Shown: in pieces, positions 1-64,000 of the stretch
How the letters are laid out: the number at the start of each line of letters is the position of its first letter
How positions within the stretch are numbered: position 1 is the stretch's first letter
Assembly (NCBI GenBank): GCA_965214095.1
Contig: OZ243938.1
Span: 3,584,001-3,648,000 of the forward strand
Length of the DNA: 64,000 nucleotides
Direction: 5' to 3'
Source: Candidatus Poribacteria bacterium
GTDB taxonomy: Bacteria > Poribacteria > WGA-4E > WGA-3G
The notes under the pieces: model-generated
What the model saw: only the letters and a program-made list of their open reading frames with translations
Told to the model about the DNA's origin: nothing
Databases searched by the model: none
Made by a program: the position numbers and the translations under genes

Positions 1-11735: not shown

Positions 11736-12908
11736 TTATCGTCCATATTGCTTCATTACCTTTTTCAACGGCTCTAGTGGTATAGCATGCATTGTCCGAC
11801 CATTCCGTCCAGTCATTGTCGTTGCCATTGTCATTGAATTTATAACCGCCTCCTCAGTTGCCTCAATAGCAGCCTCAAAAAGAGAACTCAAACGACTGTT
11901 GACAACCATGTTGATCTTGAATGTACCGCTTTCTGTATAACGTGGAAAAACATTTGCAGTTGAAAACGCTATGACGAACTCTCCACTGCTATCAGTGCTT
12001 GGTGTACCAGTCCGTGCAAGACCGTGTGTCGCACGGATTGCCAACTGTTTCAACTGACGGTGTGACAATGGTGCATCCGTGGCAATAACAATAATAAACG
12101 AACCATCCCTACCAGGTTTAGGTTGATCCGCTTCCAATGCCTTACCAACAGGGACACCATCAATCCGTAACTGATGTCGTCGTCCACCATTAGCGTTTAC
12201 CAAAACGCCGACTTTCCAACCGCCACTGTTTTGCGGTAACACTCGCGAGGCAGTGCCGATTCCAGCTTTGAACCCATAGGTACGCATCCCTGTTCCACCA
12301 CCGACACATCCTTCCGCTACAGGACCAGATGTCGATTTCTCAATTGCTTCAATGGCGTGTTCTGGTTTTACGTGTAATCCACTGATGTCATTCAGACCAC
12401 CATCATAGCATTCTGCGACTATAGGAAGCACGATGTTATCGTCAGGATAGTGTTTGATGATGTATCGGACAACTCCGTCGTGGACTGCACCCACACTGAG
12501 CGTATTTGTTAGCAAAATTGGTGACTCAATCCATCCAGCTTGGTTAATTCGGGCAATACCAGTAGATTCACCATTGCCGTGGATTGTATGCGCTGCACCA
12601 AACAAACGGGATTTCCAAATATCATCGTGTGGGAGAATAGCTGTAACACCTGTGCGTATGGAATCCCCTTTGTTTAAGGTAATATGTCCTACCTTGACAC
12701 CAGCGACATCAGTAATGGCATTATGTTCGCCAGTTGGATATATACCGATTTGGATGCCAAGTTCTCTTGCCCTTACGCGCTGTGTCTCTGTCTCTTGGGC
12801 ACTTATTGAGTATGTCAATAGTATCAATAATCCAAAAAGATACAAATGGACGAGTATTTTAAAGCAGACAGTGACTTTTGACTGTTTGAGAATAATAGGT
12901 GTGGTCAT
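11736..12908 (-). CDS. DmpA/P1-family (S58) aminopeptidase with signal peptide
   Basis: NAITDV.GV.VGH, TGVTAILP, LTNTLSVG, EG.VGGGTGM, G-S autoprocessing site DGS-FIIVIATDAPL. Confidence 0.9.
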   Translation of the reverse strand: MTTPIILKQSKVTVCFKILVHLYLFGLLILLTYSISAQETETQRVRARELGIQIGIYPTGEHNAITDVAGVKVGHITLNKGDSIRTGVTAILPHDDIWKSRLFGAAHTIHGNGESTGIARINQAGWIESPILLTNTLSVGAVHDGVVRYIIKHYPDDNIVLPIVAECYDGGLNDISGLHVKPEHAIEAIEKSTSGPVAEGCVGGGTGMRTYGFKAGIGTASRVLPQNSGGWKVGVLVNANGGRRHQLRIDGVPVGKALEADQPKPGRDGSFIIVIATDAPLSHRQLKQLAIRATHGLARTGTPSTDSSGEFVIAFSTANVFPRYTESGTFKINMVVNSRLSSLFEAAIEATEEAVINSMTMATTMTGRNGRTMHAIPLEPLKKVMKQYGR

Positions 12909-13456
12909 ATATTAAGTTGCTCCCGATAGATAGTACGAATATGATTGAATATATTGATGTATGTAGGCAAACGATAGTCCGGATAGGTCCATTCCCACGG
13001 TTGGAACGTTTTTTGATAATAACGAAGTGTAATTTCCGCATAGATTCCATCGCTGAGATAGATACGGTGTGCATGGTCTTTTGTTGAGGCAAGGACTAAC
13101 TTCGCTAAACAGATGTATCCGACATCTAAGTTGACACGCCGCTGTGTTGTGCCTTCTGTTAAGTATGTTTGTTCTACCTGATTGGTATATAGTTTTTGGA
13201 GTGCAAGTGTGCCAGGATCGATCAGGTTTTCAAAACTGATAAATTGTCTATGAATATCTTTTCCCATTTCGTCTTCATAGTAATTTGTACTTGTGAAGGG
13301 GAATAGTTCGCTTGTATAGTCAATGTTCCCAAAGTGATCTGTAAGTTGATGATAGACAGCTGGCAAGATTGATGGTGCCGCTGTTAGAACACCGATGATT
13401 GCTTTCACTGGAAATTGTTCAATAATCGTTCCCATAAATATATTCTTAGTAGGCAA
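12905..13456 (-). CDS. DUF4416 family protein
   Basis: F..T.YYE.EMG, R.VNLD.GY, LVLASTK...HRIYL..GIYAE, WTYPDY. Confidence 0.8.
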   Translation of the reverse strand: MPTKNIFMGTIIEQFPVKAIIGVLTAAPSILPAVYHQLTDHFGNIDYTSELFPFTSTNYYEDEMGKDIHRQFISFENLIDPGTLALQKLYTNQVEQTYLTEGTTQRRVNLDVGYICLAKLVLASTKDHAHRIYLSDGIYAEITLRYYQKTFQPWEWTYPDYRLPTYINIFNHIRTIYREQLNI

Positions 13457-13539
13457 TCTGTAAAGCAGATAGATATTCTACATAATTAAAGCAAATTGTA
13501 CGCCAATATGTAAAAAATCCACAATTTTCGCATTTTTTC

Positions 13540-13568
13540 TTGACAATTTATCATCTGAAAGGTATAAT
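13540..13568 (+). promoter_or_regulatory. sigma70 promoter of rpoBC
   Basis: TTGACA-17 nt-TATAAT, exact consensus, about 350 nt upstream of rpoB. Confidence 0.75.
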
Positions 13569-13923
13569 ATTACGTTACGCCTTAAAGAAGTTTCTAAAGT
13601 AAACGCAATAACATGCTTCTTTGTAGTGAAGTATATAACTTCTTCAAAAAATAGGCAACTATTTTATAGTTAAATGGAAAATTGTCATAATTATTTGGTA
13701 TTTACCGTAGGTCGTCAGGTACTTCATCCGCATTTTCTGTCAGGTATGTGAAGTCAAGTGATGTTTCGCGCCTACTATTATTTAATCTCCTAATTAGGTA
13801 AGTCGTTTTCACATACTACTCCATTTCTACAAATTATAATAGAATTTTCTGTCAACTCGTTTGAAACTGAAGTCCAGTCGTTAAAACCTTCAATCCATCC
13901 GCTACCTTGCAAGGTGAATATAT

Positions 13924-16900
13924 ATGCCCAACAAAACTAAATCTAATGGAAGTTCTGCTTCATTACGACAGCGCGTTTCCTTTGCCAAAACCCCCACGGT
14001 CCTTGAACTGCCTGACTTAATTGAGACCCAAAAACGTTCTTATGCATCATTTATGCAGCGTGATGTACCAGAAGATGAACGCGAAACAAAAGGTCTACAG
14101 GCATTGTTCAAAGAAGTTTTTCCGATTTATGACTTTAAAGAAACTACAAGTCTCGAATTTGTTAGTTACACACTCAGTTCACCGACACATGATCTTACGG
14201 ACTGCCAAGCGCGCGGTCTAAACTATCAGGTGCGATTACAAGCACGACTGATGTGTGTTGAACGTGAAAAAGATGAAGACACAGGACAGACTCGGGTGTT
14301 GGACATTACCGAATCGGATGTCTATCTTGGCGATATCCCGCTAATGACTGAAAATGGAACATTTATTGTCAATGGTTCTGAACGTGTGATTGTTAATCAA
14401 TTACAACGTTCCCCCGGTGTGATTTTTCTTGATAAATCGCATGCATCAAGCGTGCAGAAACTCCCCACAGGTCAGATTATTCCATACCGCGGTGCATGGA
14501 TAGAGTTTGAATTCGATTCAAAGGATTGCATTCATGTCCGTCTTGACCGAAAGAAAAAAATATTGGTTACTGTGCTATTACGTGCACTCGGTTGGCAAAC
14601 AGATGCAGAAATCCTAAAACTTTTCGGTAGCACAGAAATTGTTCCGTTGACACAGGACATTATCGGAAGAGTCATTGCTGAAGATGTTGTTGATTCCAAA
14701 ACAGGTGAAAGACTGTTTGAAGCTAACACAAAATTATCTGAAATAGAATTTGATAGATTAGTGGAAGCTAAAATATCAGAAGTTGAAGTACTAGTGGAAA
14801 CGGATGAACAGGAGTTACGGTTCTTAAGAAATACCCTATCACGCGACACGGTAAAGACAAGTGCTGGTGACTCGTTGCAAGAAAAAGCACTCATTGAGAT
14901 TTTTCGTACATTGAGACCAGGTGATTCACCAACCCGTGACGCAGCATCTACATGTCTGGAACGCCTATTTTTTGATGGTGCCCGTTACGATTTAGGTACT
15001 GTCGGCAGATACAAGATTAACACGAAACTCGGGGACCTACCAGTTTATCAGGATGAATCCGGTGAAATGCCATCTGAGGAGATGCGGGTACTACGTCCAA
15101 CTGATATTGCTGCTACACTACAATATTTGATGGAAATACGTAACGGTCACCGACGTGTAGATGACTTAGACCATCTTGGAAACAGACGAGTACGTGTCAT
15201 AGGTGAACTACTTGAAAATCAGTTTCGTATTGCGTTGTTGCAGATGCGTCGTGCAGCACGTGAGAAGCTTAGTACAACGACAGATGCGCAGCTAAAGAAC
15301 CCCAAAAATTTAGTGAACCCCAAACCACTTATAATGTCGCTTCGAGAGTTTTTCGGTTCTAACCAACTTTCACAATTCATGCAACAGATCAATCCGTTGG
15401 ATGAACTCACGCATAAACGTCGTATTTCTGCGATCGGACCTGGCGGACTGCACCGGGACCGAGCAACAGCAGCAGTGCGAGATGTCCATCGTACTCACTA
15501 TGGACGTGTCTGTCCGTTAGAAACACCCGAAGGTCCTTCAATTGGTCTCATCGTGTCGTTAGCAACGTTTGCACGGGTCAATCCGTATGGATTTTTGGAA
15601 ACACCATATCGTGCTATACGTAACGGGAAAGTTACGAAAGATGTAGAATACTTAACGGCTGATGCAGAGGACAAGTATAATATTGCCCCAGCAGACGCAC
15701 TTAAAAAAGGCAGAAGAGCGAAAATCCTACGAAGCCGTAAAGGCGAAGAAGTGATTGAACGCGAAATTTCAGACATTGACTATATCGGGATTGCTCCACA
15801 ACAGATTGTCGGTGTTTCTGCCGCACTCGTTCCCTTCTTGGAACACGAAGATGCTAACCGCGCACTTATGGGGGCAAATCACCAACGTCAAGCCGTACCA
15901 TTAATCTCACCAGAGGCTCCGTGGGTCGGCACCGGCATGGAACATCGGGCAGCACGGGATGCGAATGCAATGGTAGTCGCACACCGTGGTGGTGTTGTCA
16001 CAAGTGTTGACGCTGAAGAGATCTTGATCCGCACAGGGCAAGCACTTCATCTTGAAGAAGGTGAGCACACATTCAGTGAAATGGGGTACGATGTTTATAA
16101 ACTGAAAAACTTTAAACGCAGTAATAGCGGTACATGCATACACCAACGTCCACGCATAGAAATCGGTGATGTTATAGAAAAAGGTGATGTTATTGCCGAT
16201 GGCACTTCTACAGAGAGTGGTGAACTTGCACTCGGAAGAAATATCCTCTGTGCTTATATGCCGTGGGGCGGCCATAACTTTGAAGACTCTATTCTTATCA
16301 GTGAGTCGCTTATTAAGAACGACACTTTTACCTCTATCCATATTGAAGAATTTGAAGTTGCTGCCAGACAAACGAAAATGGGGGACGAGGAGATTACACG
16401 CGATATTCCAAACATGTCCGCTCGCAGTCTCGCACAACTTGATGAAGAAGGTGTCATTCGTATAGGCAGTGTCGTCGGAACAGGTAGTATTCTTGTCGGC
16501 AAAATCTCCCCGAAAGGTGAAGCAGAATACGGTCCTGAAGAGAAACTCCTACGCGCAATCTTCGGTGAAAAAGTTAAAGAGGTCAAAGATGCATCCGCAT
16601 ACACCCGGCCTGGTGTTGAAGGTGTTGTCATAGATGTAAAGGTGTTTTCTCGTCAAGCCACCGCTAACAGTGAGCGAACTGCTTTGCATCAAGATAATCT
16701 TAGGAAACAAATTCAGCAGACATGGCATGAACAGTGTCAACAGATCGCTGAACGTCTAACAGAAGAGATGCGAGAGACTTTAGTCAACAAAGAGCTCGCT
16801 TATCCGACAACAATTGGGATTAATAATAATAACATTGAAGATACAGAAAACGCAGTAACGCCAGACCAGTTGGAAGCGGGTGATGTGTTAACTCGTGAGT

Positions 16901-17949
16901 ATCTCGCCGGACTATCACAAAGTGAACTTGAAGGACTTCAGGTTACTGACGCGGATGCTACTACATATATCCAAAGCCTGCAAGAACTCGCTAAAGGGAG
17001 AATTGTCGTATATACACAGGAAAAAGATGCCGCATTAGAAAAACTTGAAGCAGGTGAAGAATTAAAACCTGGTGTCCTGAAACTTGTAAAAGTTTATGTC
17101 GCAAGCCGTCGTTCCATTTCTATCGGAGATAAGATGGCTGGACGTTATGGCAATAAGGGTGTTGTTGCACAGATTTTACCTGAAGAAGATATGCCTTACC
17201 TACCGGATGGAACGCCTGTTGATATAGTCTTAAATCCGCTCGGTGTGCCTTCTCGGATGAATGTTGGGCAAATCCTTGAGATTCATTTAGGTTTAGCCTG
17301 TAAGGAACTCGGTTTGCATATTTCATCCCCTGTGTTTGATGGTGCTACAGAGGTTGAGGTATTTGAGATGTTAGAGAAAACAGAATTGCCTGAAAATGTC
17401 AAAAAAACTGGGAAAAGTGTCTTATACGATGGACGAACTGGCGATGCGTTTGGGCAGGAAGTCACAGTCGGTTATGTCTATTTCCTTAAGTTAAACCACC
17501 TTGTAGCGGATAAGATGCATGCACGGTCAACCGGTCCTTATTCACTTGTAACACAGCAACCTCTTGGTGGAAAAGCACAGCATGGCGGTCAACGTCTCGG
17601 TGAAATGGAAGTATGGGCATTGGAAGCTTACGGTGCCGCACATACATTACAAGAGATGTTAACTATCAAGTCCGATGACGTTAAAGGTAGAACGAAAATC
17701 TATGAATCTATTGTAAAAGGACAGAGTCCAATGAAACCCGGCACTCCTGAATCATTTAATGTGTTGGTCCGCGAACTGCAAAGTCTCGGTTTAAATGTTG
17801 AACTGACTGAAGGTGATCCTGATGTAGACGCTGAACAGAGCGGACTCGGTGATACAGACTTCCCACTCCTACATACATTGGATACAATGGAACCCATAGA
17901 GGATGAACCACCACTAAAACTCACCTGGGATATTGACGATTCCGAATAG
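13924..17949 (+). CDS. rpoB: DNA-directed RNA polymerase beta subunit
   Basis: GTFIVNG.ERV, RDVH.THYGR.CP.ETPEG, GDKMAGR.GNKG, GGQRLGEME. Confidence 0.99.
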   Translation: MPNKTKSNGSSASLRQRVSFAKTPTVLELPDLIETQKRSYASFMQRDVPEDERETKGLQALFKEVFPIYDFKETTSLEFVSYTLSSPTHDLTDCQARGLNYQVRLQARLMCVEREKDEDTGQTRVLDITESDVYLGDIPLMTENGTFIVNGSERVIVNQLQRSPGVIFLDKSHASSVQKLPTGQIIPYRGAWIEFEFDSKDCIHVRLDRKKKILVTVLLRALGWQTDAEILKLFGSTEIVPLTQDIIGRVIAEDVVDSKTGERLFEANTKLSEIEFDRLVEAKISEVEVLVETDEQELRFLRNTLSRDTVKTSAGDSLQEKALIEIFRTLRPGDSPTRDAASTCLERLFFDGARYDLGTVGRYKINTKLGDLPVYQDESGEMPSEEMRVLRPTDIAATLQYLMEIRNGHRRVDDLDHLGNRRVRVIGELLENQFRIALLQMRRAAREKLSTTTDAQLKNPKNLVNPKPLIMSLREFFGSNQLSQFMQQINPLDELTHKRRISAIGPGGLHRDRATAAVRDVHRTHYGRVCPLETPEGPSIGLIVSLATFARVNPYGFLETPYRAIRNGKVTKDVEYLTADAEDKYNIAPADALKKGRRAKILRSRKGEEVIEREISDIDYIGIAPQQIVGVSAALVPFLEHEDANRALMGANHQRQAVPLISPEAPWVGTGMEHRAARDANAMVVAHRGGVVTSVDAEEILIRTGQALHLEEGEHTFSEMGYDVYKLKNFKRSNSGTCIHQRPRIEIGDVIEKGDVIADGTSTESGELALGRNILCAYMPWGGHNFEDSILISESLIKNDTFTSIHIEEFEVAARQTKMGDEEITRDIPNMSARSLAQLDEEGVIRIGSVVGTGSILVGKISPKGEAEYGPEEKLLRAIFGEKVKEVKDASAYTRPGVEGVVIDVKVFSRQATANSERTALHQDNLRKQIQQTWHEQCQQIAERLTEEMRETLVNKELAYPTTIGINNNNIEDTENAVTPDQLEAGDVLTREYLAGLSQSELEGLQVTDADATTYIQSLQELAKGRIVVYTQEKDAALEKLEAGEELKPGVLKLVKVYVASRRSISIGDKMAGRYGNKGVVAQILPEEDMPYLPDGTPVDIVLNPLGVPSRMNVGQILEIHLGLACKELGLHISSPVFDGATEVEVFEMLEKTELPENVKKTGKSVLYDGRTGDAFGQEVTVGYVYFLKLNHLVADKMHARSTGPYSLVTQQPLGGKAQHGGQRLGEMEVWALEAYGAAHTLQEMLTIKSDDVKGRTKIYESIVKGQSPMKPGTPESFNVLVRELQSLGLNVELTEGDPDVDAEQSGLGDTDFPLLHTLDTMEPIEDEPPLKLTWDIDDSE

Positions 17950-18075
17950 TTTAAGACTGAAGTGACTATCGGTTTTCGTAAAGAGAATTGCTGAAAATCA
18001 CACATCTCTTTAAAGAAAACTGATAGTTTACTGCCGAGAACCATTCCCACACTCATTATTAAGGAGAAGAAAGAA

Positions 18076-21000
18076 ATGGCAGACAAAGAAAATCGATTTA
18101 ATCGTATATCTATTAGTATCGCCTCCCCTGAACAGATAAAGGATTGGGCAAAACGCACGTCCTGTAAGCGACGGAATCCGGCAAATGATGTATGGACATG
18201 TGCTGAAAAAGGCACTTGTGATTGCGGTGAAATCAAAAAAGCCGAAACTATTAATTATCGCAGTTTTCGCCCGGAGCAACAAGGTCTATTCTGTGAAGCT
18301 ACATTTGGTCCACAGAAAGATTTTGAGTGCAGTTGTGGAAAGTACAAACGTATTAAGCACAAAGGACTAATCTGTGACCAGTGTGGGGTTGAAGTTACAA
18401 AGTCTCAGGTTAGAAGAGAACGGCTCGGTTACATAAAACTTGCAACACCAGTATCTCATATATGGTTTTTCAAAGGGATACCATCCAGACTCGGCACATT
18501 CTTGGAACTTGCATCGCGCCAAGTCGAGAGAGTTCTCTACTTTGAAGCTTTTATTGTCACAGAGGTAACTGATGACAACTGCGGTTTAGCTGAAAAAGAT
18601 ATTCTTACTGAACCAGAAGTTATTGCAAAGCAACGCGAATTCCCCGATGCCTTTAAAGCTGGAACTGGAGCTGAGGCGATACAGGAACTGCTAAGTAAAA
18701 TTGACCTACCAGAAGATGTTAAAAAGTTTAAAGGAGAACTTGAGGAGACTTCAAGCCATCAGAAAAAAGTTAAACTCTCAAAACAATTGAAGATGGTCGC
18801 AGGTTTCGAAAAAGCAAGCATGCAACCCGATTGGATGATCCTTGAAGTGCTTCCAGTGATTAGTCCTGACCTACGTCCATTAGTATCTTTAGAAGGTGGT
18901 AGATTTGCTACAAGTGACCTGAACGATTTATACCGTCGCGTTATTAATAGGAACAACCGCCTACAGAAACTAATTGATCTACGTTCACCAGAAGTTATCC
19001 TCCGTAACGAAAAACGGATGCTTCAGGAATCTGTTGACGCGTTTTTGGATAACGGAAGACATGGACGCAAAGTCACAGGTCCGGGTAAACGCGCCCTAAA
19101 ATCTTTGTCTGATATTCTTAAAGGTAAAGTCGGACGGTTCCGTCAAAATTTGCTTGGGAAACGTGTGGACTATTCTGGCAGAAGTGTGATTGTCGTCGGT
19201 CCTGAATTAGAACTGCATCAGTGTGGCATACCGAAGTTAATGGCTGTGGAACTTTTCAAACCTTTCATTATTGAGAAACTGATGACATCGGGAGAAGCGC
19301 AGACTATAAAACGGGGCAAGCACTTGACCGATCACGTCACACCTGACTCGCCTGTCTGGGAGGCATTGGAGGAAGTCATCGCTGACCACCCTGTCCTCTT
19401 AAATCGTCCACCGACACTTCATCGTCTCGGAATTCAGGCGTTTATGCCTGTGCTGGTTGAAGGAAAATCCATACGAATTCCGCCACTTGTTTGTAAGGCA
19501 TTCAATGCTGATTTTGATGGAGACCAGATGGCTGTTCATGTGCCGCTCTCTATTGAGGCTCGTACGGAAGCAAAGATGTTACTGCTCAGTAGTGGGAACA
19601 TTCTAAAACCTTCCCACGGAGAACCCATTGCAGTTCCCGAACTTGACATGATTTTAGGGGCAAGTTTTCTTACCAAAGAACTTCCCGATCACAGAGAACA
19701 AGCAGAAAAACTACACGCTGCTTATGCTGATAGCTCCGATAAAAATAAGGTGTTCGCAACATTAGAAAGCGAGACTTGGGCAAAAAGACGGTTTACAACA
19801 CTTGATGAGGTTACACACGCACACGGTTGCGGCACGATCAAACTCCATGATTCTGTGGTTCTCTTTTTCAAAGAACATCGTGAACCTATCCTCACTACTG
19901 TCGGACGCGTTATTTTCAATGAAGTACTGCCTCATACAAACGGTACAGTTTCACTCTCATGGCCAGATGAAATATCAGGTCTTGAATTACCATTCTTCAA
20001 TGAGGAAGCACGAGGAAGACGGCTGTCAGAACTTGTCAAACAGTGTTTCAATGAGCTTGGGACTGCTGAAACTGTTTCTCTATTAGATCGATTACAGAAG
20101 CTTAGTTTTGAATATGCAACGCGGAGTGGCATTTCTCCGGGTATTAAGGACTATTTGATACCTGAAGAGAAGAAAAAAATCCTCAGGGATGCTCAGAAAC
20201 AGATTGATCTTCTCAGACAGCAAGAGGACCTTGAGGCGGAAGAATTTGAAAACGAAAAAATTCGGATATGGTCTGTCGCAGTGAATGAAGTTGGTGAGAC
20301 GTTGTTTACGGAACTCCCAGAAACGAAAGCATATCTGGTTGAACAAGGGAAAGAGGTAGAAGGATTTAGTCCCGTTCATCTGATGGCAGATAGCGGTGCA
20401 CGCGCACGGAAAAATCCATTCTCACAAATCAGTGCAATCGTCGGATTGAAGTCAAGACAAGATGGTGAAATCCTATCCACACCGATACAATCCTCATATC
20501 GCGAAGGTCTAGATGTACTTGATTACTTCACATCTACTTACGGGTCACGAAAAGGATTGGTGGATACGGCTATGAAAACTGCCGCATCCGGATACCTTAC
20601 ACGGAAACTTGTTGATGTCGCACAAGATGTTATGATTACCGAAGATGACTGCGGTACTATGAACGGTATCCTCAAGTTTACCACAGACGCTGGGTCCATC
20701 AGCTTTAAAATTAGTGGACGCATTACAGTTGAACCTGTGGTACATCCGTCAACAAAGGAAATATTGGTAGAAAGTGATACTTTCATTAGTCCACAGTTAG
20801 CACAGAGGATTGAAGCCGCTGAAGTGCCAAGTGTGCGTGTCCGGTCAATATTGACATGTGAGACGGAAAAAGGCGTTTGTGCAAGATGCTACGGTGCTGA
20901 TTTAACTTCGGGGCAACTTGCCAACGTAGGAGAAGCAATTGGTATCATCGCTGCACAATCTATTGGTGAACCCGGCACACAGTTGACAATGCGTACGTTC

Positions 21001-23685
21001 CATACAGGTGGCGTGGTTGAAGATGTCAGTGAAGGTCTGGCACGTAAGATTCTTGCGAAAACTTCAGGAACAGTGCGGTTTAGAGATTTCATTCCTGGAC
21101 GTACTGTAAATGAAATAGACGGGCTCTGGGTTGTAGACAAGGTGGCAGAACACCTTGACCAAGCTAAATATAAGGTCAAGAATGTACAACATCCTGAATG
21201 TCCGCTGCAACCTGATGAACTCCTTACTGAAAGACAATATCAAGAAAACATTGAACGGTATCCTGGGTTTGAAGGAGAACCTATCGTCTTTGAGGTAATC
21301 AAAGTAAACAAACCTGAGATTGTTGAGGAAAATTCAAATAATGAATTTTCATTACAAGAGGGACAGTACCTCACTGAACAGGAATACAGCATGTGTCTTC
21401 ATCGGTATTCATTGTTCCGAGTTTCTGAACCGCTGTACCGTGTTCAAAGTGTGAAACATCCTGAAATTTCATTGGAAACAGGTGTATTGTTGACAGAAAC
21501 AGATATGGAAGCATGGAAAGTTAAAATCCGACCTTTCACGGGTGAATGGGTTTATCAAACTGACAAAGGGGACCTCCTTACCGAAAGTGAATATCTGCAA
21601 CAACAGAAAGATGTTACAGCAGTCATGAAGTACCAAATTGAGTCTATTAAGGATGAGAGTTGTACGTATAAGGAAGGGGATTTACTTGAAGTTGAACAAG
21701 AAAGTCAACATCATATTGATTTTGATGATCCCGTCTATACCGTGAAAGATGTCAGTCCAGGTATAGATCTGTCTGAAGGTCAAGAGTATAGTGTCACTGA
21801 CTTACAGAGGGTACAGGAAGAAAATAAAACTTTTGAAGTCCAACGTCCTACTGCAAAATTGATGCGGGTAACACAAGTAAACCATCCTGAATGTCCGCTG
21901 AAACTTGGTGAAATGATTGATGACGACAGCTTAGAGACACTTCAGGATAAGTTCAGTGGATTTACTGCGGAACGACTCAGATATAGGATTACAGCTGTTC
22001 ATCATCCGGATTGTCCGTTAGACACAGAAGAGCTGCTTACTGAAAATGAGAAAAAGGCTGTGTTGAAAGCGTATCCAGGTTTTGAAGTAGATGTGGAAAA
22101 AAATGAAGGCGCATTTGAAGTTGAAAGACTCTATCGCGTCGTTGCATCACATCACCCAGACTTTCCAGTGTCTGAAGGTGAGATCATCACACAATCTGAG
22201 TCCAATCGGTACCGGCGCATCTTCAAAGGCTTTGACAATGAGAAACTACATATACGTGTCCAGGATGGCGAAGAGACTGAAGAGGTATTAACAGATACCG
22301 AATACAAAGCACTCGTCAAACAGCATAGAGAAACGGATACACCACCACCTGAATTTAAACTGGTATATCATATTCTTGCTGTTCACCATGAGGAATGTCC
22401 ATTTACCGCTGGACTACAGATTGATGAAACTGAATACAAACGGGGTCAACGTTTATATAAGGGATTTGATACGGAACGGGTATTTAAGGTTATCAAAATC
22501 AATGAACCAGATGCCGATGTGAAAGTTGATCAAACCCTTAGTGAGGCTGACTACAAGGAAGCATTATCAACTACTTCACGGAATACTTCTCGAGTTACCA
22601 AAGTTTTACATCCTAACTGTACGCTTGATATTGGTCAAGAGTTGAAAGATTGGGAATATAACACTGCCCTTGAACAATATCCAGGTGTTGTTGTTGATGG
22701 TTTGATCGAAACATTTCGGATAGAAATTATTATGGAAGATGGTGGACATAAATCTCACCTTATTCCAACAGGCTACTCCGTTTCTGTGAAAGATGGCGAT
22801 AGAGTTAACCTACAAAGTCCATTGGCAGAAAGACACGAAAAAAGCACTAACCTTGATATCGTCGTTGGTATTCCGAGGGTGACTGAACTCTTTGAAGCAC
22901 GTCGTCCGAAACGTGAAGACGCTGCCGAAATCGCTGAGATTGATGGACAACTACAACTTTCTGGGCAGAAAGCAGGCGTGCCTCAATACCGAATTGTAGA
23001 TGGTGCAACAAAAAGTCGTCTATATTCTATACCTGACGAGAAAAGACGAGTTGATGATGGGGACGATGTTGAAGCGGGACAACCACTAACTGATGGGTAT
23101 CTCAATCCACACGATATACTTACTATCGGTCGAACTACCCTCAATGGACATTCACTTGAAGGTGAAGAAGCACTTTGGACTTATCTTGTTGATGAAGTGC
23201 AGGCTGTCTATGGCGCAAACACTATTAACGACAAACACGTTGAAGTGATTGTACGTCAAATGCTCCAGAAGATACGGATCCTCACTGTGGGCGATACAAC
23301 GTTCTATGCAAACGACGAGGTTACCAGACACAAGTTCCACGCAGAAAACAGACGCGTTGAAGAAGAAGGTGGCACTCCCGCCACAGGTGAACCTGTCCTG
23401 CAGAGTATCAGTAAAGCATCGCTTAGCACTGAAAGTTTTATCTCCGCAGCGAGTTTCCAACAGACACCGAAAGTCCTAACCGATGCCGCTGTTGAAGGGC
23501 AAACCGACATGCTCACAGGTCTGAAGGAAAACGTAATCCTTGGTAGGCTTATCCCCGCTGGAACAGGTTTTTCTGAATGGCAGGAACTTAATGTGTCTTA
23601 TGATGCAATTGAAGACGAAGTTGAACCAGAAGTATTACCAGAAGAGCTGCCTGAACTGGAAGCCGAAGTCGTTGAAGAAAGGTAG
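18076..23685 (+). CDS. rpoC: DNA-directed RNA polymerase beta' subunit, 1869 aa, with a very large trigger-loop insertion
   Basis: NADFDGDQM catalytic motif, [44 protein letters not shown]. Confidence 0.99.
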
Positions 23686-23697
23686 ACAGACCACTAT

Positions 23698-23847
23698 TAT
23701 AGTGAATTATAAAATTAAGTGAACTTTTGCTTAAGAACTACGGTGTTCGTATTCGTGCAATTCATTGTGCCTCGGACATTCACAGGTAGGCGAGGTTTCC
23801 TAACCTCGTCTATGCAGAGTGTGCAAGTAATTTCAAAATCTACTATA
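23698..23847. mobile_element. MITE-like element with TATAGTG...ACTATA ends carrying internal REPs; related copies at 24411-24547, 35678-35780 and 40927-41175
   Basis: shared ends (tatagtgaattataaa / aatttcaaaatctactata) and a shared internal GTAGGCGAGGTTTCCTAAC hairpin. Confidence 0.65.
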
Positions 23848-23869
23848 ATCTGGTAATCAATCAAAAAGT

Positions 23870-23898
23870 TTGACTTTTTCGTGTGTTAGTAGTATTAT
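23870..23898 (+). promoter_or_regulatory. sigma70-type promoter of the post-rpoC noncoding RNA
   Basis: TTGACT-17 nt-TATTAT; predicted +1 near 23905. Confidence 0.55.
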
Positions 23899-23904
23899 AT
23901 ATTT

Positions 23905-24387
23905 AGCATCTTTGGATAGAGTTCTCACCTCAGGGTTTTCGCGTCCTGAGTCCTATCCGCACCCGTGAGAAAGTGTGTGGTGCTTGTGAGAAATCACTCG
24001 CGGCAGGCATACCGAGAGTTTAAACGCTTGTGGAGTCCAAATAAGACCTTCATATTTCCAATCGGGAAGGAGGCACGAGAGACGGAAGCAGGAAGAGTCA
24101 TTTAGGTTTCTACCTAATATAAGAACTAAGAACCCCAACGGTTTAGTGTGGGGTACATGTCAGTGGAGAATAAATGCCAAGGGAGAGGACAGGGTATACA
24201 CAAATAATCTATCTGTGTATACAGGAAAATAGAATTTCGTCTTAACTGGTATCGGTTGATACCAAAGAGAAATTAACGCTTTCTTCCCATGGTTGGTGGG
24301 TTGACAAACCCGGTTTCTGCAGAATCTGAAATTTATTCATAATTAATATAGATAACGCGCAAGATGAGAATCCTGCGCGTTTTTTTT
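23905..24387 (+). ncRNA. putative large ncRNA containing an IS200/IS605 TnpB-type omegaRNA scaffold (about 24000-24162) with 5' and 3' structured extensions
   Basis: motif string GGCATACCG..AACGCTTGTGGAG..TAAGACC..GGCA..GAAGCAGGAA..ACCCCA-hairpin-TGGGGT-ACATGTCA, typical of tnpB 3' ends; many additional hairpins; own promoter and terminator; no long ORF. Confidence 0.65.
24354..24387 (+). terminator. intrinsic terminator closing the ncRNA unit
   Basis: AACGCGCAAGAT-GAGA-ATCCTGCGCGTT followed by a T run. Confidence 0.75.
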
Positions 24388-24738
24388 GTACTTGGCAAAT
24401 CTGTGACTCTTATAGTGAAATGTAAAAACACGTGCACACTCCCTGGTAGATGCGGTTTCCTAACCGCATCTATGAGACAGAACAAACACCGGTTCGGTTA
24501 GGAAACCGAACCTACCGTAGTGTGTAAATAATTATGGTTTTACTATAAATGCGAATTTTTAGTTGCGGGGTTTGCAGTTACACTGTTTCTTGTTTGTCTA
24601 TCTTTATACCTTTTGTGTGTTACTACGCTATAAAAGACATAAGGATGGAATAAATTAAATTTAACATATCCAGTATTTTAGAAAATTAGAAAAAATAAAT
24701 AAACAGAATCACAAATAGTGATTAAAGGAGAACAAAAA

Positions 24739-27700
24739 TTGTTCCTGAAAACAAAATTGACACTTTCTTTAATATTTAATGTTTTACTTGTTTCCGTGTT
24801 TATGTTAGTTGCAACGCCGAGTTTTGCAACTGTTACCGTAACTGCACAGGTTACTGAGGTAGTAGATTCTTCTACTGGACCACCTATAGTCCAAGGTAAG
24901 AAGGTAGTTACGATAAAATATAGTGAGAATGCTGACCCCGAACCAACATTGAATGATTTTACAACAGATGGTTCTGAAAAACTCATTGATGCTGTGGCAG
25001 CCGATTCAGCTACACTCTCAGTTGAAATTGGTGGGAGTGGTGATACCTATACACTAACGTTTTTGGGTCCTGTTGATGGGTCCGGAGCCCCGATAATTCC
25101 AAACTTGAAATTATCTGGATATGAGATTGAAAACACTTTAGAAGATGATTCTGCTGATATAGCGATTGCTCCTGTCAGGGAATTTCTGCTTGAATTGAAT
25201 ACCATTGGAGGTAAAGGTTATGCCATTATCGCGAATTATACCAATGAGGATAATACGCTAAATAATCTAAGTGATCTTGCAAATGATCCTGCTGAGTACC
25301 CTCGACTTCCAGTTCTTGATGATCCAGATATGATTGTCAGATCTACTTGGTCAAATCATTCTGATGAACTGATGCCGAATCTTAGGAATCTCTTTACAAG
25401 GACTCCGGGTGGTACAATTAACTTGAGGGTTCAAGATAGTACAGGTGCAAAAGTCGGTGACATTCGCGATGTAATGATTAACGAGATAATGTGGGCAATT
25501 GACGAATCATTATTAGGTACTGGAAATGAGAGACGTGAACAGTGGATTGAAATCTGGAACACCAGAACCACACCAATTGCGCTTGGTAATATTCGCCTGT
25601 CAACTTCAAAACAGTATCCAGCACCTGATGAAGAGACCGATAGAGTGAGTAACATACCTGATTTTATAACTTCTTGGGAAGTTTTAGGTCAAGATGGTAA
25701 CTCCAATCCGAATGACCTGAAAGAATTTGTCTCCATGTATCGGACAAAAAAGGCAGATGGTTCAGCTCCTGAAAACTGGAATATATCTATGGAACTGTAT
25801 TATGCGAACTATAGAGGAACACCTGGTCAGGAAAACGCTCTTACAGGCATTCGGGCTGCACGTACTGTTCCAGTCACAGATACACCGGAAAAAACTACTT
25901 TTGTTATCAATGAAATCGGTAATATATCGGATGACACACTTGACTGGATTGAGATTAAGAACATCCATGCAGATGCACAATCATTAAAGAATTGGGCACT
26001 CTCCAAAATTACTGCATTCAATAATGAAATAGAGATCTATCGTTTTCCTGATAAGTCAATTCCCTCAGGTGGAATAGTGTTGTTAGTGAATAGACATCCT
26101 ATTGACACGCCGCTCGCGTCCGGGTTTGATTTGTCTGTGGATAATAGGTACGATCAAGACTTTGGAGCAGATAGCAATGTTTCTTATCTAATTGTTCCAG
26201 AGAATAAGATTGCAATTCCAAATAATAATGATTGGTTCCTTATTCTTCGGGACGGTAGTCCTTGGAATATAAAAGATGGCCGGAGTGTCTATAACTCAGG
26301 TTATCAACTACAGGATGTTGCCGGTCCGGTGCAAATTGAGTTGAAAGATATCAACGTTGAAGTGCCTCGTAAAGAGAAGAAAATAGATGGTACTGGTGGC
26401 GGTGATATTTGGGAAACAACACTATTCCCGATGAATGGTCGTGGTGAAAGTGGTGACAAAATCCTCAGACATGATCGTGACCTGAGTGCAAATGTCTGGG
26501 AACGTGACACTGAAAAACATGGTTGGGAAATACATGCTTTCAACCAAGCTGATTTCTCTGGTGTCGGTTATGACCGTAATGTTAGACCTGAAGCAAGATA
26601 CGGTGGAACACCCGGTTATGAAAACGATGTTAATAAAGGTAAAGCATCCGAATTTACTGATGGAACACTTATCATTAGTGAATTGATGCTCGCAGCCGAT
26701 GGTGGACGTTACCCACAGTGGATTGAACTTCATAACACTTCCAGGACCAATGGTATAGACCTTAGTGCTGACGGAAGTGATATAGATGGTAGCAATAAAG
26801 ATGATGGATGGCGGATGATTATTGAAAACCATAACTCAGGTTCATGGCGAGAATATAACCGCGATTTACTTATTACCATTAATTTGAAGGACTTCGGCGG
26901 TATAAAATATATACCACCGAATCAGACGATTCTTATCACATCCAGAAGAGCAACTAAGGTTTCAGATCGTGATCATTTTCCTGATCATCGGGTTAGTAGT
27001 GTTTGGGAAACAGAGACTGTTCGAAATGCCTTTGATATGATAAATAGAAAATCTTTGATACTGAATGCAGAAAACGGTTTCTATATTAAGATCGTTGATG
27101 GGGCAGGAAATGTTACCGATGAAGTTGGTAATCTTGATGGTCAAGATGCTGATTTTCGTAGAGGCATTGGTTTTGACGATGCTTATAGCTGGCACTGGCC
27201 GACTGAGATGACCGAAGATCGTAAGCGTACCTCATTGATTCGACTTATGGATGACACGTGGGGTGATGGTTCTGTACGAGGCGTATCAGGTGTAAGGTCT
27301 GGAACAGCCGGCACACCACGCAAAGGGGTACCAGATCGGTCTGTTGATGGTGATATAACAGGTGCTGTTGTGCCAATGGGTGTGAACACCCGTCATAGAG
27401 AGTATGCTTGGGTTCATGCTGTTGATACAGACTTTGAAAGCGTACAAGATACATACTATGGTGAAATAAGCGACATTAGTACGCCATTACATACAGCCGG
27501 TACACCATTGCCAGTATCCTTGTCCTTTTTCCGTCCATCACTGGAAGATGGTAAAGTCGTCATCCGTTGGACAACAGAATCTGAACTTGATAACGCAGGA
27601 TTTAATATCCTCCGTAGTCATAGCCGAAATGGTGAATTCGAACAGGTGAATGACAAACTGATCCAAGGTAAAGGTACAACAGCGGAACGTAGTATCTACA

Positions 27701-27867
27701 AATGGGTGGATGTTTCAGCGAAACCAGGTGTTGTCTATTATTACCAAATTGAAGATGTATCCTTCGCAGGTGAACGTTCAACGTTTACAACTACAAAGTT
27801 GAAAGGTTTGATCTCAGCTAAAAACAAACTCCCAATACTGTGGAGTGAATTGAAATCACAGAATTAA
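24739..27867 (+). CDS. large secreted/surface protein with lamin-tail-like (LTD) domains and a conserved C-terminal module
   Basis: signal peptide; INEIMW..WIEI, INEI..WIEI and ISELM..WIEL motifs; C-terminal LPVSLSFF..WTTESE..NAGFN..KL...WSELK; TTG start at 24739 chosen from the GGAG RBS and alignment with the 48179 paralog. Confidence 0.8.
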   Translation: MFLKTKLTLSLIFNVLLVSVFMLVATPSFATVTVTAQVTEVVDSSTGPPIVQGKKVVTIKYSENADPEPTLNDFTTDGSEKLIDAVAADSATLSVEIGGSGDTYTLTFLGPVDGSGAPIIPNLKLSGYEIENTLEDDSADIAIAPVREFLLELNTIGGKGYAIIANYTNEDNTLNNLSDLANDPAEYPRLPVLDDPDMIVRSTWSNHSDELMPNLRNLFTRTPGGTINLRVQDSTGAKVGDIRDVMINEIMWAIDESLLGTGNERREQWIEIWNTRTTPIALGNIRLSTSKQYPAPDEETDRVSNIPDFITSWEVLGQDGNSNPNDLKEFVSMYRTKKADGSAPENWNISMELYYANYRGTPGQENALTGIRAARTVPVTDTPEKTTFVINEIGNISDDTLDWIEIKNIHADAQSLKNWALSKITAFNNEIEIYRFPDKSIPSGGIVLLVNRHPIDTPLASGFDLSVDNRYDQDFGADSNVSYLIVPENKIAIPNNNDWFLILRDGSPWNIKDGRSVYNSGYQLQDVAGPVQIELKDINVEVPRKEKKIDGTGGGDIWETTLFPMNGRGESGDKILRHDRDLSANVWERDTEKHGWEIHAFNQADFSGVGYDRNVRPEARYGGTPGYENDVNKGKASEFTDGTLIISELMLAADGGRYPQWIELHNTSRTNGIDLSADGSDIDGSNKDDGWRMIIENHNSGSWREYNRDLLITINLKDFGGIKYIPPNQTILITSRRATKVSDRDHFPDHRVSSVWETETVRNAFDMINRKSLILNAENGFYIKIVDGAGNVTDEVGNLDGQDADFRRGIGFDDAYSWHWPTEMTEDRKRTSLIRLMDDTWGDGSVRGVSGVRSGTAGTPRKGVPDRSVDGDITGAVVPMGVNTRHREYAWVHAVDTDFESVQDTYYGEISDISTPLHTAGTPLPVSLSFFRPSLEDGKVVIRWTTESELDNAGFNILRSHSRNGEFEQVNDKLIQGKGTTAERSIYKWVDVSAKPGVVYYYQIEDVSFAGERSTFTTTKLKGLISAKNKLPILWSELKSQN

Positions 27868-27898
27868 CTCAAGGTTATTCTAACTAACCTATTCCCAG

Positions 27899-27934
27899 GC
27901 GGATGACGGACTTCGGTTCGTTGTCCGCTTTTTT
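27899..27934 (+). terminator. intrinsic terminator, homologous to 52683-52720
   Basis: GCGGATGACGGAC-TTCG-GTTCGTTGTCCGC followed by T6. Confidence 0.8.
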
Positions 27935-27961
27935 ACTTTCTGAATAATCTATTATGAACGA

Positions 27962-29773
27962 TTAAGACTCGTCAGGGTACATTCCTTCAATAACATTCCC
28001 ATACTTTTCTTTGATAACGTTTCGTTTCAATTTTAGTGTCGGTGTCATTTCATCTTCTTCCTGAGAGAACTCCTTTTCAAGCAGTGCGAACCGTCTAACT
28101 TGCTCAAAGTCAGCAAAGTCTGTCAAACGGTCACGGATTTCTTTTTGAATAAGTTGTTGTACGTCTCGTGTTTTCAATAGTTCAGGCATATCAGAGTTAT
28201 CAACACTGTTTTCCGATGCCCAAGATTTGAGTGCATCAAAATTCGGTACTATCAGCGCGGCAATATTTTTGCGTTCATTTCCAATCAACATAATCTGATC
28301 AATATATGGACTTTGGACCAATTGGCTTTCAATCGGTTGTGGTGCTACATTTTTTCCGTTTGATAGCACGATGATGTTCTTTTTGCGATCTGTGATTTTG
28401 ATGAACCCGTCTTCATCAATGATGCCGATGTCTCCTGTGTGAAACCATCCATCCGCATCGATGACTTCTGCTGTAGCGGTTTCGTTGTTGAAATACCCTT
28501 TCATGACGTGCGATCCACGGGTTAATATTTCTCCATCTTCTGCGATTTGAACTTCTATACCTGGGACGGGTACACCGACAGTCCCAAATTTCCATTTTTC
28601 CGGATAGTTCAAGCTGATAACAGGTGAGGTCTCTGTGAGACCATAGCCTTCTAAAATTAGTATGCCTGCTGCATGGAAAAACTCAGCAATTGACTGTGGT
28701 AACGCTGCACCACCAGAAATGAAAAATCGGAGTTGTCCACCCGTTGCTGTCTTTAATTTTGCGAATACAAGTTTATCTGCAATGCTCTGCTTCAAATTTA
28801 ATATCGCTGAAGGTTTTTTGCCTTGTTGAATTTTAGAACTTACCTTTGAACCGACTGAAACACCCCAGTGGAATATCTTTTGTTTCAGTGATGATCCTGC
28901 CTCAACTGCCCGTAAAACCCTGTCGTGCATGGTTTCGTAGAGACGTGGTACGCTAAGCATTACTGTTGGTGAGACTTCCTGCATATTCTGTGCGACGGTG
29001 AATGTGCTTTCAGCATACGCTATCTTCGCACCAGAAAAAATCGGAACATAGTGTCCACCAAGCCGTTCAAAGACGTGGGATAACGGAAGGAAAGACAACA
29101 AAACATCTGTGTTGCCAACATCTACCAGAGATTTCGCTGCAGTATAGTTCGAAAGGAAATTGGCGTGTGTGAGCATTACACCTTTTGGATTTCCAGTTGT
29201 ACCAGATGTATAGATTATCGTTGCGATTTCATCTTCATCAGTTACATCATCCAATGTCACATCTGTCTCCATTCCTTGACCACACACGTCCGCAAATTCG
29301 TAGACACCCTCTGGTGCGTCATCTTCAAGTTGATCATAAATGATTATCTGTTCCAGTGAAGGCACATCTTCATGGATAGTGATGACTTTCTCCAACTGCT
29401 TCTCTGTAGAGACACAGATAATTTTAGATCCTGAATCGTTGAGAATATAACCTACCTGTGCTGCTGTTAACGTTGAAAACATTGGCACATTTATTGCCCC
29501 AGCTTTCAGAATACCGAAGTCTGAGATTGCCCATTCTGGTCGGTTTTCTGATAAGATGGCAACTCTATCTCCTTTTTGCACTCCTAATATAGATAATCCT
29601 TTACTGAATATGTCAACCGATTCCCCGAATTGAGTGTAGGATATATCTTGATAGGTTCCACCTTTCGGTTTGTGTGCTAATGCGGGTTTGTTACCGTGTT
29701 GTTCAACTGATTGTTCAAACATAGATATCAGCGTCATATTTTGTCCCCCTTCTGTTTTTAAAAAGTTTTTCAT
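27962..29773 (-). CDS. long-chain fatty acid-CoA ligase (FadD/FAA1-like); start likely 29737
   Basis: YTSGTTGNPKG, LPLSHVFER, EGYGLTE, GWFHTGDIG, TPTLKLKR. Confidence 0.93.
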   Translation of the reverse strand: MKNFLKTEGGQNMTLISMFEQSVEQHGNKPALAHKPKGGTYQDISYTQFGESVDIFSKGLSILGVQKGDRVAILSENRPEWAISDFGILKAGAINVPMFSTLTAAQVGYILNDSGSKIICVSTEKQLEKVITIHEDVPSLEQIIIYDQLEDDAPEGVYEFADVCGQGMETDVTLDDVTDEDEIATIIYTSGTTGNPKGVMLTHANFLSNYTAAKSLVDVGNTDVLLSFLPLSHVFERLGGHYVPIFSGAKIAYAESTFTVAQNMQEVSPTVMLSVPRLYETMHDRVLRAVEAGSSLKQKIFHWGVSVGSKVSSKIQQGKKPSAILNLKQSIADKLVFAKLKTATGGQLRFFISGGAALPQSIAEFFHAAGILILEGYGLTETSPVISLNYPEKWKFGTVGVPVPGIEVQIAEDGEILTRGSHVMKGYFNNETATAEVIDADGWFHTGDIGIIDEDGFIKITDRKKNIIVLSNGKNVAPQPIESQLVQSPYIDQIMLIGNERKNIAALIVPNFDALKSWASENSVDNSDMPELLKTRDVQQLIQKEIRDRLTDFADFEQVRRFALLEKEFSQEEDEMTPTLKLKRNVIKEKYGNVIEGMYPDES

Positions 29774-29794
29774 ACCATACTAATAGTTTATATC

Positions 29795-29869
29795 GTAGGT
29801 CGGGTAGAGCGTTAGCGAAACCCGACATGTTCAATGCTTGTCGGGTTTCGCAAGCTCTACCCGACCTAC
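29795..29869. repeat. REP family B doublet (GTAGGTCGGGTAGAG..CGAAACCCGAC inverted pair); also 60117-60189 and 44102-44345
   Basis: GTAG...CTAC inverted pair with short spacer (REPIN-like). Confidence 0.85.
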
Positions 29870-29943
29870 AGGTGTTATATTGAAATGTGAAAAATATAGC
29901 AGAAAAACCGAAAACTAAATACCCCTACTGGTAGATGTTCCTA

Positions 29944-30753
29944 TTATGCTTGGCGAAAACCTGATTCTGTGCGATACCAATTCTGTCCTTCGTTAGGATG
30001 CCGAAACGGTATGTTTCTTCCTAATAGTTGTTTTAATGTATCACTTTCGTTTGCTAAGACATCATCATGTATTTGACGTGGCATATCCTCTTGCGGATAG
30101 ATGACAGATCGGTTATACATACCGAGCAATCCGACACGCGGTGCGTCTGTAGTATTTGGCAGGCATTGGTGCCAAATTGCACCGTTTGTGAATAGGATTG
30201 AACCTTTCGGTGCGATTGCAACACTCATCTCTTGTCCTTCTGCTTCTCCTAATTCTGGTCGGCGGAGTGTTTTGTGTGACTCCGCGATACAGGCAGTTGC
30301 ACCGTTGTCTGCAGTGAATTCGTCTAACATCCATACCGTTTGTCCAGTAAGTGAACCTGAAGGGAACGGTGGTTGCATTGCCCAATATGGGTAATCTATA
30401 TGCCATCCACCAGCAGGCGCGTCCGGTCCAACAATGTTTGCCGTGAACGTGGATGCAATCATATCCTCACCGAGCATACGTTTCCACACTGCTACGACTG
30501 TTGGATGTTGGATGAGTCTTCTGAAGATAGGTGATTTTCCCACAATTGCCCAGACGCGACGTATCTTTCCGTTACCATAACTGTGGTCATAACCGTTAGC
30601 TATATCCTCATCAACCATTTTCCAGATGGCTTCACGTGCTTCATCTGCTTCTTCTGGTGAAATCACATTTTCAATGATATGGAACCCTGTCTCGCGTAGA
30701 TCATGTTCTGCAAGGTCAAGTTTTTCTGAGTTTAATGCTGATTTGATTTGCAT
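29944..30753 (-). CDS. phytanoyl-CoA dioxygenase (PhyH) family Fe(II)/2OG oxygenase
   Basis: WHID (HxD), W.LD.FT..NGAT...SH, distal WH, R. Confidence 0.9.
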   Translation of the reverse strand: MQIKSALNSEKLDLAEHDLRETGFHIIENVISPEEADEAREAIWKMVDEDIANGYDHSYGNGKIRRVWAIVGKSPIFRRLIQHPTVVAVWKRMLGEDMIASTFTANIVGPDAPAGGWHIDYPYWAMQPPFPSGSLTGQTVWMLDEFTADNGATACIAESHKTLRRPELGEAEGQEMSVAIAPKGSILFTNGAIWHQCLPNTTDAPRVGLLGMYNRSVIYPQEDMPRQIHDDVLANESDTLKQLLGRNIPFRHPNEGQNWYRTESGFRQA

Positions 30754-30771
30754 TATTTTCTGTCCTCCGTA

Positions 30772-31764
30772 TTAACTGATACGTGGTAGGTTTCGGATTG
30801 TCTCAATAATGCGGTCTTCTAAGTCATTCGCATCACTATCTGGTATTCGATTGTGTTTATCCATCCAAGCGATATTTTCTGCGACACTTTCTGTTACCGG
30901 TATTTGTGGACTGAAGTTGGGTAATGCTTGTGCAAGTTTTTGGTGGCTAAAGATCTGTGTATGTCCAAAGTTACCTCGTAATCCACTGAATCTCTCTGGT
31001 GCCATTGCGATTAATGTTTCCTGAGATACATGCACGATTTCAATGTCAACACCGAGTGCAGCGGCTGCAGCACGATGCCACTCATCCCATGTGCGTGCTT
31101 GTGGATGAACAAGATTGTATATCTCTCCAAAACAATCAAGTTTGCCAAGTATTTCAGCGAATCCATCCCCTGCGTCCCGTGAGGCAAGGAATTGGAAATA
31201 GTTCAATCCATCCCCCGCAGAGAGAATAGGTTTTCCCTTTCGCAACCGATCAATCCAACTCCCATCTCCTCCGACTTGACGATGTAGATTCATACCCGGT
31301 CCGTGTGTATAAGATGGTTTGAATACTGTTACAGGAAATCCATCGTTGGCATGTGCTTCAAGCAATAGGTTATCTGCGGCGACTTTATTAAGTCCATATC
31401 CTGATGTGCCTTGTAGTGGTGCTGTTTCAGGTAGATTTATCCCACTGAATGGAGGTCCATAAGTCATTACGGTGGAGCATTGAACAAAGTGTCCGACGCG
31501 TCCTTGACATGCGCGGATGGCAGAAGCTGCGTCTTCTGCGTTGAAACTGATCATGTCAATGACAGCATCCCAGTTTTCCGCACTGACTTTTGCTTCAAAA
31601 TCGTCGCGATGTTGCCGGTCTCCCTTTATCACGCGGACATCAGATGGCGGTGGGTCGGCATGTTGTCCACGGTTGAATAGGACGACTTCGTGGTTGCGGT
31701 GAAGTAGTGCAGCGACGATTCCACGACTGATGTTTCCTGTTCCTCCGATAACTAAGACTTTCAT
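30772..31764 (-). CDS. NAD-dependent epimerase/dehydratase family protein
   Basis: VLVIGGTG.I Rossmann motif, FNRG, YG..K. Confidence 0.88.
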   Translation of the reverse strand: MKVLVIGGTGNISRGIVAALLHRNHEVVLFNRGQHADPPPSDVRVIKGDRQHRDDFEAKVSAENWDAVIDMISFNAEDAASAIRACQGRVGHFVQCSTVMTYGPPFSGINLPETAPLQGTSGYGLNKVAADNLLLEAHANDGFPVTVFKPSYTHGPGMNLHRQVGGDGSWIDRLRKGKPILSAGDGLNYFQFLASRDAGDGFAEILGKLDCFGEIYNLVHPQARTWDEWHRAAAAALGVDIEIVHVSQETLIAMAPERFSGLRGNFGHTQIFSHQKLAQALPNFSPQIPVTESVAENIAWMDKHNRIPDSDANDLEDRIIETIRNLPRIS

Positions 31765-32618
31765 TTGTTGGTTTCCTTTTGTATCAATTTGATTTCTGCG
31801 GGTGTTAATTCGTATAGCTTGTATACCAACTGGTTTATTTCTTGTTCAATGGAAGGGACATCAGCACTATCAGGTTTGCTGAGTATCCGATGAACTAAAA
31901 GAGATAATCCTGTCTTTTGATCTATATTCATTTTGGCTATTGGGACTGTTGACATCTTTCCCTTGCGCAACTTGAGACTTAATTTATTTTCAGCCTGATT
32001 AAACCGTGATTTGAAATACCAACTTAATAGTCTGCTGTTCAATATTGCAAGTAAGTGTAGATCAGCTGGTATTATAGAGTGGAGATATGCTTGAGTCGGA
32101 AGACCTACTGCGTCGTAGGCAGCCTGCATTGGACGACCAACACCAGGAACGGATGAATAAACAATTTTGGGTTGACAGAGTGTTGGTAAGAAATTCATTG
32201 GCTTAAGTTCCCACCAGAATTTTCCCTTATCCTGGTGATGCTTAGTCTTTAATCTCTCCTTGTAGCGTTTTAGGTGTTTGTAGATCGCCGGATATGTCCT
32301 TTGAAACACTTTCTCTGCTTCGGTTTCATCGTTTGTAAAGGACCATGGCCAATTTATCTTGTGGCTGCTCGCAATTTTAATTAGATTGACCGGATGCGTT
32401 TCCCATTTATTTTGCTTGCGTAAAAGAATTCTTTCCACGATTTCTCTGCTTCTGGTATCCTCATCAATCAACTGTTGAAGTGTAGATTTTTCTATAACGA
32501 ATGGACTCGGTTTGCCAATTTTGATACTACCCGTGTATACATTCCAACTTTGTTCTAAAGGTTGTCCAAGGTTTTCTATTTTATTTAAGACAGAGATGAT
32601 TTTTAGATTCATTGTCAA
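31761..32618 (-). CDS. stand-alone TaqI-C/Eco57I-like restriction-modification specificity domain, without methylase motifs
   Basis: YPAIY.HL..YKE.L...QDKG.FWWEL, PKIVY, LLAILNS, C-terminal IEQEINQLVY.LY.LT..EI. Confidence 0.7.
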   Translation of the reverse strand: MTMNLKIISVLNKIENLGQPLEQSWNVYTGSIKIGKPSPFVIEKSTLQQLIDEDTRSREIVERILLRKQNKWETHPVNLIKIASSHKINWPWSFTNDETEAEKVFQRTYPAIYKHLKRYKERLKTKHHQDKGKFWWELKPMNFLPTLCQPKIVYSSVPGVGRPMQAAYDAVGLPTQAYLHSIIPADLHLLAILNSRLLSWYFKSRFNQAENKLSLKLRKGKMSTVPIAKMNIDQKTGLSLLVHRILSKPDSADVPSIEQEINQLVYKLYELTPAEIKLIQKETNK

Positions 32619-32676
32619 ATCCCTTTGTAAGTTGATTCATGGTTTTGTTTTTCATATTAATCCTTTTAAAGTGATT

Positions 32677-32768
32677 ATACCAAATTAACGAGATCTGTAT
32701 TGTTTTTGATGCTGAAAACACTGGCGGGCAGGGTAACCCTGCCCCTACGATTTAGGTTAATTTGGTAT
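32677..32768. mobile_element. small MITE-like element with 13-bp TIR ATACCAAATTAAC carrying a REP hairpin
   Basis: perfect inverted ends; internal GGGCAGGG-TAA-CCCTGCCC-CTAC. Confidence 0.6.
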
Positions 32769-32814
32769 TATACCTCCTGTACAATAGTTTTCTTTGGTTT
32801 ATGCTGCCTATATG

Positions 32815-32928
32815 ATACCATTTCTATAAATGTTTATCCCATTAACATTTGTTAAGAATGTCTTGTAGGATGGCACAAACTGGCAGTTTGTGCTACAAAA
32901 ATGCGGTATTTTCTATTAGAAATGGTAT
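32815..32928. mobile_element. 114-bp MITE with TIR ATACCATTTCTA; inverted copy at 63741-63854
   Basis: two near-identical copies of equal length in opposite orientation; internal REP hairpin GCACAAACTGGCAGTTTGTGC-TAC. Confidence 0.8.
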
Positions 32929-33010
32929 GAAATAACGCTGCGATTAGTACCATCAATAATAGGAAAATCTACAAACAAGTTTTCATGTTGTTACTCTATG
33001 TGTATTTTAG

Positions 33011-33991
33011 TTATAGGTGATCAACATCAATAATCGCCCGTGCTAATGCCCAATCTAATCTGCGACGATAGCAGCCATCACGGCGCAGACCTTTGAAAGC
33101 AGTCAAGAATACATCGTGTGTTTTTTCTCGGATTGTTGCCAAATGTCTGTTCAACGGATTTATATCCACTCTCCATGGCACTCCAATTTTTGTAATTGAA
33201 CGACAATGACCACGCACCGTATAATCACCTAATTCTGATGGTGGACAAAAACGGATAGAAGCCGAGATTGTGTTGTCTATAGCAATGAGTCCCAAATTTC
33301 CCTTCGGTTCATTGAAGACTATATTGCGATTCCTTGAAGATGTTGGGAGATGTCTACGGAGTTCAGTGAGTTTCCCAAGCAGTTGATTATTTCTCCACAC
33401 GTTGATATCTGGTGTAATGTCTGGCGTAAATAGTGCTAAACCGACAGGGTGTTCAGTATCCTCAAACATGTTTGTTTTTTCTTTCATACTTTTTCTTTTA
33501 CTTGTTTCGTGTTGTGTTTGAGGAACTAAGGAGATAAAATCACATAACCGTTCTGAAAAGAGTCCGCTCCGAATATACGCTTCAGGGATTATAGCCGCAA
33601 CCCATTGACAATACGTCAGACATTTTTCAAGTGCAATTTTGTACATATCATTATAGCAAGTATTCTTTGGGAAAGGTAATCCCCTTCTTGTGGCGGAGTT
33701 CCGCGCTAACCATGGTGGATTGGTGATGCATACGTTGAATCCCGTGGGAAAATCTGTAAGTGTATCGCGTTGATTGATTCCTTTCTCACCAGGTTCAATA
33801 TCGTAAAATGCCCAATCTTGGCAAGTTAGATGCGTGGATTCTATTAACCGTGCTATGTCTTTAGCACCTGCGAAAGGTTCTAATACGGTCTGACGGTTTA
33901 ATTCTGAATTTTCTGCCCACTTTCTGAAAGGTTCTAATTGAAAAGGATTGCCACGGGTATAGTATTGTCCATTTGCGCGTTTATTATTCAT
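33011..33991 (-). CDS. orphan amino-DNA methyltransferase (N6-adenine type likely)
   Basis: GQYYT (motif X), LEPFAG (motif I), ITNPPW (motif IV). Confidence 0.75.
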   Translation of the reverse strand: MNNKRANGQYYTRGNPFQLEPFRKWAENSELNRQTVLEPFAGAKDIARLIESTHLTCQDWAFYDIEPGEKGINQRDTLTDFPTGFNVCITNPPWLARNSATRRGLPFPKNTCYNDMYKIALEKCLTYCQWVAAIIPEAYIRSGLFSERLCDFISLVPQTQHETSKRKSMKEKTNMFEDTEHPVGLALFTPDITPDINVWRNNQLLGKLTELRRHLPTSSRNRNIVFNEPKGNLGLIAIDNTISASIRFCPPSELGDYTVRGHCRSITKIGVPWRVDINPLNRHLATIREKTHDVFLTAFKGLRRDGCYRRRLDWALARAIIDVDHL

Positions 33992-34360
33992 TTATGTTAC
34001 TGTTTTTGTTGTTTTGAATTTATTGGATGTCTTTCAGTAATATACACATATTCGCGTAATATATCAAGTGGAATTTATTGAATGAAAGAGGCGCAATGAA
34101 TTGCGCGACTACAAACCAGACGCATTGAAGAGAATTACATTTTTGGATTGTGAAACATCACCTATTGAATGTCCGAGGTGCAATAGAGCGCGCGGGTGAA
34201 TGTGCGTTAGACATTTCACAACTGTTCATATTCTGGTTGATACTTTTAGGCAATTGGTAATTTTTTCTGTACACGGATCCTGTCTATGACTGGGTTTTTC
34301 CGACCAAAAAATTACCAATTTTACCAATTGGTAGATTTGCAGGATTATAAATTTGTTTCT

Positions 34361-34465
34361 GCAAAGTTCCTATTCCCAGTTTGACGTTTATTCTCTGGAT
34401 GGCACTTTGATGTTTCAGATTCTTATCCTGAAAATCTACTAATCCTGAAAATCCTGGTTCAGACA
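34361..34465. repeat. copy of the TGTCTGAACCAGGATT foldback repeat family (right end)
   Basis: aatcctgaaaatcctggttcagaca end; internal caaagttcctattcccagtttgacg shared with the copy near 46083. Confidence 0.75.
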
Positions 34466-34605
34466 AGGAAGAACTCCACTAAATTGATGTCTATGATACC
34501 AAAAACTTTACACACCCCTCTATGACAAAAATATTTGACAAACTTACCTATAACGTGTAATATATCAATCAAATTCAGTTGTTGGGTTAAACTTAAATCA
34601 AAATA

Positions 34606-34626
34606 TGAATATGAGTCTCAATATCA
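34606..34626. promoter_or_regulatory. Fur-box-like operator upstream of the iron ABC transporter
   Basis: two overlapping imperfect 7-1-7 inverted repeats offset by 6 nt (TGAATATGAGTCTCA, TGAGTCTCAATATCA), downstream of TTGACA-17-TAATAT (34535-34563). Confidence 0.5.
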
Positions 34627-34646
34627 TAAAAAATAAGGAGATGACT

Positions 34647-35657
34647 ATGCTTAAAAATCATTTGAATTTCTTCAGATACTTTCTAATAATTGTGTTGGTG
34701 TTTACGTTGATTACTGCGACACATGCAGAGACATTAACGCTGTATTCCGGACGTAGTAAGAGTTTGGTTGATCCGATTATTCAGCAATTTGAAAAAGAAA
34801 CAGGTATTGAAGTAAAGGTAAGTTATGCAAATACAACTCAGTTGGCAGCGAAACTTCGGACTGAGGGAGATAATAGTCCTGCCGATCTATTTTGGGCGCA
34901 GGATGCGGGTGCATTGGGTGCGGTAAGTAAGAAAGGTCTGTTTGCGAAACTGCCGGAATCTGCTCTTAGTAAAGTTCCAGAAACTTTCCGACAAACCGAC
35001 GGATTGTGGATTGCGACAAGTGGTAGGGCGCGTGTGCTTGCATATTCACCTGAACGCGTAAGTGCAGAAACACTCCCAGATAGTGTGTTTGATTTGACGC
35101 TACCGAAGTGGAAAGGAAAAGTGGGGTGGGCACCGCTCAATGCTTCGTTCCAAGCGTTTGTAACTGCAATGCGGGCGCAGGTAGGTGAGGAACGTGCTGA
35201 ACAGTGGCTGCGTGATATGAAAGCAAACGGGGCAAAAACATATCCAAAGAATACACCGATTATTGAAGCACTTGCTGCTGGGGAAATTGATCTCGGTTTA
35301 CCGAACCATTACTATCTCTTTCGTTTCAAGAAAGGAAATTCAAAATATCCTGTTGAGCAGACCTTTTTTAAAGCAAATGATCCGGGTAATCTTGTTAATG
35401 TTGCTGGAATTGGTTTATTAAAAAGTAGTGAAAACCGAGAAACTGCCCTGAAGTTCATTGCATATCTTCTTTCTGTGAAGGCACAACAATACTTCGTCAG
35501 TGAAGTGTTTGAGTATCCCGTTACTGAAGGTGTGATACCGAATGCCAACTTGTTGCCTTTGGATGAATTGCTAAAGATTGTACCGACGTTCAACTTGAAT
35601 GAAATGGACGATCTTGAAGGGACACTGAAACTTTTGAGACGTGTGGAGATTATGTAG
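34647..35657 (+). CDS. Fe(III) ABC transporter substrate-binding protein (FutA/FbpA-like)
   Basis: signal peptide, LYSGR, SPADL, SGRARV, NHYY iron-ligand tyrosines; start set from the AAGGAG RBS. Confidence 0.9.
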   Translation: MLKNHLNFFRYFLIIVLVFTLITATHAETLTLYSGRSKSLVDPIIQQFEKETGIEVKVSYANTTQLAAKLRTEGDNSPADLFWAQDAGALGAVSKKGLFAKLPESALSKVPETFRQTDGLWIATSGRARVLAYSPERVSAETLPDSVFDLTLPKWKGKVGWAPLNASFQAFVTAMRAQVGEERAEQWLRDMKANGAKTYPKNTPIIEALAAGEIDLGLPNHYYLFRFKKGNSKYPVEQTFFKANDPGNLVNVAGIGLLKSSENRETALKFIAYLLSVKAQQYFVSEVFEYPVTEGVIPNANLLPLDELLKIVPTFNLNEMDDLEGTLKLLRRVEIM

Positions 35658-35877
35658 ATAAGGTTTGAATACTTACTTATAGTGAATTATAAATATAAGT
35701 TGACACTTTCGACCCACGGTAGGCGAGGTTTCCTAACATCGCCGATGCAGAGTGTTCAAGTAATTTCAAAATCTACTATAGTTTTTGAGGTGAGTCACCA
35801 TAAGACAACACACCTTTTCTTCTGTTAGTCAAAGATGGTCCTTCATTATACCAACAATACTTGTTGGTGTATGTGGT

Positions 35878-37353
35878 TTGGTGCCGTTACTATATCTGAT
35901 AATTGAAGCGATTAATGTCGAAGGTAGTGTCCTTGTTGGAAATCTGTTTCGCATGCTTAATGCGAAACTATTTTTCAATACATTGCTGTTGACTGTTGGC
36001 GTTCTTGTTCTTAATATTCTTTTGGTGACTCCTGCTGCATGGTTGACGGCACATTCAGACCTACGTGGCAAACGGATTTTTAGTGTCCTATGTACATTAC
36101 CGTTAGCAATCCCTGGGTATGTGATGGCATTAGCTCTCTTGGGACTCGGTGGTAATAACGGTATTTTCGCATCATTGTTTGGTAAGAGTATCCCCCGTCT
36201 TAGCGGTTACTGGGGTGCTTTAATCGCGCTCTCTTTCTACACAAGTCCATATCTTTTTCTGAACTTACGGACAGCACTTCAAGGATTGGATCCTAATCTT
36301 GAAGAGTCCGCGAGGAGTCTGGGGTATCGGCAGTGGCGTGTGTTTTTTCGTGTTATCCTACCACAACTTCGTCCGGCATTTTATGCTGCGGGGATGCTTA
36401 TTACACTTCATGTGGTCGGGGATTTCGGTGTTGTCTCGTTAATGCGATTTGAGACATTTAGTTATGCGCTTTACGTTGAGTATAGTGTTGCATTTGAATA
36501 TAACTACGCAGCGTGGCTCGGTCTAATACTTCTCAGTTTTACTGGGTGTCTGCTGTTTCTTGAAATGCGTCTTTTGAGTACTGTAACTCTTTATCGTGCT
36601 GGACATGGTGTCTCCCGGCACCGCTCTTTTATTCCATTACACAAATGGTCAGGTATCGGATATTCATATTTGGTATTACTTTTTATTGTCACTGTCGGCA
36701 TACCGACAATAACAGTATGTCTTTGGATGTATAAGGGGTTTGATACGTCAACATTAGTTGACCTGTTGGAATCGTTAATTGGTTCATTAGGCGTGGCTAT
36801 TCCGGCAGCAGTTTGTAGTGCTGTTTTAGCTGTTCCATTTGCATATATCGGTGTGCGTTATTCCGGACGTTTCTCAAACATATTGGCGCGTATCCCGTAT
36901 TTTATTTATGCCATCCCACCACTTGCTCTCGGTTTATCCATTATCTTTTCTATTGGCAGTGCTAATACCATAGTGATATTGATCTGCGCGTGTATTCTTC
37001 ACTTCCTTGCTGAAGCGACTGGTCCTGTCCGCAGTTCCATCTATCAGACCTCACCGCATTTGGAGGAAGCAGCACGGACACTCGGTTGTTCATCCTTCCA
37101 AGCATTTTGTCGGACATTATTGCCACTTATCTTACGTGGTATGTTGATTGCCATGGCACTTGTGTTTCTTGCTACAATGAAGGAATTGCCGCTTACACTC
37201 CTCCTACGTCCTGCTGGATACGAGACATTAGCAGCAAATGTGTGGGATTACACCTCTGAAGCGATGTATGCAGAAGCTGCACTCAATGCATTTGTCATAC
37301 TACTTTTTTCTGCTATATTTGTCCGTTTCCTTATCCGCAAAGATGAGGCGTGA
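35878..37353 (+). CDS. Fe(III) ABC transporter permease (FutB/FbpB-like); true start probably upstream, near 35800
   Basis: two EAA loops (LEESARSLG, LEEAARTLG), LPLAIPGYV, DFG. Confidence 0.9.
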   Translation: MVPLLYLIIEAINVEGSVLVGNLFRMLNAKLFFNTLLLTVGVLVLNILLVTPAAWLTAHSDLRGKRIFSVLCTLPLAIPGYVMALALLGLGGNNGIFASLFGKSIPRLSGYWGALIALSFYTSPYLFLNLRTALQGLDPNLEESARSLGYRQWRVFFRVILPQLRPAFYAAGMLITLHVVGDFGVVSLMRFETFSYALYVEYSVAFEYNYAAWLGLILLSFTGCLLFLEMRLLSTVTLYRAGHGVSRHRSFIPLHKWSGIGYSYLVLLFIVTVGIPTITVCLWMYKGFDTSTLVDLLESLIGSLGVAIPAAVCSAVLAVPFAYIGVRYSGRFSNILARIPYFIYAIPPLALGLSIIFSIGSANTIVILICACILHFLAEATGPVRSSIYQTSPHLEEAARTLGCSSFQAFCRTLLPLILRGMLIAMALVFLATMKELPLTLLLRPAGYETLAANVWDYTSEAMYAEAALNAFVILLFSAIFVRFLIRKDEA

Positions 37354-37373
37354 GACAATTTGTCAACAATTCT

Positions 37374-37402
37374 TTGACATATCTGTCTATATTTGATATA
37401 AT
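37374..37402 (+). promoter_or_regulatory. sigma70 promoter upstream of the DUF4956-CotH operon
   Basis: TTGACA-17 nt-TATAAT. Confidence 0.65.
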
Positions 37403-37469
37403 GCGCGAATACCGTCTATCAGGTTTATTTAGTTTTAGGTTTTTCTTAACTCCTACTAAATGCCAAAGC

Positions 37470-37672
37470 CGGTAGGTTCGGTTTCCTAACCGAACCGGAT
37501 TTGTGCCAAATACCTTTATAGAGGTTCTCGCACAGGTTGCGTGCGGTTAGGAAACCGCACCTATCGGCCTGGGGAAAACGCCTAATTTACACTAAATTGA
37601 CGCCTATGGTTCGGTTTCCTAACCGAACCTACCAGCACGGGAATAACGCGTAATTTTCCTTAAATTGATGCC
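37470..37672. repeat. REP family A cluster with IS4-type TIR remnants; similar clusters at 41049-41143, 42727-42882, 46139-46235, 55263-55487 and 61423-61853
   Basis: repeated GTAGGTTCGGTTTCCTAACCGAACC units, shared spacer gtgccaaatacctt(t/c)atagaggttctc and taaattgacgcctatg ends. Confidence 0.85.
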
Positions 37673-37726
37673 CGACCTGTTCACCGTGAAGAAACTTGCT
37701 GTGCAATATTATATGGAATACATACA

Positions 37727-38377
37727 TTGTTAGATTTTTTTACCTTGCCCACGTATAATACACTCGGTCTGAACGCACTCAGGATATTCCTCTCTTTCGC
37801 ACTGAGTCTATTTATTGTCCTTATCTATCAGTGGACACATACCAAGGTTCCACAAAGATCTTTTACCAATACACTTATTATATTATGTATACTAATATCA
37901 GTGGTGATGGTAGTTATCGGTGATAGTATTGCGCGTGCGTTTAGTCTTGTTGGTGCTTTGTCAATAATCCGTTTTCGTACAGCGATTCAAGACCCGCGGG
38001 ACATTGCGTTTGTGTTTTATGCATTAGCTGTTGGCATGGCAGTTGGTGCTGGAAGTCCCGCAGTTGCTATACTTGCTACATTCCTCATAGGTATCATCAT
38101 CCTTTGTATGTATCATTGGCATCAACATTTTGATAAAAGGGATGAATTTACACTTGAGATCTGTTTACCATCTAACATTACTTCCGAAACGGTGTATCGT
38201 CAAATATTTGATAAGCACGTTATACAGGAACGTCTGATTGAAAAACGGATCAAAAAGACACAGGTTGTTGAGCTGAATTTTCGTGTCAAATTGGCAAAGC
38301 CGGACGACTGGCTGACGTTTTATAATGAACTCACGACGAATGAAAATATTGTAGAAGTGAAATTGGATAAGGAGTAA
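37727..38377 (+). CDS. DUF4956 family membrane protein
   Basis: IG.SIARAFSLVGALSIIRFRTA..DPRD..F.F...AVGMA.G. Confidence 0.85.
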   Translation: MLDFFTLPTYNTLGLNALRIFLSFALSLFIVLIYQWTHTKVPQRSFTNTLIILCILISVVMVVIGDSIARAFSLVGALSIIRFRTAIQDPRDIAFVFYALAVGMAVGAGSPAVAILATFLIGIIILCMYHWHQHFDKRDEFTLEICLPSNITSETVYRQIFDKHVIQERLIEKRIKKTQVVELNFRVKLAKPDDWLTFYNELTTNENIVEVKLDKE

Positions 38378-38434
38378 AAGACGAACACTTCTGTGCATCA
38401 GCTGTCTAAACCTGAAAAAATAAAGGAGCTTACA

Positions 38435-40924
38435 ATGAAACTGATAAAAATAATACTACTATTTGGCATCATATTATGTTTTGCTACTTACGTTTATGCA
38501 CAAGATAATGCGACATCAGACAAACTTACTGAAGACCAGAAACGATTTGACTTTGATGGGAATGGAACGCTTAGTCCCGATGAAAACTCGGTAATGGTTA
38601 GCGTTACAAATATAGAAGTCTTCACTGATAGTAAATTCAGCAGTGAAGAGATAGAGAAAATGCGTGGTGGTGGTGGTGGTCCTCCACAAGGTTTTGGCGG
38701 TGGTCCTCCTCAAGGTTTTGGTGGTGGAGGTCGTCCCCCACAAGGTGGTGGAGGTGGTAGACGGGGTCCCCGTCCACCGGAAAAATTGGTTGAAAAGTTT
38801 GATACAAATAAAGATGGGAAGTTGACAGGAGATGAGCGAAAAGCAGCTATTGAAGCACGAGGTGAAGTTTATATGCCTGAGCAACGCGCTGGTACACCTG
38901 TTGGCGATATTCAAGATGATGTGAAAAATAGCCTTGCTGCTGCACCAAAAGATTCACCGAATCTCTATGATGCGGGAACACTCCGTACATTATATCTCCG
39001 TTTCCACGATGAAGATTGGTACGCACAACTGAACGCATTTTATCGCACAGATGTTGAAGTGCCTGCAGATTTGGTTGTAGATGGAAAAGTATATAAGGAG
39101 ATAGGTGTTCGCGCGCGTGGCACTTCATCCTACTTTACTGTGAATTCCGCCAAGAAATCGTTTAATGTTGCCATTGACTATGGTGACGATTCCCAAAGAC
39201 TTAATGGATACAAAACGCTCAATTTGCTCAATGGACATGTTGATGCATCATTTCTTAGAGAGGTACTGTTTAATAGAATTGCGCGAGACTATTTTCCGGC
39301 AATGAAAACGAACCTTGTGAGATTGGTTATCAACGGTGAAAGTTGGGGTGTTTATATCAATCTTCAGCAGTATAACAAGGATTTTTTGGATGAGTGGTTT
39401 GGCACAAGAGATGGCGTGCGGTTTAAAGTGGGACCCGGTGGCGGTGGATTGACTTATACAGGAAACGATGTTGAAGCATATCAGGGGACGTATCAACTCA
39501 AGACTGCGAATGTTGAAAATCCTTATGATAATCTGATTGAACTGACTGAGATGCTTGACGCAAAAACACCTGATGAGAAGTTGAAAACCGACCTACCATC
39601 CATATTAAATATTGACCGTGCACTGTGGCAACTCGCTGTCTCAAACGTTTTTATGGATGATGATAGTTATATTCACAAAGGTGGAGATTTTTCTATTTAT
39701 CAGGATGTCAACGAGAGATTCCATCTCATATCGCATGACAATAATGAAACTTTCAGATTTGGTGCAGAACGGCGAGGTGGTGGTCCAGGTGGCAGAGGTC
39801 CCGGCGGTTGGTCGTGGGGAGAATTGTCAGATGGAATGGTATCACCTGTTACACATGCAGAAAATAACATGCGACCCGTTATTAGCCGTCTGATCGGCGT
39901 TCCAGAGTGGAAAGCGCGGTATATCGCACATGTCCAAACTGTCGTGGATGAGTGGCTCAATTGGGAGGTGATGGAACCTGTCATCAGAGAGTATCACACC
40001 CTTATTGCTGAGGATGTTGAGAGCGATGATAAGAAGTTATATGACTACAATAGTTTTCTGGAAAGTGTTGATAAAGAAGGTGTTCGACGCACTCCGAGTT
40101 TCAAAGTATTTGTTACACAACGACGCGACAATCTACTGAATCATCCTGAATTGAATAAACCGACACCGAAGATTCTCTCCGTTTCCACACCAGAAAATCC
40201 CGTTGCAAATCAATCTGTTGAAATAATGGCAGAATTGGATAATACTGTTGCGGCGGATTCTGTTCTGTTGTATTATGGCACTGACAGACATGTACCTTTT
40301 AGTCATGTGGCAATGTCAAGAAACGGGGACAGATATGTAGGAAGTATTCCCGGTTTTCCAGTGGAAACAGCCGTATATTACTATGTTGAAGCGAGTGCTG
40401 TGGAAACACATGGCACTACAACATTTTCACCGGCACGTGCAGAATTTGGTGCAGCACATTACCGCGTCACTGCACCGCGTGCGAAATCGATATCAGTTGT
40501 AATAAATGAACTGATGGCAGCAAATACACAGAGCATAACTGATCCGCAAGGCGAATACGAAGACTGGCTTGAACTGCACAATATTACAGATGAAGTTGTG
40601 AATTTGGCAGGGATGTATCTCACTGATAAAGCTGACAATTTGAAGAAATGGGAATTTCCTGAAGGGACTACTATTCCCGCACACGGATACTTAATTGTAT
40701 GGTTAGATGAAGATGGTAAGGCAACAGATGGACTGCATGCCAACTTTAAATTGTCACGAAACGGTGAAACTGTGATGTTGGTGGATACGGATGCACGCAA
40801 CAATCAAATTGTTGATATTATTGCTTTTGAGCAGTTGGAGAGAGATATTGCTCTTGGTAGATCGCCAAATGCCAACGGTGAATTTCAAGTTTTACCGATG
40901 ACACCTGGGAAACGAAACAGGTAG
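38435..40924 (+). CDS. secreted CotH-kinase family protein with EF-hand-like motifs, Gly-rich repeats and a C-terminal lamin-tail domain
   Basis: signal peptide; DFDGNGTLS and DTNKDGKLT EF-hand-like loops; GVRARG.SS, D.SFLRE, L.INGE.WGVY; VVINELMA..DWLEL. Confidence 0.85.
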   Translation: MKLIKIILLFGIILCFATYVYAQDNATSDKLTEDQKRFDFDGNGTLSPDENSVMVSVTNIEVFTDSKFSSEEIEKMRGGGGGPPQGFGGGPPQGFGGGGRPPQGGGGGRRGPRPPEKLVEKFDTNKDGKLTGDERKAAIEARGEVYMPEQRAGTPVGDIQDDVKNSLAAAPKDSPNLYDAGTLRTLYLRFHDEDWYAQLNAFYRTDVEVPADLVVDGKVYKEIGVRARGTSSYFTVNSAKKSFNVAIDYGDDSQRLNGYKTLNLLNGHVDASFLREVLFNRIARDYFPAMKTNLVRLVINGESWGVYINLQQYNKDFLDEWFGTRDGVRFKVGPGGGGLTYTGNDVEAYQGTYQLKTANVENPYDNLIELTEMLDAKTPDEKLKTDLPSILNIDRALWQLAVSNVFMDDDSYIHKGGDFSIYQDVNERFHLISHDNNETFRFGAERRGGGPGGRGPGGWSWGELSDGMVSPVTHAENNMRPVISRLIGVPEWKARYIAHVQTVVDEWLNWEVMEPVIREYHTLIAEDVESDDKKLYDYNSFLESVDKEGVRRTPSFKVFVTQRRDNLLNHPELNKPTPKILSVSTPENPVANQSVEIMAELDNTVAADSVLLYYGTDRHVPFSHVAMSRNGDRYVGSIPGFPVETAVYYYVEASAVETHGTTTFSPARAEFGAAHYRVTAPRAKSISVVINELMAANTQSITDPQGEYEDWLELHNITDEVVNLAGMYLTDKADNLKKWEFPEGTTIPAHGYLIVWLDEDGKATDGLHANFKLSRNGETVMLVDTDARNNQIVDIIAFEQLERDIALGRSPNANGEFQVLPMTPGKRNR

Positions 40925-41308
40925 TTTAAAGTGAAATCTATAATTACTTGCACACAATTGTAGCGCAAACTGCCAGTTTGCGTACACTACTGCACAAACT
41001 GGATGAAGATTAATTTATTAAACGGGTAATTCTTATTTTCCCAAACCCGGTAGGTGCGGTTTCCTAACCGCACGGAACCTGTGCGAGAACCTCTATAAAG
41101 GTATTTGGCACAAATCCGGTTCGGTTAGGAAACCGAACCTACCTTAGTGTGCATATATTTTTGTATTTCACTATATATCATAAAAAATGTATCTCCAAAA
41201 GAAATACGAACCTTTTTTGTTCTTGTGATGTCTAACGTGTTAAAAGCAAAATTTGAAACGAATAGCAAGAAAACTACGTGAGACTTACATGACTTCTGGA
41301 GGAGATAA

Positions 41309-41929
41309 ATGTCCGTTTTGACACTGACGGTTAATATGGAAACCTATTCGGAAATAGCACAAGTGGAAGATTTTGATACCGAACAGGAACGCGAACTTAT
41401 CTTGCGATGCCAAGAGCGAGATTCAGCTGCGATGGGAACGCTCATAGTGCAATACCAGCACTGGGTGTATAATATCGCTTATGGTATACTGGGTCATCAT
41501 GAAGATGCGGAGGACGCGGCGCATGACGCGTTCCTCTCTGTTTGGCAAAATATAGATAGTTTCAAATTCCGATCAAGGTTTTCTACATGGCTGTACCGAA
41601 TTGTGAAGAATAAATGCCTGAATGTAATTGATCAACGAAAACGTAGAAAAACGGATCCAATGGATATTGATGACTCTCAACCGTGGGTGCCGCTTGACAA
41701 TACGACCCCTGAACAGGAAGTACTTCGCACTGAACAGAGTGAAATTCTACATGCTGCACTTGGTAGATTGAAAGAGAGTTATCGGACGATCTTGATCTTG
41801 CGTGAATTACGTGAACTTTCTTATGAAGAGATAGCGGAAGTGCTGAACTGCACACTGGGACGCGTCAAATCCCGATTGCACGAGGCACGAAAAGCTTTGA
41901 GGGAAGAACTTGAACGAATAGAATGGTAA
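41309..41929 (+). CDS. ECF RNA polymerase sigma factor (RpoE/SigW-like)
   Basis: DAEDA.HDAF, FSTWLYRI..N, LRE..ELSYEEIA..L....G.VKSRL. Confidence 0.93.
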   Translation: MSVLTLTVNMETYSEIAQVEDFDTEQERELILRCQERDSAAMGTLIVQYQHWVYNIAYGILGHHEDAEDAAHDAFLSVWQNIDSFKFRSRFSTWLYRIVKNKCLNVIDQRKRRKTDPMDIDDSQPWVPLDNTTPEQEVLRTEQSEILHAALGRLKESYRTILILRELRELSYEEIAEVLNCTLGRVKSRLHEARKALREELERIEW

Positions 41930-41977
41930 GTGTGTTTTGTGATTTTGGCACACATAAACTAATATTGGTTTAGATAA

Positions 41978-42490
41978 ATGAAACATCAACGTATTCAGAA
42001 ACATTTATCAGCATATTTAGACAACGAATTAGCACCGGTCTTGCATAAGAAGGTTGAAACCCATTTGTCCACCTGTGAAGAATGTGCCGACCTGTTGGCA
42101 GATTTCAAAGTAAATCGGCAGCAGATCACTGAACTTGTGCATCCTGCTCCATCTATGAAGCATGTGGTTTTGGCAAAGATACGAGCCGCGGAAGCATCTT
42201 CGCGTAGCACATTCCTTGACATCTTTAGACGATGGGTGTTCCGACCTTTTACCGTCGGTGCGACAGCATTTTCAACACTCTGTTTCATCTTCGCGTTTTT
42301 CTACTTCTCATCTACACCTGCACCGCAGTATGATGAGCTTGTGGATTTCTATTTTGGTGTCCACACGGAAGAGGTGGCGAATAATCCGTTGAAGTCAAAT
42401 GTTGCAACACCGCTGAGTACCCCCGCAACAGATGCCGAGGAAGTTGAAGACGGGACAGATACGTTGCTGGATGTCTATTTTAGTGATTAA
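41978..42490 (+). CDS. zinc-finger (ZAS, zf-HC2) anti-sigma factor, single TM
   Basis: LSAYLD.EL......VE.HL..C.EC; TM helix; follows the ECF sigma. Confidence 0.88.
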   Translation: MKHQRIQKHLSAYLDNELAPVLHKKVETHLSTCEECADLLADFKVNRQQITELVHPAPSMKHVVLAKIRAAEASSRSTFLDIFRRWVFRPFTVGATAFSTLCFIFAFFYFSSTPAPQYDELVDFYFGVHTEEVANNPLKSNVATPLSTPATDAEEVEDGTDTLLDVYFSD

Positions 42491-42607
42491 CTATAGTTTG
42501 GACACTTTCTCTTGGTTACATACTGATATTGCTGGCATTTGCAATATATTGTGAGTTTTGGATAGGATAATACTTTGATGAAAAAGTGTGAAAATATCAA
42601 AATGAGC

Positions 42608-42682
42608 AGCCCCAGCGGGGCGGAATGTGTATAGAAAACTGTGCCCCGACCAATGCAAGCCCCAGCGGGGCGACAGGTGTAT
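42608..42682 (+). repeat. direct-repeat family AGCCCCAGCGGGGCG-N-GTGTAT, two copies; an inverted variant lies at 45192-45220
   Basis: agccccagcggggcggaatgtgtat / agccccagcggggcgacaggtgtat / reverse complement agcaccagcggtgcgaaaggtgtat. Confidence 0.7.
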
Positions 42683-42913
42683 CATAAGCACAAACTTTAC
42701 TCACTAAATTAGGCGTTTTCCCCAGGCCGGTAGGTGCGGTTTCCTAACCGCACGGAACCTGTGCGAGAACCTCTATGAAGGTATTTGGCACAAAGCCGGT
42801 TCGGTTAGGAAACCGAACCTACCGGTACTTGGAAGGATGCTAAATTGATGCCAATCGTGTGGTTATGAAACCGCATCTACCGGGTCTGTGAGAGAGAACT
42901 TTTGGGTGATTCT

Positions 42914-43942
42914 ATGCGAACAAAATCTATATCTGTGTTTTGCTACTGTATATTATTTGTTTTTATTCTGGCATCCAGTCGCCTTTTTGCTGATGTTGAT
43001 ACGTTGAAACGTATCGCAGAAGGGGAGAGTGATGTGGCATATATCGGATTGCGTCTCAAGACAACAAGCACATCCAGCGGCTCTCGGACGGTGGAGGAGG
43101 TCGTCATTCATAGAAATGCAGAGGATTCTTATCGTAAGTTTGTCTCCATTATCGGCGCACCGAAAGCGTTGGCAGAAGAAAATGATGCAGGTAAGAAACA
43201 GGTGGACAGAAATAGAGATACGCGTAATAGGAGAGGTAGAGAGTTCAGATGGCAACACCACCGAAGTCAATTTTCTATAAAAGAGATTGAGTTGATTGCA
43301 CAAAACTATGCGTTAGAACTCAGACATTGGGGAGAGAATATCGCTGGACATCAGACAGATCTCCTCATCATTAAGCCGAAACATGCCAACAGATCCACCA
43401 AACACATATACTTTGCACGAAAAAATGGGGTTATCTTACGGGTAGAGGATTTAGATGCTGCAGGTATTCTACGGAATATGTTCGTTTATAATCGCATTAG
43501 TTTTGAACAGAATGCTGTTGAAACCAAGTGGAAAAATCTGCAAAAGGAAATTAATCCGCAACCGCGGCATAACCGTCCAAGAATTACACTTGCTGAAGCA
43601 GAAGAAATCCTCAAGAAAAAACCTATCCAACCGACATACATACCTCAAGGTTTCCAACTCCAAGGTTTATATAAACGTCATTTTAGAGGCATTCATATTC
43701 AGTTAAAATATACAGATGGATTATTGGATATAAACTTATTTGAAACTACAGATAAAGTTAGACCCAGTGAGAGACCTGTGATAAAGATTGGTGGTACTTC
43801 GGTACGTGAATATCAACGGGTTCCTGATTACGCGTTCGGTTGGAAAAGCGATGGTGTCAATTTCTTTATTTCTGGACCAATTCCACCAGCCGAATTGCAG
43901 AAGGTCGTTGAGTCTATTATCCTCAAGAAAGATAAGAAGTAA
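42914..43942 (+). CDS. MucB/RseB-like periplasmic sigma-E regulator
   Basis: signal peptide; NY...G.E.IAG......I.PK; P.Y.P.GF.L; YTDGL..I.LFE; third gene after ECF sigma and anti-sigma. Confidence 0.75.
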   Translation: MRTKSISVFCYCILFVFILASSRLFADVDTLKRIAEGESDVAYIGLRLKTTSTSSGSRTVEEVVIHRNAEDSYRKFVSIIGAPKALAEENDAGKKQVDRNRDTRNRRGREFRWQHHRSQFSIKEIELIAQNYALELRHWGENIAGHQTDLLIIKPKHANRSTKHIYFARKNGVILRVEDLDAAGILRNMFVYNRISFEQNAVETKWKNLQKEINPQPRHNRPRITLAEAEEILKKKPIQPTYIPQGFQLQGLYKRHFRGIHIQLKYTDGLLDINLFETTDKVRPSERPVIKIGGTSVREYQRVPDYAFGWKSDGVNFFISGPIPPAELQKVVESIILKKDKK

Positions 43943-43969
43943 TTTTTGGATTACATAGATTGTGTCGTC

Positions 43970-44003
43970 AGTTGGGTTTAACCATTTAAATCCGACTTTT
44001 TTT
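43970..44003 (+). terminator. intrinsic terminator
   Basis: AGTTGGGTTTA..TAAATCCGACT followed by a T run. Confidence 0.65.
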
Positions 44004-44141
44004 GTTTGGACATTGTCTGAACCAGGATTTTCAGGATAAGAGTCTGATATTCTAAAGTTTCTATCTAATACTATTTCTGATTAATAATATATCATTTTAT
44101 CGTAGGTCGGGTAGAGGCACGAAACCCGACATGATAGACAC

Positions 44142-44286
44142 CATAAGCGTCAATTTAGCATCCTTCCAAGTACCGGTTTTGTGCCAAATACCTTCATAGA
44201 GGTTCTTGCACAGGTTCCGTGCGGTTAGGAAACCGCACCTACCGGCCTGGGGAAAACGCCTAATTTACACTAAATTGATGCCTATG
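44142..44286. mobile_element. non-autonomous IS4-derived MITE nested inside a REP-B doublet
   Basis: ends cataagcgtcaattta / taaattgatgcctatg match the TIR of the IS4 at 55488-56974. Confidence 0.75.
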
Positions 44287-44381
44287 GTTACTACATGATA
44301 GACACAATCAATATGCGTCGGGTTTCGTGCCTCTACCCGACCTACGAAGGAGATGAACTTTAACATTCAAAGGAGAAAATA

Positions 44382-45191
44382 ATGAACTATATTTTTGTTT
44401 TTATGCTAACTATTTTCACTACCGGTCTATTTTTTGCTGTTAATGCTGATGCGGATAGCATTGTGGATAAACTTGAGAATTCGCCTCGTCACGGTGAGTG
44501 GGTTACTGTTAAAGTAACGGATGACCGCGAAATCAACGCTTTCATCGTGTTTCCTGAGGTGAAAGAACCTGCGACTTCTATCATCGTCATCCACGAGATA
44601 TTTGGATTGACCGATTGGATTCGGCTTGTGGCGGATAGACTTGCTGCTGATGGATTCGTTGCTATCTGTCCAGACCTACTTTCTGGTATGGGACCGGATG
44701 GCGGTGGTACTGAGAGTTTTGAGTCGGGTGATGATGTCCGTAAGACTATCCGTAATCTGACACCGGAACGTGTGAATGCTGACCTTGATGCTGTGAGTAA
44801 ATATCTGCGGGATCTGCCTTCTACTAACGAGAAGGTGGCTGTCTCTGGTTTCTGTTGGGGTGGTGGAAAGACTTTCAGTTATGCGGTGCAATCGGATGAG
44901 ATTGTGGGTGCGTTTGTGTTTTATGGGTCTGCCCCTGATGTTGATGACGTTCCGAAGATTTCTGTGCCTGTCTACGGGTTTTATGGTGAGAACGACAATC
45001 GTATCAATGCTACGATTGATCGGACGAAGGCAGCTGCGGATGCTGCTGACGTTATGTATGAACCTGTGATTTATGAGGATGTGGGTCACGGTTTCTTGCG
45101 GCAGGGTATGAAGGATGATGCGAGTGATACGCAGAAGGCTGCTGTGAAATCTGCGTGGGAACGTTGGGTTAAGATTTTAGGTGAATTGTAA
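44382..45191 (+). CDS. dienelactone hydrolase family protein with signal peptide
   Basis: IHEIFGL, GFCWGG nucleophile elbow, G..D, GHGF. Confidence 0.92.
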   Translation: MNYIFVFMLTIFTTGLFFAVNADADSIVDKLENSPRHGEWVTVKVTDDREINAFIVFPEVKEPATSIIVIHEIFGLTDWIRLVADRLAADGFVAICPDLLSGMGPDGGGTESFESGDDVRKTIRNLTPERVNADLDAVSKYLRDLPSTNEKVAVSGFCWGGGKTFSYAVQSDEIVGAFVFYGSAPDVDDVPKISVPVYGFYGENDNRINATIDRTKAAADAADVMYEPVIYEDVGHGFLRQGMKDDASDTQKAAVKSAWERWVKILGEL

Positions 45192-45258
45192 TTCTATACA
45201 CCTTTCGCACCGCTGGTGCTAAGATTGTTTACATTTCTTAAATATAAAAGGAACACCT

Positions 45259-46023
45259 ATGGCACATAGACTGGCTAACAAGATTGCAATTATTACGGGT
45301 GGTGCGCGGGGTATCGGTGCGAAGAGTGCGGAACTCTTTGCTGCGGAAGGCGCGGCTGTCGCTATCTGGGACATGAACGTTGCACGCGGTGAAGAGACGA
45401 CACAACTGATAAATGCTCAAGGTGGCACGGCTATTTTCTGTGCGTGTGATGTTACGGATACGTCGCAAATTGCGGCTGCTACACAACGCGTTTCCACTGA
45501 ACTTGGCAACCCGAATGTGCTATTCAATAATGCCGGTATCGCGGTTGTTGGCGAATTGGAAGAGATTACGGAAGCTGAATGGGATCGGCAGTATGCGGTG
45601 AATGTGAAAAGCATCTATCTGGTCTCCCGTGCGATTATCCCGTTGATGCGTGCTGCCGGTGGTGGGTCTATCATCAATATGGCGAGCGAGTCGGCTTTTG
45701 TTGGGTTTCCGATGCATCCTGCTTATACCTCCTCTAAGGCTGCGGTTGTGCATCTGTCGCGTAGCATGGCGGTTCGGTATGCTGAGGATAATATCCGTGT
45801 GAATAGTCTGTGTCCGGGAACTATCAATACCGAGCTTTATCAGGAGTTCTTATCGCAACAGGATGACCCGGATGCTGTGAACAATGAGATTGACAAAATG
45901 CATCCATTGGGTATTGGTGAACCTGTTGATATTGCGTGGGCTGCGGTTTATTTGGCTTCTGATGAGTCTCGGTATATGACAGGTGCTCCGATGCTTGTTG
46001 AGGGTGGGATTTTGTCTTTGTAA
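45259..46023 (+). CDS. short-chain dehydrogenase/reductase
   Basis: TGGARGIG, NNAG, YxxSK, IRVN..CPG. Confidence 0.94.
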   Translation: MAHRLANKIAIITGGARGIGAKSAELFAAEGAAVAIWDMNVARGEETTQLINAQGGTAIFCACDVTDTSQIAAATQRVSTELGNPNVLFNNAGIAVVGELEEITEAEWDRQYAVNVKSIYLVSRAIIPLMRAAGGGSIINMASESAFVGFPMHPAYTSSKAAVVHLSRSMAVRYAEDNIRVNSLCPGTINTELYQEFLSQQDDPDAVNNEIDKMHPLGIGEPVDIAWAAVYLASDESRYMTGAPMLVEGGILSL

Positions 46024-46026
46024 TTT

Positions 46027-46276
46027 GTCTGAACCAGGATTTGCAGGATTAGTAGATTACCAAGATTATGAGTTTGGCTCACCAAAGTTCCTATTCCCAG
46101 TTTGACGTTTATTCTCTGATACGCTATAATCCCAGGCCGGTAGGTTCGGTTTCCTAACCGAACCGGATCTTCTGAGAAAACCTTTTTGAATGGCATTGGC
46201 ACAAATCCGGTTCGGTTAGGAAACCGAACCTACCGGTCTGGTGAATAACGCTCATCCTGCAAATCCTGGTTCAGAC
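46027..46276. mobile_element. complete foldback element of the TGTCTGAACCAGGATT family with a nested REP-A doublet
   Basis: inverted ends gtctgaaccaggatttgcaggat / atcctgcaaatcctggttcagac. Confidence 0.75.
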
Positions 46277-46309
46277 GATCTCGGTTTTAAACCGCACCAA
46301 CCGTTTTGC

Positions 46310-47245
46310 CTACAACGCATGATCAGCAGGGGTGAGCCCTTTCTTAAAGGTACCGAAACCGAACATTGTGGGTTTGTATTCAACGACATAGTCCACATGT
46401 GATGTGTCAGGGATGTTGTCTTCAAGTCCAACACACCAATATATTCCGTTGACAAGTAACCGCCGTAATCCTTCGCTTTCCAAATCTACGGAAGCTCCCA
46501 TGGTTGTGTTGAATACGCGGCAGGTGTTGCCTGTCTCTCCCGTATAACTCTTTATCCACGCCATCGGCATTGTGGTTGTGTCGGGTTTGGGTGGATCATC
46601 GGGTTCCATGCCGGTAAGCACCTGTCCGTGAACCAATACCTGCGCATCCCCCGTCAACGATTTGATTCCGTAGACATCTGAGGGACCCCATATATCTTCC
46701 ACACCTTTTAATATAGGGTGATCTTTGTTTTCCTCGTCGATGACACCGCGCGCACTCTCTTTCCCGTGGTGTCCATGATGGTTTATCCACGTCTCTCCGA
46801 GTACTTGCCGACCATACCCGCCATCAAACTCTTGGCTGTTGAAACTATATTTCGCATAAGGACTCTCTTTGTTTTCAGTGTAGTTGAAGGCGTGTGTTGC
46901 GGTACGTAACCCCATCACGGGTCCGCCTGCGTTGGTATAGTCTATGATGTGTTTCATCTGTTCATCGGGGAGTTCTCGGAAACGGGTGAATAAGACGAGC
47001 ATATCCGCAGCTTCCAGTAGATGTAACCCCGGTATGTTATTCTGATTGTTTGGGTCAATCTCTCCTGTGTCGGGGTCGATTGCGAATAGGACGGAGCAAT
47101 TGAATCCGTGATGTGTGGATAGGATTTTACCGAGCATCGGTAGTGCCTCTTCGGAACGATATTCTTCGTCTCCGCTCACGAGTACGATGTTTTTGCCTTT
47201 GCCGGCACCTTCGTGTCCTTCGTAGTCTACCCATTGATTGTTCAT
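46310..47245 (-). CDS. ThuA-like (class I GATase-like fold) domain protein
   Basis: SGDEEYRSEE, G.RTATHAF, HPIL.GV, W......RVF.TTMG, RRLLVNG..W. Confidence 0.75.
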   Translation of the reverse strand: MNNQWVDYEGHEGAGKGKNIVLVSGDEEYRSEEALPMLGKILSTHHGFNCSVLFAIDPDTGEIDPNNQNNIPGLHLLEAADMLVLFTRFRELPDEQMKHIIDYTNAGGPVMGLRTATHAFNYTENKESPYAKYSFNSQEFDGGYGRQVLGETWINHHGHHGKESARGVIDEENKDHPILKGVEDIWGPSDVYGIKSLTGDAQVLVHGQVLTGMEPDDPPKPDTTTMPMAWIKSYTGETGNTCRVFNTTMGASVDLESEGLRRLLVNGIYWCVGLEDNIPDTSHVDYVVEYKPTMFGFGTFKKGLTPADHAL

Positions 47246-47503
47246 TATATCTGTGTATCTCCTGTCTTTAAGATTTTATGGTATTGAGTATAACATATTT
47301 TTTTTATTTCGTCATGTGGGTTTTGTTTGAATCGCGGATTTTCAGGATTTGAGTTTGATGTTTTATAGTGCCATTCTTAAGGTGACATTTTTTGTATCTT
47401 TGAGAGCCTCAATTTATAGTGGACATTTTTAGCTGAGAAGTCTTATCCTGTTAATCTACTAATCCTGTAAATCCTGGTTCAGACATTAATTGTTGAAAAA
47501 TAC

Positions 47504-47880
47504 TTGACAAACTTTGCAATTAGATGTATACTTAATATCGTGGCACAAATTCTTAACTGAATTTTTTAAGGATGCCAACATTTTTTTCAAATATACTTGA
47601 CAAATAATCATCAGTTGTGTTATAATTATATTATGTGAAGAGAGTTAATATATACATTATATTTTATATGTTTGTGTATTCCCTGATTACACACACTTTG
47701 AACTCTCCAACGCACTATATATTTTTACGAAACTCAGCGCAACACTTAATAAAGGTGAAACGCGCAGCAAATTTAATAAGTTGACATTTTTTTGTAACTT
47801 ATGTAGAATGGGGAACGTAGTTTAAAACGTAATACCGAGAAATTATATCGGTTGACATTATTTGTAACTTATGTTATAAT
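47504..47880 (+). promoter_or_regulatory. array of four tandem sigma70 promoters
   Basis: TTGACA-17-TATACT (47504), TTGACA-18-TATAAT (47597), TTGACA-17-TAGAAT (47781), TTGACA-17-TATAAT (47852). Confidence 0.7.
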
Positions 47881-48178
47881 TGATGACGTTATTATGAATA
47901 TATATCGGTTTGAAGATTTGGGAATGAAGGACGGGAACCTGAGTTTCCTAAAAGATATAGTTAAGAAACAAGCCGAACCCCAAATAAAACGGAGGACATG
48001 CCGCATTGGGAATGCACATGTCTGATACCAAAAGGTTAGTAGAATAGATTTAATCCCTGAATCTGTTCTTGATATTTCAAATTGTATTGTTGGGTGCGAT
48101 GACGTTTAGATAGATAATGTACGTGTCGCCCCTAAGTTAAACGTATTTTAGAAAATTTTATAAATAGGAGAACGAATA

Positions 48179-51100
48179 ATGAACCTGTCAAATCGATTGA
48201 CATTTTCTTTTATCTTTTCTGTTATACTCGTTGCCCTGTTTGCTGTTGCGCCTGCAATGGCACAGACAATCGAAGCTACATGGTCAACGGATCGGAATGA
48301 TGATAATACCGCTAACGATCCGGGTTGGAGCGTTACGATTGGCGGACTTGCTGCGAGCGATACCGTAACCGTTACATATTTAGATCCTGATGGTACCGCA
48401 GCAGCGGCGACCGGCACCCAAGCAGGTTTTGATGGCGTAGCAGCGGATGCTACATCTGATACAGGCTCAATCCTCGCTGGCATTGGTGATGTCATTGCAG
48501 TGCAAGTTGAAGCAGGTCCATCAGGAACCACAACAACGTATCAACGTGTAACTTTTCCAGCAGGTGGTCCTGGTGCTACACTTGCATCAACGACCTTGAC
48601 TAGGCTTCCAAAGTTAATGGAACTTGCCAAATCTGAATATTACGTGTCATTTGGTGGAACAGTAACCTTGACATTTGATTTTGCAGATGCGGTTGCTGAT
48701 ACGAATGGTGCCCCTGTTGCTGACTTACATATAAGTGACGTCTCAATTGCTGCTGCTACTGATTGGGTAGTTGATAGTGTTAGCGGAACGAATCAAGTAA
48801 CAATTCGTTCAACTCATGATCGTACTGATACTTCAGTTGGGACTACAGTGGATCTTAGTGCTGTTTATGCCCAACCGACTGATCCAGCCACAGATGGTCA
48901 AGCAACGCTCACTTATGATAATATGGCACCGACCGTAACTGCTGATTCTGTTAGTGTAGCTGCACCTTCTGGTTTCCCCACACCTCCTGATGGCGTATGG
49001 GATAGTGTTTTCATTCTCACTTTCTCTGTTTCAGATGACGGTACTGGTAGTGGATTACCAGATGAAAATCCTGTCAGAATTGACACAGACGAAACTAAAC
49101 TTGATGTAGGTGTTGTGGGTTTAGCTCCCGCAAGCGATGTTGTTGGTACTGAGTATCTTGTTAGAATAACACCAAAAGTTGGTCGTGCAACAACCGCTGG
49201 CGAAGAGGTTGTTATCACAATAGTACCTATTGATAAATCCGGTAACGAAGGTAGTATGGCTACTACAGTTAAGTTGGCGGAGAGTACTCCTCCTGATGCA
49301 TTGTATACGTCTGCGGCTCCAGCAAGTGGTGATGTAATGCAAGGCGACGAAATCACAGTGACCTTTGCTTCAGATCCTGGTGCTGTAACAGCTACGGGTG
49401 CCGCAATCTCTGGTACCGGTGCAACACGCACTCTTACGGTTGATGCTGCTCAGGCAGTAGGTGCACTTGAAATTGTACTTACCTGGGGAGAAAGTGGTCG
49501 ACAAGTGCTTAATTATACAGTGGTAATTCCAGCTGTGGCGTTTACTTCAGCAGCTCCAGCAAGTGGTGCGACTGTAGAACAAGGTGACACAATTACTCTG
49601 ACCTTTGCTTCAGATCCTGGTACTGTAACAGCTACGGGTGCCGCAATCTCTGGTACCGGTGAAACACGCACTCTCACGGTTGCAGATGATCAAGCAGCAG
49701 GTGCTTTGTCAATTGCACTTTCGTGGGCTAATGGTGGTTCTCAGGCACTTTCTTACACAGTTTCTGTGTTTGTTTCAGCAAATCCAACTTCACCATCAAA
49801 CATTATGATGGTTGAAATTCCTGCAGAATCTTATGTTGTTCTCGTTAGATCAATGAGTACTACTGAAGGCGCATTGCAATTTCCAGATGTTCCACCAGTC
49901 AATGGTACAGCTGTTGATGTCCAAGCGTGGAGCGATATGCCGGATCTATGGGACCTTTTCCAGAGAACCGCGCAGAATCGTGGTGGTGCAATCGTTTTGA
50001 GAAAGTCCGCCGATGCCGCTGATAACGATATGAAAAACGATGACGATGAGTATATCGGAATGTACGCCACACCGGCTGTCGGTAGTGTCGGTATCAGTGA
50101 AATTATGTGGGCACGTGATCTCGGACAGGGAACTGCAGCTCAACAGGCAGCAGGACAGTGGATTGAACTTCAGAATCTCAATGATAAACCCGTTAAGGTT
50201 TTGATCTATGCACAGAAAGGAAGTGAAGGACTTGTTAGCGGCGGACTCCTTGTTGATACAGCTGCTGGTGACTCACTTCTTGGTAACCCTGGTGGTATGG
50301 TTATTGATGCTGTCCAAAACATCAGAAACGATGGCAATCAAACGAATGATGGCTGGGATATTAAAGGTCAGGACGGTAACAGTGTAGAAGGTGTATCTTT
50401 CGCCTCAATGCACAGGATCCTGCCGGATAAACAGCCTGCATATACGCTTGCTCAGAATTATACGAAACGCAAGGGTACAAACGGTGGGCATTGGGCAAAG
50501 TCCGGCGGTGCATATCTCCGTAGCCAGACAACCCACACTTCAGGTGGCGTTACCAACGTGCCAATCCTTTTTGACTACAGAGGCACACCGGGTGATGTGA
50601 ATAACCGTACTGGTATAGATTTCCACACGAAAGCTGGAAAGACGAACCTTAGTGACGGTGCAGAATTGATCTTCAATGAAATCGCGAACCGTTCCGATGC
50701 TGATAAAGATTACGAATGGATTGAAATTCTGAACAGAACTGACTCTGTTAAGAGTTTGCGGTCGTACATTATAACCATGCTAACGAAGAAGGGGACTAAT
50801 GACAACGATCAGGATCAGGAAACAGTATTGTATCATTTCGCACATGATACAAATGCTGATGTTCCGGCAAATGGTGTGTTGCTCTTAGTTGCTTCAGACC
50901 CAGCCAAAGACGATGAGCATCCGCTTTCTGTCGGTTACAACGTTGATGAGAATGAAGAAGATCAGGTTCCTGGTTTCAAAGGTGATCATGTGCCACGGTA
51001 TAAGGTCGTTAACTTTGGAAGCAACGGTCTACCGAATGGTAACTTTGTATTAGTCTTGCGTAGACCTGATACAGTTGAAGGTCATGATGATGGCGGTAGA

Positions 51101-52651
51101 GGCAGAGCCGAAACCGGTAGGGCTGATTTTGATAAGATCGTTGATATGGCAGGATACGCTAACTTAAAAGCAACTAATTATCCGAATCCAGTATCCAACA
51201 CAAACTTGTGGCCACTGGATGATTTCCCAGCACCAGGTTATACCAACAATAACCTTGTGGAAAACACGGTCCATTCTCGAGCAGTTGTTAGAGACAATAA
51301 AGATGGCGACCGTCTTGGCACAGGTGCTACGGACAATGATAACAACAAATCTGCATATAGAGACGCAGGTTTTACCGGTATTGGGTATAGACGTGATGTC
51401 CCCAGAGATGGTAGATACGGCGGTACTCCGGGTTATCATGGTTCGGAAAAAGGTCTTGCCACAGATCTCACTGACGACGTAGTTATTAGTGAATTAATGC
51501 TCTCTACTGGTAGTTCGACCAACAGACAACTGCCACAGTGGATTGAAATCACAAATAACTCAGGTACGAAAACCGTTAATCTTTCAGCTGATTCAGGTTG
51601 GAGATTGGTGATTGAAACACCTGTTGATGCAATCAGAACCCTTAACTTTAAAGATAAGGGACAGGTTAAATACATTTACCCGAAGCAAACAATTCTAATT
51701 GTTGCTGGTAGTCCTACACGTAATGCACAAGCAGGTAGTGATCGATTATCGAACGACATCATCTTCAAGTCTGATCGGGTCTTCAATGTTCTCAGAGAAT
51801 ATGGTACAGGATTTACTGAGATTCAAGATGATCCTGAAGATCTTCGGGCACCACTGACGAAGAGTGACCGCTACCGTTTCTTGAACCAGAAACACTTCAA
51901 TATTAGGTTGATTGACGGTAAAGGGACTGTTGCGGATGAAGTTGGTAACCTTGATGGAAATCCACGCACTAACGATACGGCTGACTGGGATTACCCGAGT
52001 GGTCTTACCAAAGATGGCGACCGAACTTCGTTCATTCGTGTCTTTGATGAAGGACTGAAGGCGCGCCAAGCTGTCGGTAGTGATGCTGTTGATGTGCTCC
52101 CACTTGATGCTGTCCGTTCCGGAGCAGTTGAAGAAGGGAAACTTGATCTTAATGATTATGACAGTGTTATTCCTGCAGAATATGCATGGATACATGCTGC
52201 AGCACTTAACTTTGATTCCATTTATGTCAGACATACCTGGTATGGAAGTGAAGATGACTATGGTACCCCCGGTGCTCTTAAAGGTCAGGTGTTACCAGTT
52301 CAATTGTCATTCTTCCGTCCGACATTGGAAGACGGTCAAGTTGTTATCCGTTGGACTACCGAATCTGAACTTGACAACGCTGGATTTAATATCTATCGTA
52401 GTGAAGATCGTAACGGTGAGTTCACAAAAGTCAATGAACAGTTAATACAAGGTAAAGGTACCACCGCGGAACGTAGCACCTATAATTGGGTTGATACTTC
52501 AGCGAAACCTGGTGCAGTTTACTACTATCAAATTGAAGATGTATCTTTCGCAGGTGAGCGTAATCCGCTTACGACTACTAAGTTGAAAGGCTTGATCTCG
52601 GCCAAGAACAAGCTGACAACGACGTGGAGCGAATTGAAATCACAGAATTAA
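48179..52651 (+). CDS. very large secreted/surface protein (Ig-like repeats, lamin-tail-like domains, conserved C-terminal module); paralog of 24739-27867
   Basis: signal peptide; Thr/Ala/Val-rich beta domains; ISEIMW..WIEL, FNEI..WIEI, ISELM..WIEI; C-terminal LPVQLSFF..KLTTTWSELK. Confidence 0.85.
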   Translation: MNLSNRLTFSFIFSVILVALFAVAPAMAQTIEATWSTDRNDDNTANDPGWSVTIGGLAASDTVTVTYLDPDGTAAAATGTQAGFDGVAADATSDTGSILAGIGDVIAVQVEAGPSGTTTTYQRVTFPAGGPGATLASTTLTRLPKLMELAKSEYYVSFGGTVTLTFDFADAVADTNGAPVADLHISDVSIAAATDWVVDSVSGTNQVTIRSTHDRTDTSVGTTVDLSAVYAQPTDPATDGQATLTYDNMAPTVTADSVSVAAPSGFPTPPDGVWDSVFILTFSVSDDGTGSGLPDENPVRIDTDETKLDVGVVGLAPASDVVGTEYLVRITPKVGRATTAGEEVVITIVPIDKSGNEGSMATTVKLAESTPPDALYTSAAPASGDVMQGDEITVTFASDPGAVTATGAAISGTGATRTLTVDAAQAVGALEIVLTWGESGRQVLNYTVVIPAVAFTSAAPASGATVEQGDTITLTFASDPGTVTATGAAISGTGETRTLTVADDQAAGALSIALSWANGGSQALSYTVSVFVSANPTSPSNIMMVEIPAESYVVLVRSMSTTEGALQFPDVPPVNGTAVDVQAWSDMPDLWDLFQRTAQNRGGAIVLRKSADAADNDMKNDDDEYIGMYATPAVGSVGISEIMWARDLGQGTAAQQAAGQWIELQNLNDKPVKVLIYAQKGSEGLVSGGLLVDTAAGDSLLGNPGGMVIDAVQNIRNDGNQTNDGWDIKGQDGNSVEGVSFASMHRILPDKQPAYTLAQNYTKRKGTNGGHWAKSGGAYLRSQTTHTSGGVTNVPILFDYRGTPGDVNNRTGIDFHTKAGKTNLSDGAELIFNEIANRSDADKDYEWIEILNRTDSVKSLRSYIITMLTKKGTNDNDQDQETVLYHFAHDTNADVPANGVLLLVASDPAKDDEHPLSVGYNVDENEEDQVPGFKGDHVPRYKVVNFGSNGLPNGNFVLVLRRPDTVEGHDDGGRGRAETGRADFDKIVDMAGYANLKATNYPNPVSNTNLWPLDDFPAPGYTNNNLVENTVHSRAVVRDNKDGDRLGTGATDNDNNKSAYRDAGFTGIGYRRDVPRDGRYGGTPGYHGSEKGLATDLTDDVVISELMLSTGSSTNRQLPQWIEITNNSGTKTVNLSADSGWRLVIETPVDAIRTLNFKDKGQVKYIYPKQTILIVAGSPTRNAQAGSDRLSNDIIFKSDRVFNVLREYGTGFTEIQDDPEDLRAPLTKSDRYRFLNQKHFNIRLIDGKGTVADEVGNLDGNPRTNDTADWDYPSGLTKDGDRTSFIRVFDEGLKARQAVGSDAVDVLPLDAVRSGAVEEGKLDLNDYDSVIPAEYAWIHAAALNFDSIYVRHTWYGSEDDYGTPGALKGQVLPVQLSFFRPTLEDGQVVIRWTTESELDNAGFNIYRSEDRNGEFTKVNEQLIQGKGTTAERSTYNWVDTSAKPGAVYYYQIEDVSFAGERNPLTTTKLKGLISAKNKLTTTWSELKSQN
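49301..49761 (+). repeat. intragenic tandem duplication of an ~80-aa Ig-like domain (240-bp period)
   Basis: TSAAPASG..QGD.IT.TFASDPG.VTATGAAISGTG.TRTLTV occurs twice with a near-identical DNA core. Confidence 0.85.
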
Positions 52652-52682
52652 CTCAGGGATATTCTAACTAACCTACCCCCGA

Positions 52683-52720
52683 GCGGATGGCGAACTTCGG
52701 TTCGTTATCCGCTTTTTTTT
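52683..52720 (+). terminator. intrinsic terminator
   Basis: GCGGATGGCGAAC-TTCG-GTTCGTTATCCGC followed by T8. Confidence 0.82.
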
Positions 52721-52732
52721 ATAGATGCGGAA

Positions 52733-52900
52733 TGTCTGAACCAGGATTCACAGGATTTTTAGATTTCCAGGATTTTCCGTGTCAAGTTTGTTTTGAAAAG
52801 TTGACATACTGTCGAGACAAACATTAATGTACACTTGACAAAGAGACACCAATAAGGTAATCCTGTAAATCTGTAAATCCTGTGAATCCTGGTTCAGACA
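52733..52900. repeat. 168-bp foldback element (26-bp perfect TIR), left flank of the GxxExxY gene
   Basis: tgtctgaaccaggattcacaggattt / aaatcctgtgaatcctggttcagaca; near-identical copy at 53380-53547. Confidence 0.9.
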
Positions 52901-52994
52901 GTTCCCAATAAGGTAATCCTATAATCCTGCTAATCCTGGTTCAGACAAAAAAATATAAATACATAACAAAAATATACATAAAAAGGAAGGTCAA

Positions 52995-53372
52995 ATGAAA
53001 GAAGAGAAATTAACATACCAAATCATCGGCTGTGCTATGGAGGTACATAGGAAGCTTGGTAACGGTTTTCAAGAAGTGATCTATCAACGTGCTCTTGAGA
53101 TTGAATTGGAACGCGCAGGAATTGGTTTTGAACGTGAAGTAGAATATCCTATCTATTATGATAAGATCAATATTGGGTCAAGAAGAGCAGACTTCATTGT
53201 TGGAGAAAAGGTGGTAATAGAATTGAAGGCACTCATTGCGTTAGAAGATGTTCATATAGCACAAGCCAGAAACTATCTGGAGGCATTTGATTTGGATATC
53301 GGTCTATTGATTAATTTTGGCGGGAAGAGTTTGGAGCATAAAAGGTTGTTCAATCCGAACAGAAATGATTGA
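52995..53372 (+). CDS. GxxExxY protein (PD-(D/E)XK nuclease-like fold)
   Basis: IIGCA.EVH..LGNGFQEVIYQ.AL, R.DF.V...V..ELKA, NYL......GLLINFG. Confidence 0.93.
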   Translation: MKEEKLTYQIIGCAMEVHRKLGNGFQEVIYQRALEIELERAGIGFEREVEYPIYYDKINIGSRRADFIVGEKVVIELKALIALEDVHIAQARNYLEAFDLDIGLLINFGGKSLEHKRLFNPNRND

Positions 53373-53379
53373 AGTAGGT

Positions 53380-53662
53380 TGTCTGAACCAGGATTCACAG
53401 GATTGGTAGATTTCCAGGATTTTCCGTGTCAAGTTTGTTTTGATAAGTTGACATACTGTCGAGACAAACATTAATGTACACTTGACAAAGAAACACCAAT
53501 AAGGTAATCCTGTAAATCTGTAAATCCTGTGAATCCTGGTTCAGGCTCTTATCCTGTAAATCTGTAAATCCTGTAAATCCTGGTTCAGGCTCTAATCCTG
53601 TAAATCTACTAATCCTGCTAATCCTGGTTCAGACTATTATCCTGTGAATCCTGGTTCAGACA
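53380..53662. repeat. 168-bp foldback element (right flank) followed by tandem end-repeats
   Basis: direct copy of 52733-52900 plus three further ATCCTG..AATCCTGGTTCAG units. Confidence 0.9.
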
Positions 53663-53665
53663 AAA

Positions 53666-55153
53666 TTACCAATCTTCAATCAATTGCACTAACAACCGCA
53701 CACCATAACCGGTTGCGCCTTCAGGGATATATGTGGACCCTTTCATTCCCCAGGCAGTGCCAGCGATGTCAAGATGCACCCACGGATACCCTTCAGCGAA
53801 CTTTTTGAGGAACGCGGCACCGGCAATCGTACCGGAAGTGCCATCACCGATGTTCTGCACATCAGCCACTTTGCTTTTTACGCCTTCATCATAATCATCC
53901 CACAGCGGCAGTTGCCAGACGCGTTCGTGCGTTTTGTCAGCGGCGTTCTTGACCTTCTCCATCAGCGCATCGTCTGTACCCATCGCACCCGCTGCGATAT
54001 GTCCGAGAGCCGCTATCACAGCACCTGTGAGGGTTGCTAAATCAATCACACCGTTGGGTTCATACTGTGCTGTCCAACCGAGTGCATCTGCTAAAATTAG
54101 TCTACCTTCGGCATCTGTATTCATAATCTCAATTGTTTTACCACCATAGGATGTCACAACATCTCCCGGTTTAATTGCAGTGGAACCCGGCATATTTTCA
54201 GTTGTCGCGATAATCCCGAGCACACGCACATCCGGTTTCAACTGACCGATGACCTGCATTGCACCTAATACGGCTGCAGCCCCGGACATGTCGTGTTTCA
54301 TCTCGTCCATCCCTTTGCCAGATTTCAACGATATGCCACCCGTATCAAAAGTAATCCCTTTGCCAACGAGGACAACGGTATCGTGTCCTTCCCCTTCAGG
54401 TGTATATTCCAAGATGATGAACCGTGGTTCTTCAGCACTCCCTTGTGCAACTGCTAATAGGGTACGAAAGCCTTTTTCTTCAAGTGTTGGTTTGTCAAAA
54501 ACTGTGCAGTCTAATCCGACTGTATCCGCAACTTCTTCGGCTTTTTCAGCGAGTTGTGTTGGCGTGAGATGGTTGCCGGGTTGATTGCTCAGATCGCGGG
54601 CAAGGATAGTGCCGTTAGCGATGGTTTCTCCGCGTGTAACAATCCGTTCCATCAGCGATTTCTCTGATTCACTTCCTACGAGAAAGGTCAGCGATTCAAG
54701 CGATTTATTTTCATCTTCCTTATCATCGCTTTGCGTTTTGTGCTGCTTGAATTCATATAATGAAAGCAAGCTGGCTTCAACGGCTGCTTGTGTCCACTCG
54801 TCTTGTGTTTCGGGTGGAATAGGCACAGCAATAGATTTAAGCCCCATATCACGGACTTGTCGCGCAGTGTGTCCAGCAACTTGCCGTACCTGTTCAGCAT
54901 CAAGTTTCTCAAACAATCCGAGTCCAACGAGTATGACACGCGGTGCAGCAATCCCACCGTTTGTATAGAGTACGCTTGTAGTCTTCGGTTTTCCTTTGAA
55001 ATCACCGAGGTTCAGAAACGTTTGTATGCTACCGTCCAATGCGGAATCAGCGGCTAAGAGTAGCTCATTGTGCATGTCATCTTCAAGCACTGGGATGAGG
55101 ATAGCATCCGTTTCTAATTGACGAAAATCACCTATATTGACAGTTATGTTCAT
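53666..55153 (-). CDS. pepA: leucyl aminopeptidase (M17)
   Basis: VGKGITFDTGG, MKHDMSGAA, NTDAEGRL, DLATLTGA, HLDIAG. Confidence 0.97.
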   Translation of the reverse strand: MNITVNIGDFRQLETDAILIPVLEDDMHNELLLAADSALDGSIQTFLNLGDFKGKPKTTSVLYTNGGIAAPRVILVGLGLFEKLDAEQVRQVAGHTARQVRDMGLKSIAVPIPPETQDEWTQAAVEASLLSLYEFKQHKTQSDDKEDENKSLESLTFLVGSESEKSLMERIVTRGETIANGTILARDLSNQPGNHLTPTQLAEKAEEVADTVGLDCTVFDKPTLEEKGFRTLLAVAQGSAEEPRFIILEYTPEGEGHDTVVLVGKGITFDTGGISLKSGKGMDEMKHDMSGAAAVLGAMQVIGQLKPDVRVLGIIATTENMPGSTAIKPGDVVTSYGGKTIEIMNTDAEGRLILADALGWTAQYEPNGVIDLATLTGAVIAALGHIAAGAMGTDDALMEKVKNAADKTHERVWQLPLWDDYDEGVKSKVADVQNIGDGTSGTIAGAAFLKKFAEGYPWVHLDIAGTAWGMKGSTYIPEGATGYGVRLLVQLIEDW

Positions 55154-55487
55154 ATTTAATCCTTTTTTTTGTGATGTTTTAATTGTAACTATAGTTTGGA
55201 CAGTTTTTTGGTGTATAGCACACGTTGAACCTTATGCGTCAATTTAGCGTCCTTCCAAGTACCGGTAGGTTCGGTTTCCTAACCGAACCGGACTCACCCC
55301 CGTGTCGGTAGGTTCGGTTTCCTAACCGAACCGGCTTTGTGCCAAATACCTTCATAGAGGTTCTCGCGTAGGATCTGGTTCGGTTAGGAAACCGAACCTA
55401 CCATCACGGGGCGTAGGATCTGGTTCGGTTAGGAAACCGAACCTACCATCACGGGGCGTAGGATCCGGTTCGGTTAGGAAACCGAAC

Positions 55488-56974
55488 CATAAGCGTCAAT
55501 TTAGTGATTTTTTGCTGCATTTTCAAGGTGTTCTAATGTTGTGTCTCTATTAGCACGTCTCTCAATGTAGCACCCATTTTGGAAAGCGTGTTTTATTTCA
55601 TCAAAAGTTTGCCGAAAAGACATTATAGACTTGCGGAAACCTATTGCAAGTGTGCGTGCGAAGGTGCTAATAAGTTCTGCTGTTTTTGTTAGACTATGTT
55701 TTAGACATCGCCAGCCGACCCTTAACATGATCCAGTGCCGCATAATTGCGACGATGAGTTTTGCATATAACTCACATAAGATTCTATATGGCTTGTCGCT
55801 ACGGGAGGTATCAACTTTTCCAATGCTTTTGAAGCACTTGAACATCAACTCAATCTGCCATCGGATGCGTGCGACAGCACAAATCTGTTCAGCAGTCAGA
55901 TGGTCTACTTCTATATTAGTAATGTAGATATTCCATCTTGCGAGCTGAAGTCGTTTTGGTGAAGGTTTCGTCTGCTTCCGCTTCGCACGATGTTTTATCT
56001 CCTTAATACGCTGTTGGTTTTCTGTTTCTGAAAGTCTTTGAACAACTAATCGTGCTTTGAGACGCTTGTTTTTACCTATAAAGATTTGTTTGTCCTTGAA
56101 GTTATCAGAACCCTTCTTGAGCCATTTTAGCAAGCAAAAAGGGTCACCTGTTTCATCATAGAGAAAACACTGGACTTTGTAGCGTGATATCCAAAAGACG
56201 TTTGCATCGGAAAGTCTTTTGAAGGTATCAAGTGAATAATAGCCGAGGTCTGCGAGGCGCAAACTGCCGGCGGGTAGCATATCAATCTGCTTTTCAATAG
56301 TGCTATCAGCGGTGATACCATTGGTCAGTTCAAAGTGTTCAAAAGTGCCTGTGGCACTATCAAAACGCAGGTGGAGTTTCACGGCAGCTGTGTTCGGTTT
56401 GTTCTTTTTGCTTCCACCTTCCCAAGTTTCGTGGAGCACATCAGGGAGTGTAATCCAAGAACTATCTTGTAAATAGACACCAGTGAACTTTTCAAGGAGC
56501 GGAAGCGTTTGCGGGTCGGCAGAAATAACCTGGGAAGCAGTAGCATCAAGGATAACTTTCAGGGTCTCTGCTGCTTCAGATGTAAATCGTTGTTCAATGG
56601 CTTGTCGTGAGATTGAAATCCCCAGTACACCAGCAGTTTGCGCAAGTTGTGTATAGGTGGCATCCGGGTTTTCTAACCAAGTCCAAATAAGTATTTGAGC
56701 AAAACGACTACCGTTGAGTTTACAACTTCTTTTGACAAAACCTGTATTGAGAGCTGCATCATTGGCTATAGTTGTAAGAATATGTTGCATTTCTTTGGGA
56801 ACTTGTGATAATGTATTCATTGGAAACACCTCTTTGTAGACCATAATAACTCTATATCTACATTATATATGAGGTGTTTTCATTTTTACAGAAGTTTTAT
56901 TTCATAATTTATACTTTCTCTGATTAAAAGTTGACACTTATCGGTCTTAGTGCATCCTTAAATTGACGCTTATG
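55488..56974 (-). mobile_element. IS4-family insertion sequence, 1487 bp
   Basis: perfect 16-bp TIR CATAAGCGTCAATTTA; flanked by the 20-bp direct repeat GTTCGGTTAGGAAACCGAAC. Confidence 0.85.
55501..56844 (-). CDS. IS4-family DDE transposase
   Basis: QDSS (D1), ADLGY (D2), R.RWQIE..FK (YREK-like); stop codon lies inside the TIR. Confidence 0.92.
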   Translation of the reverse strand: MVYKEVFPMNTLSQVPKEMQHILTTIANDAALNTGFVKRSCKLNGSRFAQILIWTWLENPDATYTQLAQTAGVLGISISRQAIEQRFTSEAAETLKVILDATASQVISADPQTLPLLEKFTGVYLQDSSWITLPDVLHETWEGGSKKNKPNTAAVKLHLRFDSATGTFEHFELTNGITADSTIEKQIDMLPAGSLRLADLGYYSLDTFKRLSDANVFWISRYKVQCFLYDETGDPFCLLKWLKKGSDNFKDKQIFIGKNKRLKARLVVQRLSETENQQRIKEIKHRAKRKQTKPSPKRLQLARWNIYITNIEVDHLTAEQICAVARIRWQIELMFKCFKSIGKVDTSRSDKPYRILCELYAKLIVAIMRHWIMLRVGWRCLKHSLTKTAELISTFARTLAIGFRKSIMSFRQTFDEIKHAFQNGCYIERRANRDTTLEHLENAAKNH

Positions 56975-57036
56975 GTTCGGTTAGGAAACCGAACCTACCG
57001 TCTTGGGAAAACGCCTAATTTACACTACATACTAAG

Positions 57037-57345
57037 TTATTTAGATTTACGCATGCCCGTCATAATGACGAGGGGTTCATCACTTGTTACCGTTAATGAA
57101 TGGTAAGTATTAGCAGGCACATCAATTCGGTCACCTTTTTCGACGGTGCCTTCCGCATCGGCGACTTTTGCTTCTGCCGTGCCAGATAACACACAAACGA
57201 CTTCATCCTGCGTGTGAATATAATCAAGATACGCACCACCCGGACGACCAGACCACTGATATGCGTCAAAACCTTCTGATTGTAATTGTGCTTTCAATAC
57301 GTCTACATCGTCATTTTCTTCTAACCAACGTGTTTTCCATTTCAT
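57037..57345 (-). CDS. small cupin-domain protein
   Basis: Y..H..DE..CVLSG and GD.I.VPANT.H cupin motifs; start placed at MKWK after an AGGAG RBS. Confidence 0.8.
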   Translation of the reverse strand: MKWKTRWLEENDDVDVLKAQLQSEGFDAYQWSGRPGGAYLDYIHTQDEVVCVLSGTAEAKVADAEGTVEKGDRIDVPANTYHSLTVTSDEPLVIMTGMRKSK

Positions 57346-57356
57346 TGCTATTCTCC

Positions 57357-60068
57357 TTATAGCGGTTCTAATTTTACTGGACACACCTTCAACTCAGCAG
57401 TATGTGTAATCGGATCATATCCAGAACCTGTTAGCAGATTTACAGGTACATCTGCAAAACTGAAACTGGCAAATACTGTGCCGCGTGGTGAACGATTTGT
57501 TGCCTTGACTTTTATATTTATACTCCCACGCGCACTACTCATTTTGCACCATTCCCCATCTGACAACTGCCATTTGTCGAGGTCTGCGGGGTTCACTTCA
57601 AGCGATTCTTCGGGTAAAAGATAGTCTATACCTTGAGACCTTCCCGTTTGTGTGCGGGTATGATAGGATTGCAAACGTCTACCAGTCGTCAACCAAACAG
57701 GAAAATCATCGCTGATTGTCTCCGCTGGGTCACGGTAATGCACTTTAGAAAAAATACCTTTTCCGTTAACAAAAGTATCCTCGTGCAATAGCGGTGTGCC
57801 GGGGTGATCTTTATGCGGAACAGGCCACTGGTTGTTTAAGATGTCCGTAACGCCATTCTCAATACGTTCCCAATCTAATCCGGCATAAATCGGTGAGAGA
57901 CTGCAGAGTTCATTGAATATCGGTTCAGGTGAGTCATACTCGAATCCGTTGAATTCCAGTCGTTTTGCCAGTTCAGAAATAATCCACCAATCAGGTTTTG
58001 CTTTACCGGGAGGTGGTACTGCTGCACGTAACCGTTGCACACGTCGTTCAGTATTTGTGCATATACCATCGGTTTCACCCCATGCTGTTGCTGGCAGCAC
58101 AACATCGGCAAGTTCCGCTGTTTCGGTCAGAAATATGTCAATGACAACGAGGTGGTCTAAGGCTCGGAGGGCATGTTCACAATGTTCTCGGTCAGGGTCA
58201 GACAACAACGTGTTCTCACCATCAATAAGCATCGCGTGAATGCTATCCCCGCAAAGGTCTAAAGCCGTAACTTTCGTAATTCCTTTCTCAAGGTCAACTT
58301 CCTTGCCATAAGCCGCTTTGAACTTTGCTTGATACTCAGGATCCGTGACCGATTGAAACCCCGGATAGTTGTTTGGTAAAGCACCACTGTCGCCTGCGCC
58401 TTGGATATTATTTTGTCCACGCATTGGGTTAATGCCCGTTCCTTCGCGTCCGACATTCCCTGTCATCAGCACAAGGTTACATAAACTTTGGACGTTTTCT
58501 ACGCCGCAGATATGTTCTGTAATTCCAAGTGTGTAGTAGATAGCAGCTGCATCCGATGCACCATACCACATCGCAGCGGTTTCTATGTTTTGTGCGGGGA
58601 CACCTGTGATTGTTTCTGCCCATTCAGGTGTCCACTGACTGATATGTTCAAAGAAGTCGTCAAAGCCGGTTGTCCGATTTTTAATGAATTCTTCATCAAT
58701 CAATCCTTCACGAGCGATGACGTGTGCCATTCCGAGGAGCAGTGCTGTGTCTGAACCCACACGGAGGGGCAGATATAGATGAGACAACTCTGCCAAGCCG
58801 ATACGTCTCGGATCTGCGACAATAAGTTTTGCACCGCGAGCAATCGCCTTTTTCAATCCGGTCGCTGCAACAGGATGGCATTCAGTCATGTTTGTACCGA
58901 TACAGAAGATGACATCAGGTTTCTGCATATCGACGAGTGGGTTAGACATCGCGCCTCGTCCGATTGTCGCTGCCAGACCGGCAACGGTCGGTGCATGTCA
59001 GGCACGGCTGCAATTGTCAATATAGTTTGTCCCAAAGCCTACGCGTATGAACTTCTGCATCAGATACGCCGCTTCACTCGGTGCACGTCCAGAAGCGATA
59101 CCGTAGATACCATGTCTACCGTGTTCAGCATTGGCTTTTCTGAATCCTTCAGCAGCGACATCAAGTGCATCTTCCCAACTCGCTTCATGCAGTTCACCAT
59201 CATCACCACGGATTAGCGGTGTCTTTAGTCTATCAGAATGATGTACAAAATCGTAAGCGAACTGTCCCTTGACGCAGAGCGCGCCTTCATTCGCAGGACC
59301 GTCCATTGCAGGGTGGATACCAATTATTTTTTCGTCTTTTGAAAGCACATCAATAGAACAGCCAACGCCACAATATGGACAGATAGTTCGTGTCTTGTCA
59401 AACGTCCCGTCTGTAACCTCATCAACCGCACGGAGTGCCTTTTTGTCGGCAAGTGCACCCGTGGGACAAGTCTGGATACACTGTCCACAGAACGTGCAAG
59501 CAGAGTCCTTTAGAAGTCCATCAAACTCTGTGGTAATCTGTGTCTGAAAACCGCGGTTCATCACATTGATGGCGTGGTCACCTTCCTGCTCAGCACAGAC
59601 ACGAACACACCGATAGCACGAAATGCATAGTTCATAATCCCGAAGAATAAAGGGATTGTCATCAGTTTTGTTCGTGCCAGATATAGTGCCCTCAATATCG
59701 GTTGTCTTAATCTGGTATTCATCACAGAGATTGGCAAATTCACGGGAAGCGTATCCACGCAACGGATGCACATCTACCTCACGGTTCTCACTCATCACCA
59801 TTTCAAGCAGTGTTTTCCGATATGTCTCAATTGTATCAGTTGATGTGCGGATGACCATACCAGCGGCAGCTTTCGTTGTGCAAGAGGCTACCGGGTTTCG
59901 CGCACCTTCCATCTCTACGATACACAAGCGGCAGCCACCAAAAGGGTCTAACCGTGGATCATAACACAACGTAGGAATATCTTTCTCATGACGTTGTGCC
60001 ACTTCAAGCACAGTCTCACCTTCAATAAAGTCGACTTCAATTCCGTCAATCTGCATTTTATCTGCCAT
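57357..60068 (-). CDS. fdhF: selenocysteine-containing formate dehydrogenase alpha subunit (Mo/W-bisPGD, N-terminal Fe-S domain), about 903 aa
   Basis: ORFs 58998-60068 and 57357-58949 are in frame across a TGA at 59000-58998, giving NCSRA-U-HAPT; CPYCGVGC..C, RGQNN.QG; SECIS-like hairpin. Confidence 0.93.
58968..58986 (-). promoter_or_regulatory. bacterial SECIS element
   Basis: CGUUGCC-GGUCU-GGCAGCG hairpin starting 11 nt after UGA, resembling the E. coli fdhF SECIS. Confidence 0.8.
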
Positions 60069-60243
60069 AATCCACGTTTTTATCCTGTCAAATGTGAACA
60101 GATCAATATAACACCTGTAGGTCGGGTAGAGGCACGAAACCCGACAAGCATTGAACGTGTCGGGTTTCGCGTTGCTCTACCCGACCTACGATATAAACTC
60201 TTAGTAACGTTCATCAATTGAAAATTATTAAAACTAAACGCAA

Positions 60244-64000: not shown

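What the first reader, a model, noticed from the sequence alone, without database searches (positions are those of the whole stretch)
23870..24387. Orphan TnpB-type omegaRNA scaffold expressed as its own promoter-to-terminator RNA gene, with no tnpB
Seen: bases 24000-24162 carry, in order, GCGGCAGGCATACCG, AACGCTTGTGGAG, TAAGACC, GGCA, GAAGCAGGAA, a terminal ACCCCA/TGGGGT hairpin and ATGTCA. Established: this is the pattern of IS200/IS605 right ends, which encode the TnpB omegaRNA; the guide is whatever follows the TCA end, here GTGGAGAATAAATGCC from 24163. Seen: there is no tnpB ORF or remnant upstream. In its place are a sigma70-like promoter (23870-23898) and new 5' hairpins (GGATAG/CTATCC with CTCAGG/CCTGAG, GCACC/GGTGC, GTGA/TCAC), and an intrinsic terminator follows at 24354-24387. 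Inference: a domesticated, trans-acting guide RNA for a TnpB or nuclease-dead TnpB (TldR-like) encoded elsewhere, or an omegaRNA-derived ncRNA with a new function, fixed next to rpoC. I found no exact match to the putative guide inside this window.
Basis: partly seen in the sequence, partly recalled or inferred. Interest (0 to 1): 0.85.

Follow-up and report, generated by a model that had tools for sequence, protein, structure and literature searches.

The report
Gene-less TnpB guide-RNA mini-transposon relic
The segment downstream of rpoC is a worn, nuclease-less miniature copy of a TnpB-type (IS200/IS605) jumping gene that still carries the transposon's promoter and a complete guide-RNA scaffold, which is a real but already described kind of element rather than a newly domesticated RNA gene.

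Summary
Every motif sits where stated. A covariance model built only from relatives' scaffolds hits window 23996-24162 full length (124.9 bits, E 2.5e-30), the only hit in 64 kb. No tnpB ORF is present.

The interpretation needs changing. The promoter, 5' hairpins and scaffold together form one copy of a multi-copy, tnpB-less IS200/IS605 mini-element family (PATE-like, "standalone omegaRNA") found in this Poribacteria genus.

- The window copy has lost its left-end hairpin, so it should be immobile.
- It also lacks a 67-85 nt internal spacer that its ortholog keeps.
- Only one sister species (G051) holds an orthologous copy, which diverges at the rate of neighbouring non-coding DNA (85-92%) and has its TCA end mutated.
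- A third species (G021) has an independent insertion about 170 nt away.
- The terminator predates the element.
- The guide has no TAM-flanked target in the genome.
- The cognate TnpB type is absent. The closest, two intact IS-B copies, is 73% identical.

Verdict: a decaying mini-transposon, a new member of a known kind. The family's conserved about 95-nt structured 5' leader is the only feature I found undescribed.

The parts
23846..23869 (+). Inner remnant of the transposon left end. The left-end hairpin and the TTATC target motif that should lie upstream are missing, replaced by a high-copy 65-nt repeat at 23785-23849.
   Evidence: Homology to the G051 ortholog starts at 23846. G051 and G021 keep the hairpin region CTTC(A/G)GTGT(A/C)AAAACCCCG... 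upstream of this point. 23785-23849 matches hundreds of genomic sites.
23870..23898 (+). Transposon-derived sigma70-like promoter (TTGACT, 17 nt, TATTAT)
   Evidence: 10 of 12 matches. About 80% identical over 23856-23909 to the promoter region inside the left end of IS family A. The -35 TTGAC is at least 90% conserved in position in 19 aligned copies.
23903..23995 (+). Structured 5' leader module of the mini-element family: closing stem (U)AGCAUC/GGUGCU, long hairpin GGAUAG..CUAUCC with inner CUCAGG/CCUGAG, a small hairpin, and GUGA-GAAA-UCAC
   Evidence: 51 matches in 11 of 40 genus genomes. 0 of 26 copies with enough downstream sequence are followed by tnpB. 0 of 80 tnpB loci carry it. Consensus fold has 30 pairs, 9 with compensatory changes. 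The window copy folded alone is unremarkable, z -0.88.
23996..24162 (+). TnpB omegaRNA scaffold ('type W'), ending at the right-end cleavage motif ATGTCA. It includes the right-end hairpin ACCCCA(24132)...TGGGGT(24154).
   Evidence: Model R1: 124.9 bits, E 2.5e-30, model positions 1-158 of 158. Same-strand R1 hits start at the 3' end of tnpB in 67 of 80 tnpB loci. 20 of 29 pairs covary, 95.7% of cells paired, 0 of 500 shuffles reach this.
24163..24182 (+). Guide segment (flanking DNA transcribed after the right end): GTGGAGAATAAATGCCAAGG
   Evidence: Position follows the IS200/IS605 rule (established knowledge). The right-end boundary is confirmed by comparing the G021 insertion with the window's uninterrupted site. 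No second exact 12-mer in the genome. The one 16-mer with 1 mismatch (window 41603) lacks the TTATC motif.
24270..24388 (+). Older rpoC-downstream segment ending in an intrinsic terminator (24354-24388). It is context, not part of the element.
   Evidence: Present in G051 (87%), G021 (74-76%, there split by another mini-element) and G044 (73%).

Best explanation
Window 23846-24162 is a left-end-truncated copy of a tnpB-less IS200/IS605 (IS1341-type) mini-element. It is PATE-like, or in OMEGA terms a 'standalone omegaRNA'.

A complete element of this family, in order:
- TTATC target motif and left-end hairpin
- the transposon's own promoter
- a roughly 95-nt structured leader
- usually a 70-100 nt spacer
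- the TnpB omegaRNA scaffold, which in full-length elements overlaps the last ~40 codons of tnpB
- the right-end hairpin and the ...ATGTCA cleavage site

The guide is the flanking DNA that follows.

Shown:
- The element inserted into the rpoC 3' region, upstream of the pre-existing terminator, before G000 and G051 diverged.
- The G000 copy has since lost the left-end hairpin and the internal spacer.

Inferred:
- It can no longer be excised or moved by a TnpA.
- It is probably still transcribed, from its own promoter and/or by read-through from rpoC, up to the old terminator.
- The RNA could at most be loaded in trans by the two intact IS-B TnpB copies of the genome, which are 73% identical to the cognate TnpB type.
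- With no TTATC-flanked target for its guide in the genome, the complex would be idle. The locus is drifting neutrally.
For: Homology to real transposon ends:
- 24024-24094 is 83-85% identical to the sequence just 3' of the zinc-ribbon region of the two intact IS-B tnpB genes of the same genome.
- 23856-23909 is 80% identical to the promoter inside IS-A left ends.

Family model:
- R1 was built from 14 relatives' scaffolds without the window or G051, with 29 pairs of which 14 covary.
- It hits 23996-24162 at 124.9 bits, the only hit in the window.
- It hits the tnpB 3' end in 67 of 80 tnpB loci.

tnpB-less family:
- Both halves recur 75-100 nt apart in several relatives.
- The complete 327-nt G021 element has 16-59 matches in each of 5 genomes.
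- The 5' module has 51 matches in 11 of 40 genus genomes.
- In 26 of 26 copies with enough sequence, a right-end motif follows 167-309 nt downstream, with no tnpB beyond its terminal codons.

Mobility:
- G021 carries a complete copy inserted after TTTTTTATCA at a different site. It splits a sequence that is continuous in the window at 24322-24345.
- TTATC precedes 12 of 14 left ends examined.

Decay:
- The left-end hairpin is absent in the window but present in G051.
- 67 nt present in G051 are missing at 23995/23996.
- Window against G051 identity: leader 85%, scaffold 90%, flanks 87-92%.
- The window has 2 non-standard pairs in the scaffold.
- G051's end reads TTA.

Partner and target:
- The best TnpB in the genome against a type-W TnpB is IS-B at 72-73%.
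- IS-B keeps the D/E/D motifs.
- The guide has no TAM-flanked match.

Literature (passages read):
- PATE-like elements 'often encode omegaRNAs' that must be acted on in trans by TnpB (PMC10055086).
- Standalone omegaRNAs are mobilized and function in trans (PMC10691335).
Against: - The scaffold is still nearly intact. Its model score is within the range of copies beside intact tnpB (131-178 bits for type W, at most 92 for type B). The promoter hexamers are also good, so complete loss of function is not shown.
- The locus has survived at least one speciation (G000/G051).
- An RNA-labelled public run holds an adapter-flanked 293-nt contig (depth 29.5). It covers 23947-23998, then 85 other letters, then 24009-24116 at about 96% identity. 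This hints that a close relative's copy is transcribed. However, X1 and X2 gave identical tables and may be one data set, DNA can be present in RNA libraries, and contigs cannot show ends or levels.
- Whether IS-B TnpB accepts a type-W scaffold is untested. The 3' halves of the two scaffold types differ.
- Relatives' loci reached only about 1.5 kb beyond rpoC, so an element further downstream would have been missed.
Confidence: 0.85

Rival explanations
1. Domesticated guide-RNA gene. After immobilisation the host kept the promoter-omegaRNA-guide unit as a trans-acting guide for a TnpB or a nuclease-dead TnpB (TldR-like), to repress or cut a specific target, or as an omegaRNA-derived RNA with a new role.
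For: - It is immobilised, since the left end is lost, yet promoter and scaffold are well preserved.
- It is retained in two species.
- There is a possible RNA signal.
- The guide's first 20 nt differ at only one position between G000 and G051.
Against: - It is not conserved above the local non-coding background: 90% against 85-92%.
- The spacer is deleted in one lineage and TCA has become TTA in the other.
- It is absent from 27 of 29 relatives' rpoC loci.
- There is no TAM-flanked target. The three 16-mers with up to 2 mismatches are about what chance gives (my estimate is about 3 for 10.5 Mb of two strands).
- No clearly nuclease-dead TnpB was seen. Of 10 representative TnpB ORFs, 7 align D/E/D and 3 are ambiguous in the E column.
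- Three other tnpB-less scaffolds lie elsewhere in the same genome.
Confidence: 0.05
2. Still-working selfish guide. The RNA is expressed and loaded by IS-B TnpB in trans, and cuts any incoming or sister 'empty' allele (TTATC followed by GTGGAG...). This would restore the element by recombination, so the copy persists as a guide-only parasite of TnpB.
For: - Homing needs only the guide, a TnpB and flanking homology, not the left end (mechanism as described in PMC10055086).
- The scaffold is intact.
- Two intact IS-B tnpB copies are present.
- Standalone omegaRNAs work in trans (PMC10691335).
Against: - Without TnpA excision no empty allele arises in the cell.
- The cognate type-W TnpB is absent from the genome.
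- Cross-recognition by a 73%-identical TnpB is unknown.
- No empty-site allele could be reconstructed, because relatives' intergenic regions do not align upstream of 24270.
Confidence: 0.1
3. Chance resemblance or mis-assembly. The motifs look like an omegaRNA by accident, or the region is an assembly artefact of repeats.
For: The element is flanked by very high-copy repeats. Rfam gives no hit.
Against: - The family model gives E 2.5e-30.
- The orthologous locus in G051 has the same right-end junction.
- A DNA-run contig spans 23818-24438 without a difference, though it may be the source sample.
Confidence: 0.01

Closest known systems
PATE-like minimal IS200/IS605 elements that encode omegaRNAs (Geobacillus stearothermophilus ISGst families; Meers et al. 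2023, preprint PMC10055086, passages read)
   Same: - No protein-coding gene.
- Transposon ends with hairpins.
- The omegaRNA scaffold abuts the right end, and the guide is the flank.
- It must rely on TnpA and TnpB encoded elsewhere.
- It belongs to a multi-copy family beside full-length tnpB elements.
   Different: - This copy has lost its left-end hairpin and target motif.
- The family carries its own conserved, structured ~95-nt leader behind the promoter. That leader was found in none of 80 tnpB-bearing loci.
- Copies with the same leader carry at least four right-end/scaffold types.
- The host is a sponge-associated Poribacteria lineage. A search for 'Poribacteria' plus 'TnpB' found 0 papers.
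- The supplements of the paper, which show its PATEs, could not be seen.
Standalone omegaRNAs of OMEGA systems (attributed to Altae-Tran et al. 2021 in PMC10691335; passage read, original paper not read)
   Same: An omegaRNA locus without an effector or transposase, in the same genome as effector-containing loci, evidently mobilised. Such loci are reported to work in trans with compatible effectors.
   Different: No test of trans function here. The nearest effector in the genome is only 73% identical to the cognate type.
Full-length IS1341-type elements of the same genome (IS-B, 1380 bp, 358-aa TnpB, 2 copies) and type-W elements of relatives (394-aa TnpB)
   Same: - The scaffold core (ACGCCTGTGGAGTCCAAATAAGACC ... 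GGCACGAGAGACGGAAGCAGGAA) is shared.
- The right-end hairpin has a TTTAG loop.
- The end motif is ...TCA.
   Different: tnpB is missing except for its last ~35 codons. The 5' part is a different module. The 3' half of the scaffold is type W, not type B.
TldR guide RNAs (TnpB-like nuclease-dead repressors; Wiegand et al., only the abstract in the listing was seen; details recalled)
   Same: An omegaRNA-derived guide used away from a mobile context.
   Different: TldR guides lie next to the tldR gene and match a host promoter (recalled). Here there is no adjacent or identifiable dead TnpB and no target match.

Membership tests
TnpB omegaRNA (right-end-encoded guide RNA of IS200/IS605-family elements) | Scaffold homologous to the sequence overlapping and following the 3' end of tnpB | tested here: met
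   Model R1 hits start at the tnpB 3' end, on the same strand, in 67 of 80 tnpB loci. The window scores 124.9 bits over the full model. tblastn finds TnpB aa 360-386 inside the scaffold.
TnpB omegaRNA (right-end-encoded guide RNA of IS200/IS605-family elements) | Conserved secondary structure supported by covariation | tested here: met
   14 of 29 pairs have compensatory changes in 14 sequences. 20 of 29 pairs do in 66 distinct sequences, with 95.7% of cells paired against 28-46% when partners are slid, and 0 of 500 shuffles reaching this (that alignment was fitted to the model). The window copy has 2 non-standard pairs.
TnpB omegaRNA (right-end-encoded guide RNA of IS200/IS605-family elements) | Ends at the transposon right-end cleavage motif, with the guide beginning in the flank | tested here: met
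   ...GGGGTACATGTCA|G at 24162/24163 aligns with ...GAGTATGTCA| of 13 other type-W copies whose flanks diverge there. The boundary is confirmed by comparing the G021 insertion with the window's uninterrupted site.
TnpB omegaRNA (right-end-encoded guide RNA of IS200/IS605-family elements) | Transcribed and bound by a TnpB that it guides to TAM-flanked DNA | not testable with these tools
   Only a weak hint of transcription exists, from contigs in RNA-labelled runs X1/X2. Binding and cleavage were not tested.
PATE-like non-autonomous IS200/IS605 mini-element | No protein-coding gene between the ends | tested here: met
   For the family, 0 of 26 copies have a tnpB.
PATE-like non-autonomous IS200/IS605 mini-element | Both subterminal hairpins (left and right end), with the target motif 5' of the left end | tested here: not met
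   The right-end hairpin is present (24132-24154). The left-end hairpin and TTATC are absent in the window copy. They are present in the complete G021 copy and degenerate in the G051 ortholog. The window copy is therefore a truncated derivative, not a complete member.
PATE-like non-autonomous IS200/IS605 mini-element | Dispersed multiple copies / evidence of transposition | tested here: met
   This holds at family level. There are 19 and 16 leader copies in G003 and G020, near-identical dispersed copies, and an independent insertion in G021 matched by an uninterrupted site in the window. In G000 itself the leader is single-copy.
TldR-type domesticated guide RNA | Nuclease-dead TnpB partner and a guide complementary to a host target next to a TAM | tested here: not met
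   No TAM-flanked guide match. 7 of 10 representative TnpB ORFs align D/E/D and 3 are ambiguous, with none clearly dead. Not all 22 matches were examined.
Any curated Rfam family (including IS605- and OMEGA-related models, if present) | Match at the family's gathering score | tested here: not met
   0 matches in the window. At E up to 10 there are only terminator-like and spurious matches in 23600-24750.

The most novel reading that the evidence does not exclude
The tnpB-less elements of this genus are not mere deletion debris. They may form a lineage of 'guide-only' parasites of TnpB, defined by their own conserved promoter plus a ~95-nt structured leader. That leader has been recombined onto at least four different omegaRNA scaffolds and right ends. 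It would serve to express, stabilise or preferentially load guide RNAs onto TnpB proteins made by full-length elements. On this reading the rpoC copy, though immobile, is still expressed and competes for TnpB.
Probability: 0.2. Interest if true: 0.55.

Novelty: new member of a known kind. Interest (0 to 1): 0.27.

Why it matters
As it stands, this is a clean, well-documented example of a known phenomenon in an uncultivated sponge-symbiont lineage. Guide-RNA scaffolds outlive their nuclease genes as miniature transposons, and they can look like stand-alone RNA genes because they carry the transposon's own promoter.

It matters mainly as a caution for annotation. Promoter, structured RNA and terminator next to a housekeeping gene do not make a domesticated RNA.

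It also points to the family's conserved 5' leader, which is unexplained. Dozens of natural copies with different scaffolds are available for testing it.

Tried and rejected
- **Rfam:** no hit at gathering score for the whole window and nothing relevant at E up to 10. No public covariance model could be used, so I built one (R1).
- **Single-sequence folding of the leader:** MFE -24.6 kcal/mol, z -0.88, and a fold that differs from the family consensus. The window copy gives no support on its own.
- **IS-A 5'UTR comparison:** the stretch I folded was mis-placed by about 17 nt and says nothing. That the leader derives from an IS-A-like 5'UTR rests only on 80% identity over 23856-23909 and a resemblance seen by eye.
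- **First fold call:** one search failed on a length limit. I resent it without the long item.
- **Guide targets:** a near-match with 1 mismatch in 16 at window 41603 was rejected because it lacks TTATC.
- **Empty site for the window's own insertion:** relatives' intergenic DNA does not align upstream of 24270, so none could be defined.
- **Sequencing runs:** X3 (RNA only by guess) and X7 (kind unknown, identical to the window, possibly the source sample) add no independent evidence. Stretches 23862-23942 and 24117-24216 had no cover in X1/X2, which proves nothing.
- **My first guess of a cyanobacterium** was wrong. Record titles of TnpB relatives name Candidatus Poribacteria.
- **Earlier notes of this scan:** none for this place or sequence.

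Full report
**1. What is there**

Window 18076-23685 encodes the RNA polymerase beta' subunit (five Rpb1 domains). The next gene (24718-27867) carries a lamin-tail domain. The 1-kb spacer between them holds the finding.

- The promoter-like site TTGACT-17-TATTAT is at 23870-23898.
- A GC-rich hairpin plus T8 is at 24354-24388 on the + strand (and the alignments).
- No ORF of note lies in between.
- Rfam has no match at gathering score in the whole window and nothing relevant at E up to 10.
- On both sides, 23690-23850 and 24390-24560 are very high-copy repeats, with up to about 380 and about 640 BLAST matches per 20-nt bin. The element itself has 1-10.

**2. It is a real TnpB guide-RNA scaffold**

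The window's genome (5.2 Mb, 41% G+C) has 22 matches each to the two TnpB Pfam families. It also has four full-length Y1 tnpA genes plus a fragment.

Seven other places in the genome resemble 23997-24094:
- Two lie directly 3' of intact tnpB genes. This is 'IS-B', 1380 bp, 2 copies 95% alike, with a 358-aa TnpB that has D/E/D.
- Two lie next to tnpB remnants.
- Three have no tnpB nearby.

An alignment of 34 copies from 20 genomes shows two scaffold types that share a core and differ in the 3' half. Type B ends in GAGTATCA. Type W ends in GAGTATGTCA. The window is type W.

In relatives, type-W scaffolds overlap the last ~40 codons of a 394-aa tnpB.

I built covariance model R1 from 14 type-W scaffolds of relatives, leaving out the window and its ortholog. 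It has 29 pairs, 14 with compensatory changes.
- It hits window 23996-24162 over its full length at 124.9 bits, E 2.5e-30. This is the only hit in the 64 kb.
- In 80 tnpB loci fetched with the IS-B TnpB from the species-representative genome collection, it gives 69 hits. 67 of them start at the 3' end of the tnpB match on the same strand.
- On those hits, 20 of 29 pairs covary and 95.7% of cells are paired. The figure is 28-46% with slid partners, and 0 of 500 shuffles reach it. That alignment is fitted to the model, so it leans towards it.

**3. The promoter and '5' hairpins' belong to a mini-transposon family**

In same-genus relatives the 5' part (23887-23999) and the scaffold recur together, 75-100 nt apart and without tnpB. 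All TnpB relatives that carry titles are named Candidatus Poribacteria, except 4 of 80.
- The 5' module alone (23900-23995) has 51 matches in 11 of 40 genus genomes, with 19 in G003 and 16 in G020.
- Of 30 fetched loci, 26 have enough downstream sequence. In all 26 a right-end motif follows 167-309 nt later, and nothing of tnpB is found beyond its terminal codons (aa 323-393 at most).
- None of the 80 tnpB-bearing loci carries the module within 1.5 kb upstream.
- Copies with the same module carry at least four scaffold/right-end types.
- The module's -35 and -10 hexamers are conserved in position.
- The transcribed part folds in the family consensus into a closing stem, a long two-tier hairpin and two small hairpins. 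That is 30 pairs, 9 with compensatory changes.
- The window copy folded alone is unremarkable, z -0.88.
- The promoter-proximal 54 nt are 80% identical to the left-end promoter of another resident element, IS-A (3 copies, 1428 bp).

**4. History of the locus**

Of 29 relatives' rpoC-downstream loci, two hold an element.

G051 (rpoC 3' end 96-97% identical) has the orthologous copy with the same right-end junction. Compared with the window it shows:
- a recognisable though degenerate left-end hairpin region, which is duplicated
- 67 extra nt between leader and scaffold
- TTA instead of TCA at the end

Identity between the window and G051:

| Segment | Identity |
|---|---|
| Leader | 85% |
| Scaffold | 90% |
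| Flank after the right end | 87% |
| Older terminator segment | 87% |
| Region upstream of the next gene | 92% |

This shows no excess constraint on the scaffold.

G021 (rpoC 89%) has a complete 327-nt mini-element with both hairpins. It is inserted after TTTTTTATCA about 170 nt further downstream, inside the segment that is continuous in the window at 24322-24345. That is an independent insertion. It also fixes the element boundaries.

TTATC precedes 12 of 14 left ends examined. The two exceptions are the G051 copies.

The terminator at 24354-24388 is part of the older segment shared with G021, G051 and G044, so it was not acquired for the RNA.

In the window the homology to G051 stops at 23846. 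Upstream of that lies a 65-nt high-copy repeat instead of the left-end hairpin.

**5. How it most likely works now**

Established knowledge for IS200/IS605 (passages of PMC10055086 read):
- TnpA excises the element using both end hairpins.
- The omegaRNA, whose guide is the right flank, directs TnpB to the rejoined empty site (TAM plus guide).
- Recombination then restores the element.

For the window copy:
- Lacking the left end, it should not be excised (inference).
- Its guide GTGGAGAATAAATGCC... has no second exact 12-mer in the genome. The only 1-mismatch 16-mer (window 41603) lacks TTATC.
- The cognate type-W TnpB is not in the genome. The nearest is IS-B at 72-73% identity.
- Transcription from the conserved promoter, and/or read-through from rpoC into its old terminator, is plausible.

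Transcription has only weak support. RNA-labelled runs X1 and X2 gave identical tables and are possibly one data set. They hold an adapter-flanked 293-nt contig (depth 29.5; adapters recognised from memory) covering 23947-23998, then 85 other letters, then 24009-24116. They also hold a 171-nt contig (depth 4.7) covering 24217-24387 that stops at the terminator. Contigs cannot show ends or levels, and DNA may be present in such libraries.

**6. Comparison with what is known, and verdict**

Gene-less PATE-like IS200/IS605 elements that 'often encode omegaRNAs' needing TnpB in trans are described (PMC10055086). So are standalone omegaRNAs that are mobilised and work in trans (PMC10691335).

The window element is a truncated member of that kind. 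It meets the scaffold, structure, right-end and gene-less criteria. It fails the left-end criterion.

The TldR-like domestication reading lacks a target, lacks a dead TnpB (7 of 10 representative TnpB ORFs align D/E/D, 3 are ambiguous), and lacks excess conservation.

A search for 'Poribacteria' with 'TnpB' found no paper. I looked for no description of the conserved leader beyond Rfam and the papers read. Supplements were closed and may show comparable elements.

Earlier notes of this scan on other genomes reached the same kind of verdict. They are leads, not evidence.

Confidence in the mini-element relic reading is 0.85. Interest is low to moderate.

Noticed in passing
window 23690-23849 and 24390-24560: Very high-copy short repeats fill the rest of the rpoC-downstream spacer. 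They contain hairpins such as CGAGGTTTCCTAACCTCG and GGTTCGGTTAGGAAACCGAACC. One 65-nt unit (23785-23849) has dozens of copies at 95-98% identity, and up to about 640 BLAST matches fall in a single 20-nt bin. They look like REP/MITE-type elements.
   Followed up: partly
window 24270-24388: A segment downstream of rpoC ending in the intrinsic terminator is conserved in G051, G021 and G044 (73-87%). An RNA-run contig covers 24217-24387 and stops at the terminator. It could be the rpoC 3'UTR or a small RNA. In G021 it is split by a mini-element.
   Followed up: partly
L002:1501-1650, L005:1437-1570, L008:1442-1597 (own genome, outside the window): Three further type-B omegaRNA scaffolds lie without a tnpB nearby. 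The one in L005 keeps the end of the leader and the spacer, and abuts a coding region that reads like WD40 repeats. The one in L002 has a possible left-end hairpin about 230 nt upstream.
   Followed up: partly
L109:277-1100 (G051, between rpoC and the element): The left-end region of the orthologous element is present twice, about 730 nt apart, with several other repeat units nested between. The spacer after rpoC seems to be a hot spot for small mobile repeats.
   Followed up: partly
window 41603-41618: A 16-mer that differs from the putative guide at one position (GTGAAGAATAAATGCC), preceded by CCGAATT and not by TTATC. It is most likely chance.
   Followed up: yes
L113-L116 (own genome, IS605 'family D'): The four tnpA+tnpB elements (about 1.8 kb, 98% alike) have end hairpins with the same CTTTAG loop as the tnpB-only families and the mini-elements. 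Their stems and end motif (...GTTGAA) differ. Whether their TnpA can move the other families is open.
   Followed up: partly
L024, L025 (own genome): TnpB-like ORFs of 527-549 aa lack the zinc-finger cysteines, and a proline aligns at the RuvC glutamate column (a glutamate lies three residues later). They may be a different TnpB branch or inactive.
   Followed up: no
own genome, contig C2 (32,066 bases): This contig has 64% G+C against 41% for the main contig. It may be a foreign or contaminant piece of the assembly.
   Followed up: no
window 18076-23685: The beta' subunit ORF is 1869 aa, long for a bacterial rpoC. Rpb1 domain 5 matches in two stretches, suggesting a large lineage-specific insertion.
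   Followed up: no
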